Shown here one piece after another: positions 1 through 64,000 of a DNA stretch of 64,000 nt (its first letter is position 1; each line of letters begins with the position of its first letter). The stretch lies in the NCBI GenBank assembly GCA_046290465.1, contig JBKAGP010000001.1, positions 2,272,001 to 2,336,000 of the forward strand, written 5' to 3'. This DNA comes from Planctomycetota bacterium. Its GTDB lineage: Bacteria; Planctomycetota; UBA1135; UBA2386. Under the pieces are notes generated by a model. The model did not search any database. It saw only the letters and a list, made by a program, of their open reading frames with translations, and was not told the origin of the DNA. A program made the position numbers and the translations under genes.

Positions 1-1
1 C

Positions 2-1297
2 ATCCTCAGCGACTACCTGCTCGACCGCACCGGCGAAGGCCTGGCGTTCTTCGCGTTCGCGCCGGTCGGCGCAGCGGTGTTCGTCGCCTGCATCACCTGG
101 TTCGTGCTGGTCGGCCGCCGCTTCCTGCCGCAGGCGCAGGCCAGCCCGTCGCTCGAGAGCCGCTACGAGGTCGCCGAGTTCCTCACCGAGACGATGGCCG
201 AACCCGGCTCCGACATCGTCGGCCGCACGCTCGGCGAGCTCGACCTGCCCGGCCGCGACGTCACCGTGCTGCAGTTGATCCGCGGCAACGAGTTCTTGCC
301 GCCCAACCCCTGGCTCAAGGTGCTGCCCAACGACGTGCTGGTCATCCAGGGCCGCATCACCGCGATCACCGACGCGCTGCACCGCGGCCTCAGCGTCAAG
401 GAGGAGCTGAAGGTCGACGACAAGACGCTGCGCTCGGCCGACCTGCGCATGGTCGAGGCGATCCTGCCACCGGACAGCGACCTGATCGGGCAGAGCCTGC
501 GCGACCTCGACTTCCACCACCGCTACGGCGTCAGCCCGCTGGCGATCAGCCGGCGCGGCCGTTCGCTGCGCGACCGCCCGCTGGCGGTATCGCTGAAGAG
601 CGGCGACTCGCTGCTGCTGGTCGGCCACGAGGCCGAACTGCAGCGCTTGCGCAACAACCCCAACCTGCTGCTGCTCGAGTCGCAGCTGCTGCCGACCGCC
701 GGCCGCCGCAAGGCCTTCGTCGTCCTGACGATCATGGCGGCGATGGTCCTGACCAGCGCCACCGGCCTGCTCGAGCCCGCGGTCGCGATCCCGTTCGCGG
801 CGATGGCCGCGGTGCTGACCGGCACGGTCGGCATGCGCCGCGCCTACGAGACGATCGACCTGCAGGCGCTGGTGATCGTCGGCGCGATGATCCCGTTCGG
901 CGAGGCGCTGCAGGTGACCGGCACGGCGCAGTGGGCGGCCGAGAGCATGGCGACGTCGTTCGACGGGCTGTCGCCACAGATCCTGCTCGCAGCGCTGCTG
1001 CTGCTGGCGGTGCTGATGACGCAGCTGATCGAGAACGCCGCAGTCGCGGTCGTGCTGGCACCGATCGCCTACGCGCTGGCGGTCGCGGCCGACTGCAACC
1101 CGGCGCCGTTCTTGCTGGGCGTCGCGATCTGCGTGTCGTCGGCGTTCGTGACGCCGGTCGCACACGAATCGACGATCCTGGTGATGGGCCCGGGCCGCTA
1201 CCGCTTCCGCGACTACGTCATCCTCGGCGGCCCGTTTGCGGTGCTGACCTGGCTGGTCACGACGGTGACGCTGCCGTGGTTCTTGCCGCTGAAGTAG
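2..1297 (+). CDS. SLC13/DASS (CitMHS-like) permease with TrkA-C (RCK-C) domains, 5'-truncated by the window edge
   Basis: Frame is open from position 2. Two RCK-C-like repeats (GSDIVGRTLGEL, DSDLIGQSLRDLDF...GDSLLL), hydrophobic C-terminal helices, and TPVAHESTILVMGPGRYRFRDY typical of the family. Confidence 0.85.
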   Translation: MLSDYLLDRTGEGLAFFAFAPVGAAVFVACITWFVLVGRRFLPQAQASPSLESRYEVAEFLTETMAEPGSDIVGRTLGELDLPGRDVTVLQLIRGNEFLPPNPWLKVLPNDVLVIQGRITAITDALHRGLSVKEELKVDDKTLRSADLRMVEAILPPDSDLIGQSLRDLDFHHRYGVSPLAISRRGRSLRDRPLAVSLKSGDSLLLVGHEAELQRLRNNPNLLLLESQLLPTAGRRKAFVVLTIMAAMVLTSATGLLEPAVAIPFAAMAAVLTGTVGMRRAYETIDLQALVIVGAMIPFGEALQVTGTAQWAAESMATSFDGLSPQILLAALLLLAVLMTQLIENAAVAVVLAPIAYALAVAADCNPAPFLLGVAICVSSAFVTPVAHESTILVMGPGRYRFRDYVILGGPFAVLTWLVTTVTLPWFLPLK

Positions 1298-1342
1298 CGG
1301 CCAACGCACTTGCGCCGAGCCCGCGCGCCGACGACGGCAGCG

Positions 1343-2614
1343 CTACGGCAGGTACGGCGACCTCGTCCTCTCCCACCCGAGCACCAGCGGCGTCGGCCGG
1401 CTGACCTCGAGCGCCCCGCTCGGCCCCACCAGCAGCGACTGCAGGCCGTAGACGAACGACGAGTCCAAACCCGCCGGAACCGACAGCGCGCCGATGTGCC
1501 AGCCTTCCGCGTCCAGCGGTTCGCACGCCACCACCGACAATGCCTGCGGGTGCAGCCAGACATCGCCGAGCGGTGTCGGGTGCGGGGCCAGCTCGTACGC
1601 GCCGAGTACCATCAGACCGAAGCCGTTGGGCGGGCCCGTAATGCCGCAGTCGAACGTCTCACCGGGCGAGGCAGCTGGATACATCGTCGTGTGCAGGTCG
1701 CGCGGGACTGGAGGCGTGTTGTTCAACCCTCCAGGCACCAGGTTGATATCGCTACGCGGATCCTGATACACGAACTCGGACCCGCTCCCTGACATCACGT
1801 AGCCGGGCATGAACTGATCGCCACCGATCACGAAGGAATCGGGCCCCATTTCCAGGATCCCGTGGTCGAGGTAGACCGCCGGCTGTGCATTCAATCCCAA
1901 CGACGGCACCCAGGACGCTCCACGCACCGTCGTGATGTCCAGCGACACCCGCCCGTGATCGATCTCGATACCAGGCGACGAGTTGAAGAACGCCTGCGGA
2001 AACGGCCACGGGGGGCCTGCCTCGTGGTACACGATACAGTTGCTGAATCGCACGCTCGAACGCACGACCTCGACTGGGCGTCGGCCCATGCTGAAACTGC
2101 AGTCGTGCACGACGACATCGTCGCAATCCGTGAATCGCACCAGCGAGTCACCGAAGCCCTCGCCATGCACGTCGATGCGATCCAGCACGACCTGCCCGGC
2201 GCAATTCGTGATCTCGAGGCCACGATCGCCAGGAGTCGCGGAGTCGTCACCGCGCAGGAACATCCCGCGCAAGACGACCCGTTCACCCGCGGGAATGTCC
2301 TTCACCTTGATCACGCCGCGAACGAAGAAGCTGTCCAGCCAGACAGTCGGCGATCCCCTCCGCGCGCCGACGACCGTCAACGGCTTGTCGATGACGACCG
2401 GCGAGAACCGAAACACGGGTCCACAGGGTGCGATCGCCTGGTCATCGATGAAGAACCGGATCGTGTCACCGGGCGCCGCCGCCGCGACCGCCTGCGGGAG
2501 GTCGTGAAAGTGGACCGGCGGCCCACCAACACCGCAACGCACCAGCCACGTCTGCTGCGCCACCAGTGGCGCAACGACCGAACCGACCAACAACAGCATC
2601 AGAGCACGCTTCAT
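1343..2614 (-). CDS. Secreted protein, predicted right-handed beta-helix (pectin-lyase-like) plus C-terminal domain; tandem copy A
   Basis: Signal peptide MKRALMLLLVGSVVAPLVAQ, beta-helix cap motif FHDLPQAVAAAAPGDTI, GGAGG RBS upstream. Near-identical to 2658-3929. Confidence 0.8.
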   Translation of the reverse strand: MKRALMLLLVGSVVAPLVAQQTWLVRCGVGGPPVHFHDLPQAVAAAAPGDTIRFFIDDQAIAPCGPVFRFSPVVIDKPLTVVGARRGSPTVWLDSFFVRGVIKVKDIPAGERVVLRGMFLRGDDSATPGDRGLEITNCAGQVVLDRIDVHGEGFGDSLVRFTDCDDVVVHDCSFSMGRRPVEVVRSSVRFSNCIVYHEAGPPWPFPQAFFNSSPGIEIDHGRVSLDITTVRGASWVPSLGLNAQPAVYLDHGILEMGPDSFVIGGDQFMPGYVMSGSGSEFVYQDPRSDINLVPGGLNNTPPVPRDLHTTMYPAASPGETFDCGITGPPNGFGLMVLGAYELAPHPTPLGDVWLHPQALSVVACEPLDAEGWHIGALSVPAGLDSSFVYGLQSLLVGPSGALEVSRPTPLVLGWERTRSPYLP

Positions 2615-3932
2615 GGTCTACGGCCTCCGCACCAGGGCAACTTCAGGTCGTCACGACTCACGGCAGGTACGGCGACCTCGTCCTCTCCCACCCAAGCACC
2701 AGCGGCGTCGGCCGGCTGACCTCCAGCGCCCCGCTCGGCCCCACCAGCAGCGACTGCAGGCCGTAGACGAACGACGAGTCCACACCCGCCGGAACCGACA
2801 GCGCGCCGATGTGCCAGCCTTCCGCGTCCAGCGGTTCGCACGCCACCACCGACAGTGCCTGCGGGTGCAGCCAGACATCGCCGAGCGGTGTCGGGTGCGG
2901 GGCCAGCTCGTACGCGCCGAGCACCATCAGACCGAAGCCGTTGGGCGGGCCCGTAATGCCGTAGTCGAACGTCTCACCGGGCGAGGCAGCTGGATACATC
3001 GTCGTGTGCAGGTCGCGCGGGATCGGGTGGGGATGTGGATTCTGTGGCAGGTTCTGGATGTAGCCACGCGGGTCGACATACACCTCACTGAGCCCCATCG
3101 CTTCCGTGTCATAGCTGTCGGCCGGCCAGGGCTGCCCGGCATAGAGCCGAGCATCCGGTCCGACTTCCAGCACGCCAGCGTTCAGGTAGACGGCAGGCGT
3201 GCGAATCAAGCCCAACGACTGCACCCAGGACGCTCCACGCACCGTCGTGATGTCCAGCGACACCCGCCCGTGATCGATCTCGATACCAGGCGACGAGTTG
3301 AAGAACGCCTGCGGAAACGGCCACGGGGGGCCTGCCTCGTGGTACACGATACAGTTGCTGAATCGCACGCTCGAACGCACGACCTCGACTGGGCGTCGGC
3401 CCATGCTGAAACTGCAGTCGTGCACGACGACATCGTCGCAATCCGTGAATCGCACCAGCGAGTCACCGAAGCCCTCGCCATGCACGTCGATGCGATCCAG
3501 CACGACCTGCCCGGCGCAATTCGTGATCTCGAGGCCACGATCGCCAGGAGTCGCGGAGTCGTCACCGCGCAGGAACATCCCGCGCAAGACGACCCGTTCA
3601 CCCGCGGGAATGTCCTTCACCTTGATCACGCCGCGAACGAAGAAGCTGTCCAGCCAGACAGTCGGCGATCCCCTCCGCGCGCCGACGACCGTCAACGGCT
3701 TGTCGATGACGACCGGCGAGAACCGAAACACGGGTCCACAGGGTGCGATCGCCTGGTCATCGATGAAGAACCGGATCGTGTCACCGGGCGCCGCCGCCGC
3801 GACCGCCTGCGGGAGGTCGTGAAAGTGGACCGGCGGCCCACCAACACCGCAACGCACCAGCCACGTCTGCTGCGCCACCAGTGGCGCAACGACCGAACCG
3901 ACCAACAACAGCATCAGAGCACGCTTCATGGT
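1346..3932. repeat. Tandem direct duplication with a 1315-bp period (about 1346-2617 vs 2661-3932), interrupted by a divergent block at 1708-1895 / 3023-3210
   Basis: Direct sequence comparison. Alternative-frame ORF translations (1983-2507 vs 3298-3822; 2377-2574 vs 3692-3889) are identical. Confidence 0.95.
2658..3929 (-). CDS. Secreted beta-helix-like protein; tandem copy B
   Basis: Same N-terminus as copy A. ATG at 3929 overlaps the TGA of the upstream gene (ATGA) and has a GGAGG RBS. Confidence 0.8.
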   Translation of the reverse strand: MKRALMLLLVGSVVAPLVAQQTWLVRCGVGGPPVHFHDLPQAVAAAAPGDTIRFFIDDQAIAPCGPVFRFSPVVIDKPLTVVGARRGSPTVWLDSFFVRGVIKVKDIPAGERVVLRGMFLRGDDSATPGDRGLEITNCAGQVVLDRIDVHGEGFGDSLVRFTDCDDVVVHDCSFSMGRRPVEVVRSSVRFSNCIVYHEAGPPWPFPQAFFNSSPGIEIDHGRVSLDITTVRGASWVQSLGLIRTPAVYLNAGVLEVGPDARLYAGQPWPADSYDTEAMGLSEVYVDPRGYIQNLPQNPHPHPIPRDLHTTMYPAASPGETFDYGITGPPNGFGLMVLGAYELAPHPTPLGDVWLHPQALSVVACEPLDAEGWHIGALSVPAGVDSSFVYGLQSLLVGPSGALEVSRPTPLVLGWERTRSPYLP

Positions 3933-6900
3933 TTGAACCTCCAGATTCCGAATGATCCGCACACGTAGAGTTCATCCATTCCGTCGCCATCCACATCGGC
4001 GACATGAATCGCATTGAAGCAGCCAGCAGCACCGGGCACGGTTGCTCGCCAAAGCACGCTGCCCAGCGCCGTGTCCAGAGCCAGGATCTCTCCCGAGATC
4101 GTACCGACGATGACCTCGCTCGGCGACGTGCTGCTGCCCAGCACGTTTGCAAGCTGCAAACCTACGACACCATAGCCCCCGCGCGTCGCTCCGACGGTGT
4201 TGGGCGCCAGAACGAAGGAGTTGGCGGAAGAGAAGCCGGATGCCGCCGTCCAGGTCATGCGATGCACTGCCCCGGTGACTTTGGCCGGCTCGTCGAGCAA
4301 AGCGGTCGCGGAGGTATTCAGTGCGCGTGCCGCTGGGGCGGCGCCCGTGCCAAACCAGATGGTCACGACGTCATTGGCGTCCACGTCCACGGCGAGCGCT
4401 CCACCCGCAAATCCCAGATCCTGCGACGACGTCGTAGCCCCAAGCTGATGAGGCGTCGAATCGTCGCGACGAAGCGCATGCTGGCGAAGGCAACGTACCC
4501 GCCCTCCCGGACACCCGAGGAACACTGCTACGCTTCCATCCGACAACACCACGGATCGAACGGACTGCTCATTCATGATCGCCAGTTGCGTCGTGAAGCT
4601 GCGCAGATCCAGGTGCGGACACGAAGCCAGACCACCCGGCCAGATCCCGACCGACGACCACATGCCCTCGACACGGTCCGACGCCCGATTGAATTCCAGG
4701 CACTTCAGCGTGTTACCCCAGTCACTACCATTCCCAGCCGCGGTCCCCCGTCCCGACCAGGCCCAGAACTGAAATCTGTCGCCAGTCAACCACACCTGGT
4801 CGGCTGGGCGCCGGTGCAACACGAATCCATGATACAAAGTTGACCAGACCCTGTCTGCTTCCCAATTGTCGCCCAAGTAGGTGCCACTGGCCTCGTAGAA
4901 GATGGCGGCACTGTCTTTTGGCGACCAGGTGTCCATTCGCACCCTGTTCAACACTCCGAAATCCGAGGCTCCCCAATGCGAAATCAAGGGATCGGACAAG
5001 AACGGCACCGGCGTCGCGCCATTCCGATTGTCGGCATCCTGCCAGCCGACCGCATCCTTCGCAAATGCACCGCCATCCTGATACTCCAACCCCGTGTCGG
5101 ACAGCGTCCAGTAGGCGCCACGCCGATCCAGGCAGTGGAGGTCCGTGCCGACCGCGCGTTCCGAAACGGCCCACGTCGCCGACAGCTGCTGGTTGGTCCG
5201 CGGCTGCATGCCGGATCCTACCACGAGGTCGAACTCGGGTGACGGCAGCGGGTGCGAGGCACCCTTGACTTCTTCGACGTGCAGCCAGACGAGCGAACCC
5301 GAGTGCGTGCCGATGACGACTTCGTCGGCGTAGTCGTAGGCGACGCCCGGGTCGTAGAGTTCTCCAACTGCCAGCCCCATCGCGTGGTCACCAAAGGTGT
5401 AGAACTCCTCACCGACACCTCCGGGGCTTTGGCGCAGGTTGAGGGTCACCGCTCCCTGCTGCGCGCCGGTCTGGTCGAAGAGCCGCAGCTCGGTGCCGCT
5501 CAACAACAGCAGGTGGTCGCCATCCATGTCCTGCGCCGTGCCAAGGTAGCCGACTGGCTGGTTGGTCGTCGCGATGTCGGAGATCCTGCCCTGCATGCCG
5601 ATCATCGGCGCCAACGTCAGGCCGGGGCCGGCGTAGACACGCACGGCTCCGCCGTCGCCGTCCCCATTCCAGGCAGCGACATACTCGGACGTGCTGCTCA
5701 GTCCCGTCGCAAACGACAGGTCGAGCTGCATGCGCTCCAGATCGACCGGATCCCCTTGCGTGAAGGACGACTCGTAATCGCCCGGTAGCGGCATCGGCTT
5801 CGATGACGCCAGCAACTGCGCCTTGGGGCCACCGGCACTATCGACAAACTCGACCCGCGCGACGACCCCCCGCTGGGACAAGATCGCGGCTTCCATGTGT
5901 CCGATGTGGAAGTCGAGGATGCCGGCTTCGGGCCACTCCCAGATCGGGTTGAGCGACGCATCGCAGCAGACCAGTCCCCCGAGCTGCGAGCAGTAGACGA
6001 TCTCGTCTCCGGCATGGAACGTGTCGGGCAACACGTTGCCGACCTTGAGGTGACGAGGCCGGCTGATCTCGTAGGGCAGCGGCACACTCGCCATCACCGT
6101 GAGGTCGCTGGGATCCAACTTGTGCAGGTGCCGCCGCGTCGCCACGACGAGGCTCCAGCCCGACGACTCCTCGATCGCCGTCAGCGCAAAGGCTTCGTGG
6201 CCGAGGGCCATCGGCGTGCCGAACGGCAGCGTCGCCGAGGCGTCGCCGGGATTGCTGTGCGCCTGCTTGACCAGCGCCTTGCTGGTCGGGTCTACCACGA
6301 AGCGGGTCACGACCCCTTCGGCACTGCCGGCAAACAGCGCTCCGTCGCGGATCAGCATGGACTCCTTGTAGCCGAGCATCGTGCCCGCAGCTCCATGCTG
6401 GGTCGCGTGGAACCAGTCGTGGTCGCACTGCAGACCAGCCGCCGTCGACATCGGCACCCCGATCCGGCCGAGCGCCCATTCGTGCGGATCGTCCGGACCG
6501 CCTGCTTCCTGCGACGGCGTTCGGGCCTGGGAGGCGACCGGCGGAATCGCGGTGGTGCCGAGCGCGTCCTTCTGGGCGATCACCTGCGGGATCAGGTCCA
6601 GCAGCATCTCCTCCCAGAAGTACTCCGTCGACTGATCGTACGGGTTCACGTACTTCACGTCGCCGTGGCAGCCCCGCTCGGCGGCCGTCCACGCAAACGT
6701 ATTGGCACTCGAGCTGCCGAGCGCACTCAGACCGGGCTGCACTCCGGCCTGGCTCCAGGCTCCCCCGGTCACGGTCCGGATCCAGTCGGTGCCGGTACTG
6801 GTGATGTCCTCGTCGCCGATCGCAAACAGGCATGGGCGATGCAACTGCCCGCGCATATAGCGCTGGAGCGCCGACACATCATGGATCCAGTAGCCCTGAT

Positions 6901-8071
6901 GCCAGGCGTAGCGGCCCCAGTGCAGGATGTCGCGCTCGCTGGCCTCGGTGCCGCCCTCGCCGCGCCCGCTGAGCCGGGCAACAGCGCTCTTCATATCGAG
7001 TTCGCCGATCATCCGCTGCACGCTCGGATGGATCGCCGCCGACAGGTTGCCGTGCACGATCTCGGGGTGGCGCATCGAGGCCCACATCGCGCCGAGTCCG
7101 CCGTTGCTGCTGCCGGCGAACACCACGTAGAGATCGGATTCGACCGTGGCCGGGTCCATCGCAGCCGGCATCGGATTGCGAAGGCCCGACGGATCCTCCA
7201 TCAGGATGGCCTTGACGGCCTGCACGAGCTGCAGGTCGCGCTGCTGGTTGAGCTCGGCCTCGCGGTGCATGACCGAGGGCACGATGTATGCAAACAGCGG
7301 GTAGTAGCCTTGGGACGGCTGGGCGCGGGCGATGACGATCGGGCGGGGGCGCTTGACGTCGTCAATATCATTGTTGTTGAAGAACTCGGTGGGGCTTCTT
7401 GGCTGCGTCGACTCGTTCCGAATCAGGCCATCCGGACTGAAGAAGCCCGGATACACATGCCGCCAGCTGAAGACATCGCCGTCCTTGTTCTGCGGAAAGA
7501 GGATCGTCTCCCAGGACCCGATGACGAGCACCACCTTCTGCCCTGCCGTCGGCAGGTAGTTGGGCCGGAAGATCTCGAACGCGGCCTGATCCACGTAGGT
7601 CCGGTCGCCAAACGGGCCCACGACGGCTGCGCTGCCGAGGTCCCCGTAGAGCGGATGCTGGTCGGGGCGGGTCGCGATCGCCGATGGGCGAAGGTAGCCG
7701 TAGAGACGCTTCATCAGGTGGCCCGTGCCGCCGCCGAGCGGATGGGTCCCGAGCTTCCAGTGGAAGTCCTCCCAGAAGAACGGGGTGTGCACATCGCCGC
7801 TGGTGACGCCGGTGCCGTCGTCGTGCCCGAACCAGCCACCGCTGTCGATCGCGGCCCCGATCAGACCTTCCCCGTGGTTCCACTCACCATCCGGGTATTG
7901 GAACAGCGGCGACGTGCCGTTGCGGATCGCACCGGGCGCTGGCGGGGCGACCGCGGGATGCACGTAGCGGGTGCCGACCGGCACCACGGGAACGACCGGC
8001 GACTGCTGCGCACGCAGATCGATCGCCAGAACCAACGAGAGCTGAGAGAGCAAGAGCGTGACGGCTCGCAT
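3926..8071 (-). CDS. Large secreted protein (about 1381 aa): alpha/beta-hydrolase-like N-terminal region plus beta-propeller/FG-GAP-like C-terminal region
   Basis: Start MRAVTLLLSQLSLVLAIDLRAQQ after GGAGGAAGG. Nucleophile-elbow FAGSSNGGLGA, PQQ-like repeats (LFAGSAEGVV, VIVGTISGEILALD) and FG-GAP-like ADVDGDGMDELYV. Confidence 0.7.
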   Translation of the reverse strand: MRAVTLLLSQLSLVLAIDLRAQQSPVVPVVPVGTRYVHPAVAPPAPGAIRNGTSPLFQYPDGEWNHGEGLIGAAIDSGGWFGHDDGTGVTSGDVHTPFFWEDFHWKLGTHPLGGGTGHLMKRLYGYLRPSAIATRPDQHPLYGDLGSAAVVGPFGDRTYVDQAAFEIFRPNYLPTAGQKVVLVIGSWETILFPQNKDGDVFSWRHVYPGFFSPDGLIRNESTQPRSPTEFFNNNDIDDVKRPRPIVIARAQPSQGYYPLFAYIVPSVMHREAELNQQRDLQLVQAVKAILMEDPSGLRNPMPAAMDPATVESDLYVVFAGSSNGGLGAMWASMRHPEIVHGNLSAAIHPSVQRMIGELDMKSAVARLSGRGEGGTEASERDILHWGRYAWHQGYWIHDVSALQRYMRGQLHRPCLFAIGDEDITSTGTDWIRTVTGGAWSQAGVQPGLSALGSSSANTFAWTAAERGCHGDVKYVNPYDQSTEYFWEEMLLDLIPQVIAQKDALGTTAIPPVASQARTPSQEAGGPDDPHEWALGRIGVPMSTAAGLQCDHDWFHATQHGAAGTMLGYKESMLIRDGALFAGSAEGVVTRFVVDPTSKALVKQAHSNPGDASATLPFGTPMALGHEAFALTAIEESSGWSLVVATRRHLHKLDPSDLTVMASVPLPYEISRPRHLKVGNVLPDTFHAGDEIVYCSQLGGLVCCDASLNPIWEWPEAGILDFHIGHMEAAILSQRGVVARVEFVDSAGGPKAQLLASSKPMPLPGDYESSFTQGDPVDLERMQLDLSFATGLSSTSEYVAAWNGDGDGGAVRVYAGPGLTLAPMIGMQGRISDIATTNQPVGYLGTAQDMDGDHLLLLSGTELRLFDQTGAQQGAVTLNLRQSPGGVGEEFYTFGDHAMGLAVGELYDPGVAYDYADEVVIGTHSGSLVWLHVEEVKGASHPLPSPEFDLVVGSGMQPRTNQQLSATWAVSERAVGTDLHCLDRRGAYWTLSDTGLEYQDGGAFAKDAVGWQDADNRNGATPVPFLSDPLISHWGASDFGVLNRVRMDTWSPKDSAAIFYEASGTYLGDNWEADRVWSTLYHGFVLHRRPADQVWLTGDRFQFWAWSGRGTAAGNGSDWGNTLKCLEFNRASDRVEGMWSSVGIWPGGLASCPHLDLRSFTTQLAIMNEQSVRSVVLSDGSVAVFLGCPGGRVRCLRQHALRRDDSTPHQLGATTSSQDLGFAGGALAVDVDANDVVTIWFGTGAAPAARALNTSATALLDEPAKVTGAVHRMTWTAASGFSSANSFVLAPNTVGATRGGYGVVGLQLANVLGSSTSPSEVIVGTISGEILALDTALGSVLWRATVPGAAGCFNAIHVADVDGDGMDELYVCGSFGIWRFKP

Positions 8072-8198
8072 GGACCTTCCTCCACGGCCGAGGTTAGTCG
8101 GCACGATCCATCGCGACAACTCCGTGGCGGCGGTCGCACGTATGACCCCCCGCCCTTCGGATTGCGGCCCCCGCCACCCCCCGGCATGCTGCTCCCCC

Positions 8199-8972
8199 AT
8201 GAACGTCAGGCTCCCCGCGCTTCTGGCCGCCGCCATTGCCCTGCTCACCGCGACCGGCGCCGCCCAGCGCGTCGTGCTGCCCGGTGCGACCGGCGGCATC
8301 ACCCCGGCTCCCGGCTGGACGGTGTTGCGCAAGGCCGAACTCGATGCGGCGACACGGCCCACCGACCCGGCGAGCGAGCCGGGTCGCACGCTGCTGATGG
8401 CGGCGATCGCGGAACTGCGTCAGAACAACCTGACCGACGAACAGATCCTGCTGCACCAGCAGGGCAGCGCCGCAGGGCAGTTGCGGCTGGTCCAGGCCTA
8501 CTCGGCCGAGGGCGGCGCGACCACCGACGAGCTGCTGACCGAGTCCGCGATCCAGAACGTGCGCGACGTGCTCGAGCCGGCGCTGGCGACCGGCGGCACC
8601 GTGGCGTTCGTCGGCAGCGAGCGGCTCGAGCTGCTGCAGCCGGCCGGCGTGCGGCTCGCGTTCACGCTCGACGGGGGTGCGTTGCAGCTGCAGCACGACC
8701 ACGTGCTGATCCCGGCGGGAGAACGGCTGCAGTACTTCGACTGCACGTTCGACCGGGCCGACGTCGGGGCGCGCGAGGCGCTGGAGGCGCTGATCGGCAC
8801 GTTCGACGGGGCGCGCGAGGTCGAGTCGCGGAGCCGTGGCCTGTGGATCGGCGGGATTGCCGGCGCGCTGGCCGGGATCGTCGCCGCGCTCGCGCGCAGC
8901 AAGCGCAAGGCCCGGGCGATCGTCGGCGGCGGCGGCACAACTGGCAGTGGCGGCGGCGGCGCCGCAGGCTAA
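8199..8972 (+). CDS. Hypothetical exported protein with a C-terminal membrane anchor
   Basis: Signal peptide MNVRLPALLAAAIALLTATGAAQ. C-terminal TM segment (GLWIGGIAGALAGIVAAL) followed by basic residues. Confidence 0.65.
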   Translation: MNVRLPALLAAAIALLTATGAAQRVVLPGATGGITPAPGWTVLRKAELDAATRPTDPASEPGRTLLMAAIAELRQNNLTDEQILLHQQGSAAGQLRLVQAYSAEGGATTDELLTESAIQNVRDVLEPALATGGTVAFVGSERLELLQPAGVRLAFTLDGGALQLQHDHVLIPAGERLQYFDCTFDRADVGAREALEALIGTFDGAREVESRSRGLWIGGIAGALAGIVAALARSKRKARAIVGGGGTTGSGGGGAAG

Positions 8973-9017
8973 CGTCGTCGCACCGCCGGGGTCAGCCGGC
9001 GCCATGCAAGGAACCAA

Positions 9018-11456
<2,439 letters not shown>

Positions 11457-11491
11457 GCGGGGCCGGCCGGCGTCGTCGCTACAACGGACGC

Positions 11492-12262
11492 ATGGCCGAC
11501 ACCCCCATCCACGTCCGCGTCGCAACCGACGGCGCGGTCGCCACGATCACGCTCGACCGCCCCGAGGCGCGCAACGCCTACAGCGACGAGATGTGCGTGC
11601 AGATCTGCGAAGCGCTGGACGTCGCCGAACGCGACGACGCGGTGCGCGCGGTGATCCTGACCGGCAACGGCAAGGCGTTCCACGCCGGCGGCGACGTCAA
11701 GGCGATGAAGGCGCGTTCGGGCATGTTCGCCGGGGATCCGGCCGAGCTGCGGCAGCGCTACCTCGACGGCATCCAGGCGGTGCCGCGCCGCATCGCGCAG
11801 TTCCGCAAGCCGCTGCTGTGCGCGATCAACGGCGCGGCGATCGGCGCCGGCCTCGACCTGACCTGCATGTGCGACCTGCGGGTGGCGGCGCGTTCGGCCC
11901 GGCTCGGCTCGACGTTCGTGCAGGTCGGGCTGGTTCCCGGCGACGGCGGCGCGTTCTTCCTGGCGCGCACGGTCGGGTTCCCGCGCGCGCTCGAGCTGAT
12001 GATGCGCGGCCGCGTGCTCGGTGCCGACGAGGCGCTGGCGATCGGGCTGGTGCACGAGGTCGTCGACGACGACGCACTGCTGACGCGCACCCGGGAGCTT
12101 GCCGAGGAGCTGGCGGCGCTGCCGCCGCACGCGGTGCAGCTGACCAAGCGCGCCGCCTACGAGAGCTTCCATGGCGACATGCACCGGGCGCTCGAACTGG
12201 CCGGCACCTACCAGGGCATCGCGCAGAACCACCCGGACCATTTGCGGCGCCTGCAGTCGTGA
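11492..12262 (+). CDS. Enoyl-CoA hydratase/isomerase (crotonase) family protein
   Basis: [42 protein letters not shown]. This is the C-terminal part of track ORF 5897-12262. Confidence 0.92.
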   Translation: MADTPIHVRVATDGAVATITLDRPEARNAYSDEMCVQICEALDVAERDDAVRAVILTGNGKAFHAGGDVKAMKARSGMFAGDPAELRQRYLDGIQAVPRRIAQFRKPLLCAINGAAIGAGLDLTCMCDLRVAARSARLGSTFVQVGLVPGDGGAFFLARTVGFPRALELMMRGRVLGADEALAIGLVHEVVDDDALLTRTRELAEELAALPPHAVQLTKRAAYESFHGDMHRALELAGTYQGIAQNHPDHLRRLQS

Positions 12263-12897
12263 GCCGACGCGAGGTGCACACCGGCTGCGCGTTGCAGTGG
12301 CTGCGCGAGCACCCGCTGCCCGCCGGGGCCGGGATCGTCACCTCGCTGCCGAACTTCGACGAGTTCTCCAACCGCGACGTCGACCGCTGGCGGAGCTGGT
12401 TCGTCGACGCCGCCGAGCTGGTGCTGCGCAGCACGCCGGATGCCTCGGCCTGCGTGTTCTTCCAGACGGACGTCAAGCACGACGGCGTGTGGATCGACAA
12501 GTCGTTCCTGGTGCAGGTCGCGGCCGAACGCGCCGGTGTGGCGCTGGTCTGGCACAAGGTCGCGCTGCGCGCGCCGGTCGGCACGACCACCAACCTGCGC
12601 CCGGCCTTCGCCCACCTGCTGTGCTTCTCACGCGAGCTGCGGCACACCCGCGAGAACGCCACCGCCGACGTACTGGCGCGCCTCGGTGACCAGGACTGGC
12701 CACGCGCGATGGGCCGCGACGTCGCCGACGTGGCCGTTCGCTGGCTGCGCGACCACGCCAGAGCCGACACGATCGTCGCGCCGTTCTGCGGCACCGGCAC
12801 CGCCCTCGACGCCGCCAACGCCCTCGACCTCGCCGCCATCGGCATCGAACGCAACCCCGGCCGCGCCCACCGAGCCAGCCACGACCAGCCCCGCTGA
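12259..12897 (+). CDS. SAM-dependent methyltransferase of the beta-class N4/N6 DNA MTase-like fold
   Basis: GTG overlaps the upstream TGA. N-terminal motif-IV-like IVTSLP and C-terminal motif-I-like APFCGTGTAL...IGIE. Confidence 0.7.
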   Translation: MSRREVHTGCALQWLREHPLPAGAGIVTSLPNFDEFSNRDVDRWRSWFVDAAELVLRSTPDASACVFFQTDVKHDGVWIDKSFLVQVAAERAGVALVWHKVALRAPVGTTTNLRPAFAHLLCFSRELRHTRENATADVLARLGDQDWPRAMGRDVADVAVRWLRDHARADTIVAPFCGTGTALDAANALDLAAIGIERNPGRAHRASHDQPR

Positions 12898-12963
12898 CCC
12901 CCGGTCCGCAAGCGTTGCTCGCGGTCCGGGAGCAGAACTTGCGTACCGGGTCGTGCTGGCCGG

Positions 12964-13929
12964 TCAGAAGCGGAAGAGGCCGCCGAAGGTCCAGCCCTGC
13001 ACGTTCTCGCCGTAGAGGAACGAGACGTTGAGGCCGACGCGGTGCAGCACCGGCACCAGCTCCGAACAGTCCCACAGCGCGCCGACGCCGACCTGGAAGT
13101 AGTCGTCGAAGCCGAGCAGCTCTTCGCCGTCGCGGAGGAAGCGCTTGTAGCCGAGCGAGCCGGTCCAGCGCAGCTCGCGGTCGAACAGGTCCACGTGCAT
13201 CGGCCCCTCGGCGTCGGCGCGCAGCGACAGCCAGCCCTGGTCCTCCTGGTCCGCCTCGGCCGGATCGTCGGTCTGCAGCGAGCGAACGTGCCGGTAGTCG
13301 AGGCGCGCCTTGCCGACGAGTTCGACCTCGCCGAGGTGGTAAGTCGGCGACTCGGCGCCGATCGCCGCGCCGTAGCTGAACCAGGTCGAGTCCCAGTTGA
13401 ACAGGATGCCGTCGGTGACCGCACGCGTGCTCGCGGCGCCGGGACCGCCGTAGTCGGTGTCGTTGTCGACGTGGGCCAGGCCCGCGAGCACCAGCGGCGT
13501 GATCCGCCAGCCGTCGGCCTCGAACACCGGGCCCACCCCAGCGACCCCGCCGATCGCCTCGTAGACGCTGGTCACGCGCGTCGCGATCGACGGCGCGCTG
13601 CCGCGGTAGATGTCGTCGACGTCGAAGCGCGCCCGCACGTAGCCGAGGTCGCCCTCGAAGCGCAGCTGCGGCAACCCGGCGCCGAGATCGAAGTCGCGCC
13701 GCAGCGGCAGCGTCGTGACCGTGAAGCTGGTGTCCGGATCCCCGTCGAGCCGGAACCGCGCGCCCGACAGCTGCGCCTCCTCGGCCAGCCCCAGGAACGC
13801 GGTCAAGAACGCACCGTAGCGAACGCCGCGCACCTGTTCGCGCAGGTCGTCACGGATCTCGCTGGTCGACTGCGCCACCACGCCGACGCCCAGCGTGAGG
13901 CAGCACGCGATCGATCGGATTCCCGGCAT
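12964..13929 (-). CDS. Outer-membrane beta-barrel (solitary autotransporter-barrel-like)
   Basis: Signal peptide MPGIRSIACCLTLGVGVVAQ, alternating amphipathic strands and C-terminal GENVQGWTFGGLFRF (BAM-type terminal Phe). Confidence 0.7.
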   Translation of the reverse strand: MPGIRSIACCLTLGVGVVAQSTSEIRDDLREQVRGVRYGAFLTAFLGLAEEAQLSGARFRLDGDPDTSFTVTTLPLRRDFDLGAGLPQLRFEGDLGYVRARFDVDDIYRGSAPSIATRVTSVYEAIGGVAGVGPVFEADGWRITPLVLAGLAHVDNDTDYGGPGAASTRAVTDGILFNWDSTWFSYGAAIGAESPTYHLGEVELVGKARLDYRHVRSLQTDDPAEADQEDQGWLSLRADAEGPMHVDLFDRELRWTGSLGYKRFLRDGEELLGFDDYFQVGVGALWDCSELVPVLHRVGLNVSFLYGENVQGWTFGGLFRF

Positions 13930-14126
13930 CGGGGGGCACTGTAGCCCGACTGCGGGCCACCGACTACGGCGACACCGCAACCGGTGGCGCCCGAAGCCCG
14001 TAGGCATTTTCAGTGATTCCCCCGATGGGAGTGCCGGGCAGCGATCCATAGGGTCATCCGTGCATCGCTCACGAGCGTTGTCGCACCGATGCACTGGCCG
14101 CCTTCGACCACGAATCTGCCGCCCCA

Positions 14127-14171
14127 CGACCCGCGCGTCGCCGACCCGCGCCTCGCCGACCCGCGCCTCGC
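14127..14171. repeat. 3 x 15-bp tandem repeat CGACCCGCGC(G/C)TCGC in a divergent intergenic region
   Basis: Directly visible. Confidence 0.9.
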
Positions 14172-14261
14172 CGGCCGCCTTGCACACCGGCCTGCGGGAC
14201 GGTGTGGATCCGTTCGTCGGGAAACCCCTGATCCAGGCCCGCGATCGGTGCCTACCATGCA

Positions 14262-15557
14262 ATGACGCCGGCATTGGCGAACCCGATCTCCATGGCGTCC
14301 CCGCTCGACCTGCTGTCCGAACTCAAGCTGCTGCCGCTACGTCGCGCCGAGGACGGATCGCTGGCGCCGATCGGGCCGGTGCCAGCAGCGCTGCGGCAGC
14401 GCTTCCCGGCGCTCGACGCGGACGACGTCGACTACGTGCAGGTGTTTCCGCTGCTGGCGACGTTCCTGCTCGACGCCGACGACCTGTGGGCGCGCGGCGA
14501 GGGCCCCCCGACGCGCTCGGGGCCGTGCACGCAGCCCGACGCACACGGCCGCCCGACCGTGCTCGAGGCGACCGCGCTGCTGGTCGGCCCGGACCGCGAA
14601 CCGTTCCTGCTGATCGAACTGCTCGGCGCTGAGTTCGCCGAGCTGCAGGAGATCCTGCAGCACTCGCGCGACCAGCGGCTCGAGTACGAGAACCTGACCC
14701 GCATGCACGCGGCGCTGTCCGAGTCGAGCCGCCGCCTCGAACGCATGGCGGCCGAACGGCAGTCCGCGATCGACCTGCTGCGCGAAGCGCGCCAACAGCT
14801 CGAGCAACGCGTCGCCGAACGCACCGTCGAGCTGCGCGAGGCCAACCAGCGGCTCGCCGCCGAGAGCGCCGAGCGCGAGCACGCCAACCGCGAGCTGCGC
14901 GAGCATCAGCAGGAGCTGTCGCACCTCGCCGAGCAGCTGTCGGCCGCAGAGGAGCGCGAACGGCGCCAGATCGCCGAGTTCCTGCACGACCGCATCGGCC
15001 AGAACCTGGCGCTGGTCAAGCTGCGGCTGCGCGCGATGGCGCGCAACCACGCCGACGCGCAGCACGAGCTGGCGCCGGTCGACGCGCTGATGGACGAGAT
15101 CATCAGCGACACGCGCGGGCTGACCGCCGACCTCGGCACGCCGCTGCTCTACGAGCTCGGCCTGTCCGAGGCGCTGCAGAGCCTGACGCGACGATTCGAG
15201 GAGATCCACGGCATCCCGGCGCGGCTCGAGGACGACGAGCGCGACAAGCCGCTCGACGAGAACGCCCGCGGCGTGCTCTACCAGGCCGTTCGCGAGCTGC
15301 TGCACAACATCGTCAAGCACGCCGAGGCGGAGCAGGTGATCGTGCGCCTGCGTCGCGACGGCAACACGCTCGCCGTCGAGGTCGTCGACCGCGGCCGCGG
15401 CTTCGACAGCCGCGACTTCGACTTCCGCGTCACGACCAGCGGCGGCTTCGGCCTGTTCAACATCCGCGAACGGCTGCAGCACCTCGGCGGTTCGTGCACG
15501 GTCCGATCGACACCAGGGGAGGGCACCGAAGTCTCGCTGACGGTGCCGCTCGCCTGA
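14262..15557 (+). CDS. Cytoplasmic sensor histidine kinase, HisKA_3 (NarX/UhpB-like)
   Basis: EERERRQIAEFLHDRIGQ H-box, ELLHNIVKHAEA N-box, DRGRGFD and GGFGLFNIRERL. No TM segment. Confidence 0.93.
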   Translation: MTPALANPISMASPLDLLSELKLLPLRRAEDGSLAPIGPVPAALRQRFPALDADDVDYVQVFPLLATFLLDADDLWARGEGPPTRSGPCTQPDAHGRPTVLEATALLVGPDREPFLLIELLGAEFAELQEILQHSRDQRLEYENLTRMHAALSESSRRLERMAAERQSAIDLLREARQQLEQRVAERTVELREANQRLAAESAEREHANRELREHQQELSHLAEQLSAAEERERRQIAEFLHDRIGQNLALVKLRLRAMARNHADAQHELAPVDALMDEIISDTRGLTADLGTPLLYELGLSEALQSLTRRFEEIHGIPARLEDDERDKPLDENARGVLYQAVRELLHNIVKHAEAEQVIVRLRRDGNTLAVEVVDRGRGFDSRDFDFRVTTSGGFGLFNIRERLQHLGGSCTVRSTPGEGTEVSLTVPLA

Positions 15558-15580
15558 ACCAACCAACCAGACCCGAAACC

Positions 15581-16225
15581 ATGAAGATCCTGCTCGCAGA
15601 CGATCACGCCATCATCCGTGATGGCCTCGCCAACATGCTGCGCCAGATCGACCACGAGATCGTCGGCGAAGCCACCGACGGCCGCGCTGCGGTCCAGCTC
15701 GCGCTCGAACTGCAACCCGACATCGTCGTGATGGACATCGGCATGCCCGGCATGAACGGCATCGAGGCCACCCGACAACTGATCGAGCACGACGCCAAGG
15801 TCGCGGTGATCGCACTGTCGATGCACTCGGACGCGACCTACGTCGGACGCATGCTGCAGGCGGGAGCGCGCGGCTACCTGCTCAAGGAGAGCGCGTTCGA
15901 CGAACTCGAGGAGGCCATCGACAACGTGCTCAAGGGCCGCATCTTCCTCGGCAGCAAGATCCAGGGGGTCGTGGTCGGCGACTACGTCGACCGCCTCGGC
16001 GGCAAGCGGCCGAGCTCGCCGGTCACGCTCACCAACAAGGAGCGCGAGGTGCTGCAGCTGGTCGCCGAGGGCAAGTCGACCAAGGAGATCGCGCAGGCGC
16101 TGTCGATCACCGTCAAGACCGTCGAGACCCACCGGCACAACATCATGAACCGGCTCGACATCCGCTCGATCGCGCAGCTGACCAAGTACGCGATCCGGCA
16201 GGGACTCACGTCGCTCGACTCGTAA
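15581..16225 (+). CDS. NarL/FixJ family response regulator
   Basis: MKILLADDH, VVMDIGMPGMNG, GYLLK and LuxR HTH LTNKEREVLQLVAEGKSTKEIA...TVETHRHNIM. Confidence 0.96.
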   Translation: MKILLADDHAIIRDGLANMLRQIDHEIVGEATDGRAAVQLALELQPDIVVMDIGMPGMNGIEATRQLIEHDAKVAVIALSMHSDATYVGRMLQAGARGYLLKESAFDELEEAIDNVLKGRIFLGSKIQGVVVGDYVDRLGGKRPSSPVTLTNKEREVLQLVAEGKSTKEIAQALSITVKTVETHRHNIMNRLDIRSIAQLTKYAIRQGLTSLDS

Positions 16226-16269
16226 CCCCGCCCGGCTACGCTGGCTCTTCGAGGCATGATCCAACCGAG

Positions 16270-16764
16270 ATGATCAAACACAAGGTGGCGATGATCGGCG
16301 CGTTCGCGGTTGGCAAGACCAGCCTCGTGCAGCGCTTCGTCACCGGGATCTTCTCGGAGCGCTACCAGACCACCATCGGCGTGCGCATCGACCAGCGCCA
16401 GGTCACGGTCGACGGCCGCGACGTGTTGATGATGCTGTGGGACCTGCAGGGCGAGGACGACGTGCACAGCGTGCCGTTCCAGCACCTGCGCGGCAGCACC
16501 GGCTTCTTCGTGGTCGCCGACGGCACCCGCCCGGAGACGCTCGACACGGCGCTGCGGCTGCGCCAGCAGGCGCTCGATCGGCTTGGCGAAGTGCCGTCGC
16601 TGCTGCTGCTCAACAAGGCAGACCTCGACGACCAGTGGCAGCTGCCCGAACCTCGCCTCGACGAACTGCGCCGAGACGGCCTTGCCATCGTGCACACGAG
16701 CGCGAAGCGCGGCGACCAGGTCGCCGAGGCCTTCGACGACCTCGCGCGCGCGATGCTCACCTGA
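16270..16764 (+). CDS. Stand-alone Ras-superfamily (Rab-like) small GTPase
   Basis: G1 GAFAVGKTS, G2 YQTTIG, G3 LWDLQG, G4 NKAD, G5 TSAK; 164 aa. Confidence 0.93.
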   Translation: MIKHKVAMIGAFAVGKTSLVQRFVTGIFSERYQTTIGVRIDQRQVTVDGRDVLMMLWDLQGEDDVHSVPFQHLRGSTGFFVVADGTRPETLDTALRLRQQALDRLGEVPSLLLLNKADLDDQWQLPEPRLDELRRDGLAIVHTSAKRGDQVAEAFDDLARAMLT

Positions 16765-16774
16765 ACGAACCCGC

Positions 16775-16783
16775 TGCTATCCT
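16775..16783 (+). promoter_or_regulatory. Candidate extended -10 element (TGCTATCCT) upstream of 16895
   Basis: TGnTAnnnT match in the 130-bp intergenic gap. Confidence 0.3.
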
Positions 16784-16894
16784 CGGCTGCACATCCGAAG
16801 ACAGCTGGCCACCCCCCGAACGCGCCCGCACGAGCCCCCACCCACAGAACGACACCAGCAGGCAGCCGCGACGCCGGCGCCCGCTCCAGCCCGA

Positions 16895-17245
16895 ATGACC
16901 GAGAACCACCACAGGAACGGCTCCGCGACCGCCAACGACCCGGCCGCAGACCTCGCGCGCGTGCGCGACATCCTGTTCGGCCCCGAACAGCGCCGGACCA
17001 ACGACGAGATCGCGACGCTGCGCAGCGAGGCCGAGTCGATGCGACTCGACTTCGAGAAGCGGCTCGAGGCGGTGCGCGCCGACGCCGAACGCGAGCGCCA
17101 GCAGCTTCGCCACGAACTCGAGCAGCAGCTCGAACGCATGAAGGACGGCAAGCTCGACCGCGAGGCGCTCGCCGAGATGTTCGGCAACATGGTGTCGCGC
17201 CTGGTCCCGGCGAGCGCAGACAAGGCCGACGGGTCGCGCCGTTGA
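16895..17245 (+). CDS. Small coiled-coil protein (116 aa) of the GTPase-associated module
   Basis: MTENHH...LARVRDILFGPEQRR...KLDREALAEMF. This is the C-terminal part of track ORF 16583-17245, and its stop overlaps the next start. Confidence 0.75.
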   Translation: MTENHHRNGSATANDPAADLARVRDILFGPEQRRTNDEIATLRSEAESMRLDFEKRLEAVRADAERERQQLRHELEQQLERMKDGKLDREALAEMFGNMVSRLVPASADKADGSRR

Positions 17246-18954
17246 CGGCGACCGACGACAGCGCCGCGGCCGGGGGCCGCACGCCGCTCGCGCAGCAGGA
17301 GCTCGACGAGCTGTGCCGGATCCTGATCGGCGCCGACCGCGACCGGCTGCGTGAGGCGATCGAGCGCCTGCAACAGCGCGGCCGATTCGTCGACTGGCAG
17401 AGCAAGACGCTCGCCGACGCGATGCAGCTGGCGCTGGCGCGGGACCCGGAGTTCGCCGAGTCGATGGGCACGATGATCAGCAAGGGCGTGCACACGACCG
17501 TCGAGCGCGACAGCGCCGCGTTCGGCCGCGCGCTGGCGCCGGCGATGGGGCCGGCGATCCGCAACGCGGTGTGGATGATGCTGCAGGGCTTCGTGCAGTC
17601 GATCGAGGCCGTCGTCGACCAGCAGCTGTCGTGGCGCAGCGTCAACTGGCGTATCGAGGCGTGGCGCACCGGCCGCTCGTTCGCCGAGATCGCGTTCGTG
17701 CACACGCTGCTGTTCCGCGTCGAGCACGTGTTCCTGCTGCATCGCGACAATGGTCTGCAGCTGCTGCACGCGACCCGCCACGGCGTGCTCGCGCGGCAGC
17801 CGGATCTGATCGCGGCGATGCTGACCGCGATCCAGGACTTCCTGCGCGACGCGTTCGACTCCCCGGAGACCGACACGGCGACCAGCTTCTCGATCAACGA
17901 GCTGTCGGTCCTGGTCGAGAACGGCAACCACGCGGCGCTGGCGGCCGTGGTGCGTGGCCAGCCGCGCGCCGAGATCCGCATGCAGTTGCGCGAGGCGATC
18001 GACCGGATCGAGACCAGCATGGCGGCCCCGCTGGCGGACTTCGACGGCGACACCGCGCCGTTCGAGGCGGTCCGGCCGCAGGTCGAGGCGTGCCTGACCG
18101 AGTCCGCCCGCGGCCGCGACGAGGGCCGCAAGAAGCAGCGCCGGCGCGGCTCCCCGGTCGTGCGATTCGCGCTGGCGACGATGGCCGTCGGCCTGATCAC
18201 CTGGTGGGTGATCGCGTCGGTGGCGGCCTCGGCGCAGCTCGAACGCTTCGATCGCTTCGTCGCCGCCCTGCAACGAGAACCAGGGTTCGCGATCACGCAC
18301 AGCGAACGCAGCAGCGAGGCCGTGGTCGTGCACGGCCTGCGCGATCCGCTGGCGCGCAGCTTCGAGGCGGTCGCGGCCGAACACAGCGTCTCGACGCTGG
18401 CGACCGGCCACCTGCAGCCCTACCACTCGCTGCACGAACCGTTCGTGGCGCGCCGCGTGCAGCAGGCGCTGCTGCCACCGGACGGCGTCACGGTCGCGCT
18501 GCAGGACGGCCGCCTGACCGTGACCGGCGCGGCCCCGCACGCGTGGCTCGCGCAGGTCCGGGTCGTGGCGGCGGCGATCGACGGCGTCGCGGCGATCGAC
18601 GTGTCGGCCTGCACCGACCTGGACGTGCTCGCCTTCGAACGCGCCGCGGCCGCGCTGCACGACCTCGACCCGACGCTCGAGCAGCTGCGCGAACGCGACG
18701 GCGACGCGCGCGCCGAGCTGGCCACGGCCGTGCGCCGGCTGAGCGATCTCGGCCACCGCGCCGATCGCCGCTGGGCCCTGCACGCCGACTTCGTCTGGTG
18801 GTCGGCCGACGACCAGAACGCGTCGGCCCAGGAGGCGCGTGCGCTGGTCGGCGAACTGTCGCGCCAGCTCGGCCGGACGGTCTCGCTGCAGGGCTACCGC
18901 AACGACCAGTCGGTGCCCAACGCGACGCTGCGGTTCACCGCAGCGACGCGCTGA
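17242..18954 (+). CDS. Bitopic membrane protein with a cytoplasmic conserved domain and periplasmic BON-like region (related to GTPase-associated OmpA-type proteins)
   Basis: WRIEAWRTGRSFAEI...FRVEHVFLLHRDNGL...AMLTAIQDFLRDAF, one TM segment, then GLRDPLA...YHSL...LLPPDGV...LTVTGAAPHAW. Confidence 0.75.
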   Translation: MTATDDSAAAGGRTPLAQQELDELCRILIGADRDRLREAIERLQQRGRFVDWQSKTLADAMQLALARDPEFAESMGTMISKGVHTTVERDSAAFGRALAPAMGPAIRNAVWMMLQGFVQSIEAVVDQQLSWRSVNWRIEAWRTGRSFAEIAFVHTLLFRVEHVFLLHRDNGLQLLHATRHGVLARQPDLIAAMLTAIQDFLRDAFDSPETDTATSFSINELSVLVENGNHAALAAVVRGQPRAEIRMQLREAIDRIETSMAAPLADFDGDTAPFEAVRPQVEACLTESARGRDEGRKKQRRRGSPVVRFALATMAVGLITWWVIASVAASAQLERFDRFVAALQREPGFAITHSERSSEAVVVHGLRDPLARSFEAVAAEHSVSTLATGHLQPYHSLHEPFVARRVQQALLPPDGVTVALQDGRLTVTGAAPHAWLAQVRVVAAAIDGVAAIDVSACTDLDVLAFERAAAALHDLDPTLEQLRERDGDARAELATAVRRLSDLGHRADRRWALHADFVWWSADDQNASAQEARALVGELSRQLGRTVSLQGYRNDQSVPNATLRFTAATR

Positions 18955-18963
18955 GCATCCATT

Positions 18964-19030
18964 CCGTTACTGGCAGTCCGCTGCTGGCAGTCCGTTACTG
19001 GCAACCCGTTACTGGCAACCCGTTATTGGC
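18964..19030. repeat. About 5 x 14-bp tandem repeat CCGTTACTGGCA(GT/AC) between convergent genes; the last unit contains the stop codon of 19023-20129
   Basis: Units start at 18964, 18978, 18992, 19006 and 19020. Confidence 0.9.
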
Positions 19031-20129
19031 CCACGACCGTGCGCGCCGGTTCGGACGCCGCATCGGTCGGGTTGAGGGTCACGTAGGCGAAGTCCAGCTC
19101 GAGTCCGAGCAGGCCGGCGGGCACCGGGATCTGCGTGTCGAACGTCGCATACGCGTTGCCGTCGCCGTTGAGGGTGCCGAGGAAGCCCGGCAGCGCGGCC
19201 GAGCCCAGCTGGGACACGATCAGGCCCGAGAAGCCGTCGAAGTTGAGCGGCAGCACCACCGAGCCGAGCACCGTGCCCGGCGCGGTGCCGCTCAACGAAC
19301 CGACGACCGCGTACGGCCGGTTGGCCAGCGCTGCGCCGCCGGCGAGCCGCAGGTCGAGCACCGAGCGCTGCTGGATCGGCATGCGCGGCAGGTCGACGGT
19401 CAGGCCGTGCTCGGCGACGCGTTCGCGCACGGTGAAGTTGTCGAAGTAGAACTGGTCGTCGCCCGAGTTCCAGGCGTCGATCTGCGTGAAGCCGTGGTCG
19501 GGGCCGTTGAACATCACGCCGATCGGCGTGCCGGTCGCGACCAGCACGCCGTCGAGGTGGATCTCGGTTCGGTTGCCGAAGATGTCGACCACCGTGCGCG
19601 CGTGGTGCCAGACGTCCTTCTGCACGTAGGTGTTGGTCTGCACCAGCGTGCGCGCCGGCGTGTCGAAGTACTCGATGCGCCCGTCGGCGGCGATCCACCA
19701 GCGCAGGTAGCAGGTCTGCGGGTTGGGGTACGGCTGCGAGTAGATCTCCCACTCGCTCGGGTTCGGCGACGACGTGATCAGGAAGTCGAGTTCGATCTCG
19801 AGCACGCCGGTCGTCAGGCTGAACAGGTCGTTGCGGCGCAGTTCGGCGAACGTGCCGGGCGACAACTGCGACGCGTCGAAGCAGACCGCCTGCGTGCCGC
19901 TGCGCACGACGCCGGTCTGCACGGTCGCCGCCGCGAGGTTGGCCGGGTAGGCGGACTCGATCAGCAGCCAGCCGTCCTGGCCGCTCCACAGGTCCTGACC
20001 CGGCAGGTTGCCGAGCTGGTAGCGGTGCGGTTCGAACGACTCGGTCGAGGACTGCGCGACGGAGACGGCGGCGAAGGACAGCGCGGCGAGCGCGCACGGA
20101 GCGAAGCGATGGAGCATGCGAACGGTCAT
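19023..20129 (-). CDS. Secreted protein, concanavalin/LamG-like N-terminal domain plus C-terminal domain
   Basis: Signal peptide (ALAALSFAAVSVAQ), beta-sandwich-like WHHARTVVD...IHLDG...FYFDNF and a C-terminal LPLNFD...GNAYATF...IPVPAGLLG segment. Confidence 0.65.
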   Translation of the reverse strand: MTVRMLHRFAPCALAALSFAAVSVAQSSTESFEPHRYQLGNLPGQDLWSGQDGWLLIESAYPANLAAATVQTGVVRSGTQAVCFDASQLSPGTFAELRRNDLFSLTTGVLEIELDFLITSSPNPSEWEIYSQPYPNPQTCYLRWWIAADGRIEYFDTPARTLVQTNTYVQKDVWHHARTVVDIFGNRTEIHLDGVLVATGTPIGVMFNGPDHGFTQIDAWNSGDDQFYFDNFTVRERVAEHGLTVDLPRMPIQQRSVLDLRLAGGAALANRPYAVVGSLSGTAPGTVLGSVVLPLNFDGFSGLIVSQLGSAALPGFLGTLNGDGNAYATFDTQIPVPAGLLGLELDFAYVTLNPTDAASEPARTVVGQ

Positions 20130-20300
20130 GGAGGTTCGGAAACGGAGTTGCCGGATGCGGGGGCGACTGCCGGTTGCCCTGCCGCGGGGGCGCTGTTTCA
20201 ACGTGCTGCCGGTTTTTTGCGCGCCCGACGAAACAGCACGGTCGTCGCGGAGCAATCGCCGTGACCGCGCCCCCCACGCGAACTACTCCGAGGATCGGCC

Positions 20301-23153
20301 GTGTCCAACACCCCCATCGAACAGCTCTACCGCAGGTTCCTCGCCACCGGGGACGAGGCCGCGCTCGAACAGTGGACCCGCCGCTGCCGGCCGACGCTGC
20401 GCCGCCTGGCGCTGCGGCTCGGCGCATCGGCCGAGGACGCCGACGACCTGGTGCAGGAGACGATCGTCGCGGCGATCCACGGCGCCGAGCGCTACGACCC
20501 CGAACGGCCGCTGCTGCCGTGGCTGAAGGGCATCCTGACGTTCCGCGCGGCGCGGCTCGCGCGCAGTGAGGTGCGCCGCCGCGAACACTATCGCAAGAGC
20601 CAGGAGCTGCGGCCCGACACGGAGCCGCCGGTCGACCCGGTCGCCGCCGAACTCGACGCGGACGTGCGCGAGGCGATCGACGACCTGCCGCCGCGCTACC
20701 GCGAGCCGCTCGCCCAGTACCTGCTGGCGCAGCGCAGTCCGCTGGAGATCGCCGAAGCGCTCGGCGTCGAGCGCGCCACCGTGCGCACCCAGCTCCACCG
20801 CGGCCTGCAGCGGCTGCGTGACGCGCTGCGGCGCTGGGCCCTGCTGCTGCTGCTGACGCTGTTCGGCCGACCGGCGCGCGCGGCGGTCACGGCCGCCCTG
20901 CTGGTGCTGACGACGCTGGTGGTGCTCGCGACCGACACGTTGCCGGCGGGCGGCGACCCCGCGCGCCCCGACGCGGCGATCGCCGCCGCGACCACGGCAA
21001 CCACGCGGCCCGGCGACCCGGCCGGCCAACGCGAGACGGCGGCGGCGGCGACGCGCCAGCGGTCGATCGTCGTGGTCGTGCGCGACCTCGACGGCCACCC
21101 GGTCGCAGGCGTCGGCGTCGCCGCCGAACCGCGCTATGGCCACGACCCGGTGCTCGGCCGACGCGAGGCGATCACCGACCAGCGCGGCCGCGCGACCTTC
21201 TACGACCTGCTGTGGGGCGAGCAGCTGGTCAGCACCGACCGCGGCCACCGCACGACGGTCGAGCTGCCCGCCCCCGGCCACGAACGCATCGAATGGACCC
21301 TGCGCGAACGCCGCGTCGTGCAAGGCCGCTGCCTCGATCCGTTCGGCGCGCCGGTGCCGGGCGCCAGGGTCTGGCTGTCCCACGACCACGGTAGCGCCTG
21401 GCGCGGCCAGGACGTCGCGACGACTGATGCGGACGGCCGCTTCCAGCTGCGCGGCGTCACGTTCGGCAGCTTCGTCGCCGCGCGCCACCCGCGCTGGTCG
21501 CGCAGCCAGCCAGTCGCGGTGGCGCATGACGACGTCGCGCTGCAGCTCGGCGAACCGGGCGGTGCGCCGACGATCGACGTCGTCGACGAGCAGGGGCGGC
21601 CGGTGCGCGAAGCGCTGGTGTTCGTCGGCGACGCGATGGACGCCGAGCCGCTGCACCTGGCGCAGCAGGCCGCGCCCCGGCGAGCGCCGCCGTTCCGCCG
21701 CCGCAGCGACGCCGACGGCGTGGCGCGCGCCGACGCGCTGCGGCTCGGCACGCACCCGGTCGCCGTGCGCGCCGCCGGCTACGCGCCGCACCGCGACGTG
21801 CTCGACGTGCTCGGGCCCGGCCCGTTCGGCCACCGCATCGTGCTGCGCAGCTCGCCGATGGTGACCGGTCGCGTCTGTGAGCCCGACGGCACGCCGATCC
21901 GCAACGCGCTCGCCGTGTTCCGCCACGCCGACCCGGCTGCGTCGGTCGACCTCGAACTCGACGAGCAGGGCACGTTCTGCTTCGCCTGCGTGCCGCCCGA
22001 GTCGGGCGAGGTGTTTGCGCGGGCCCCTGGCTACGAGCCCGGCTGCCTGCACGTTCGGGAGTGGCGCCCCCCTGCGCCGCCTTGCATCGTGCTGCAGCGG
22101 CAGCGGGTTCTGCGCGGCGTGCTGCGCGTCGCCGGGGCGCCGTATCAGGGTGCCGAGGTGCGCGCGACCTGGCCGCCGTCGGCGCTGCGCGCCGAGGGGG
22201 TGGTCGCACCGACCGACGCGCGCGGCGCGTTTGCGCTTCCGGCGCAGGGCCCGGGCGAACCGACGATCGCGGTGCGGCTGGTCGGCGAACCGCTGTTCCG
22301 CGAGGTCGAGACGCCGGTGCGCTGGCACGCCGACGAGACCGCAATCGAACTGCCGGCGACGTTCGCCTGCGACAGCTTCGTCGCGGGCGCTTGCCGCAGC
22401 GACGACGGTGCGGCGATCGCCGATGCCGCGGTGTTCGTGCAGCGCGACGGAAGCTGGGCCGAGGTCGGCGCGACCGATGCCGACGGCCGCTACCGGATCG
22501 GCCCGCTGCCCGACGGCGACTACCGCGTGTTCGTCGAGAGCCGGCGGCGCGACCTGCCGACCGTGCACGGCAGCACGTTCCACCTGCCGCGCGGTGCCCA
22601 CCGCGACGAACCGTTGACCGCCGGTGCCACCGGCACCCTCGCGGTGACGCTGGTGCGCGACGACGGCGCGACGATCTCGGACGCGCTGATGACGGTGCAG
22701 CACCGCGACCTGCACCGGCGCTTTTCGATCGCGCACGGACCGAGCTTTGCGCAGCGGCTGGTCGCCGGCGACTACGAGGTCGCGGTGATGGGCAGCCGCT
22801 TCGGGTGGGTCGACGCGCACCCGGTGCAGGTCCTGCCTGGCGAACGGACCGAGGCCCGCATCGTGGTGCGCGCCGCCCATCGCTGCACGCTGGTGCCGAC
22901 CGGGCTGCCGCCCCGGCAGCCGGGGCAGGCGGTGACGTTGTGGCTGCGCGCGCTCGCGCCGCACGCCGAACGGCACGAGTTCACGCTGCTGCCGGACGCG
23001 CCGCTGCGTCTCGGCGCGGTGCTGCCGCCGGACGTCTACCGGCTCGAGTATCCGCGGGCCGACGGCCACCGCTACGTCGGTTCGTTCACGGTCGCGGGCG
23101 TCGCCGACACGCTGGCGCCGCAGTTCGTGCCGATGATCGAGCAGCCGCAGTGA
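20301..23153 (+). CDS. ECF sigma-70 factor fused to a TM segment and carboxypeptidase-regulatory-like (prealbumin-fold) repeats
   Basis: Region 2 DADDLVQET...LPWLKGI, region 4 LPPRYRE...EIAEALGVERATVRTQLHRG, a hydrophobic segment, and repeated GxPVxGA...TDADGRF motifs. Confidence 0.88.
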   Translation: MSNTPIEQLYRRFLATGDEAALEQWTRRCRPTLRRLALRLGASAEDADDLVQETIVAAIHGAERYDPERPLLPWLKGILTFRAARLARSEVRRREHYRKSQELRPDTEPPVDPVAAELDADVREAIDDLPPRYREPLAQYLLAQRSPLEIAEALGVERATVRTQLHRGLQRLRDALRRWALLLLLTLFGRPARAAVTAALLVLTTLVVLATDTLPAGGDPARPDAAIAAATTATTRPGDPAGQRETAAAATRQRSIVVVVRDLDGHPVAGVGVAAEPRYGHDPVLGRREAITDQRGRATFYDLLWGEQLVSTDRGHRTTVELPAPGHERIEWTLRERRVVQGRCLDPFGAPVPGARVWLSHDHGSAWRGQDVATTDADGRFQLRGVTFGSFVAARHPRWSRSQPVAVAHDDVALQLGEPGGAPTIDVVDEQGRPVREALVFVGDAMDAEPLHLAQQAAPRRAPPFRRRSDADGVARADALRLGTHPVAVRAAGYAPHRDVLDVLGPGPFGHRIVLRSSPMVTGRVCEPDGTPIRNALAVFRHADPAASVDLELDEQGTFCFACVPPESGEVFARAPGYEPGCLHVREWRPPAPPCIVLQRQRVLRGVLRVAGAPYQGAEVRATWPPSALRAEGVVAPTDARGAFALPAQGPGEPTIAVRLVGEPLFREVETPVRWHADETAIELPATFACDSFVAGACRSDDGAAIADAAVFVQRDGSWAEVGATDADGRYRIGPLPDGDYRVFVESRRRDLPTVHGSTFHLPRGAHRDEPLTAGATGTLAVTLVRDDGATISDALMTVQHRDLHRRFSIAHGPSFAQRLVAGDYEVAVMGSRFGWVDAHPVQVLPGERTEARIVVRAAHRCTLVPTGLPPRQPGQAVTLWLRALAPHAERHEFTLLPDAPLRLGAVLPPDVYRLEYPRADGHRYVGSFTVAGVADTLAPQFVPMIEQPQ

Positions 23154-23160
23154 TGCGGCG

Positions 23161-24411
23161 CTACTCGTAGCGCAGCGCCTCGACCGGATCGAGGCTGGCC
23201 GCCTTCCACGCCGGCCACAGGCCGAAGAACAGGCCGACGCCACCCGAGCCCGCGAACGCGAAGCCGCGCGCCCAGCCCGGCGTCTGCGCCGCGAGGTCGG
23301 GCATCGCCATGCCGACCAGGTGCAGCAGCCCTTCGGCGACGACCAGGCCGAGCACCCCGCCGATCGCGCACAGCACCATCGCCTCGATCAGGAACTGGCC
23401 GAGGATGTCGCGACGGCGCGCGCCGACGGCCTTGCGCAGGCCGATCTCGCGGGTCCGTTCGCGCACCGACACCAGCATGATGTTCATCACCCCTACGCCG
23501 CCGACCAGGAAGCCGACCGTCGACAGCAGGAACATCACCGCCAGCACCGCGAACACGATGTCGTCGAAGCTCTGGATCAGGCTGTCGGCGGTCGCGAGGT
23601 TGAAGTTGTTCTCCTCGTCCCAGCGCACCCGGCGCCGGCGCCGAAGCACCTGGATGACCTCGTCCTTGCACTGCTCGAGCAACCCGGTCTTCGAACGGAT
23701 CGCGAGGAAGTTGTCGTCGGCGGTCGGGTAGTGGCGCTGCAGCGTCTGGTAGGGCACCAGGAACAGCGCGTCGTCCTCGTTCTCGCCGCCGAACGGCCCC
23801 TCCTTGCGCTTCTCGAGCGTGCCGATCACGTGGTAGCGACGACCGTCGATCAGCACCCGCTTGCCGACGGCGCCGCCGTTGGGGAACAGCGCGTTGTCGA
23901 CCGACGCGCCGAGCACCACCACCGGGCTGCGGTGCCGGTTCTCCTGGTCGGTGAAGAACCGCCCCTCCTTGACGACGCGATGCGCGAGGTCGAGGTCCTC
24001 GGGGTAGACGCCGCGCAGCCGCGGCGAGTCGACCTGTTCGTCGCGGTAGCTGGCGCGCGCCGTGAACGTCGGCGCGTCGACGACCGGCGTCATCAGCTCG
24101 AGCGACGGGCACTGGTCGCGCACCGCCCAGGCGTCGTCGACGGTGATCTTCTTGCGGTTTCGCAGCGAACGGTCCGGCCGGCCGATGTTCACGATCGGCA
24201 TGCGGAACACGTAGATGTTGTTGGTGCCGAACTGCTCGACCTGGTCGACGACCGACTGACGGAAGCCGTTGAGGATCGACGCGACCGTCACCACCAGCAG
24301 CACGCCGATGAAGATGCCGAGCACGGTCAGGAACGACCGGAACCGGTTGGCGAGCAGCGTCTCGAACGCGAGCCGCGTGTTCTCCCAGATCGACAGGACG
24401 AAGCGTCGCAT
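23161..24411 (-). CDS. MacB/FtsX-family ABC transporter permease
   Basis: [57 protein letters not shown]. Confidence 0.95.
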   Translation of the reverse strand: MRRFVLSIWENTRLAFETLLANRFRSFLTVLGIFIGVLLVVTVASILNGFRQSVVDQVEQFGTNNIYVFRMPIVNIGRPDRSLRNRKKITVDDAWAVRDQCPSLELMTPVVDAPTFTARASYRDEQVDSPRLRGVYPEDLDLAHRVVKEGRFFTDQENRHRSPVVVLGASVDNALFPNGGAVGKRVLIDGRRYHVIGTLEKRKEGPFGGENEDDALFLVPYQTLQRHYPTADDNFLAIRSKTGLLEQCKDEVIQVLRRRRRVRWDEENNFNLATADSLIQSFDDIVFAVLAVMFLLSTVGFLVGGVGVMNIMLVSVRERTREIGLRKAVGARRRDILGQFLIEAMVLCAIGGVLGLVVAEGLLHLVGMAMPDLAAQTPGWARGFAFAGSGGVGLFFGLWPAWKAASLDPVEALRYE

Positions 24412-24412
24412 G

Positions 24413-25629
24413 CTATTCGGTCCGCAGCGCCTCGATCGGGTCCAGGCGGGCCGCGCGCTTGGCCGGGCTGATGCCGAAGAACACGCCGATGCCGGTGCAC
24501 ACGAAGAACGCGACCGGCGGCGCCCAGGCCGGGAACTGGGCCGGCAGCGGCGTGTAGTTGCTCAGCAGCCACGACACGCCGAACGCGACCGCGATGCCGA
24601 TCGCGCCGCCGATGCACGACAGCAGCGTCGACTCGATCAAGAACTGCTGCACGATGTCGCGTTGGCGCGCGCCGACCGCCTTGCGCACCCCGATCTCGCG
24701 GGTCCGTTCGATCACCGACACCAGCATGATGTTCATGATCACGATGCCGCCGACCACCAGCGAGATGCCGACGACGAACAGCGCGATGCTGAAGATCGTC
24801 GTGGTCATGCTCTTCCAAAGGTCGTTGATGCCGGCCGCGGTCAGCATGTCGAAGTCGTCCTCGTCCCGCGGGCGCAGATGGTGTCGCGCGCGCAGGATCG
24901 CGCGCACCTCGTCCATGCACTCCTCCATGCGGTCCGAGTCCTCGGCCTGCACGCTGATCCGCACCGAACGGTCGGTGCCGTAGAGCTTGCGGTGCAGGCT
25001 GTAGGGGATCTTGACGAAGTTGTCCTGCGAGAAGCCGAGGAAGCTGCCCTTCTTCACGGCGACGCCGATGACGCGCACCGGCTGCCCCTTGATGCGCAGC
25101 TCCTTGCCGATCGGGTCGACATCGCCGAACAGGTTCTCGACGACGTCGTTGCCGATGAACGCCACCGGCACCGCGCGGTCGTTCTCGAACGGCAGGATGA
25201 TGCGGCCGTCGGCGACCTGGAACGGCTCGATCTCGAGGATCTCCGGGGTCACGCCGCCGACCTCGACGCCCTTGAGCTCGACGTCGCCGCGGCGGATGTC
25301 GGCGCTCGAGCGCACCTGCCACGCGACCTGCCGCGCCGTCTGGCACAGGTCCCGCACCGCGTGCGCGTCCTCGCGCCGCAGCGTCCGGTTCTTGCGGATC
25401 TTGTCGAGGAACTCCTGGCGGTTGGTGACGATGCCGAACCGCTGCACCGTGAACGTGCCGGAGCCGAGGTCGGACAGCTTGTCGGCGACGTACTTGTTGA
25501 GCCCCTCGATCACCGCCGCCGTCGCGACGATCGCCGCGATGCCGATGATCACGCCGAGCAGCGTCAGGAACGAACGCAGCCGGTTCGCCCAGATCGATTC
25601 GACCGCCAGCCGTGTCGCCTCGACGACGT

Positions 25630-25633
<4 letters not shown>
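24413..25633 (-). CDS. MacB/FtsX-family ABC transporter permease
   Basis: [50 protein letters not shown]. Confidence 0.95.
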
Positions 25634-26343
<710 letters not shown>

Positions 26344-26351
26344 GGCGGCTC

Positions 26352-27806
26352 CTACGGCTTCTGCACCGAGATGGCGTTCTTCTGCTTCTTCTGGTCGATC
26401 TCGGCCCGATCCCACTCGCTCAGCTTGCGCAGCTTCTGGTAGGGACCGACGACGACCTCCTCGCCCGGCTGCAGGCCATCGAGCACCTCGATGTCCATGT
26501 CGCCGGTGATGCCGGTCTCGACCGGCCGGAAGCGCGCAACGCCGTCGATCAGCAGGAACACGCCCTCGATCTCCTCCATCTTCTTGCGCGACACCGAGGT
26601 CTCGGCGGCGTGCACCTCCTCGCCCTCGACCGGCCGCGCCGGCACGACCAGCTTGCCGTCGTCGCTGCGCTCGCGCTCGCGAACGGTCAGCGCCTGCAGC
26701 GGCACCACCAGGCAGTCCGTGCGGGTCGCGGTCTCGATCTCCGCGGTCGCGGTGAAGCCGGGCCGCAGTTCTTCGGGCGGGTCGTCGATGCGCACCACCA
26801 CCTTGAACTCCTTGCCCTCCTGGTTGTCCGTCGACAGGATCGGGCTCTGGCCGATCTCGGTGACGACGCCGGTCAGCTTCAGGTCGCGGATCGCGTCGAC
26901 CTCGACCTCGGCCTTGGCGCCGAGCTTGACCGACACGATGTCGGCCTCGTCGACCTCGATCTCGGCCTCGATCACCGACATGTCCGCGATCGTCATCAGC
27001 GTCGCGACCGGGTTGGACTGGATGCCCGGAACCGCGCGTTCGCCCTTCTCGACGTTGCACGCCGTGATCAGGCCCGACAGCGGCGCCTTGATGATCGTCT
27101 TGCTGGCCATGTCCTCGGCCCGCGCCAGCCCGGCCGCCTGCGCCTCGTAGCGGCGCTTCGACGCGTCGCGCACGGCCTTGGCCGCGTCGACCCGCGTCAC
27201 CGCCGCGCGCACGTTGGCCTCGGCCTGCTTGATGCGCGCGTTGGCGAAGTCGAGACGCTGCTCGGCGAGCCGCGCCTCGGCCTTGCTGATCTCGTATTCC
27301 TCGCGCCCGATCAGGCCGCCGTCGAACATCTGCTGCTTGCGCTTGAACGACGACTGCGCCCGCTCTTGCGAGGTCTGCGACTGGCCGGCCTCGACCTTGG
27401 CGTTGGCGAGTGCGGTCTCCTCGGCGGCGAGGTTGGCCTCGGCGGTGGCAACGCCGACCTCCGAGCTGCGCGCGTCGGCGTCGGCCGCCCCGAGCTGGGC
27501 GCGCGCCGAATCGACCTCGGCCTGCAGCTGCAGCGCGTCGAGCTTCAGCAGCACCTGCCCTTCCTGCACTTCGTCACCCTCCTTGACCAGCAGCTCGACG
27601 ATCACGCCGGCGACCTCGGTCTGGATGTCGACGAACTCCTTGGCCTTGATCTCACCGGTGGCCGAGACCAGCGAGCGCAGCAGCGGCACCTTCTCGGCCT
27701 TGGCCACGACCACCCTGGTCGGCGGCGCCGGCTGCATCGACTTCCAGACACCGCCGCCGACGGCGGCGGCCACGAGAACGAGAATGACGACGGTCGAGCG
27801 CTTCAT
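26352..27806 (-). CDS. MacA-like periplasmic adaptor (membrane fusion protein)
   Basis: N-terminal anchor, lipoyl motif [15 protein letters not shown], long coiled coil, [30 protein letters not shown]. Confidence 0.92.
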
Positions 27807-27967
27807 GCGGGGCAGGGGAGAGGGTGCAGGCCCTGTCGTCCGACCGCAAGGGGGCAGTCGGCGGGGCCTCGTGGCCGAAGCCACGGCAAAACCGCCACGC
27901 CAACTCGGGAAACGTCGCCTTCGACGGCGGCAGGGAGCCCCTGGACCGCCCCGTCGACGGGAGCCCG

Positions 27968-28173
27968 AACCCGACCAGGTCGCGTCGCAGCCCTCAACGA
28001 ACGAACGGGTCGGAGAACCTCGGGTCGATCAGGAACGACGGATCCGTCAACGTCCGCAAGAACGCGACCAGGTCGCGTCGCTGCCCTCAACGAACGAACG
28101 GGTCGGAGAACCGCGGGTCTCGCAAGAACGACTCGTCGGTCAGCGTCTCGAGGAACGCGACCAGGTCCCGCCG
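27968..28173 (-). repeat. 93-bp-period duplication of the peroxidase 3' end (two full units plus a partial third)
   Basis: GACCAGGTC anchors at 27973, 28066 and 28159; stop codons at 28087 and 27994. Confidence 0.9.
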
Positions 28174-29385
28174 CGCCCGCGTGTCCATCGGAAAGCCCAG
28201 CGACACCGGCGACGCCGGCGAGTGTAGTGCCCCGCCGAGCATCGGCAGCGTCGCCCCGCCCGACCTGCCGCCCCAGCTTCCGCCACTCTCGGAGCGGCGC
28301 AGCAGCGGGTCCAGCGTCTTGCCGTTGCGCACGCCGCGCGCGTAGAAATCGACGACTTCGGCGAGCGTCCGGAAGCGGCCGTCGTGCATGTAGGGCCCGG
28401 TGACCGCGACGTTGCGCAGCGACGGCGCACGGAACCGGCGCACGTCCGCGTCGCGCCCCGACACGGCCGCGTGGCCGCGATCGCGCCTGCCGCCGCGGTC
28501 TGGCAGGCCGTTGTTGCGCAGGCCGTCGTGGGCAAACACCTGCGGCGTGCCCGGGATGTAGCTGCCGCAGCGACCGTCGACGCGGCCGACATGGCACGCG
28601 GCGCAGCTGTCCCCACCGCCGGTGCCGAAGAACAGCGCCTTGCCGCGGTTCTCCGACGCGGTGAAGTTCGCAAACGGCTGCTTCACGTCGCCGTTCGCCG
28701 CCGCCAGCCCGTCGTCGTAGCGCGAACGATGCGAGACCAGCGCCCGCACGAACGTCGCCAGCGCGATGCCGAGCCGTTCGCGGTCGATGTAGCGGCTCTC
28801 GAAGGCACGGTCGAACAACGCCACGTAGTCCGGATCGCGGCGCAGCACGCGCAGGACCTCGTCGACGTCGTGCCCCATCTCGAGATCGTCCTCGATCGGC
28901 ATCAGCACCATCTGCTCGAGCTTCGCCGCGCGGCCGTCCCAGAACAGCGGGCCCTTGTGGTAGGCGAGGTTGACGATCGGCATCGAGTTGCGGCGCGTGC
29001 GCTTGCCGCGAAAGCCCCGGCTGCGCGCCTGCCCATCGGCGAAGCCGAGCGCCTGCTGGTGGCACGACCCGCACGAGCGCTTGCCGTTCTTCGACAGCCT
29101 GCGGTCGTAGAACAGCACGCGGCCGAGCGTGGCGCGGTGGTCGCGCAGCCGCCGCTGCCTGGCGAGCGTCTCCGCGGACGGCTGGATGCCGCCGCAGCCG
29201 ACCGCCATGCTCACGCCCGGCAGCCGGTCGTCGTAGCAGAACGGCGTCTCGGGCAGGGCCGGGCGAGGCCCGCGCTGCTGGGCGCCGACCGCGCCCGCGA
29301 ACAGGCCGACGACGGCCACGACGATCGCGAGCAGGTTTCTGAGACGTAACGACAAGCGCGACGTCACGGCGGCGGGCGGTCTCAT
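28087..29385 (-). CDS. Diheme cytochrome c peroxidase / MauG superfamily protein
   Basis: LGRVLFYDRRLS, CGSCH, RNSMPI, FWDGRA, CAACH, FRAPSLRNVAVTGPYMHDG; signal peptide present. Confidence 0.93.
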   Translation of the reverse strand: MRPPAAVTSRLSLRLRNLLAIVVAVVGLFAGAVGAQQRGPRPALPETPFCYDDRLPGVSMAVGCGGIQPSAETLARQRRLRDHRATLGRVLFYDRRLSKNGKRSCGSCHQQALGFADGQARSRGFRGKRTRRNSMPIVNLAYHKGPLFWDGRAAKLEQMVLMPIEDDLEMGHDVDEVLRVLRRDPDYVALFDRAFESRYIDRERLGIALATFVRALVSHRSRYDDGLAAANGDVKQPFANFTASENRGKALFFGTGGGDSCAACHVGRVDGRCGSYIPGTPQVFAHDGLRNNGLPDRGGRRDRGHAAVSGRDADVRRFRAPSLRNVAVTGPYMHDGRFRTLAEVVDFYARGVRNGKTLDPLLRRSESGGSWGGRSGGATLPMLGGALHSPASPVSLGFPMDTRARRDLVAFLETLTDESFLRDPRFSDPFVR

Positions 29386-29417
29386 GCCCGCCCTCGCGCA
29401 ACCGCCGTGCCGACCGG

Positions 29418-32400
29418 TTATCGCCCCTGCAGCAGCGCCGCCGCTTCGGCCCGCAGCGCGCGGTCCGGATCCCGCTCCCGCACTTCGGTCAGCGCCACCC
29501 GGCTCGCGGCGACCTCCGACGCATGGGCGGCGAACGCCTGCAGCGCCGTGCGCCGGACCCGCGGGTCGCCATCGGACAGCAGGTCGGTGGCCAGCACCGC
29601 CGCCGGCTCGCTCCACGTCTCGAGCGCGACGAGCCCCTTGGCGGCGCGCAGCCGCACGATCGGCGCCGGATCGCGCCCGAGCGCCAGGATCGTCGGGGTC
29701 GGATCCCCCTGTCCGGCGTCCAGCAGGATGAAGCCGATCCACCGACGCAGTTCGGGGTCGCGGGAGTTCATCCGGCGCGCGACGCGCTCGGCGGCGGGCT
29801 TCGACAGCTGCTGCAGCAGGCGCAGGCCGGCGCCGGCGGTATGCGCGTCGGTCCCGGGGATCGTGCGCACCAGCCACGCAACCTGCTGATCGGCGGGGAT
29901 CTCGCGCATCGCGAGGCTGAGGCCGAGGCCACCGAGGTGGCCGAGCGCGTCCAGCATCGGCTCGCGGGGCCTTTCGGCCAGCAACGGCACGCACGCTTCG
30001 GCGGCGAACTCGGCGCGCGAGCCGGCCGTGCGCATGGCGCGCAGCATCGCGGTCCGCCGCGCTCCACCCGCCTCCAGTTCGCGCACGATGGTCGGCAGCG
30101 CGGCCGGTCCCTGCAGCGTCAGCAGCTCGGTGGCGAAGCCGCGCTGGCCTTCGCTCACGTCGGCGTTCGCCAGCCAGCCACGCAGTTCGTCGAGCACCTC
30201 GGCCGACGGCGGCAGCTGCAGCAGCGGTCGCGACAGGGCGAGCCCGGTCGCGCCGTGCTCGAGCCGTTCGCGCAGCATGCGCACGGGCATCACCTCGACC
30301 AGCAGCGACAGCAGCGAAGGCTTGCGCAGCCGGTCGGCGGTCGGCTTGCGCAACAGGTCGAGCACCAGATCGGCGCGCTGGCGCACGATCGACGCGGTCG
30401 CCGGCAGCGGTCGGCCGGCCGCGGCCGCCTCGAGCACCGACGTCAGCAGTTCGCGCACGTCCTCCTCCGGCACCCGACCGAACGCCTGCTCCATCGCCCG
30501 GGCGAGGCCCGGAGACCTCGACGCGGCGCGCCAGGCCTCGGTGCCCGGCAGCGTGCGCATGCCGCTCTGCCACGCCCCGGCCCACGCGCGCGTCGCGAGC
30601 ACCAGCATGGCGATCCGGCGGCGGGCGGCACCCTCGGTGCGCAGGCCGAGCTGGATCCAGGCCGCCATGCCGGGGTCCCGCGCCAGGTCGCGGCGGTTGT
30701 AGCGGTCGAGCACCGCGAGGTAGTCCGCCTCGGCGAAGTCGTCGTGTTCGTCCCCGAGTGCCGCCACCGCCGGCAACAGCTCCGCACGGCGCTCGGGCAC
30801 CGCCCACTCGGCCTCGATCGCGTCCTTCATCGCCGCGAACTGCGGGTGCGTCGGCTCGATGCCGATCGCGAAGATCGCGCCGGCCGCATCCGAGGCGTGG
30901 TCGGTGCGCAGCGCCGCCACCATGCGCGGCAGGAACTCGCGCCCCGCGGCGCCGAGCAATCCGGCCGCCTTGAGCGCCCACGCGTGGTTGCGCGGATCGT
31001 CGAACGCCGCGCGCACCAGGCCGGCGGCGGGCTCCCCCGCCATCGTCAGCGACAGCATCGTGTTGGCGCGGGAACTGGCCAGCACCTCGCGCCAGGTGTC
31101 CGGATGCTGCGCCAGCGCGCGCGCGCAGCGAACCACGTCCGATGGCGCGAACCCGGCGCGCGTCGGCGCGACCAGGACCGACAAGGCCTGCAGCACGACC
31201 GCCGGTTCCGGTGCCTCGAGCAGCTCGAGCGCACGCTGGCGCGACGGGCGCTGTCCGAGCAGCGCGAGCAGCCGCCGCTGGTGCCGGTTGCCACCGCGCC
31301 GCAGCTGCTGCCGCTGCTGCTGCCAGTCCTTGGCGGCGAGCCGCTGCAGCTCCGCGAACGCCGTCGAGCGCGCCCCGACCTCGTCGCTGCCGAGCCTCGC
31401 CAGCAACTGCTGCAGACGCTGGCGCGCGTCGGCCTCGACCTCGGCGAGGGCCGGAATGTCCTCGGCGTCGACGATGCCCTTCTCGAGCAGGATCTTGCGC
31501 AGCAGCGGGTTGCGGGCCGCCCTCTCGAGCAACGCGGCGTTCGGCCGCTGCCGCTCCGGGGCCTTCGCCCGCGGCTCGTCGACGGCCAGCGCGGTGCCCT
31601 GCCAGAGCTGCTCGCCGTGGCCGAGGAACCGCGCGTTGCCCAGCACCCGCCGGCACAGCTGCTCGTCGGCGCGCCCGGCGTCGAAGTCGCTGCGCAGGTT
31701 GCGGCGCAGCCAGCCCGTCCACCGCCCCCGGTTCGCCAACCTGACGATCGCCGCCTCCTCCGCCGGGGTGACGCGCGCGGTGGTCCGGCGCAGCAGGCCG
31801 TAGGCCGCGAGCACGCGGCGGTCGTCGCGGTCGCGAACCAGCCCCGCGAGCGGGGCCTCGTCGTCGCCGCGCATCCGCGGCAACAGCTGCGCGACCTCGT
31901 GGCGCACGGTCGCAGCAGAATCCGAGGCCATCGCCGCGATCTTGGCGATGCCGGCCTCGTCGGTGCCGACCACCGCCGACAGCTGCACCGCGAACGTGCG
32001 CACGTCGTCGCGCTGGTGCGCCAGCAGCCGCGGCAGGGCCGCGCGCAGTTCGGACAGCGAACCCGCGTTGAGCAGCGCGTCGAGCAACGGCACGCTGACG
32101 GCCTCGTCGCGCGTCAGGTGCACTGCAAGCGCGGCGCGGGTCTCGTCGAGCCGGTGTGTCGCGGCGGCGACGACGCCGGCGACCGCCAGCAATTGCTCCG
32201 GCCGGGCCTGCCGCACGAACGCGAGCACGTCGTCGAACACCCCCGGGTGCGTTGGCTGCATCGCCATCGCCAGCGCCACCAGTTCGCCCGACAGCCGCGA
32301 GGAGCCGAGGCCCTTGCGCAGCTCCGGCCAGTGCTGCCCCATCAGGTCCGGACGCTTCGACAGCGCGCGCAGCGCCAGCGTCGACTGGGTGCCGTTGCCG

Positions 32401-33116
32401 GCCGTGACCACCTTGGCCAGGCGCTCGCGGTACGCGGCCGACTGCGCCAGCAGCCGGTCGAACAGCGGTCGGCTGCTCCACGAGGCGCCTTCGAAGCAGC
32501 GCATCGCCGCGTCGACGACGTCGGCCTCCGGCGCGCCGACGGCGTCCATCAGGAACGCGCGCGTGAACGCGCCGCTGCCGCGCTGGCCCTCGAAGCGCTG
32601 GACCGCCGCGACCACGGCGGCGCGGTCGCGGCCGGCGAGCTCGACGATCACCTTCACGATCGCATCGTGCTCGGACGGCATCCAGACGCTGTTCTTGGCC
32701 AGGATCCGGTCGATCGCGGCCAGGGCCTCTTCGGGCCGCGCCCGCAGCGCATCGGCGACGACCTCGCGTTCGCGGCTGTTGCCGGAGAGGCGCTCGAGCA
32801 CCTCGTCGATGCCGACCGGCGCGAACGGCGCGACCGCCGAGAACGCCACCCGCAGCTCGTCGCGCGGCGTCTGCCGCAGCATCGCGACGATGCGCGGCAG
32901 CTGCGGCCCGAACGTCGGCGCGTGCGTGACGACCGCGGTGAGCGCCTGCCGGCGCACCTGCACGCGGTCGTCCAGCAGCAGGTCGACGATGGCCGCGGCG
33001 TGGGCCTGCGCCTGCGCCCGGGTCAGCCCGGGATCCGCGACCAGCCGTTCGGCCTGTGCGAACGCGACGGTCGACAGCACGATAGGCACGGCAAGTCGGA
33101 GCAAGGTCTTCCCCAT
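29418..33116 (-). CDS. Large exported HEAT/ARM-repeat protein
   Basis: Signal peptide MGKTLLRLAVPIVLSTVAFAQ. Repeated HEAT-like motifs (DDRVQVRRQAL, DPAPIVRLRAAKGL, DGDPRVRRTALQAF). Confidence 0.7.
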   Translation of the reverse strand: MGKTLLRLAVPIVLSTVAFAQAERLVADPGLTRAQAQAHAAAIVDLLLDDRVQVRRQALTAVVTHAPTFGPQLPRIVAMLRQTPRDELRVAFSAVAPFAPVGIDEVLERLSGNSREREVVADALRARPEEALAAIDRILAKNSVWMPSEHDAIVKVIVELAGRDRAAVVAAVQRFEGQRGSGAFTRAFLMDAVGAPEADVVDAAMRCFEGASWSSRPLFDRLLAQSAAYRERLAKVVTAGNGTQSTLALRALSKRPDLMGQHWPELRKGLGSSRLSGELVALAMAMQPTHPGVFDDVLAFVRQARPEQLLAVAGVVAAATHRLDETRAALAVHLTRDEAVSVPLLDALLNAGSLSELRAALPRLLAHQRDDVRTFAVQLSAVVGTDEAGIAKIAAMASDSAATVRHEVAQLLPRMRGDDEAPLAGLVRDRDDRRVLAAYGLLRRTTARVTPAEEAAIVRLANRGRWTGWLRRNLRSDFDAGRADEQLCRRVLGNARFLGHGEQLWQGTALAVDEPRAKAPERQRPNAALLERAARNPLLRKILLEKGIVDAEDIPALAEVEADARQRLQQLLARLGSDEVGARSTAFAELQRLAAKDWQQQRQQLRRGGNRHQRRLLALLGQRPSRQRALELLEAPEPAVVLQALSVLVAPTRAGFAPSDVVRCARALAQHPDTWREVLASSRANTMLSLTMAGEPAAGLVRAAFDDPRNHAWALKAAGLLGAAGREFLPRMVAALRTDHASDAAGAIFAIGIEPTHPQFAAMKDAIEAEWAVPERRAELLPAVAALGDEHDDFAEADYLAVLDRYNRRDLARDPGMAAWIQLGLRTEGAARRRIAMLVLATRAWAGAWQSGMRTLPGTEAWRAASRSPGLARAMEQAFGRVPEEDVRELLTSVLEAAAAGRPLPATASIVRQRADLVLDLLRKPTADRLRKPSLLSLLVEVMPVRMLRERLEHGATGLALSRPLLQLPPSAEVLDELRGWLANADVSEGQRGFATELLTLQGPAALPTIVRELEAGGARRTAMLRAMRTAGSRAEFAAEACVPLLAERPREPMLDALGHLGGLGLSLAMREIPADQQVAWLVRTIPGTDAHTAGAGLRLLQQLSKPAAERVARRMNSRDPELRRWIGFILLDAGQGDPTPTILALGRDPAPIVRLRAAKGLVALETWSEPAAVLATDLLSDGDPRVRRTALQAFAAHASEVAASRVALTEVRERDPDRALRAEAAALLQGR

Positions 33117-33135
33117 TCGCGTATCCTAGCGCGCG
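33117..33135. promoter_or_regulatory. Candidate bidirectional promoter with overlapping -10 hexamers (TATCCT on +, TAGGAT on -) for two leaderless transcripts
   Basis: Only 19 bp separate the divergent ATGs. TATCCT at 33122-33127 lies 8 nt before ATG 33136, and TAGGAT at 33128-33123 lies 6 nt before ATG 33116. Confidence 0.55.
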
Positions 33136-35487
33136 ATGATCCGCCTGCTGTCGAGAGTCGCAGCGTGCGCCTGGCTCACCGGCCTGCTGTCCGCCCAGGA
33201 CCAGCAGCTCGACGAGGTCCTCGCCCCGTTCCCCGACGACGACGTGCCGACGTTGCTGCTGCAGCTGCACGGCCCGTCCCACGAGCAGGCCGTCGAGCGG
33301 CTGGGCAAGAAGGGCCCGCGCGTGCACGTCTACCTGCTAGGCAAGGCGCGCCAGCCGCTGGTCCACAGCCACCGCGACTTCTCGGCCGCCTTCGGGGAGT
33401 TCGGACCGGACTGCGGCTGGGCGCTGCCGGCGATCCTCGACGCGGCCAGGGCGAAGTGGATGGCGACGACGCTGCAGGGCCTGGCCCGGCGACTCGGGCC
33501 CACGGGCCGCCCGGCGGCGCTGGTGAGCAACGGACCGTTCGCGCGGCGGCTGCGCCGCGAACTGCTGGCGTTGCCGGACGAAGCGGTCGAGCAGGTCCCG
33601 ATGCACGTCGAGGTGGTCGCCGCCGCCCACCGCGACGCGCTGCTGCAGCGACTGGCCGACGACGGCCGACCGGAGCGCTGGTGGCCGGCGCTGCAAGCGC
33701 TGCTGGCGATCGACCTCGAGGCGTCGCTGGCGGCGTGCGAGATCCTGCTGCCGCGCACGACAAGCAGCGACGCAGCGACCCGCAGCCGGTCCCGCGAACT
33801 GCTGCACGCGGTCCGCTGCTACCATGCGGCGTCGTCGATCATGGCGACGAAGTCGCTGCACCAGCTGCCGGTCGAGCTCGAGGACGAGCTGCTGCGGGCG
33901 GTGCTGGGCGCCTGCCCGTACGTGCCGCCGGCCAACGAACGACACCCGACCGGGCACGCGAGGTTGCCGCGCGAGATCGTCGCGAGCGACGCGCCGATCC
34001 ACCAGCTGGCGACGGCGCTGGCCGGCGCGATGCACAGCGCGCAGCCGCAGCGCACGGCGCAGGATCTCGACCGGCTGGCACGACTGGCCGCCGCCCGAGA
34101 CCCGCGCACCGCCAGGTTCGCCCGCGTGCTGGGCGGCGTCGTCTCCGAGAAGGAGCGCGCGTGGTTCGGCAAGCCGGTGTCCCGGATCGACCACGCCGCC
34201 GTGGAGCACGCGCGCAGGGCCGACCGAATGACGCTGCGCCGGTTCGGCCTGGCCCGGCTGCGGGAAGTGTTGGCCCAGATCGCGATGCCGCCCGGCCGGG
34301 CCGAGCCGGAGCAGGCGAAGGACGTCGCCGGCCGCATCCTGCAGGGCGCCGCGCGGCCATCGGGACGCCAGACGATCGACGAGCACCGTGCGCAGGAGTT
34401 CGTGCGGGTCCTGGTGCAGCGCATGCCCGCCCTGGTCGAAGCCACCGAGCTGACCGATGCCGACCACAGCAAGTTGGTCAAGTCGCTGTTCCGGGCCGAT
34501 GCGCTGGTGCCGGCGCTGTACCAATGGGCGTTCCTGCACGCCGAGACGAGCGCACCCAAGGGCCGCCGATCGCCCAACTACGTGCTGCCGGCCGCGTGTG
34601 CCGAGACCGTCGCCCAGGCACTCGCGTCGCCCGAACACCAGGACCGCGCGCTCGCGCTGCTGCACCTGCACAGCAACTACACCGTCTGGGTCGAGTTCTG
34701 CGACCAGCACGCCGAACGGCTGCTCGAGGTCGCCGCGCAGGCGCCGGAACGTCGCCGCCATCTGCTCGGCAGGCTGCTGCGCTACGGCAGCCGCGCCCGG
34801 GCCGTTGCCGAGCGCGCAATGCTCGACGAAGCTCTCGACGGCGAGCTGCGCGACGCGATCGCCAAGGACGTCGGCATCAACCCGAACTTCCCGCCGACGG
34901 CCGCGTTCGTGGTCGAGGCGCTGGCCTCCCCGCGGCAACCGCTGCGCCGGCACGCGCTGTGGGCCGCGCCGTTCGTCGCCGACGACAAGCCGGCGGTGGC
35001 GGCGGCGCTGCTCGAGCTGACGACGACCACCGACGAGGCGCTGCTGCGCCAGGTGCTCGGCAACCTCGGCCGGCTGCGCGCGGACAGCGCGCGCACCACG
35101 ATCGAGGGGTTCCTCGGCCACAACGCGCACGAGGTGCGGCGCGACGCCGCGATCGCGCTGCTGCAGTTCGACGAGCGCGACGACGCCGCGTTCGGCGAGC
35201 TGCGGCGCCAGCTCGACGACGGCGACGCCGACCGACGCCGGATCGTCTGGTCCGCGATCTCGCAGGCCGAGGGCGCCAGCGCCCGCTTCCTCGAACGCGC
35301 CGTCGAGGACCTGATCGACGCCGACGACCTGCAGTCGCAGTGGCGGCTGACGCGGGTGGTGCGCAGCGCCCATGCACGCCGGCCCGACGACGCACGCGCG
35401 ACGTTGCTCCGGCTGACCCGCTGCGGCGTGTCGGTGATCGAGCAGGGAGCCGAGCAGGCGCTGAAGCAGCTCGATCGCAAGCGGTAG
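33136..35487 (+). CDS. Exported HEAT-repeat protein
   Basis: Signal peptide MIRLLSRVAACAWLTGLLSAQ and C-terminal HEAT-like repeats (HNAHEVRRDAAIAL). Confidence 0.65.
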   Translation: MIRLLSRVAACAWLTGLLSAQDQQLDEVLAPFPDDDVPTLLLQLHGPSHEQAVERLGKKGPRVHVYLLGKARQPLVHSHRDFSAAFGEFGPDCGWALPAILDAARAKWMATTLQGLARRLGPTGRPAALVSNGPFARRLRRELLALPDEAVEQVPMHVEVVAAAHRDALLQRLADDGRPERWWPALQALLAIDLEASLAACEILLPRTTSSDAATRSRSRELLHAVRCYHAASSIMATKSLHQLPVELEDELLRAVLGACPYVPPANERHPTGHARLPREIVASDAPIHQLATALAGAMHSAQPQRTAQDLDRLARLAAARDPRTARFARVLGGVVSEKERAWFGKPVSRIDHAAVEHARRADRMTLRRFGLARLREVLAQIAMPPGRAEPEQAKDVAGRILQGAARPSGRQTIDEHRAQEFVRVLVQRMPALVEATELTDADHSKLVKSLFRADALVPALYQWAFLHAETSAPKGRRSPNYVLPAACAETVAQALASPEHQDRALALLHLHSNYTVWVEFCDQHAERLLEVAAQAPERRRHLLGRLLRYGSRARAVAERAMLDEALDGELRDAIAKDVGINPNFPPTAAFVVEALASPRQPLRRHALWAAPFVADDKPAVAAALLELTTTTDEALLRQVLGNLGRLRADSARTTIEGFLGHNAHEVRRDAAIALLQFDERDDAAFGELRRQLDDGDADRRRIVWSAISQAEGASARFLERAVEDLIDADDLQSQWRLTRVVRSAHARRPDDARATLLRLTRCGVSVIEQGAEQALKQLDRKR

Positions 35488-35534
35488 GCGGGCGCGGGCC
35501 GCTCGCCGCCGATGCATGCCCCGACGCACGCAGA

Positions 35535-36662
35535 CTAGATGTTGCGCAGACGCACCGCCCCGGTCGGGCAGTTGCGTTCGCACGCCATGTCGCGCGTGCA
35601 CTCGTAGTTGTGCAGCTTGCGCACGACGTCCCCCACCGGCACCTGTGCATAGCCGTGCGTCGCGCAGGTCGCCGCGCAGATGCCGCAGTGAATGCACGCG
35701 TTCATGTCGACGTCGAGGTGCACGTGGTCGCGTGGCCGCTGCACCAGCCGGTCCTCCTCGGCGACGACCTCGGGCGCGCACAGGTAGCGCGTCAGCGGGT
35801 GGGTCGTCAGCGCCTCGATCGCCTCACGTTCGCCGATGCGCACGATCTCGTGCACGTCCGGCATCTCGAGCAGCGGCAGGTGCGAGACCTTCGGCTTGAT
35901 CAACACGGTGCGGTCGTCGACGAACCGGTGCAGGTTGGCCTCGTTGAGCGCCAGCCCCATCACCTCGTAGGTCTGGAACAGGATGTGCGGCAACGTCGCG
36001 CGGTAGTCGGTCGGCTTGTGCAGGTCGCGGTGCGACAGGTCGACGGCGATCACCAGGTCGGCCTCGCGCGCCTTGGCGATGCGCAGCGCCAGCGTCTCGG
36101 TCATGCCGCCGTCGATGTAGTGGTCGCCGTCGATCTCGGCCGGCTCGAAGATCGTCGGCAGGCAGGCGCTGGCGTAGACCGCGTCGGCGACCGCCATCCG
36201 GCGCGCTCCCGGCATGCCGAAGAAGCGCGTCGCGCCGGTCGACAGCGACAGCGCGTTGCAGAAGAACGGCATCGCCAGCTCGTCGAACGACTGCTGCGGC
36301 AACCAGCGGGTCAGCAGCTTCTTGAACGCCTTGCCCTTGTAGACCGAAGCGTGGCGGTAGCCGCGCACCAGGAACTTGACGAGGTTCAGCCGGAAGTAGT
36401 CCTTCAACGACACGTCCTGCGCCGCCTGCTCCATCGCCTTGCTGTCGTGGCCGCCGGCGAACAGCCCGCCCATCACCGCGCCCATCGAGGTGCCGACGAC
36501 CTCGTCGACGTGCAGGCCGAGGCGCTCGATCGCGCGCACGACCCCGATATGGGTGAAGCCACGCATGCCGCCGCCGCCCAGCACCAGCACGGTGCGGCGC
36601 GGCCGGTGGGCGCCGGGACGCGGTGCCGCGGGGTTTTCCTGAGGTGTCTCGGAATCGCTCAC
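35535..36662 (-). CDS. Patatin-like phospholipase fused to a C-terminal 2x[4Fe-4S] ferredoxin-type domain
   Basis: GGGGMRG oxyanion hole, GTSMG nucleophile and DGG. C-terminal CIHCGICAATC and CTRDMACERNCP. Confidence 0.9.
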   Translation of the reverse strand: MSDSETPQENPAAPRPGAHRPRRTVLVLGGGGMRGFTHIGVVRAIERLGLHVDEVVGTSMGAVMGGLFAGGHDSKAMEQAAQDVSLKDYFRLNLVKFLVRGYRHASVYKGKAFKKLLTRWLPQQSFDELAMPFFCNALSLSTGATRFFGMPGARRMAVADAVYASACLPTIFEPAEIDGDHYIDGGMTETLALRIAKAREADLVIAVDLSHRDLHKPTDYRATLPHILFQTYEVMGLALNEANLHRFVDDRTVLIKPKVSHLPLLEMPDVHEIVRIGEREAIEALTTHPLTRYLCAPEVVAEEDRLVQRPRDHVHLDVDMNACIHCGICAATCATHGYAQVPVGDVVRKLHNYECTRDMACERNCPTGAVRLRNI

Positions 36663-36801
36663 GATGTTGCCGAGGGCGCCATGGCGACGGACCGGTGGCC
36701 ACCCTCTTCCTTTCTAGATCGGTTCGTCGTGGAGGTTGCCTGAAGGACGCAACCCGCGGCGGTCGAAGACTAGTACTGACACCTGGGAGGACTCAGTTCC
36801 G

Positions 36802-38286
36802 ATGACGGCCTGGCAACGAATGCATCGCCTGCCGCGCGGCGAGCAACGCGCGGCACAAGGCGCGCTCCTACAGCGCTACGTGCGCGAATATCTCTACCCG
36901 TTCAGCCCCTACTACCGGGCGCTGTTCGATCAGGCCGGGGTCAAGCCCGACCAGATCCGCACCGTCGACGACCTGCGGCGCGTGCCGTTGTCGAGCAAGC
37001 GCGACCTGCTGCCGACCGACGACGACCCGCAGCGGTTCAAGCAGTTCATCCTGCAGCCGGATCCGGCGACGCTGAAGGCCGCCTGGCCGCTGAAGAAGAA
37101 GCTGCCGCTGCTGTGGCAGAAGTGGACGCAGGGCGCAGCCGCCGTGAAGCGCCGCGTGCGCGACGAGTTCGCGCCGTGCTTCATGACGTTCACGACCGGT
37201 CGCTCGGCCGAGCCGGTGCCGTTCTTCTACTCGCCGCACGACATCCAGAACCTGCACGACACCGGCGCGCGGCTGGTCGACGTGATGAACCTGGACACCG
37301 AATACCGGATCGCGAACGTGTTCCCATACGCGCCGCACCTCGCGTTCTGGCAGGTGTTCTTCGCCGGCCAGGCGACCGGGATGATGGCGCTGTCGACCGG
37401 CGGCGGCAAGGTGATGGGCTCGACCGGCGACCTGCGCGCGATCTCACGGCTGCGCGCCGACGCGCTGATCGGCGTGCCCGGCTACGTCTACCACCTGCTG
37501 CGCCGCGCCGTCGCCGACGGCGTCGACCTGTCGTCGATCCGCTGCGTCGTGCTCGGCGCCGAACGGGTGCCGCCGGGCCTCAAGGACAAGATCACGCAGC
37601 TGCTGGCCGCGACCGGCGCGCACGACGTGCGCGTGTTCGGCACCTACGGCTTCACCGAGGCGCGCATGGCCTGGGCCGAGTGTCCGACCAAGGAAAACGC
37701 CTACACCGGCTACCACCTCTATCCGGACCTCGCCATCTTCGAGGTCATCGACCCGGAGACCGGCGAGGTCGTGCCGGACGGCTGTGACGGCGAACTGGTG
37801 TTCACGCCGCTGAACGCGCGCGCCAGCACCGTGTTCCGCTACCGCACCGGCGACCGCGTGCGCGGGGGCCTGCAGTGGGAGCCGTGCCCCCACTGCGGCC
37901 GCACCGTGCCGCGCATCTCGAGCGACCTGAGCCGCGAGTCCAACCTCAAGGACCTGCAGCTGCTCAAGGTCAAGGGCACGCTCGTCAACCTCGAGGACTG
38001 CGCCATGCTGCTGTCGGACATGGCCGAGGTCGAGGAGTGGCAGATCGAGCTGCGCAAGAAGGACGACGACCCGCACGAGGTCGACGAGATGATCGTGCAC
38101 CTCGCGGTCAAGACCGGCTGCTCCGAGGACGTCGCCGCCGAACGCGTGCAAGACCTGTTCAAGAGCCGGCTGGAGATCGCGCCGAACCAGGTCGAGTTCC
38201 TCGGCCTCGACTCTATGCTGCGCAAGATCGGCATGGAGACCGAGATGAAGGAGAAGCGCTTCGTCGACGCGAGGCCGCAGGCATGA
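36802..38286 (+). CDS. Phenylacetate-CoA ligase (PaaK)-like adenylate-forming enzyme
   Basis: SPYYRALF, FTTGRSAEP, TYGFTEA, EVIDPETGE, FRYRTGD; GGAGG RBS. Confidence 0.85.
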   Translation: MTAWQRMHRLPRGEQRAAQGALLQRYVREYLYPFSPYYRALFDQAGVKPDQIRTVDDLRRVPLSSKRDLLPTDDDPQRFKQFILQPDPATLKAAWPLKKKLPLLWQKWTQGAAAVKRRVRDEFAPCFMTFTTGRSAEPVPFFYSPHDIQNLHDTGARLVDVMNLDTEYRIANVFPYAPHLAFWQVFFAGQATGMMALSTGGGKVMGSTGDLRAISRLRADALIGVPGYVYHLLRRAVADGVDLSSIRCVVLGAERVPPGLKDKITQLLAATGAHDVRVFGTYGFTEARMAWAECPTKENAYTGYHLYPDLAIFEVIDPETGEVVPDGCDGELVFTPLNARASTVFRYRTGDRVRGGLQWEPCPHCGRTVPRISSDLSRESNLKDLQLLKVKGTLVNLEDCAMLLSDMAEVEEWQIELRKKDDDPHEVDEMIVHLAVKTGCSEDVAAERVQDLFKSRLEIAPNQVEFLGLDSMLRKIGMETEMKEKRFVDARPQA

Positions 38287-39593
38287 CCGCGAAGAAGAAC
38301 AGCCGTTCGCGCGACATGGCGATCGTCGCCGGTCTGCGCACCCCGTTCTGCAAGGTCAACGGCGCGCTGCAGGGTGCGTCGGCCGCCGACCTCGCCAGCC
38401 ACGCGTTCCGCGAGCTGCTCGACCGCACCAACGTGCGACGCGAGGAGATCGACGAGGTGATCCTCGGCTGCGCCGGCCCCGATGCCCGCGAGGCCAACGT
38501 CGCGCGGGTCGCGGCGCTGCGCAGCGGGCTGCCGGAGACGACGCCGGCGGTCACCGTGATGCGCAACTGCGCGTCCGGCATGGAGGCCGTGATGGCCGCC
38601 AAGCAGAAGCTGGCAGCCGGCGAGGGCGAGGTGTTCCTGGTCGGCGGCGCCGAGTCGATGAGCAACTTCCCGCTGATGATGGGACCGAAGCTGGTCCGGT
38701 TCTTCCAGCGGCTCGGCAAGGCCCGCTCGTTTGGGCAACGGCTGGCGGCGATGGCGAGCTTCCGGCCGAGCTCGATGAAGCCGCGCATCGCGATCGTCGA
38801 AGGCCTGACCGACCCCACCACCGGGTTGATGATGGGCAACACCGCCGAGAAGGTCGCGCAGCGGTTCGGCATCGACCGACAGGCGATGGACGCCTACGCG
38901 CTGCAGAGCCACCAGCGCGCCACCGCGGCGCTGCAGAGCGACCGCTTCGTGCGCGAGGTCGTGCCGATGGTCGCCCCGCCGACGTTCCGCCAGGCGGTCG
39001 CCGCCGACGACGGCGTGCGCACCGAGCAGACCATCGAGGCGCTGCAGAAGCTGCGCCCGGTGTTCGACAAGCGCGAGGGCGACGTCACCGTCGGCAACAG
39101 CTGCCAGGTGACCGACGGCGCCGTGGCGCTGCTGGTCACGTCGCTGTCGAAGGCCAAGAAGCTCGGCCTCGAGCCACTCGCGATCATCCGCGCGACCGCG
39201 ACCGCGGCGCTGTCGCCCGAGACCATGGGCCTCGGCCCGGTGCACGCGACGCCGCTGGCGCTGGCGCGCGCCGGCATCGGGTTCGGCGACGTCGACCTGT
39301 TCGAACTGAACGAGGCGTTCGCCGCGCAGGTGCTCGGTTGCCAGCGGGCGTTCGCCGACGACGACTACTGCCGCGACGTGGTCGGACTCGAGGCCGCCAT
39401 CGGCGAACTCGACCCGGCGCGCCTCAACGTCAACGGCGGCGCGATCGCGCTCGGCCACCCGATCGCGGCGACCGGCGCCAGGCTGTTGCTGACGCTCGCC
39501 CACCAACTCCGACAACAGGACGCCCGCTACGGCGTCGCCACGCTGTGCATCGGTGGCGGCCAGGGCCAGGCCATCGTGCTGGAGGCCGCATGA
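38283..39593 (+). CDS. fadI: Acetyl-CoA C-acyltransferase (3-ketoacyl-CoA thiolase, FadI-like)
   Basis: [48 protein letters not shown]-coupled to the upstream gene. Confidence 0.9.
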
Positions 39594-41767
39594 GCACCGT
39601 CGACGACGAGAAGACCGACCAGACCGAGGAAGCCGTGCAGGAGACGACGCCGACCGCGGTGACGCTGGACCAGATCGTGCTCGCCGTGCAGGACGGCGTC
39701 GCGACGCTTCGGCTCGGCCGTGAGGACGAGTCGATCGTGACGCTGACCGAGGACCGGATCGCGCAGTTCGAGGCGGCGGTCGAGCAGCTGCTGCGCCGCG
39801 ACGACCTGCGCGGCGTGATCGTCACCGGCCCGAAGCCGGCGATGTTCTGCGCCGGCGCCGACGTCAACCTGATCCGCGACGTCACCGACCCGGCCGACGG
39901 CGAACGCGCCGCGATCCGCGGCCGTTCGGTGTTCGCCCGGCTGCAGGACCTGAAGGTTCCGGTGGTGGCCGCGATCGAAGGGCCGTGCCTCGGCGGCGGC
40001 CTCGAGCTGGCGCTGTTCTGCGACGTGCGCGTCGCCAGCGACCACAGGAGCACCCAGATCGGCCTGCCCGAGGTCAAGCTCGGCATCGTGCCGGGCTTCG
40101 GCGGCACCCAGAACCTGACGCGCCTGGTCGGCCTGCCCAAGGCGCTCGAACTGATCCTCAACGGCAAGCTGCTGCGCGGCAAGCAGGCCGTGCGCAACCG
40201 CGTCGTCGACCGGCTGGTGCCGGCCAGCAAGCTGCTGGTCGCCGCCCGCGAGGAGATCGACCGGCTGGCGAACCGACAGCGCAAGCGCCCGACGCGCAAG
40301 CTGCGCGGCATGGCGTGGTGGCTCAGCCACACGCCGCTGCGCGCGCTCGCCGTGCGCGCCGCCAACAAGCTGCTCGACAAGGGCCAGGCCCGCTTCTACC
40401 CGGCGCCGAAGGCCGCGCTGCGATGCTGCGTCGACGCGCTGCGTCGGCCGGTCGCCGAGGGCTTCGCGCGCGAGGCCAGGGCGCTCGGCGAGATGATCGT
40501 CACCGACGTCAGCAAGGGCCTGGTGCACCTGTTCTTCCTGACCGAGCGGCAGAAGCGGCTCGGCCGCCACGAGCAGGCCCGCGACGTCCGCCGCGCGCTG
40601 GTCGTCGGCGGCGGCGTGATGGGCGCCGGCATCGCCGGCCAGCTGGCCAGCAAGGGCATCGCGACGCGCCTGGTCGACATGGCGCTCGAGCCGCTGGCGG
40701 CCGCCAAGGCGCGCCTGCAGAAGGGCCTCGACAAGCTGCTCCGGCGGCGCCGCATCGAACGCCACGACGCGGTCGCGACGCAGGACCGGCTGGCGGTGTC
40801 GACGTCGGCCGGACACCTGCGCGACACCGACCTGTGGCTCGAAGCCGTCGTCGAACGGCTCGACGTCAAGCAGAAGCTGATGTCCGACGCGATCGCGCAG
40901 GGCCTGCCCGACGACGCGATCGTCGCGACCAACACGTCGTCGCTGTCGGTCACCGCGATGCAGCAGGAGGTCGGCCACCCCGAACGGGTCGTCGGCGTGC
41001 ACTTCTTCAACCCGCCCGAGAAGATGCCGCTGGTCGAGGTGATCCGCGGCAAGCGCACCGGCGAGGCCGCGGTCGCGACCGCGTGCCGGCTGGCGCTGCG
41101 GCTCGGCAAGTTCCCGATCGTCGTCGAGGACTCGCCCGGCTTCCTGGTCAACCGCTGCCTGTCGCCCTACATCAACGAGGCCGCGCGCATGCTGCTCGAG
41201 GGCACCAGCCCCGAGGCGATCGACCAGGCGATGCTCGACTTCGGCATGCCGATGGGGCCGTGCCGGCTGCTCGACGAGGTCGGCTTCGACGTGGCCGACA
41301 AGGTCAGCGAGGTCATGCATGCCGCGTTCGCCGACCGCATGCAGCCGTGCGAGCTGTTCTCGGCGATGGTCGCGGCCAACGCGCTCGGCCAGAAGACCGA
41401 CGGCGGCATCTACGGCAAGGGCGGCGAGGGCAAGGGACCCGGCCGCACGGTGATCGAGTCGCTGCGTCGCCAGCGCGGCACGCCGGCGCGCGAGGCGTCG
41501 CGCTCGGAGCTGATGCATCGGCTGGTCTACCCGCTGGTCGACGAGGCCTACCGCTGCCTCGACGAGGGCCTGGTCCAGGACGAACAGGATCTCGACCTCG
41601 GCCTGGTCATGGGCATCGGCTTCCCGCCGTTCACCGGCGGCATCACGCGCTTCGCGAACAAGGCCGGCCTCGGCAAGATCGTCTCGAAGCTGGACGAGCT
41701 CGGCCGCGTGCTCGACCCGCGATTCGCGCCCAGCGACGGCCTGCGTCGCCGCGCGATCGACGACTGA
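39590..41767 (+). CDS. fadJ: Multifunctional enoyl-CoA hydratase / 3-hydroxyacyl-CoA dehydrogenase (FadJ/FadB family)
   Basis: FCAGAD, LGGGLELAL, GLPEVKLG, GGGVMGAGIA, ATNTSSL, GVHFFNP, PGFLVNR, GIGFPPFTGG. Confidence 0.92.
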   Translation: MSTVDDEKTDQTEEAVQETTPTAVTLDQIVLAVQDGVATLRLGREDESIVTLTEDRIAQFEAAVEQLLRRDDLRGVIVTGPKPAMFCAGADVNLIRDVTDPADGERAAIRGRSVFARLQDLKVPVVAAIEGPCLGGGLELALFCDVRVASDHRSTQIGLPEVKLGIVPGFGGTQNLTRLVGLPKALELILNGKLLRGKQAVRNRVVDRLVPASKLLVAAREEIDRLANRQRKRPTRKLRGMAWWLSHTPLRALAVRAANKLLDKGQARFYPAPKAALRCCVDALRRPVAEGFAREARALGEMIVTDVSKGLVHLFFLTERQKRLGRHEQARDVRRALVVGGGVMGAGIAGQLASKGIATRLVDMALEPLAAAKARLQKGLDKLLRRRRIERHDAVATQDRLAVSTSAGHLRDTDLWLEAVVERLDVKQKLMSDAIAQGLPDDAIVATNTSSLSVTAMQQEVGHPERVVGVHFFNPPEKMPLVEVIRGKRTGEAAVATACRLALRLGKFPIVVEDSPGFLVNRCLSPYINEAARMLLEGTSPEAIDQAMLDFGMPMGPCRLLDEVGFDVADKVSEVMHAAFADRMQPCELFSAMVAANALGQKTDGGIYGKGGEGKGPGRTVIESLRRQRGTPAREASRSELMHRLVYPLVDEAYRCLDEGLVQDEQDLDLGLVMGIGFPPFTGGITRFANKAGLGKIVSKLDELGRVLDPRFAPSDGLRRRAIDD

Positions 41768-41981
41768 GGAGAACAACCAACACTGCCAAGGGCGCTTCCG
41801 TAACATGCGCTCCGGCGGACTGGGAGGTCCCTCAGACCTTTTGCGAAACTGTTCGGAGTAACTGATCTAAAAGAACTTGCGCTGCGCTGATCCGCTACGG
41901 ACGCGCCCCCGGTCGAGCCGATCCAAGGGTGCGTCCAGACCACGTCGGCGGGCGCTCTTTGACCAACCGAGGTAGTCGTCT

Positions 41982-42980
41982 TTGAGGTTCCAGCTCGGCA
42001 TTCTGGCATGCCTGCTGGCCGGCTGCGTGACGCAGTCGACCGAGTCGACCTCCCCGTCCGCGCCGAGCGGTCGGCTCGCCGCGGTGCCCGGCCAGCAGGG
42101 CGTGCTGCGCATCGGCCTCGAGTTCCTGCCGCCCGACGACCGCTTCCCGGAGCTGGAACCGGTGCTCGCCGAGCCGCGCGTCGCCACCAGCCCGAAGGTC
42201 AGCGCGCGCCGACGCGCCGTGCAGACGATCGAACTGGGCGCCGAGCAGCCTTCTCGTTCTCCCAGCCTGTCGCAGGTCGACATCGATGCGATCGAGGACC
42301 CGATCGCGCGCGAGGCGATGCAGTTCTGCAGCGACCTGATCGCGGCCGACCGCCAGCGCGTGGTCCGCGAGGTCGGCATCCCGTTCTTCGACTTCAACTA
42401 CGAGGACCCCGACCGCGGCCCGCTGCTGACCAGCGAACGGCGGCTGCGCGAGGACCACGAACGGTGGAGCCAGCAGCGCGGCACCAGCCTGCTGAAGCGG
42501 CCGCTGCGGCAGCTCGCCAAGCGCCTGCCGATCGCGCGCGAGTTCGAGATCGCGGTGCAGGAGTTCCGGTCGGATCACGTGCCGCTGACCAAGGAGTACC
42601 GCAAGGCCCACGGCGACCGCCGCAAGCTCGGCCGCCTGTCGCTGCGCCTGCACGTTCGTGAGTTCGAGGACCCGGTCGAGGTCGTCTACATCCACAACTC
42701 GGGGGTGCGCCTCGGCACCAGCCAGCAGCGCGCCAAGATGTCGCTGAACTTCGACCTGTCGGACACGCTGCAGGTCGGCCTGCGCGCCCGCACCGACTAC
42801 GAGAGCGGTCGATCCGGCATCCGGACGGACCTGATCTACCGCCCGTCGCCGCACATGAGTGTGCACCTGGCCGCCGGCGACGACATGGACTTCCTGTCGA
42901 CGTCGTCGCTCTACTCGCTGTTCGAGTCGCCGATGGACGGCCGGGCCGGCCTGGTGCTCTACGCCGTGCACACTTTCTGA
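41982..42980 (+). CDS. Hypothetical lipoprotein-like protein with a C-terminal beta-rich (barrel-like) region
   Basis: Lipobox LLAGC, amphipathic strands and terminal YAVHTF. Confidence 0.6.
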   Translation: MRFQLGILACLLAGCVTQSTESTSPSAPSGRLAAVPGQQGVLRIGLEFLPPDDRFPELEPVLAEPRVATSPKVSARRRAVQTIELGAEQPSRSPSLSQVDIDAIEDPIAREAMQFCSDLIAADRQRVVREVGIPFFDFNYEDPDRGPLLTSERRLREDHERWSQQRGTSLLKRPLRQLAKRLPIAREFEIAVQEFRSDHVPLTKEYRKAHGDRRKLGRLSLRLHVREFEDPVEVVYIHNSGVRLGTSQQRAKMSLNFDLSDTLQVGLRARTDYESGRSGIRTDLIYRPSPHMSVHLAAGDDMDFLSTSSLYSLFESPMDGRAGLVLYAVHTF

Positions 42981-43034
42981 TCGATGCCGCGCCTGTGCAT
43001 CGACTTCGCCCGCCGCGCGGCCCAACATGGCGCC

Positions 43035-43949
43035 GTGATCCGGTCGGCGGTGGCTCTGTGCGTGGTTGCGATGGTGTGCGCGTGCACGGTCCAGCAACGG
43101 CCCAACCACCCGCGCCCGGCGCTGCCGGCGCACTATCCGCCGGTGCCGGTGCCGGAGATCCTCGAGCTCGAGGCGGCCGACTGCGGCCGCCAGCTCGGCG
43201 TGCTCGCGCACGGCGAAGAACGGGTGCGCTTCGAGGTCCGTCGCCATCCGCGCGCCGCGGGCGAGCCGCCGCGGCCGCTGGTGCTGCTGGTGCCGATCCT
43301 CGCCGGCGGCAAGGAACTGATGGGCCTGGTCGCCGAGCACGTGCGCGGCGAGGGCTTCGACGTCGCCTTCTGCGAACGCGCCGGGTCGGCGCTGTCGCCG
43401 CCGCAGCGCGGCCCCGAACTCGACGAACTGTTCCGCCGCACGGTGCTGCACCAGCGGCTGCTGCTCGCCTGGCTGCGCGCCGGCGACGAGCCGCCGCCGC
43501 ACGTGCACGTGCTCGGCATGTCGATGGGCGGCATCGTCACGACCGTGCTGGCCGCCCACGAGCCGACGATCGACAGCGTCGCGATCTGCCTCGCCGGCGC
43601 CGACCTCGCCGGGCTCGTGCTGGTCACCTCCGAACGCCGCGTGCACCGCTGGCTCGACTGGCGCCAGGACACCGATGGCATCGGCTCCGACTCGCTCTAC
43701 TGGGAGATCCGGCAGTTCCTGGAGCACGAACCGGCGCGCTTCGCCGCGCAGGTGCCGACCGAGAAGGTCCTGTTCGTCAGCGCCGCGTTCGACACGGTGG
43801 TGCCGCGGCGCAACCAGAGCCTTTTATGGGAAGGACTTGGGCGGCCGCAGCGGCTCGACGTGCCGTTCGGTCACTACACCGCCGCCGTCGCGGTCGGGCA
43901 GGTGATCGGCGCGGCTGCGGCACACTTCCGGGCCCGCCAGGACCGATAG
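43035..43949 (+). CDS. Alpha/beta hydrolase, probable lipoprotein
   Basis: VCAC lipobox-like segment, GMSMGG nucleophile elbow, FDTVVP (Asp) and GHY (His). Confidence 0.8.
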   Translation: MIRSAVALCVVAMVCACTVQQRPNHPRPALPAHYPPVPVPEILELEAADCGRQLGVLAHGEERVRFEVRRHPRAAGEPPRPLVLLVPILAGGKELMGLVAEHVRGEGFDVAFCERAGSALSPPQRGPELDELFRRTVLHQRLLLAWLRAGDEPPPHVHVLGMSMGGIVTTVLAAHEPTIDSVAICLAGADLAGLVLVTSERRVHRWLDWRQDTDGIGSDSLYWEIRQFLEHEPARFAAQVPTEKVLFVSAAFDTVVPRRNQSLLWEGLGRPQRLDVPFGHYTAAVAVGQVIGAAAAHFRARQDR

Positions 43950-44064
43950 CACGGCGGCCAGGTTCGCGGCCGGGCGCAACGCCGGAGGTTCTCGAACCCT
44001 TGCACGTTACGGGGCCTCCCTCTTTGATCTGACCCCCGGAATTCCAACCCGACCGACTCTGACC

Positions 44065-45264
44065 ATGTACGTTCGCACTGCTGTCGTGGCGCCGCTGATG
44101 CTGGCTGCCGTCCTCAACGCCCAGGAGACCCCGGAGATCCAGGGGCCGACCCCGGCCCAGCAGCTCGAGCAGCTCAAGCTCGAGAAGCAGCGTCTGCAGA
44201 AGGAGATCGGCTACGCCAAGGAGCGCGTCGACAACGCCAGCAGCCTGCTGTCGAAGAAGCTCCAGCGCAGCGCGCCGGAGTTCAAGTCGATCGACGCCGG
44301 CAAGCCGAAGGGCATGTTGTCGGTGCAGCCGCGCAAGCGCGTCGAGCGCAAGGTGGCGCGCATCGGCACCGCCGAGGAGATGAAGATCGGCGGCGGCGAG
44401 GCGCTCGTGGTCGTCAACCGCCGCGGCATCTCGCAGGCGGCCTACGACGACGTCAGCAACTACCTGAAGAGCTACAACCCGCAGGCCAACGAGGACCTGA
44501 CGGCGCAGCGCGTGCTCTACGACCTGATCCGCATCGAGGGCGTCGCCGGGGAGTTCGTCGAGAACCCGGGCAAGGTCCAGCTCGCCGAGGCCTACGACAA
44601 GCTGCGCAAGGGCGAGATGTCGTTCGAGGACGCCGCGCAGAAGTACGGCACCGTGCAGGGTGCCGGCAAGGACGGCCAGATGAACGTGACCCGCAACTCG
44701 GTGCAGGGTCCGTTCTTCGAGTTCCTGGCGTTCTCGACCGAGGTCGGCAAGGTGTCGCGCCCGTTCCTGAGCCCGCGCGGCTACGTCGTGCTGAAGCCGG
44801 AGCAGCTGATCAAGGGCCAGCAGCCGTCGCTCGACAAGGTCGCGTGCAAGGTCGTGCTGTTCAAGTTCGCCGAGGACGACAAGGTCATGCTCGACGCGCA
44901 GTACAAGGTGACCTCGGGCCAGGCCGACGTGCTGGTGCGCGACGAGTCGATCCTGAAGAAGCTGCCGGCGCTCTACCGCCCGCAGGAGGCGCGTCCGTCG
45001 CCGCTGAAGATGATGGCGAGCCAGGTTCGCAACCTGCAGGGCGCGCTCGATCAGCTCGAGGCCAAGGGCGAGGGTGACACGCAGCAGGCCCAGGCCATCC
45101 GCGGCCAGATCCAGGCGCTGCAGAAGCGCATCGACGAGATCGCCGCGGAGAAGGCGGACGAGACCGACGGCAAGCAGGACGCCGACGTGAAGGACGACGT
45201 CATCAAGGGCGCACCGAAGATCAAGGCGGCGCCGCAGCCGAAGAAGCCGGGCGGCGGCAACTGA
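44065..45264 (+). CDS. Exported parvulin-type peptidyl-prolyl isomerase / chaperone-like protein
   Basis: Signal peptide; GEMSFEDAAQKYG...FEFLAFSTEVGKVSRPFLSPRGYVVLK. Codon usage looks like a highly expressed gene. Confidence 0.7.
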   Translation: MYVRTAVVAPLMLAAVLNAQETPEIQGPTPAQQLEQLKLEKQRLQKEIGYAKERVDNASSLLSKKLQRSAPEFKSIDAGKPKGMLSVQPRKRVERKVARIGTAEEMKIGGGEALVVVNRRGISQAAYDDVSNYLKSYNPQANEDLTAQRVLYDLIRIEGVAGEFVENPGKVQLAEAYDKLRKGEMSFEDAAQKYGTVQGAGKDGQMNVTRNSVQGPFFEFLAFSTEVGKVSRPFLSPRGYVVLKPEQLIKGQQPSLDKVACKVVLFKFAEDDKVMLDAQYKVTSGQADVLVRDESILKKLPALYRPQEARPSPLKMMASQVRNLQGALDQLEAKGEGDTQQAQAIRGQIQALQKRIDEIAAEKADETDGKQDADVKDDVIKGAPKIKAAPQPKKPGGGN

Positions 45265-45271
45265 GTCCTGG

Positions 45272-46084
45272 ATGGCAGCGATTCGCAAGAGTGGCGGCGT
45301 CGTTCCGTTCTTCTGGCAGGGCAAGATCCTCGATCCCCGCGACGACGCCTTCGCGGAAGCCCTGTCCCCCCAGCGGTTCCGGACCATCGAGAACGCTGCC
45401 AGCGAAGAGACGTCGATCGGCTGGGTGACCCCGGCCGATCCGACCGGCGACAGCTTCGCGATCGAGGACCTCGACGGCGGCATCGGCACCTGGCTGCGCT
45501 TCCGCATCGACAAGAAGTCGATGCCGATGAAGTGGCTGCAGATCCATCGCGACGCCGCCGAGAAGGCGCGCGGCAAGAAGCTGTCCGCCAAGGAGCGCCG
45601 CGAGCTGAAGGAAGACCTGATGGACCAGCTGCTGCCGCGCGTGCTGCCGACCATCACGCTGGTCGACGCGCTGCTGTTCCACGAGCGCAAGACGGTGCTG
45701 CTGTTCGCGACCAGCAAGAGCGCCAAGGAGGCGTTCGCGAAGCTGTTCTTCGAGACGTTCACGGTGCAGCTCGAGACCGCCGATCCGCTGCAGAGCGGGC
45801 TGCGGTCGGACCTGAGCCCGGACCAGAAGCACGCGCTCGAACGACTCGAACCGATCCGCTGGCCGAACACGACGATCGCCGACGGCGGCCTGCCGTCGAT
45901 CGAGCGTGCGGCCGCGCCGATGGCGCCCGCGCAGGAGCCGCTGGACGTCGTCGACGAGCCGGCGGCAGCGGCGGCGGAGGCGGAGGAGCCGATCGGCACC
46001 GACGAGGCGGCCGTCGCCGACGAATCCGCCGCGACCGAGCCGCCGTTCGAAGCCGACGAAGACGTCCGGGAGGAGCAGCAATGA
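45272..46084 (+). CDS. RdgC-like recombination-associated protein (N-terminal-type member of a two-gene pair)
   Basis: SIGWV...LRFRIDKKSMP...KKLSAKERRELKEDLMDQLLPRVLP...FAKLFFETF resembles RdgC; acidic low-complexity tail. Confidence 0.7.
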   Translation: MAAIRKSGGVVPFFWQGKILDPRDDAFAEALSPQRFRTIENAASEETSIGWVTPADPTGDSFAIEDLDGGIGTWLRFRIDKKSMPMKWLQIHRDAAEKARGKKLSAKERRELKEDLMDQLLPRVLPTITLVDALLFHERKTVLLFATSKSAKEAFAKLFFETFTVQLETADPLQSGLRSDLSPDQKHALERLEPIRWPNTTIADGGLPSIERAAAPMAPAQEPLDVVDEPAAAAAEAEEPIGTDEAAVADESAATEPPFEADEDVREEQQ

Positions 46085-46599
46085 GCCTGGCCAACGAAGG
46101 GGTCGAGAGCCACGGGTTCCTCGGCGAAGAGTTCCTCACCTGGCTGTGGTTCCGCTGGGAGACCGAGGGCGGCGAGTTCACGCTGAGCGGCGGCCGCGTG
46201 GTCGGCATCGCGCTCGACGACTTCCTGACGTTCGCGGCGCTGACCGAGGACGAGACCGAGCAGACGCTGCGCCGCGGCCTGCCGACGCGCACCGCCGAGG
46301 CTCGCACCGCCCTGCGCCAGGGCCACCGCTTGCGCAAGGCGCGCCTGCTGGTCGCCGAGGGCGACCGCCAGTGGACCGCCACGCTCGACGCGCCGTCGCT
46401 GACCCTAAGCGGCGTCAAGCTGCCCGACGACGCCGAGGAGTGCGAATCGGAGATGGACCGCACCGCCGACCGCGCCGCCAACTGGCTGGCGCTGCACGAG
46501 ATCGTGCAGGCCCTCTACGGCCTGTTCCTCAAGGAGCGCCTCCGCGACGACTACCGCTCCACCGCCGCCGAAGCCCAAGCCACCTGGATGGCAAAGTAG
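46081..46599 (+). CDS. RdgC-associated protein (second member of the pair)
   Basis: FLGEEFLTWLWFRWE...EARTALRQG...LSGVKLP; ATGA-coupled to the previous gene. Confidence 0.65.
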   Translation: MSLANEGVESHGFLGEEFLTWLWFRWETEGGEFTLSGGRVVGIALDDFLTFAALTEDETEQTLRRGLPTRTAEARTALRQGHRLRKARLLVAEGDRQWTATLDAPSLTLSGVKLPDDAEECESEMDRTADRAANWLALHEIVQALYGLFLKERLRDDYRSTAAEAQATWMAK

Positions 46600-47710
46600 C
46601 CGTACGGTACGCGGTTCATCCTCCAACTTTCGCGGCGGCCCGGAGCATCGGACCGTAGACCGCGAGCATCGCGGTGTGGCCGGTCGCCGCCAGCCAGCTG
46701 GCGAACTCGCCGCACTCCGCCAACTCTGAACGTGCGGCTGCCACGATGCGGCGGGCGGCCTCGCCGGTTCGCCGCATGGTGACGCCAACCTGCTGGAACG
46801 ACAGCCCGGCGAGGTCGCGCAACAGCAGCGCCGTGCCCGCCGCGTGCCAGGTCGTGCGCTTGCCGCGCAGGCGTCGCTGCGGCGCCTCGATCGCGGCGAG
46901 CGCCGATGCCGGCACCAGCTGCCAGCCGGTGTCGACCCCGTCCGCCAGCCTCGCCTTGCTCCGCACCCAGCTCAGCACGGCCGGCGCCGCCCCCGCGAGC
47001 AACATGTCGGTCGGGTCTGCACCCCCCTTGCCGGGCGTTCGCCGTCGGTCCAACCAGTCCATCGTGCCGCCGGGAAAGCCCCGCGCGAACACCTGCTGGT
47101 AGCGACTCGGGTCGTAGTGGCGCTGCTCCGTCCGCGAACGGACCTCCCGCTCGATCCACTCCCGCGCCAGCCAGTCCGGCCCGGCCGTCGCGTTCGCGTA
47201 GTGGTGACAACTGCCGTAGGGATAGTCGGCCGCGGTCGGCGCCAGCCGCGCCTGCACCGGATTGGCGTCGATGTAGCCGACCAGCACCCGCCGATACGCG
47301 AGCGAGTCGACCCTGCGAGACCAGAACCGACCGCGAAGCAGCGGACCGTCGCGCCGCCGGCCCCGATTGAAGTAGCGCACGTACGGCAGCTGGATCGCGT
47401 GCATCGCGTCCGACAGGGCCGCGTCGCCGCACCGCACCAGCAGGTGGAAGTGCGTCGCGAGCAGCGTGAACGCGTGCACCTCGAGACCGGAGCGCTCGAC
47501 CTCGGCGCGCACGCCATCGAGGAACACCCCCATGTCGAGGTCGTTCTCGAACATCGTGCGTCGCGCCAACGCGCGGTTGGTCACGTGGAACCAGCCGCCT
47601 TCCTCCGCATTCCTGGGTCTTCGGACCATGCCACCTGTCGGTGGGCACCAGGACGCGAATGTGCGCCGACCGGGCGCGAAAGTTGGAGGATGAACCGCGT
47701 ACCGTACGGC
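46599..47710. mobile_element. RAYT/REPtron-like element: Y1 HUH transposase flanked by 36-bp perfect inverted repeats
   Basis: Left GCCGTACGGTACGCGGTTCATCCTCCAACTTTCGCG (46599-46634) is the exact reverse complement of 47675-47710. The repeats are preceded by GTAG (left) and GTTG (right). Confidence 0.85.
46616..47629 (-). CDS. REP-associated tyrosine transposase (RAYT, IS200-like Y1 HUH) with a C-terminal HTH extension
   Basis: FHVTNR, THFHLL (HUH), YFNR...GPLLRGRF, YIDANPV (catalytic Tyr plus NP), YPYGS; C-terminal LAGLSFQQVG HTH-like segment. Confidence 0.9.
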   Translation of the reverse strand: MVRRPRNAEEGGWFHVTNRALARRTMFENDLDMGVFLDGVRAEVERSGLEVHAFTLLATHFHLLVRCGDAALSDAMHAIQLPYVRYFNRGRRRDGPLLRGRFWSRRVDSLAYRRVLVGYIDANPVQARLAPTAADYPYGSCHHYANATAGPDWLAREWIEREVRSRTEQRHYDPSRYQQVFARGFPGGTMDWLDRRRTPGKGGADPTDMLLAGAAPAVLSWVRSKARLADGVDTGWQLVPASALAAIEAPQRRLRGKRTTWHAAGTALLLRDLAGLSFQQVGVTMRRTGEAARRIVAAARSELAECGEFASWLAATGHTAMLAVYGPMLRAAAKVGG

Positions 47711-47715
47711 AACTC

Positions 47716-48345
47716 TCAGGGGTGGCGTTCGGGGAGGTGGGACATGGCGTTGCGGTTGAGGTGGGCCATGAGGTCGCGGACGTCGCGGAAGCCGGGCACG
47801 GTGTGGCCGCCGATTGGCACGATCGGCGGCGGGTCCACCTGTTCGTCGAAGCTGCGGGACGAGTCGAGCGGGTCGCGGTCGGCCTGGCGCCAGCGACCGT
47901 GCGCGACGAACGTCCACTGCCGTCCCTGGCCGCGGGTCGACAGCAGCTGCCAGACCAGGTCCCAGCTCGCCTGCTGCAGCGTGCGGTCCCCCTCGGCATC
48001 GAACGCGCGCACATCGAGGTGCAGCACGGCGTCGGCCTGCAGCGCGCGACCGATGCTCGCCTCGTCGTCGAGCGAGACCGCCAGGTCCGACTCGGCCAGC
48101 ATCTCGAGCGCGACCCCCGGCGCGATCACGCGGTAGCCACGACGACCTAACTGGTAGGCAAGACCGGTGAACCACAGCTCGTCGTCGGGCGGCTCGCCGC
48201 CGGCCACCAGCGGCCAGATCGCGACCGTCTCCGGCACGTCCCCCCGGATCGGCACGACCTCGACGCCGTCCCCGACGCGACAGCCGCCGAGCGTGGCCAG
48301 CGCCGACAGCCCCACGACCAACAACCCCACCGTCGCGGCACGCAT
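47716..48345 (-). CDS. Lipoprotein (GNA1162/DUF799-like)
   Basis: Lipobox LGGC; TVAIWP...RGYRV...IGRALQADAVL. Confidence 0.55.
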   Translation of the reverse strand: MRAATVGLLVVGLSALATLGGCRVGDGVEVVPIRGDVPETVAIWPLVAGGEPPDDELWFTGLAYQLGRRGYRVIAPGVALEMLAESDLAVSLDDEASIGRALQADAVLHLDVRAFDAEGDRTLQQASWDLVWQLLSTRGQGRQWTFVAHGRWRQADRDPLDSSRSFDEQVDPPPIVPIGGHTVPGFRDVRDLMAHLNRNAMSHLPERHP

Positions 48346-48348
48346 GCG

Positions 48349-49941
48349 TCAGCGCGCGCCCCCGGAGAGGCGCGGCAACATCTCGTCGCGCTGCGCGGTC
48401 TGCCAGACGAACGTCGCCATGATCACCGACGCCTGCTTCAGGTCGTCGGCAACCGCGTGGTCCCAGTTGTCCATGTTGGAGTGGTGCGTGCGCGTGCTGT
48501 AGCTGACCGCGTCCTGGATGAACTGGAACCCCGGCACCCCGACCCCGTGGAACGCCAGGTGGTCGGTGCCGCCGGTGTTGTCGAGCGTCAGCGTCGACGC
48601 CGCGTGCACGTGGAACGGCCGCAGCCACGGTCGGAACACCCGCGCGACGTCCTCGTTGCCCTGCAGGTAGACGCCGCGGATGCGGCCGGTGCCGTTGTCG
48701 AGGTTGAAGTAGCCCGACACCTTCGCCGCCTCGTCCGTCGGCGACTCCTTGCTGCCCAGGTGCTGCCGCACGTAGGCGCGCGAGCCGAGCAGCCCCTGCT
48801 CCTCGCCGCTCCACAGGCAAGAACGGATGGTGCGACGCGGCCGCACGCCCTTCTGCTTGCAGTATTCGCTGATCAACCGCGACGCCTCCAGCACGACCGC
48901 GCTGCCGCAGCCGTTGTCGGTCGCACCGGTGCCCGACTGCCAGCTGTCCAGGTGCGCACCGATCATCGCGAACTGGTCGGCGAGGTCGCTGCCCTCGAGG
49001 TCGGCGACGACGTTGTAGTCGTTCTGCTCGCCGTCGAAGAAGCTCGCGCGCAGCTCGACCGCGACCCGCACCGGCAGCCCCTTCTGCAGGATCCGGCACA
49101 TCCGGTTGTAGTGTTCGACCGCGATCGTCATCTGCGGGATCACCTTGGCGTCCGCATCGCGCGCGCTCTTGCGCTCGGCGCGCGGCGTGTCCGGCGGGTT
49201 GACGGCGCGCGCGCCGGTCGTGAACACGGTGCCGTATTCGCCCTTGCTGCCGCAGTCGACGATCGCCAGCGGTTCCTTCTGCTGCACGATCGCCATCATC
49301 TGCATGCGCTTCTGGAAGCCGATGCGGAAGCTGTTGCGGGACCGCGCCGAGCGCGCCCGGTCCCCCGACCGCTGCGTCTCGGCGCGCTGCTGGTCGGCGA
49401 GCCGCAGCAGGCTCTCGGTGTCATGACGCGTACTGACCCCGTCGAACGGCTCGCGCACCGTGCGCATGTCGGCGATCAACACGACCTTGCCCGCGAGGTC
49501 GGTCTTGCGCAGCTCGTCCGCGGTCATCGACGCGACGTGCACGACGTCGGCCTCGATCCGACCTTCGACTCCCGGCGACCAGGCCTTGGCGTATGCGATC
49601 ACCGGCCACGGGTTGTCGCCGACGACCGACATCGCGACGTGGTCGCAGCGCCAGCCGCGCCCGAACGGCCCCCACTCCTCGAGCTCGGGAGCCATGCCCA
49701 TCTGCCGGAAGCGGTTGGCCGACCACTGCTGCGCCTTGCGCAGGTTCGGCGAGCCGGTCACGCGCGGGCCGTAGACGTCGCACAGCCAGCTCAGGTGCTC
49801 CATCACCTGCGAGCGTTCGAGGCCCTCCTCGAGGAAGAACGCGACGGCGGCCTCGTCGACGGCACCGTCGGCGCCCGGCACCTGGGCCGGCAACAGGGAG
49901 GCGAGGGAAGAGACGACGAACGTGAGCATCGGGACGCGCAT
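48349..49941 (-). CDS. M28 family metallopeptidase (carboxypeptidase Q-like) with a PA domain
   Basis: GPRVTGS, IGAHLDSW, GATDNGCG, WSGEEQGLLGS, NLDNG, GTDH, THHSNMD. Confidence 0.93.
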   Translation of the reverse strand: MRVPMLTFVVSSLASLLPAQVPGADGAVDEAAVAFFLEEGLERSQVMEHLSWLCDVYGPRVTGSPNLRKAQQWSANRFRQMGMAPELEEWGPFGRGWRCDHVAMSVVGDNPWPVIAYAKAWSPGVEGRIEADVVHVASMTADELRKTDLAGKVVLIADMRTVREPFDGVSTRHDTESLLRLADQQRAETQRSGDRARSARSRNSFRIGFQKRMQMMAIVQQKEPLAIVDCGSKGEYGTVFTTGARAVNPPDTPRAERKSARDADAKVIPQMTIAVEHYNRMCRILQKGLPVRVAVELRASFFDGEQNDYNVVADLEGSDLADQFAMIGAHLDSWQSGTGATDNGCGSAVVLEASRLISEYCKQKGVRPRRTIRSCLWSGEEQGLLGSRAYVRQHLGSKESPTDEAAKVSGYFNLDNGTGRIRGVYLQGNEDVARVFRPWLRPFHVHAASTLTLDNTGGTDHLAFHGVGVPGFQFIQDAVSYSTRTHHSNMDNWDHAVADDLKQASVIMATFVWQTAQRDEMLPRLSGGAR

Positions 49942-50004
49942 GGGACCTCCGGGAATGGGCACCCACGTATACGGCCGCGTTACGATCGCGGCGAGCCCTA
50001 CGAG

Positions 50005-51396
50005 ATGAACCAGATGTCCCGTGTGTTCCCTCTCCTGCTGGCGCTCGCGTCCGTCGCGTGTGCACAGCAGTCCATGGTCGAAAGCATGAACCGCCGGTTC
50101 GCGACGACGTCGCCGAAGGCCGGGGAGATGCTGCCCGACGCGACCGGCTTCACGATGCGCGGCGAGCCGTTCGCGCTGCGCGACACGCGCGGCAAGCTGA
50201 CCGTGCTGGTGACCGGCTGCCTCACCTGAGTGCCGTTCCTGCGCAACGTCCCCGGTCTGGAGGCGGTCTATCGTGACTACGCGAAGAAGGGCGTGCAGTT
50301 CTTCATCGTCTACAAGTCGGTCGTGCACCCCGGCACCAACGGCGTGCTCGACGCGGTCACCGAACGAGAACGGATCCTGCAGCTGCAGCTCGCCAGGGAG
50401 CGCCTCGGCACCACCGTGCCGATGGTCAGCGACTCGCTCGACGGCGCGATCGTGCGCGCGCTGCAGTCCGCGCCCAACGCCGAGTTCGTCATCGACGCCG
50501 ACGGCACGGTGCTGTCGCGCAAGTTCTGGCACGACCCGGCGGCGCTGCGCACGTTCCTGGCGCAGCGGGTCGGCGAGGTCGAGCCGGCGACGCGCGTCGA
50601 GGACCTCGGCATGCGGCTCGAGTGGCCGGAGCGCAAGGCGAAGACCGGCCTCGTGCCGCGCAAGCAGGTGCCGCCGGACATGAGCATCGCGGTGTCGCAG
50701 CCGGTGCTGCCCGAAGACCCACAGGCGCTTCGCGACATGACGCCGTTCTTCGCCAAGCTGCTCGTCGAGGCGGACCAGCCGCTGATGCAGCAAGGCTCCG
50801 GCAAGCTCTACCTCGGCTTCTACCTCGACCCGGTCTACCAGGTGCACTGGAACAACCCCGCCGGCGGACTGTCGTGGCAGCTGGCGGTCGTCGACGACGG
50901 TGGCGACCAGCGATTCGAACCGATCCGCGGAGCGACGCCGAAGTTCGAGCACGAGATCGACCTCGACCCGCGCGAGTTCGTGCTCGACGTCGACCTGCCC
51001 ACCGCGAAGGCCCTGCAGCTGACGGTCACCTACACGGTCTGCGCCGACGACGATTCGTTCTGCATGCCGGTGACGCAGCAGCACCGGATCGAGCTGAAGC
51101 CGAAGCCGGGCGGCGCGTCGCGGGCGGGCGACTGGATGACCGAACTGGTCGGCGACCCGATGGCCCACGACGCCGATGGCGACGGCCGGGTGACGCTCGC
51201 GGAGCTGCCCGAGCAGCGCGCCCGGATCATCCTGCTGCACTACGACCACAACCACGACCAGGCGATCGATGCCCGCGAGGCCGCGCTGTTCTACCGGATG
51301 GTCCGGCTGCGCCCGGGCGAACGCACGACGACCGCTGCCAAGGCGAGCGCCCCGGCAACGGCCACCCCCAAGGAACCGCGGCGCGACGGCCGATAA
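50005..51396 (+). CDS. Putative selenoprotein: deiodinase-like thioredoxin fold (CxxU; TGA at 50227-50229 read as Sec) plus DsbD-alpha-like domain and EF-hand pair; probable lipoprotein
   Basis: Reading through the in-frame TGA gives LTVLVTGCLT-U-VPF...FFIVYKSVVHP...PNAEFVIDADG. A SECIS-like hairpin follows immediately. Lipobox LASVAC. Confidence 0.85.
50247..50265 (+). promoter_or_regulatory. Candidate bacterial SECIS element
   Basis: CGTCCCC-GGTCT-GGAGGCG stem-loop with a G-first GGUCU loop 24 nt after the UGA, reminiscent of the E. coli fdhF GGUC loop. Confidence 0.7.
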
Positions 51397-51462
51397 GGCC
51401 CGAAGGTGAGCACAGGTCCTTGACCAACGGGCGCCGCTGGCGCAGATTCCGCAGACCGCACG

Positions 51463-51978
51463 ATGTCGTCCCGCAACCACAACCCGGCCGCCGAGGGCCG
51501 CCGCACCGCCAGGCACTGGCTGTGCATCGCGCTCGTGCTGCTGATCGGGATGACGCGGCAGCTGGTGATCTGCACGCACCAGGGCGGCCAGACGCACATC
51601 GAGTTCGCCCACCAGGAAGGCGCCTCGAGCCACCACGGCCACCACCACGGTGGCTGCAACCACGCGCACTTCGTGATCGACGCGCGCGGCGGCCAGCACG
51701 GGGCGCAGCAGCACGCGCATCCCGACGGTGACGACTGCGACGACCCGCACTCGTCGTGCGACCACGTGCACCTGAGCGTCGACGTCGGCCCCAAGCCGCT
51801 GCCGGACGTGGTCGACCTGCCGTTTGCGCAGCCGATCGTGCTGTGGCTGCACCCGGAGCTGCAGGACCAGTGGGCGAGCACCGAGCGCCCGGCGCAGCCG
51901 CCGCCCGCGACCGGCCCACCGCGGCCGAGACCGCGCCAGTACCTCGCGCTCCGCGCGAGCACCGTGCTGCTGATCTAG
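51463..51978 (+). CDS. His/Cys-rich exported protein upstream of the metal efflux operon (CzcI/DUF2946-like)
   Basis: N-terminal TM segment, HHGHHHGGCNHAH, CDDPHSSCDH and C-terminal GPPRP...STVLLI. Confidence 0.6.
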   Translation: MSSRNHNPAAEGRRTARHWLCIALVLLIGMTRQLVICTHQGGQTHIEFAHQEGASSHHGHHHGGCNHAHFVIDARGGQHGAQQHAHPDGDDCDDPHSSCDHVHLSVDVGPKPLPDVVDLPFAQPIVLWLHPELQDQWASTERPAQPPPATGPPRPRPRQYLALRASTVLLI

Positions 51979-52088
51979 TCGAGAGGCGCGCGCCCGGGGC
52001 GCGCGGTTCGCCGCGCCTTCGGGCGCGTCCTTCGCCGATGCCGTTTCCGAGGCATCGGTGCGTCCGGCGAACGACCTCTCGACTCCCG

Positions 52089-53456
52089 ATGCCATTCCGT
52101 AGATCCCCATTCCGTAGATCCCCATTCCGTGGGTCCCCGTTCCGTAGGTCCGCTGCCCTGCTGCTGGCCACCGCGCTGTGCAGCTGCCATTCGTATGAGG
52201 CGATGCCCGTCGACCTCGACGAGCACCTGCGTGGCTTCCGAGAACGCGCCCCGCTCACCGTGCAGGGCGACGGGCTGACGCGCGCCGAGGGCCGCGAGGT
52301 CGCCAAGATGTTCCACCCCGACGCGCGGCTGGCGCGGCTGCGTGCCGGCGTCGCCACCGTCGAACGCGACCAGGCCGGTCGCTGGGACGACCCGCAGCTG
52401 CAGACCAACCTGCAGAACATCCTCGAGAGCGTGCCGTACCGATGGGTCGCGCAGGCGCAGCTCGGCTTCACCCTGCCGATCAACGGCCGCCTGCACAAGG
52501 AGCGTGAGCTCGCCGACCGTCGCCGCGACGAGGCGCTGGTCGAGGCCTGGGCCACCGAACAGCGCGTCGCCAACCAACTCGACCGCGCCTGGACCAGCCA
52601 CGCGGCCGCCCGGCAGCGGGTCGCGCTGTTCGAACGGACCTGCACGAACCTTGCCGAACTCGAGAAGGTCGCGGCGCGGCTGGTCGAGGTCGGCAGCCTG
52701 ACCCGGCCGGGGGCGCGCGTGTTCGGCCTCGAGCGCCACAACCAGGAAGCCGGCCAGGCGCTCGCGATCGCCGACGCCGACGCGACCGCCATCGAGCTGC
52801 GCGCCGCGCTCGGCCTGCACCCGGATGCGCCGCTCGAAGTGGTCGCCGACCTCGACGTGCAGCCGTTCGCGGCCGATGCCGATCGTCGTCGCGAACTGCT
52901 GCGGCAGAGCCCGCGCCTGCTGGCGCGCGAGCTCGCCCATCGCAGCGCCGAAGCGGACCTGATCCTGCAGATCCGCCAGCAGTGGCCCGACCTGCAGCTG
53001 TGGCCCGGCTGGCAGGAGGAGGACGGCCAGCCGCGCGCCGGCTTCGGCGTCAACCTGACCCTGCCGGTGTGGACCGCCAACGAACCCGAGGTCCTGCGCG
53101 CCGAGGCCGAGCGCGCCTGGACCGCCGAGGCCGTTCGCGCCGGCTACGAGCAGCTGCTGCAGGAGCTGGCAGCCGCCGAGATCCGGCGCAGCGCCGCCGC
53201 CGACCAGGTGGCCCGCTTCGAGGCGCTGCACGGCCTCGCGACCGAACAGGTTCGCGACAACCACCGCCTGGCCGAGGTCGGCCAGATCGACGTGCTGCTG
53301 ATGCTCGACGCGCTGCTGCGCGAACACAACGTGCAGCTCGCCGCGATCGACGCGGCGCTCGCGCACGCGCAGCGCACCGTCGACGTCAACCAGCTGCTGC
53401 CCGACCCCGCCTCCGCACCACCCACCACCAGCACCGAACCGGGAGCCTCCCGATGA
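52089..53456 (+). CDS. TolC-family outer membrane factor (CzcC-like)
   Basis: Lipobox LCSC, DP-x-L and PDLQL...GVNLTLPVW motifs, GQIDVLLMLDA; first gene of the RND trio. Confidence 0.85.
   Translation: MPFRRSPFRRSPFRGSPFRRSAALLLATALCSCHSYEAMPVDLDEHLRGFRERAPLTVQGDGLTRAEGREVAKMFHPDARLARLRAGVATVERDQAGRWDDPQLQTNLQNILESVPYRWVAQAQLGFTLPINGRLHKERELADRRRDEALVEAWATEQRVANQLDRAWTSHAAARQRVALFERTCTNLAELEKVAARLVEVGSLTRPGARVFGLERHNQEAGQALAIADADATAIELRAALGLHPDAPLEVVADLDVQPFAADADRRRELLRQSPRLLARELAHRSAEADLILQIRQQWPDLQLWPGWQEEDGQPRAGFGVNLTLPVWTANEPEVLRAEAERAWTAEAVRAGYEQLLQELAAAEIRRSAAADQVARFEALHGLATEQVRDNHRLAEVGQIDVLLMLDALLREHNVQLAAIDAALAHAQRTVDVNQLLPDPASAPPTTSTEPGASR
52092..52151 (+). repeat. 4 x 15-bp coding tandem repeat (PFRRS)n in the signal-peptide n-region
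   Basis: CCATTCCGTAGATCC x2, CCATTCCGTGGGTCC, CCGTTCCGTAGGTCC. Confidence 0.9.
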
Positions 53457-54835
53457 TCCGCACCCCGTGCACGCGCGCGTTCGCGCTCCTCGTCATGTCG
53501 ACGTTCCTGGCCAGCTGCGGCGGCGAGGACGAACGGCCACAGCCGACCGAGACCGCCGGCAAGGCACCGTCCAACCGCGTCGACGTGCCGCCGATGGTGC
53601 GCCGCAACCTCGGCATCGAGTTCGCCACCGTCGCGCGCCGCCGGGTCGCGCAGACGCTGCGGCTGCCCGCGCAGGTCGAGCTGCTGCCGGCCGCGACCCA
53701 GCACTACACCGCGCCGTTCGCCGGCCGCGTGCAGGTCCTGGTCGCGCCGCTGCAGCAGGTCGAAGCCGGCGACGTGCTCTACACGCTGGACTCGCACGAG
53801 TGGCGCGCCACCCAACGCGAACTCGGCGCAATGGCCACCGCGATCGAGCTGACCCGGGCGCGCATCGACGCGATGGGCCCGCTGCTGGAGTCCTGCGCCG
53901 AACACGAGCGCAGCCTGCGCACCGCCCACGACGTCACCGGCCGCTACATCGAGGACCTGCAGCGCGCCGAGGGCGACGTCGGCGGCCAGGCGCAGAAGCT
54001 CGCCGCGGCCCGCGTCGAACTGGCGCAGCTCGCCGCCCAGATCGCCGACGCCGACGAGAAGCACACCGAGACCGTGACGCGCCAGAAGGAGCTCGACGCG
54101 ACGCTGCGCAGCCAGCGCGAACAGCTCGAGCTGCTGCAGCAGGGCGCCGCGGCGGCGCTCGGCGTGCCGGCGGAGTCGCTTGCCGCAGGCTGGCGCGGCC
54201 TGTCGCGCATCGAGGTCCGCGCGCAGCGCACCGGCGTCGTCGAAGAGATCCGGGTCGCCAACGGCGCGCTCGTCGAGAGCTTCGGCCACGTGCTGAGCAC
54301 GATCGACCCAACCGCCGTGCGCTGCCATGCGCGCGCGCTGCAGAGCGACCTGGGCCTGCTGCGCAACGGCCTGCCGGCGGCGATCGTGCCGACCGGCACC
54401 GGCGAAGCCGGGCAACGCGTCGCCGGCACGCTGCAGCTCGGCCCCGCCGGCGACGCACGCGCGCGCACGCTCGACGTCTACGTGACCCCCGAAGACGGCG
54501 ACCTCGGGTTCGTGCGGGCAGGCCTCGCGGTGTTCGTCGAGATCACCACCGCGACCAGCGGCGACGCGCCGCTGGCGATCCCGCGGGCCTGCGTGCTGCC
54601 CGACGGCCTCGACCGCGTGTTCTTCCGGCGCGACCCGCGCGACCCGGACAAGGTGATCCGCGTGGTCGCCGACCTCGGCGTCGACGACGGCGTCTGGGTC
54701 GAGGTCAAGTCCGGCCTCACCGACGGCGACGAGGTCGTGCAGGCCGGCGCCTACGAGCTGGTGCTGGCGAGCGGCGACCAGACCCCGAAGGGCGGCCACT
54801 TCCACGCCGACGGCACCTGGCACGAGGATCACTAG
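53453..54835 (+). CDS. RND efflux periplasmic adaptor (CzcB/CusB-like)
   Basis: Lipobox LASC, APFAGRV...VEAGDVL, GLTDGDEVV...GAYEL, C-terminal GHFHADGTWHEDH. Confidence 0.88.
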   Translation: MIRTPCTRAFALLVMSTFLASCGGEDERPQPTETAGKAPSNRVDVPPMVRRNLGIEFATVARRRVAQTLRLPAQVELLPAATQHYTAPFAGRVQVLVAPLQQVEAGDVLYTLDSHEWRATQRELGAMATAIELTRARIDAMGPLLESCAEHERSLRTAHDVTGRYIEDLQRAEGDVGGQAQKLAAARVELAQLAAQIADADEKHTETVTRQKELDATLRSQREQLELLQQGAAAALGVPAESLAAGWRGLSRIEVRAQRTGVVEEIRVANGALVESFGHVLSTIDPTAVRCHARALQSDLGLLRNGLPAAIVPTGTGEAGQRVAGTLQLGPAGDARARTLDVYVTPEDGDLGFVRAGLAVFVEITTATSGDAPLAIPRACVLPDGLDRVFFRRDPRDPDKVIRVVADLGVDDGVWVEVKSGLTDGDEVVQAGAYELVLASGDQTPKGGHFHADGTWHEDH

Positions 54836-57800
54836 TGTTCCGCAGTCTCATCGCATTCTCGCTGCAGCGGCCGTTCGTGGTCTGCGTGCTGGCCCTGCTG
54901 CTGGTCGGTGTCGGTGCCTACCTGGTGCCGCGCATGCCCGTCGACGTGTTCCCGGAGCTCAACGCCCCGACCGTGGTGATCCTCACCGAGAGCCCCGGCC
55001 TCGCCGCCGACGAGGTCGAACAGAGCGTCACGCTGCCGCTCGAGACCGCGGTGCGCGGCCTGCCCGCCGTGCGCCGCGTGCGCAGCGCCAGCGCCATCGG
55101 CCTGTCGCTGCTGTGGATCGAGTTCGAATGGGGCCAGGACATCTATCGCGCCCGCACGCTGGTCAACGAGAAGCTGTCCGCGACGCGCGACCTGCTGCCG
55201 GCCGACTGCCACGCCGAGATCACCCCGATCACGTCGATCACCGGCGAGATCATGCTGATGTCGGTGTCGTCGCCGGACGGCGCGGTGTCGCCGATGGAGC
55301 TGCGCAGCTACGCCGAGTTCGACCTGCGCAACCAGCTGATGGCGGTGCCCGGCGTCGCCCAGGTGGTCGCGATCGGCGGCGAACTGGCCGAGTACCAGGT
55401 GCACGTGCGCCAGGACGATCTGCGGCTCTACGACCTCACCCTGCAGGACGTCGTCGAGGCGGCCGAACGGGCCCACACGACCGCGGGCGCCGGCTACCTG
55501 CTCAACGTCGACGGACTCGAGCTGCCCGTGCGCCAGACCGGCAGGGTGCGCAGCGTCGCGGACGTTCGCGGCACCGTGATCCGCAAGGTCGAGGGCCATG
55601 CGATCACGCTCGGCCACGTCGCCGACGTGCGGCTGGGGCCGACGCCCCCGCGCGGCACCGCCGCCGAGGGTGGCCGCCGGGCGGTCGTGCTGTCGGTGCA
55701 GAAGTCACCGGGCACCAACACGCTGGCGCTGACCGAAGCGGTCGACGCGCGGCTGCAGGCCGCCCGCAAGACCGCGCCGGACGGCGTCGTCATCAACGAG
55801 CACGTGATGCGGCAGGCGGACTTCATCCAGCTGTCGGTCGACAACCTGCTGGCGGTGCTGCGCGATGCAGCGATCTTCGTCGCGATCATCCTGGTGCTGT
55901 TCCTGCTCGAGTGGCGCACGACGCTGATCACGCTGACCGCGCTGCCGCTCAGCCTGGCGGTCGCGTTCGTGGTGCTGTGGGCGGCCGGCATGTCGATCAA
56001 CGTGATGACGCTCGGCGGCCTCGCGGTCGCGATCGGCGAGCTCGTCGACGACGCCATCATCGACGTCGAGAACGTGTTCCGTCGCCTGCGCGAGAACGCC
56101 GCGCTGCCCGCGAACGAACGCCGCAGCGTGCTGGCGGTGACGTTCGCCGCCAGCAACGAAATCCGTAGCTCGGTGGTGTTCGCGACCGCGATCATCGTGA
56201 TGGTGTTCGTGCCGCTGCTGTTCCTGCAGGGCCTCGAGGGCCGCTTCTTCCGGCCGCTCGGCGTGTCGTACATCGTCGCGACGCTGGCGTCGCTGGTCAC
56301 CGCGTTGACGGTGACGCCGGTGCTGTGCCGGTTCCTGCTAGCCAGGGTGCGGCCGGGCGGCGAGCACGGCGACGGCTGGCTGGTGCGCTGGTTGAAGCGG
56401 CGCTACCGGCCGACGCTCGACTGGGCGATGCGGCACGGCCGCGCGACGCTGGCGGTCTCGGCGCTGTTGACGATCTCGTCGCTCGGGCTGGCTTCGACAT
56501 TCGGTTCGAGCTTCCTGCCGTCGTTCAACGAGGGCACGTTCACGGTGTTCCTGATGGCGCCGCCGGGCACGTCGCTCGAGGAGAGCGATCGCATGGCGAC
56601 CGGCATCGAGACCCAGCTGGCCGAGCTGCCGGGCGTGCGCGCGGTCGTGCGACGCACCGGCCGCGCCGAACGCGACGAGCACGCCGAGCCGGTCAGCAAC
56701 AGCGAGGTCGAGGTGTCGATCCTGCCCGGCCACGACCGCGCCACCGTCCGTCGCGAGATCGACCGCGTGCTGGCGAGCGTGCCCGGCATCACGACCAGCG
56801 TCGGCCAACCGATCGAGCACCGGCTGTCGCACGTGCTGTCCGGAACGCCGGCGGCGATCGCCGTAGTCGCCACCGGCGACGACCTCGACGTGCTGCGCGA
56901 CCTGGCTGAACGGCTGAAGGGCGTGATCGCCGCGGTGCCGGGCACGCGCGACGTCAACGCCAGCCGCGAGGTGATGATCACGTCGCTGCCGATCCGCTAC
57001 CGCCCCGCGGCGCTCGCCGCGGCCGGCCTGACCCCGGCCGACGCGGCCGAACAGGTGCAGGCGGCGATCGCCGGCGCGCGCATCACCGATGTGCTCGACG
57101 GCCAGCAGCGCATCGCGTTGACCGTGCGGCTGCACCCGGACGAACGGCGCGACGTCGGCTCGGTGCGCGACCTGATGCTGCGCGGCATCGACGGCGCCAC
57201 CGTGCGCCTGCGCGACGTCGCCGACGTCTCGCTCGAGCGTTCGTCCAACCTGATCGCGCGCGTCGACGGCCAGCGCAAGGCGACCGTCTCGTGCAACGTG
57301 GCCGACGGCTACAACCTCGGCCAGGTCGCCGAGGCGGTGCGCGCCGCGGCCGACCCCGTGGTCACCGCGGCCGGCTGCTCGCTGACGGTCGGCGGCCAGT
57401 TCGAGGCGCAGCAGTCCGCCAGCCGCACGATCCTGGTGATGGGTTCGTTCGTCGTGCTGGTGATGCTGATGCTGGTGCACGCCGCGATCGGCTCGCTGCG
57501 CGCGTCGCTGCTGGTGATGGTCAACCTGCCGCTGTCGCTGATCGGCGGCATCGCGGCGATCTACGTGACCGAAGGCGCCGGCGCCGTCGGCAACACGCTG
57601 GCCCTGCTCGGCATCAGCGGCGAACGCTACGTCGCGCCGGTGATCTCGATCGCCAGCATGGTCGGGTTCATCACCCTGTTCGGCATCGCGGTGCGCAACG
57701 GAATCCTGCTCGTCCGCCAATACTTCGACCTGATCGCCGAAGGCCGGCCGCTGTTGCAGACCGTCGTCGAGGGCTCGCTGGCGCGCCTGGTGCCGATCCT

Positions 57801-58017
57801 GATGACCGCGCTCACGGCAGCCCTGGGCCTGCTTCCGATCGTGTTCGCCGCCGGCGAACCGGGCAGCGAAATCCTCGCACCGCTGTCGATCGTCGTGCTC
57901 GGCGGGCTGCTGTCCTCTACCTTCCTCAATCTGGTCGTCGTACCGGCCGGGTTCTACCTGTTGTTCCGCAATCGGCCGCTGCCGATCCCCGATCAAGAAC
58001 TGGAGTCCATCTCATGA
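54835..58017 (+). CDS. Heavy-metal efflux RND permease (CzcA/CusA family)
   Basis: MPVDVFPELNAPTV, NVMTLGGLAVAIGELVDDAIIDVEN, FLPSFNEG, RTGRAE, GFITLFGIAVRNGIL, PILMTAL. Confidence 0.95.
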   Translation: MFRSLIAFSLQRPFVVCVLALLLVGVGAYLVPRMPVDVFPELNAPTVVILTESPGLAADEVEQSVTLPLETAVRGLPAVRRVRSASAIGLSLLWIEFEWGQDIYRARTLVNEKLSATRDLLPADCHAEITPITSITGEIMLMSVSSPDGAVSPMELRSYAEFDLRNQLMAVPGVAQVVAIGGELAEYQVHVRQDDLRLYDLTLQDVVEAAERAHTTAGAGYLLNVDGLELPVRQTGRVRSVADVRGTVIRKVEGHAITLGHVADVRLGPTPPRGTAAEGGRRAVVLSVQKSPGTNTLALTEAVDARLQAARKTAPDGVVINEHVMRQADFIQLSVDNLLAVLRDAAIFVAIILVLFLLEWRTTLITLTALPLSLAVAFVVLWAAGMSINVMTLGGLAVAIGELVDDAIIDVENVFRRLRENAALPANERRSVLAVTFAASNEIRSSVVFATAIIVMVFVPLLFLQGLEGRFFRPLGVSYIVATLASLVTALTVTPVLCRFLLARVRPGGEHGDGWLVRWLKRRYRPTLDWAMRHGRATLAVSALLTISSLGLASTFGSSFLPSFNEGTFTVFLMAPPGTSLEESDRMATGIETQLAELPGVRAVVRRTGRAERDEHAEPVSNSEVEVSILPGHDRATVRREIDRVLASVPGITTSVGQPIEHRLSHVLSGTPAAIAVVATGDDLDVLRDLAERLKGVIAAVPGTRDVNASREVMITSLPIRYRPAALAAAGLTPADAAEQVQAAIAGARITDVLDGQQRIALTVRLHPDERRDVGSVRDLMLRGIDGATVRLRDVADVSLERSSNLIARVDGQRKATVSCNVADGYNLGQVAEAVRAAADPVVTAAGCSLTVGGQFEAQQSASRTILVMGSFVVLVMLMLVHAAIGSLRASLLVMVNLPLSLIGGIAAIYVTEGAGAVGNTLALLGISGERYVAPVISIASMVGFITLFGIAVRNGILLVRQYFDLIAEGRPLLQTVVEGSLARLVPILMTALTAALGLLPIVFAAGEPGSEILAPLSIVVLGGLLSSTFLNLVVVPAGFYLLFRNRPLPIPDQELESIS

Positions 58018-58466
58018 CGATCCGAACGCTGATGACCCTCCCCCTGCTGTTCGCCTTCGCCGCCTGTGGCAGCGAACCCGCCGAGAACAACGGCGGCGAC
58101 CAGCAGGCCAACAACGAGAACCAGAACATGCACGCCGAGAACGAGCACGGCGAGCGCAAGGAACTCGGCGAGCGCAAGGCGTTCGAGCGCAGCTTCAAGG
58201 TCGTGCAGTACGGCGACGTCGAGGCCGGCGCAGAAGCTGCGTTCGAACTCGAGTTCGCCGCCGGCAAGGACCGCATCAACACGGTGCGCGGCTGGATCGG
58301 CGACAAGTCCGGCAAGGGCTCGATGAAGTCGCTCTGGGAGCTCGAGGGCGAGACCAACCTGCACGGCCACGTCGAGGTCCCCAAGGAGCTGCTCGACAGC
58401 GCCCAGCTGTGGCTCGACCTCGAGCACGACGGCAAGACCGAGACGGTCTCGATCGCGTTCCAGTAG
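58014..58466 (+). CDS. Small lipoprotein co-transcribed with the RND operon (possible metal-binding accessory protein)
   Basis: Lipobox FAAC, HAENEHG, LHGHVEVP; ATGA-coupled. Confidence 0.7.
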   Translation: MTIRTLMTLPLLFAFAACGSEPAENNGGDQQANNENQNMHAENEHGERKELGERKAFERSFKVVQYGDVEAGAEAAFELEFAAGKDRINTVRGWIGDKSGKGSMKSLWELEGETNLHGHVEVPKELLDSAQLWLDLEHDGKTETVSIAFQ

Positions 58467-58472
58467 CCGCGC

Positions 58473-58968
58473 ATGCGGCGCGCACTCGAACGGCTGCTGC
58501 TGACGGCCACCACGGCGCTGCTGCTGTGGTGGCCGTTTGCGTACCGCTACACGTCGATCGGGTGCGAATGGGAAATGCAGGTCTGACGACGAACTGCACT
58601 CGGTCTACTGGCGGGTGCGCTGGCCGAGCGACGGCTCGGTGGTGCTGGCCCGCATCGAGCACGAACAGCGACTCGACCGCATGCCCGAGGCGTTCGATCT
58701 CGGCGCGACGTTCCTCAAGCCGGCGCAGGCGACCGGCGCGGTCACGTTCTGGCAGAACCTCGGCTTCTGGTGGCTGTCGGTCGACGCGCGCGAGGCGCCG
58801 GTGCCGGACCTGGTCAAGGACGCCGAGCGCGCCTTCGTCGTCGGGGTCCCCCACGCGTGCTTGCTGGTCGGCACCGGCAGCGTGTGGTGGCTGCTGCGCA
58901 GTCAGCGCCGGACCATCGCCGGGCGGAAGCCGACGGTCGGCAAGCCCGACTCGCGCGGGGCGGCATAG
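58473..58968 (+). pseudogene. Small membrane-protein gene split by a +1 frameshift at about 58584 (pseudogene or sequencing error)
   Basis: ATG 58473 frame gives MRRALERLLLTATTALLLWWPF...EMQV then TGA. Removing one T gives a continuous VDDELHSVYWRVRW...WQNLGFWW...VPHACLLVG. Confidence 0.6.
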
Positions 58969-61508
58969 CGACGCGCGATGCGGCACTCCTCCAGCTTCGA
59001 CGCGAACCAACCGCCGCGATGGAGGCCGAGTTCGCCGAGGATGCTGATCGGTTCGACGTTGCCGACCGAACCGGCCTGCACCATGCCCTGCGGCCCCAGC
59101 CTGCCGCGGTCGACACACCACTCGGCGACGTTGCCGCGCATGTCGTAGAGGCCGAAGCCAGCCGGCTTGCGCCGCCCGACGACGCTCGGCGCGTCGCTGC
59201 CGAACACCGCGTACTGCGCGAGAGCGAGCTGGATCGGCACGCTGCCGGGCTTGGGCTCGCCGCGACCGGCCAGCTCCCACTGCGCCTCGCTCGGCAGCGC
59301 GTAGACGTGGCCGTCGCGCAGCCGTCCGGCGTCGCGCTCGAGCTCGGTGAGCTTGCTGCAGAACCGCATCGCGTCGACCTGCGAGACCATCGTCACCGGC
59401 AGGTCGTCGGCGTCGGGACCGTCCTTCGGCCACGGCTCGGTGCCCATCACCCGTCGCCACTGCGCGCGCGTCACCTCGGTGTCCGCGAGCCAGAAGTCGT
59501 TCTCGAGCACGACCTCCCGCTGCGCCTCGTCGGCGCGGAAGTCCAGCGCGGCCTTGATCGTGCCCATCAGGAAGGTGCGCGCCGTGATCGGCACCATCCG
59601 GTTGCCGGCCGCCGTGTAGTAGCGGACGTCGGGGGCGGCGCGCACGCGGACCAGCCGACCGTCGCCGAGCTCCCGCCCCATCACCCGCAGCCGCCGCGTC
59701 CAGACACTGCGCACGCCGCGCTGGTCCTCGAGGGCGATCTGCAGGGTGTGGTCGCCGACGGTCGGCACCTCGAGTTCGACGGCGAAGTCACCGGCCACGA
59801 CCGCGACGTCGCGCCAGGTCCCGAGCGGCAGCGCCCCGGCCGTTGCTCCGGCTCCCTGCCGCGCGGCCGCGTGCAGCACCTGCATCCTGCGGAAGCCCGG
59901 CGAACGCACCGTGCCGCGCAGTTCGAACTTCGGAGTCGCGACCAGCAACGTCTGCGAACGCGCCAGGTCGTTGCCGGCCGGAGCCCGCAGCGCGAAGCCC
60001 TCGAACAGGCGCCTGCCGAGGGCGGCCTCGAGGTCGCGTCGACGCTGCTGGATCGCCTCGTCCGCCTCGAACAGCAACGCCGCCCGCCGGGCCGCGACGT
60101 AGGCCCCGTCGAGGTCCGTCGCCGCGAGCTGCTCGGCGCGCTTGTCGAGCGCGCGCGCCAGCGGCTGCGCGGCCAGCTCGTGGCTCGGCATCAGCTGCAG
60201 GCACTCTTCGAGCTTGTCGATCGCCTCGTCGAGGCCGTCGGGCTTCGGCAGCATGTCGACCGCTTCCCAGTAGAGCCTCTTGGCCTTGGCCTCGGCCATC
60301 ACCTTGGGCCAGTCGGTCGGGTCGTCGAACAACCCCGCGAGCCAGGCGCCGCCGAGACCGAGCACGAGCACCGCGGCGACCGCCAGCCAGCGGCGGGCAC
60401 CGGCGCGGCGGCGTGGCGGCGACGCCGGTGCGTGCGGTGCGCCAGCGGCCTGCGGATCGCGCGACGGCATCGTCGGCGCTTCCTGCGGGTCGAGCGACGG
60501 CTGCGAGCCCGACTCGATCGCCGCCCGGATCGTCATCAGCGTCTGGCGCGGCGGCGGCGAGACCAGCGACGCATGCACGTCGCCTGGCGCACCGGCCTCG
60601 TCGGCGAGTTCGCGTTCTTCCATCGTCACCAGCGGCCGCAGCGCCGCCGACAGGGCGCCCGCGTCGGCGAACCGTTGGGCGGGATCGCGCGCGACACAGC
60701 GCTCGAACAGCGCCAGCACGTCGTCGGAGAGGTCGTCGCGCTGCGCGCGCAGCGACGGGAACGGCTGGTCCTGCACCTTGCGCGCCATCGCGGCCAGCGT
60801 CGGCGCCTCGATCGCATGGCGGCCGGCCAACAAGAAGTAGAGCATCGCGCCGAGCGCCCACACGTCAGCGGTCGGGCCGACGTCGGGCGAGTCCCACTGC
60901 TCGGGCGCCATGTACTGCGGCGTGCCCATCACCCCCGACGCGAGGCTGATGCTCTGGCCCGACGACGCGCTCGCCTTGGCGAGGCCGAGGTCGGCGAGCT
61001 TGACGCGCCCTGCCAGCGACACCAGCACGTTGTCGGGCTTGATGTCGCGGTGCACGATGCCGCGGCCGTGCGCCTCGGCGAGGCCCGCGACCGCGCCGAA
61101 AAGGATCGCCAGCGCCTCCTGCTCGGCCAGCGCGCCCTTGCGCTGCACGCGCTCGCGCGCGGTCTCACCGGTCACGAACTCCATCACCAGGTAGTGCAGG
61201 CCGTGCTTCTGCTGCACGTCCATCACGGTGACGACGTTCTGGTGGCGCAGGCTCGCCGCCAGCCGCGCTTCGCGTTCGAACCGGCCGACGAACTCCGGCG
61301 ACTCACCGGCCAGCGACGGCTTCAGGCACTTGACCGCGACGTCGATGTCGAGGTTGAAGTGGCGGCCGCGGTACACCGCCCCCATGCCACCGGCGCCGAC
61401 CCTGGCGTAGAGCACGACCGGGTCGAGCACCTTGAAGCCGTGCACCGTCGGGGCATCGCGCAGCAGCGGGTCCTGGTGGAGATCGTGGCCGTCGGAGGCG
61501 TCGGGCAT
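58902..61508 (-). CDS. Hanks-type Ser/Thr kinase with TM segment and C-terminal FGE-sulfatase (SUMF1/CLec-fold) domain
   Basis: GAGGMGAVY, VAVK, HRDIKPDN, DLGLAK, GTPQYMAPE; TM segment; TEVTRAQW, LPSEAQWE, GLYDMRGNVAEWC, RGG, GFR. Confidence 0.93.
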   Translation of the reverse strand: MPDASDGHDLHQDPLLRDAPTVHGFKVLDPVVLYARVGAGGMGAVYRGRHFNLDIDVAVKCLKPSLAGESPEFVGRFEREARLAASLRHQNVVTVMDVQQKHGLHYLVMEFVTGETARERVQRKGALAEQEALAILFGAVAGLAEAHGRGIVHRDIKPDNVLVSLAGRVKLADLGLAKASASSGQSISLASGVMGTPQYMAPEQWDSPDVGPTADVWALGAMLYFLLAGRHAIEAPTLAAMARKVQDQPFPSLRAQRDDLSDDVLALFERCVARDPAQRFADAGALSAALRPLVTMEERELADEAGAPGDVHASLVSPPPRQTLMTIRAAIESGSQPSLDPQEAPTMPSRDPQAAGAPHAPASPPRRRAGARRWLAVAAVLVLGLGGAWLAGLFDDPTDWPKVMAEAKAKRLYWEAVDMLPKPDGLDEAIDKLEECLQLMPSHELAAQPLARALDKRAEQLAATDLDGAYVAARRAALLFEADEAIQQRRRDLEAALGRRLFEGFALRAPAGNDLARSQTLLVATPKFELRGTVRSPGFRRMQVLHAAARQGAGATAGALPLGTWRDVAVVAGDFAVELEVPTVGDHTLQIALEDQRGVRSVWTRRLRVMGRELGDGRLVRVRAAPDVRYYTAAGNRMVPITARTFLMGTIKAALDFRADEAQREVVLENDFWLADTEVTRAQWRRVMGTEPWPKDGPDADDLPVTMVSQVDAMRFCSKLTELERDAGRLRDGHVYALPSEAQWELAGRGEPKPGSVPIQLALAQYAVFGSDAPSVVGRRKPAGFGLYDMRGNVAEWCVDRGRLGPQGMVQAGSVGNVEPISILGELGLHRGGWFASKLEECRIARRYAAPRESGLPTVGFRPAMVRR

Positions 61509-61534
61509 GGGCGCCCGGAGCATATCGCGACCGG

Positions 61535-61825
61535 TCAGGCCACGTCGACGTCGGCCGGCCGATCGAGGCCGCGACGCTCGAGCTCGGCGATGCGGCCCTC
61601 GAGGCGGCGGACCAGCCGGTCCTCGCCGCGCTGCAACGCGGCCCGCAACACGATCGCGAGGAACGCCGACCCCAGCGCCACGGCGGTGATCAGCAGCACG
61701 AACACGTCGACGTGCACCATCACCTGGTTCTGCAGCAGGCGGAACACGTCGCACGCAGCGAACGCGAAGTAGCCACCGAGCCCGGCGAGCACGGCGGCGG
61801 AGAGGACGACGATGAACGACTTCAT
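61535..61825 (-). CDS. Small two-TM membrane protein
   Basis: Two hydrophobic segments plus a short coiled coil; GGAG RBS. Confidence 0.6.
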   Translation of the reverse strand: MKSFIVVLSAAVLAGLGGYFAFAACDVFRLLQNQVMVHVDVFVLLITAVALGSAFLAIVLRAALQRGEDRLVRRLEGRIAELERRGLDRPADVDVA

Positions 61826-61849
61826 GGGGATCTCCGTGGCGGCAGGGAC

Positions 61850-62506
61850 CTATGGCTGCATCAGGCGCCGCACCGCGCGCTGCACGGCGTCGACGGCGGC
61901 CCCGAGGTTCCAGGCGCCGCGGTCGCGGTCGCCGGTCCAGTTGCTGATCGCGCGCACGTGCAGCAGCGGCACCTCGAGCTTGCGGCAGACGTAGGCGACG
62001 GCGGCCCCCTCCATCGTCTCGACGTCGCCGCCGCCACCGCGCTGGCGCGCGCGTCGCGACGCCTCGTCGGTGCCGCTGCAGCTGCTGACGGTCAATCCGT
62101 GCACGCTCGGGCAGCCGAGCCGCACGGCCGCATCCCTGGCCAGCCGCGGATCGGCCAGGAACGGGCCGCAGTCGCCGAGCTGCATCGAGCCGAGGTCGAG
62201 GAAGCCGTCGGGCGTCTCGACGCCCTCGTCGGCCAGCAGGTCGTGGCTGACGACCGCGACGTCGCCGATGTCGAGCGGCGGCGGCCCGTCGCGGTGGCGC
62301 TCCGGGTAGGCGCCGGCGACGCCGAACAACAGCACCGCGCGCACGCCGTCGCGGCGCCGCAACAGGTCGGCGGCGCCGAACGCAGCGGCGGTCTTGCCGA
62401 CGCCGATCGACTGCACGCCGAGGTCCTCGAGCCCGTGCCCCTCGATCGGCGCCGCGTGCAGCAACAGGAACTCGGAGCGCGGGATGCCGCCGAGCCCTTC
62501 GCTCAT
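61850..62506 (-). CDS. mqnB: Futalosine hydrolase (PNP/MTAN superfamily, menaquinone futalosine pathway)
   Basis: GVGKTAAA, FGVAGAY, ADEGVETPDGFLDL, TVSSCSGT, ETMEGAAVA, RAISNWTGDRDRGAWNL. Confidence 0.88.
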   Translation of the reverse strand: MSEGLGGIPRSEFLLLHAAPIEGHGLEDLGVQSIGVGKTAAAFGAADLLRRRDGVRAVLLFGVAGAYPERHRDGPPPLDIGDVAVVSHDLLADEGVETPDGFLDLGSMQLGDCGPFLADPRLARDAAVRLGCPSVHGLTVSSCSGTDEASRRARQRGGGGDVETMEGAAVAYVCRKLEVPLLHVRAISNWTGDRDRGAWNLGAAVDAVQRAVRRLMQP

Positions 62507-64000
62507 CGCACCGTCACCGACACGCCCTTGCCGTTGGCCGCCAACAGGCGCTCGAAGGCGTCGTCGTCGAATGCATAGCGTTCGGCGACCTCGCGCCAGC
62601 CGTCGGCGACCGCGAGGAACATGCAGGTCTCGCGCGCGCTCGGCTGATGCCCGGTGGCCTCGACCGTCAGCGACTCGATGCCCGACACCTGGCGCAGGAA
62701 GCGCTGCAGGTTGGCCGCCTGCTGGCACGCGAGGCCGTCCTGGTAGTCGAGTTCTTGCAGCATCGCGACCGCGCACAGGCACGCCGGGCGCCCGTACGAT
62801 TCGAGCCGCTGCGCCAGCAACGGCACGAACCGCGGCGACTCAGCCAGCGGCTGCAGCATCTCGCGGTAGGCCTCGAAGTCCTCGGGCACCGAGACCCGCG
62901 CCAGGTCGAGCGGCCGCAGCGTCTGCGGCCGGTTGCGCTGCGCGGCGCGGCGGCCGCTCTTGAGCTTGTCGTCGACCAGGCTGCGCACGCGGCGGCTCAA
63001 CCGCGGCCCTTCTTCGACCTGCTGCACCACCGCGTAGCTGTTGGGTTCGGCGTAGGAGACCGCGTGCGGCGCAGCGCGCAGCATCGTGTAGAAGAAGCCG
63101 AGCGTGACGATCAGCACGGCGGCGAACAGGGCGACGAACCCGAACGCCGAACTGCCGCCGCGACGGCGCCGACGGGCCGCGGCGTGCTGCGCGTCCTGGC
63201 GCCGCTCGGAGAAGCTGCGACGCGGCGGCAACGGCGGCATCGCCGGGTTGGGCGGGCTGCGCCGCAACTGCGGGCCACCGGCGGCACGCTCGTGCGGCAG
63301 CGGCGGCGGCAGGCAGGACGGGATCGCTGGCGGTTCGTGCCGGAGCCTCGGGCCGTTCGACGGGTTGTTCGACTGGTTGTTTCGCTGGCCCTGCGACGGA
63401 CTCTTCGATCGGGCCGGCGGTGGCACCATCGCCGCGCGGCGCGGCACCGCGCCTTCGAGGTGGGCAACCGGTCCGAACGCGGCGATCATCTCGTCGACCG
63501 ACTGGAACCGCGCTTCGGGATCCTTGGCGAGGCTCCTGGTCAACACGCTGCGCTCGGTCGCGGTCAGCAGCGCCGGCAGCTCGGGTCGGGCCGTCTCGTG
63601 CTTGCGCAGCACCTCCCACTCGCTGTCGCCGGTGAACGGCACCTTGCCGCACAGGATCTCGTAGAGCATCACGCCGAGCGAGTAGATGTCGCTGCGCTGG
63701 TCGCCGCGCCGCTGCAGCATCTCGGGCGCCATGTAGTACGGCGTGCCCCGCCCCATCGACAGGCTGCCGCGCGAGTGCGTCACCAGCTTGGACAGACCGT
63801 AGTCGCCGAGCCGCGCCACGCCGCCCTTCAGGAACACGTTCGCCGGCTTGATGTCGAAGTGCACCAGCGAACGTTCGTGCAGCGCCTGCAGCCCGCGCGC
63901 CGCCTGCAGGAACGCCCGCACCAGCTCGCCCTTCTCGTCCGCCGTCGGCGGCCGGCCCTCCGGCATCTTGTCGCGCAGCGTCTCGGTGCCCGCGAACGCC
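62503..64000 (-). CDS. Ser/Thr protein kinase with Pro-rich linker and TM segment, 5'-truncated by the window edge
   Basis: HFDIKPANVF, LGDYGL, GTPYYMAPE, SDIYSLG; TM segment FGFVALFAAVLIVTLGFFY. Confidence 0.88.
   Translation of the reverse strand, partial: AFAGTETLRDKMPEGRPPTADEKGELVRAFLQAARGLQALHERSLVHFDIKPANVFLKGGVARLGDYGLSKLVTHSRGSLSMGRGTPYYMAPEMLQRRGDQRSDIYSLGVMLYEILCGKVPFTGDSEWEVLRKHETARPELPALLTATERSVLTRSLAKDPEARFQSVDEMIAAFGPVAHLEGAVPRRAAMVPPPARSKSPSQGQRNNQSNNPSNGPRLRHEPPAIPSCLPPPLPHERAAGGPQLRRSPPNPAMPPLPPRRSFSERRQDAQHAAARRRRRGGSSAFGFVALFAAVLIVTLGFFYTMLRAAPHAVSYAEPNSYAVVQQVEEGPRLSRRVRSLVDDKLKSGRRAAQRNRPQTLRPLDLARVSVPEDFEAYREMLQPLAESPRFVPLLAQRLESYGRPACLCAVAMLQELDYQDGLACQQAANLQRFLRQVSGIESLTVEATGHQPSARETCMFLAVADGWREVAERYAFDDDAFERLLAANGKGVSVTVR

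Follow-up and report, generated by a model that had tools for sequence, protein, structure and literature searches.

Positions 50005–51396 (+) of the window, that is, of the whole 64,000-nucleotide stretch of DNA analysed, almost certainly hold one gene and not two ORFs, encoding an exported redox enzyme related to the thyroid-hormone deiodinases. The gene is a real, mis-annotated selenoprotein gene of a wide subfamily that has no name. A first-pass annotation had proposed that two ORF halves lie in one frame across a TGA codon, and this was confirmed: the region is a single 463-codon frame whose sole internal stop, TGA 50227–50229, corresponds to U75 within G-C-L-T-U-V-P-F, and the motifs listed at the time (FFIVYKSVVHP, PNAEFVID, VHWNNP, YTVCADDDSFCMP and both EF loops) were found in the read-through product. 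The expectation that standard annotation would miss the gene was likewise borne out, the ORF list breaking it at the TGA to leave a downstream piece of 388 aa (50230–51396), the databases calling this downstream half as a protein, and the gene's own database entry beginning after the TGA. Both possible start Met codons are kept in 6/9 listed N-termini of the close-relative clade. The genome measures 6.59 Mb, with 70% G+C.

The predicted structure of the read-through product (mean pLDDT 79, pTM 0.74) consists of a signal helix, a thioredoxin-fold domain (34–194), a linker, an all-beta domain (227–366), an EF-hand pair and a disordered tail. The features discussed below are the following:

50005–51396, +, whole gene, 463 aa when the TGA is translated as Sec; M1 (50005) or M4 (50014) as start
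50005–50064, +, signal peptide, aa 1–20, with a probable signal peptidase I site A-C-A / Q (relatives' N-termini, by eye)
50104–50586, +, deiodinase-like thioredoxin/peroxiredoxin-type domain, aa 34–194 (VIA-align; Pfam AhpC-TSA and Redoxin)
50218–50220, +, C72 at -3, a putative resolving Cys that takes the position of the deiodinase Ser (alignment to DIO3)
50227–50229, +, TGA as selenocysteine U75 (homologue Cys, TGA conservation, two other runs, Sec machinery)
50247–50265, +, bacterial SECIS: 7-pair stem with one C-A mismatch and a GGUCU loop, 24 nt after the UGA
50311–50331, +, Y-K-S-V-V-H-P, start of the deiodinase-type loop; Tyr, His and Pro kept, relay Glu replaced
50683–51102, +, Ig-like DsbD-N-type domain, aa 227–366, with HWNNP and C346/C353 (Pfam PF11412, model strands)
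51040–51042 and 51061–51063, +, C346/C353 pair on a beta hairpin of the Ig-like domain (model)
51130–51303, +, EF-hand pair, with loops at 51169–51204 and 51244–51279 (aa 389 and 414) and helices in the model
51304–51393, +, low-complexity, unconserved C-terminal tail (pLDDT <50 for aa 433–463)

Recoding of the TGA codon

The proposal that the TGA encodes selenocysteine was upheld by its conservation, by its Cys counterparts and by the Sec machinery of the genome. A TGA occupies the site in an open frame in 86/86 loci, ranked by likeness to a query carrying Cys at position 75 (the gene itself, 5 genome loci and the best 80 of at least 534 metagenome matches). A protein search with 8000 candidates scored gave 98 homologues, of which 26, all full length, present Cys at the TGA position (G-C-L-T-C), the other 72 starting downstream of it; alignment of homologues, one of the checks first suggested, thus speaks for Sec. 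The full-length gene occurs in 5/14 same-genus genomes and in 0 of the other 46 relatives; each of the five carries the TGA, and one match also has a TAG. At least three switches between Sec and Cys are required by the well-supported branches of a quick 107-row tree. The search for selA, selB, selC and selD was positive as well, with selA, selB and selD above cut-off and a tRNA-Sec present in the genome, and selA was found in 60/61 related genomes. The selD gene (L004, G000:C1:1309619–1310557) adjoins selA and has an in-frame TGA of its own; it is a selenoprotein gene here and in relatives, and Sec use appears to extend to the whole order.

In two runs of different studies (X2 and X7), contigs spanning the TGA show no differing letter at 50227–29, by which an assembly error at this site, a possibility raised in the first-pass annotation, is ruled out. 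Two RNA runs (X18 and X19), which may be DNA, gave short contigs at 49900–50219 and 50248–50472 that do not bridge the TGA. The outcome for homologues with neither Cys nor Sec, named at the outset as grounds for doubt, was mixed: Cys is found in the 26/98 cited above, but in 17/72 homologues spanning both Cys sites position 75 is occupied by a different residue, most of these proteins belonging to a beta-helix-fused clade from which the second Cys pair is missing as well.

The SECIS hairpin proposed downstream holds as regards its position, its GGUCU loop and its codon conservation across relatives, but not as regards fold energy. The hairpin does occur in the minimum-energy fold. Taken alone, however, it is weak (-5.2 kcal/mol, z -0.22 versus shuffles; z +0.91 for a 74-nt region), so that its energy, no better than that of shuffles, was set aside as uninformative. 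The published rules for bacterial SECIS elements are a 3–9 nt loop with G in the first two loop positions, 16–37 nt from the UGA, a stem of 4–16 bp and an energy of -7.5 kcal/mol or lower (PMC13188914). The shape agrees with them, with a 5-nt loop, a spacing of 24 nt and a G at loop position 2 in 69/69 distinct sequences, whereas the 19-nt hairpin by itself falls short of the energy limit (-5.2 versus -7.5 kcal/mol); the value varies with the length that is folded, being -6.8 kcal/mol for 33 nt and -12.7 kcal/mol for the 54 nt from the UGA. Codon choice over the hairpin is far narrower than in the remainder of these genes: Val at +7 is encoded by GTC in 65/68 (42% elsewhere), Pro at +8 by CCC in 40/40 (26%), Ser at +8 by TCC in 29/29 (19%), Gly at +9 by GGT in 31/31 (20%) and Glu at +11 by GAG in 67/69 (59%). 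Among 53 loci less than 80% identical, codons +7, +8, +9 and +11 are the most constrained of 73 positions, with a modal codon share of 0.94–1.00 against at most 0.83 at the other 69. Three of the 7 stem pairs change on both sides, and the covariation score is reached by 0/500 shuffles, with a one-column slide scoring as high (0.118 versus 0.102); the C-A mismatch lies in the hairpin of 40/69 sequences. The hairpin was consequently counted as supported because of its conservation across relatives, not of its fold energy.

A reading of the TGA as a true stop, a pseudogene lesion or an assembly error, with the 388-aa downstream ORF as the gene, would accommodate the database calls, the poor energy of the lone hairpin and the 17/72 homologues with a non-Cys residue, but it has next to no probability in view of the 86/86 loci sharing the TGA in an open frame, the letters confirmed by two other runs, the signal peptide and half of the catalytic fold that would lie upstream of the stop, and the concentration of the non-Cys homologues in the beta-helix-fused clade. 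It is near certain that SelB-dependent recoding of the UGA at 50227 inserts Sec at position 75.

Domains of the product

The deiodinase-like fold claimed for the first domain, and the structure prediction suggested as a check on it, were both supported by the model, whose best matches by VIA-align are mouse DIO2 (9h48; Z 19.8, rmsd 2.2, 156 residues) and DIO3 (4tr3; Z 19.0, rmsd 2.7, 157 residues). These are followed by SdbA (Z 17.5), ResA (Z 17.0) and DsbE, which trail the deiodinases at Z 17.5–16.8, and the order was the same in a wide fold search. By this match to DIO2 and DIO3, the deiodinase-like superfamily fold (a thioredoxin with a peroxiredoxin-like module and the deiodinase insertion) is present. 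At the level of profiles, Pfam AhpC-TSA and Redoxin are both over cut-off in this domain, NF038285 scores 44.9 bits, below its family threshold of 250, and PF00837 gives no match to the protein, being matched by 7/52 family members at E 0.01.

The description of the site as a CxxU thioredoxin stands for the Sec and for the thioredoxin fold, but in sequence alignments U75 coincides with the Sec of DIO3 and with the first Cys of a TlpA-like WCPPC, F78 with the second Cys of that motif, and C72 with the deiodinase Ser. The site is not a canonical CxxC, because the Sec aligns with the first Cys of thioredoxin; in the alignment to 3or5 and ResA, the canonical TlpA/ResA arrangement with its second Cys on helix 1 is absent. 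C72 is found in 86/86 loci and in 26/26 full-length Cys homologues. The proton relay proposed for deiodinases involves Ser, Thr, Tyr, Glu and His (PMC11592359), a set that is not complete here: Thr, Tyr and His are kept, as is the Pro that follows the His, Ser has become Cys, and Glu occurs in 0/91 aligned sequences. The resemblance to a YIxEAHP motif pointed out initially is accordingly partial, Tyr, His and Pro being retained but Glu being replaced by Leu, Ile, Val or Met in 91/91. In ordinary bacterial deiodinase-like loci, one of them from this genome, Glu is present in the loop motif in 10/10 and the -3 Cys in none. A branch set the family apart in 100% of 200 bootstrap trees, with support of only 84/73. 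The first domain is a distinct, CxxU subfamily of bacterial deiodinase-like thioredoxin folds, which resembles a deiodinase in fold but has neither the full deiodinase relay nor the TlpA motif.

The second domain had been likened to DsbD-alpha with a Cys pair, and a DsbD-N-like domain is supported; the pair is conserved in 62/62 Sec loci with a complete second domain, and the match to PF11412 is borderline (23.3 bits in one search and 26.3 in another, against a cut-off of 25). PF11412 is matched by 14/52 family members, and one truncated relative is named a DsbD N-terminal domain protein by NCBI. The comparison of the beta domain with the genome's own DsbD by hhalign gave a probability of 0.4%, and a PDB sequence search with the Ig domain gave chance antibody matches only. 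A model of the lone Ig domain was poor (pLDDT 50.8), with a best Z of 6.8, the ScsB alpha domain at rank 13 (Z 5.9) and no chain at Z 8.

In the full-length model, C346 and C353 flank the turn between strands 337–347 and 353–366. Both are carried by 290 aligned sequences, and the pair is kept in 54/55 CxxC proteins. Conversely, 14/17 proteins lacking Cys at position 75 have neither Cys of the pair, P0133 and P0245 breaking the pattern; most of the cases in which the two sites were lost together come from one clade (6 sampled rows, support 100, in the quick 107-row tree). A rough and shallow coupling analysis of 266 sequences recovered strand pairs of the model and ranked the inter-domain pairs 151–369 and 118–360 third and seventh (Neff 209, 326 columns; partly lineage-driven), position 369 being G in this protein and Asp in the family. 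Going by these couplings, the deiodinase loop would lie against the strand coming after C353. Elsewhere in the genome, L110 (G000:C1:4518463–4520100) encodes a DsbD that comprises both N and membrane domains, apparently with two tandem DsbD-N-like domains, each bearing a Cys pair, ahead of the membrane domain.

Export was predicted from the start and is supported by the signal peptide, with N-termini of relatives that fit signal peptidase I cleavage. The lipobox reading of LASVAC did not survive: the letters are present, but the lipobox-position Cys is G, W, V or T in close relatives, where the following A-Q is kept. The N-termini of relatives close with A-x-A before a Gln and conserve no Cys, and the Ser at -3 is non-canonical with respect to the lipobox consensus; a lipoprotein was rejected on the varying Cys and the retained A-Q, which fit a signal peptidase I site. 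Judging from these N-termini, the protein is likely exported as a soluble envelope protein.

The two EF-hand loops reported earlier were found at the positions listed above. They are 12-residue loops of the D-x-D/N-x-D type ending in Glu, the second with Gln for the usual Gly. Pfam EF-hand_6 is matched by 48/52 family members and, at E 0.01, not by this protein. The EF-hands look accessory, because between 0 and 4 loops were counted per locus in a set of 62, contig ends perhaps having truncated some of these loci, and because their location varies too, with N-terminal EF-hands in some members.

Distribution, fusions and gene neighbourhood

The subfamily is wide, with at least 534 confirmed metagenome stretches and 301 representatives at E 1e-30. 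The closest named relatives, 59–64% identical, come from Planctomycetota and uncultured-bacterium assemblies. Among 400 genomes of the phylum, with four candidates scored per genome, only short matches to the thioredoxin domain were found, in 9 genomes. Sequencing runs that contain near-identical DNA carry the labels algae, aquaculture and marine metagenome. A natural Cys form is known from a named isolate, Maioricimonas sp. JC845 (WP_367089680.1).

Homologues of 680–930 aa (P0161, P0164, P0166, P0167, P0175, P0189, P0192, P0196, P0201, P0210, P0218, P0223 and P0231) display an N-terminal fusion to a beta-helix/PMP-repeat region. Neither the catalytic residue nor the second Cys pair survives in this group, but the scaffold does, as do mostly the EF-hands, and the group is probably a non-redox offshoot. 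In other proteins (P0113, P0129, P0110, P0132, P0160, P0100) the module is fused to arylsulfotransferase, Lcl_C, YHYH, DUF3179 or dienelactone-hydrolase-like domains, or is duplicated in tandem; DUF3179 is itself a listed selenoprotein family (PMC13188914).

The genome also has a second, ordinary deiodinase-like gene (L012, G000:C1:6461328–6461861, -). Its in-frame TGA falls in G-S-Y-T-U-P-P-F, and it has a signal peptide as well as a hairpin whose loop is of the GGUCU type. Deiodinase-like genes with an in-frame TGA were seen in nine other genomes of the phylum (L014–L022), some of them fused to EF-hands and a second thioredoxin domain, or to a hydrolase-like domain.

Downstream of the gene, 51463–58017 (+) holds a His/Cys-rich 171-aa ORF, which starts 66 bases past the gene, followed by an outer-membrane factor, an adaptor and CusA/CzcA-like heavy-metal efflux genes. 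The downstream gene order is kept in 5–7 close relatives only, a divergent M28 peptidase and the efflux cluster recur only among close relatives (5–8 loci), and no neighbour gene recurs across the wider family. No functional link to the neighbours is claimed, because they recur only among close relatives.

Proposed mechanism and relation to known systems

Starting from the recoding signals, the fold and the conservation of both Cys sites, which are observed, catalytic steps, an electron route and a substrate can be proposed by analogy. The favoured proposal, to which we give somewhat better than an even chance, is an exported Sec reductase that would be recycled through C72 and its own Cys pair. 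The U75 selenolate would attack an oxidant, most likely a peroxide or a reactive-halogen species, or else an oxidised protein thiol. C72 would then resolve the oxidised U75 to a selenenyl-sulfide, as the proximal Cys does in human DIO1, where a Cys124–Sec126 bond has been shown (PMC9141512); the proximal Cys lies at -3 here and at -2 in DIO1. The U75–C72 bond would be reduced by the C346/C353 dithiol of the fused DsbD-N-like domain, itself presumably re-reduced by the genome's membrane DsbD, whose gene lies at another locus, and the EF-hand pair may bind Ca2+ as an accessory module; regulation by Ca2+, as first suggested, is a conjecture. Caution is due on the internal relay, because Caulobacter and E. 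coli tests showed DsbD/ScsB alpha domains to reduce a thioredoxin-like protein, with no direct reduction of a peroxiredoxin (PMC3322552).

The protein could instead be a self-contained periplasmic reductase of protein disulfides or sulfenic acids, like a fused DsbD-alpha/TlpA pair, in which the Ig domain would take electrons from DsbD-gamma and the Sec domain would pass them to clients. The alignment of U75 with the attacking Cys of TlpA/ResA-like proteins, the rank of SdbA, ResA and DsbE straight after the deiodinases (Z 17.5–16.8), the transfer of electrons from ScsB to TlpA (PMC3322552) and the fusion of Cys forms to varied exported domains (arylsulfotransferase, Lcl_C, YHYH) all point this way. 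The second thioredoxin Cys is Phe, however, the deiodinase-type loop is kept with an invariant His-Pro and in deiodinases shapes a small-molecule site (PMC11592359), and no neighbour recurs outside close relatives, which leaves this explanation unlikely, if still a serious contender.

Clearly less probable is a true reductive dehalogenase of iodo- or bromo-aromatics, acting like the animal deiodinases with the fused domain as reductant. DIO2 and DIO3 are the two best structural matches, by about 1.5–2 Z over the next row, the deiodinase site retains its Thr, Tyr, His and Pro, and near-identical DNA occurs in the runs with algae, aquaculture and marine labels. Against it, the proposed proton relay has lost two of its members (in 91/91, Leu, Ile, Val or Met stands in for Glu, and Ser has become Cys), ordinary bacterial deiodinase-like loci keep the Glu in 10/10, and the 2005 paper on the bacterial members expected another function for them (PMC1088965). 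A broader conjecture, rather doubtful though not as improbable as strict dehalogenation, is that of a deiodinase-lineage enzyme in which a resolving Cys has taken over from the proton relay and a fused DsbD-type domain provides recycling, and which, in the cell envelope of marine bacteria, would either reduce reactive halogen species or remove halogens from algal compounds.

Bacterial deiodinase-like selenoproteins have been known since 2005, when they were reported from the Sargasso Sea (PMC1088965), and their function was not found in the literature consulted. In a 2026 catalogue of 119 families, the table lists deiodinase-like proteins once (PF00837, motif UxxC) and has no CxxU deiodinase-like or DsbD-N/EF-hand entry (PMC13188914); the NCBIfam release of June 2026 holds no model that this protein passes. 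A 2021 paper on GOS data mentions a selenoprotein fusion of a deiodinase-like domain with an EF-hand (PF13499) and a fusion of a Prx-like U/CxxC domain with PF11412, bearing extra conserved Cys residues (PMC9402790), and the present CxxU subfamily may have been glimpsed there. The 2008 GOS supplements contain no CLTU, DPREF or HWNN string, the accessible parts of deep-Sep and of a 2022 review do not describe a three-module family, and the literature search found no paper naming a deiodinase-like/DsbD-N/EF-hand combination. The initial statement that the architecture is not characterised holds for the three modules together, for which no description was found, but has to be tempered by the two-module fusions that the 2021 paper, in its available text, put in print.

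What the subfamily offers is not a new type of system but a way of putting a long-standing question to the test, together with a correction to annotation. The correction concerns a subfamily cut in two by gene callers, and the test is helped by a member that should be easy to assay, with catalytic site and probable reductant in one soluble chain. Were the broader conjecture on reactive halogens and algal compounds true, a bacterial relative of the deiodinases would for the first time have a defined reaction, along with a reductant built into the protein, which would touch on the origin and re-reduction of the animal deiodinases.

Among known systems, lanmodulin (PDB 6mi5) is the best PDB sequence match of the closely spaced EF-hand pair (E 1.1e-8), and its model NF053806 is matched by 26/52 family members but not by this protein, which has two loops only and lacks the Pro seen at loop position 2 in lanmodulin. 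The 2021 fusions each name, in the available text, two of the three modules seen here plus extra conserved Cys residues, neither being described there with all three (PMC9402790). As in the relay from the DsbD/ScsB alpha domain to TlpA and to the envelope peroxiredoxin PprX (PMC3322552), an Ig-like Cys-pair hairpin could feed a thioredoxin-fold partner; in contrast to that relay, the Ig domain, of borderline similarity, is here fused to the Sec enzyme with no membrane domain. The animal enzymes DIO1–3 (PDB 9h48, 4tr3/4tr4) provide the best structural matches, share the Sec position, Thr, Tyr, His and Pro, and also have a nearby Cys that may resolve the oxidised Sec, but they are only 17–19% identical, the relay Ser and Glu are replaced here, and their membrane anchor contrasts with a cleavable signal peptide and extra Ig and EF-hand domains. 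With the bacterial deiodinase-like selenoproteins, the protein shares the fold, the Sec in an x-T-U-P-P-F context, an in-frame SECIS and, often, export; it differs from them in the -3 Cys that replaces Ser/Ala/Gly-type motifs, in a Y-x-x-x-x-H-P without Glu, and in the fused DsbD-N-like domain.
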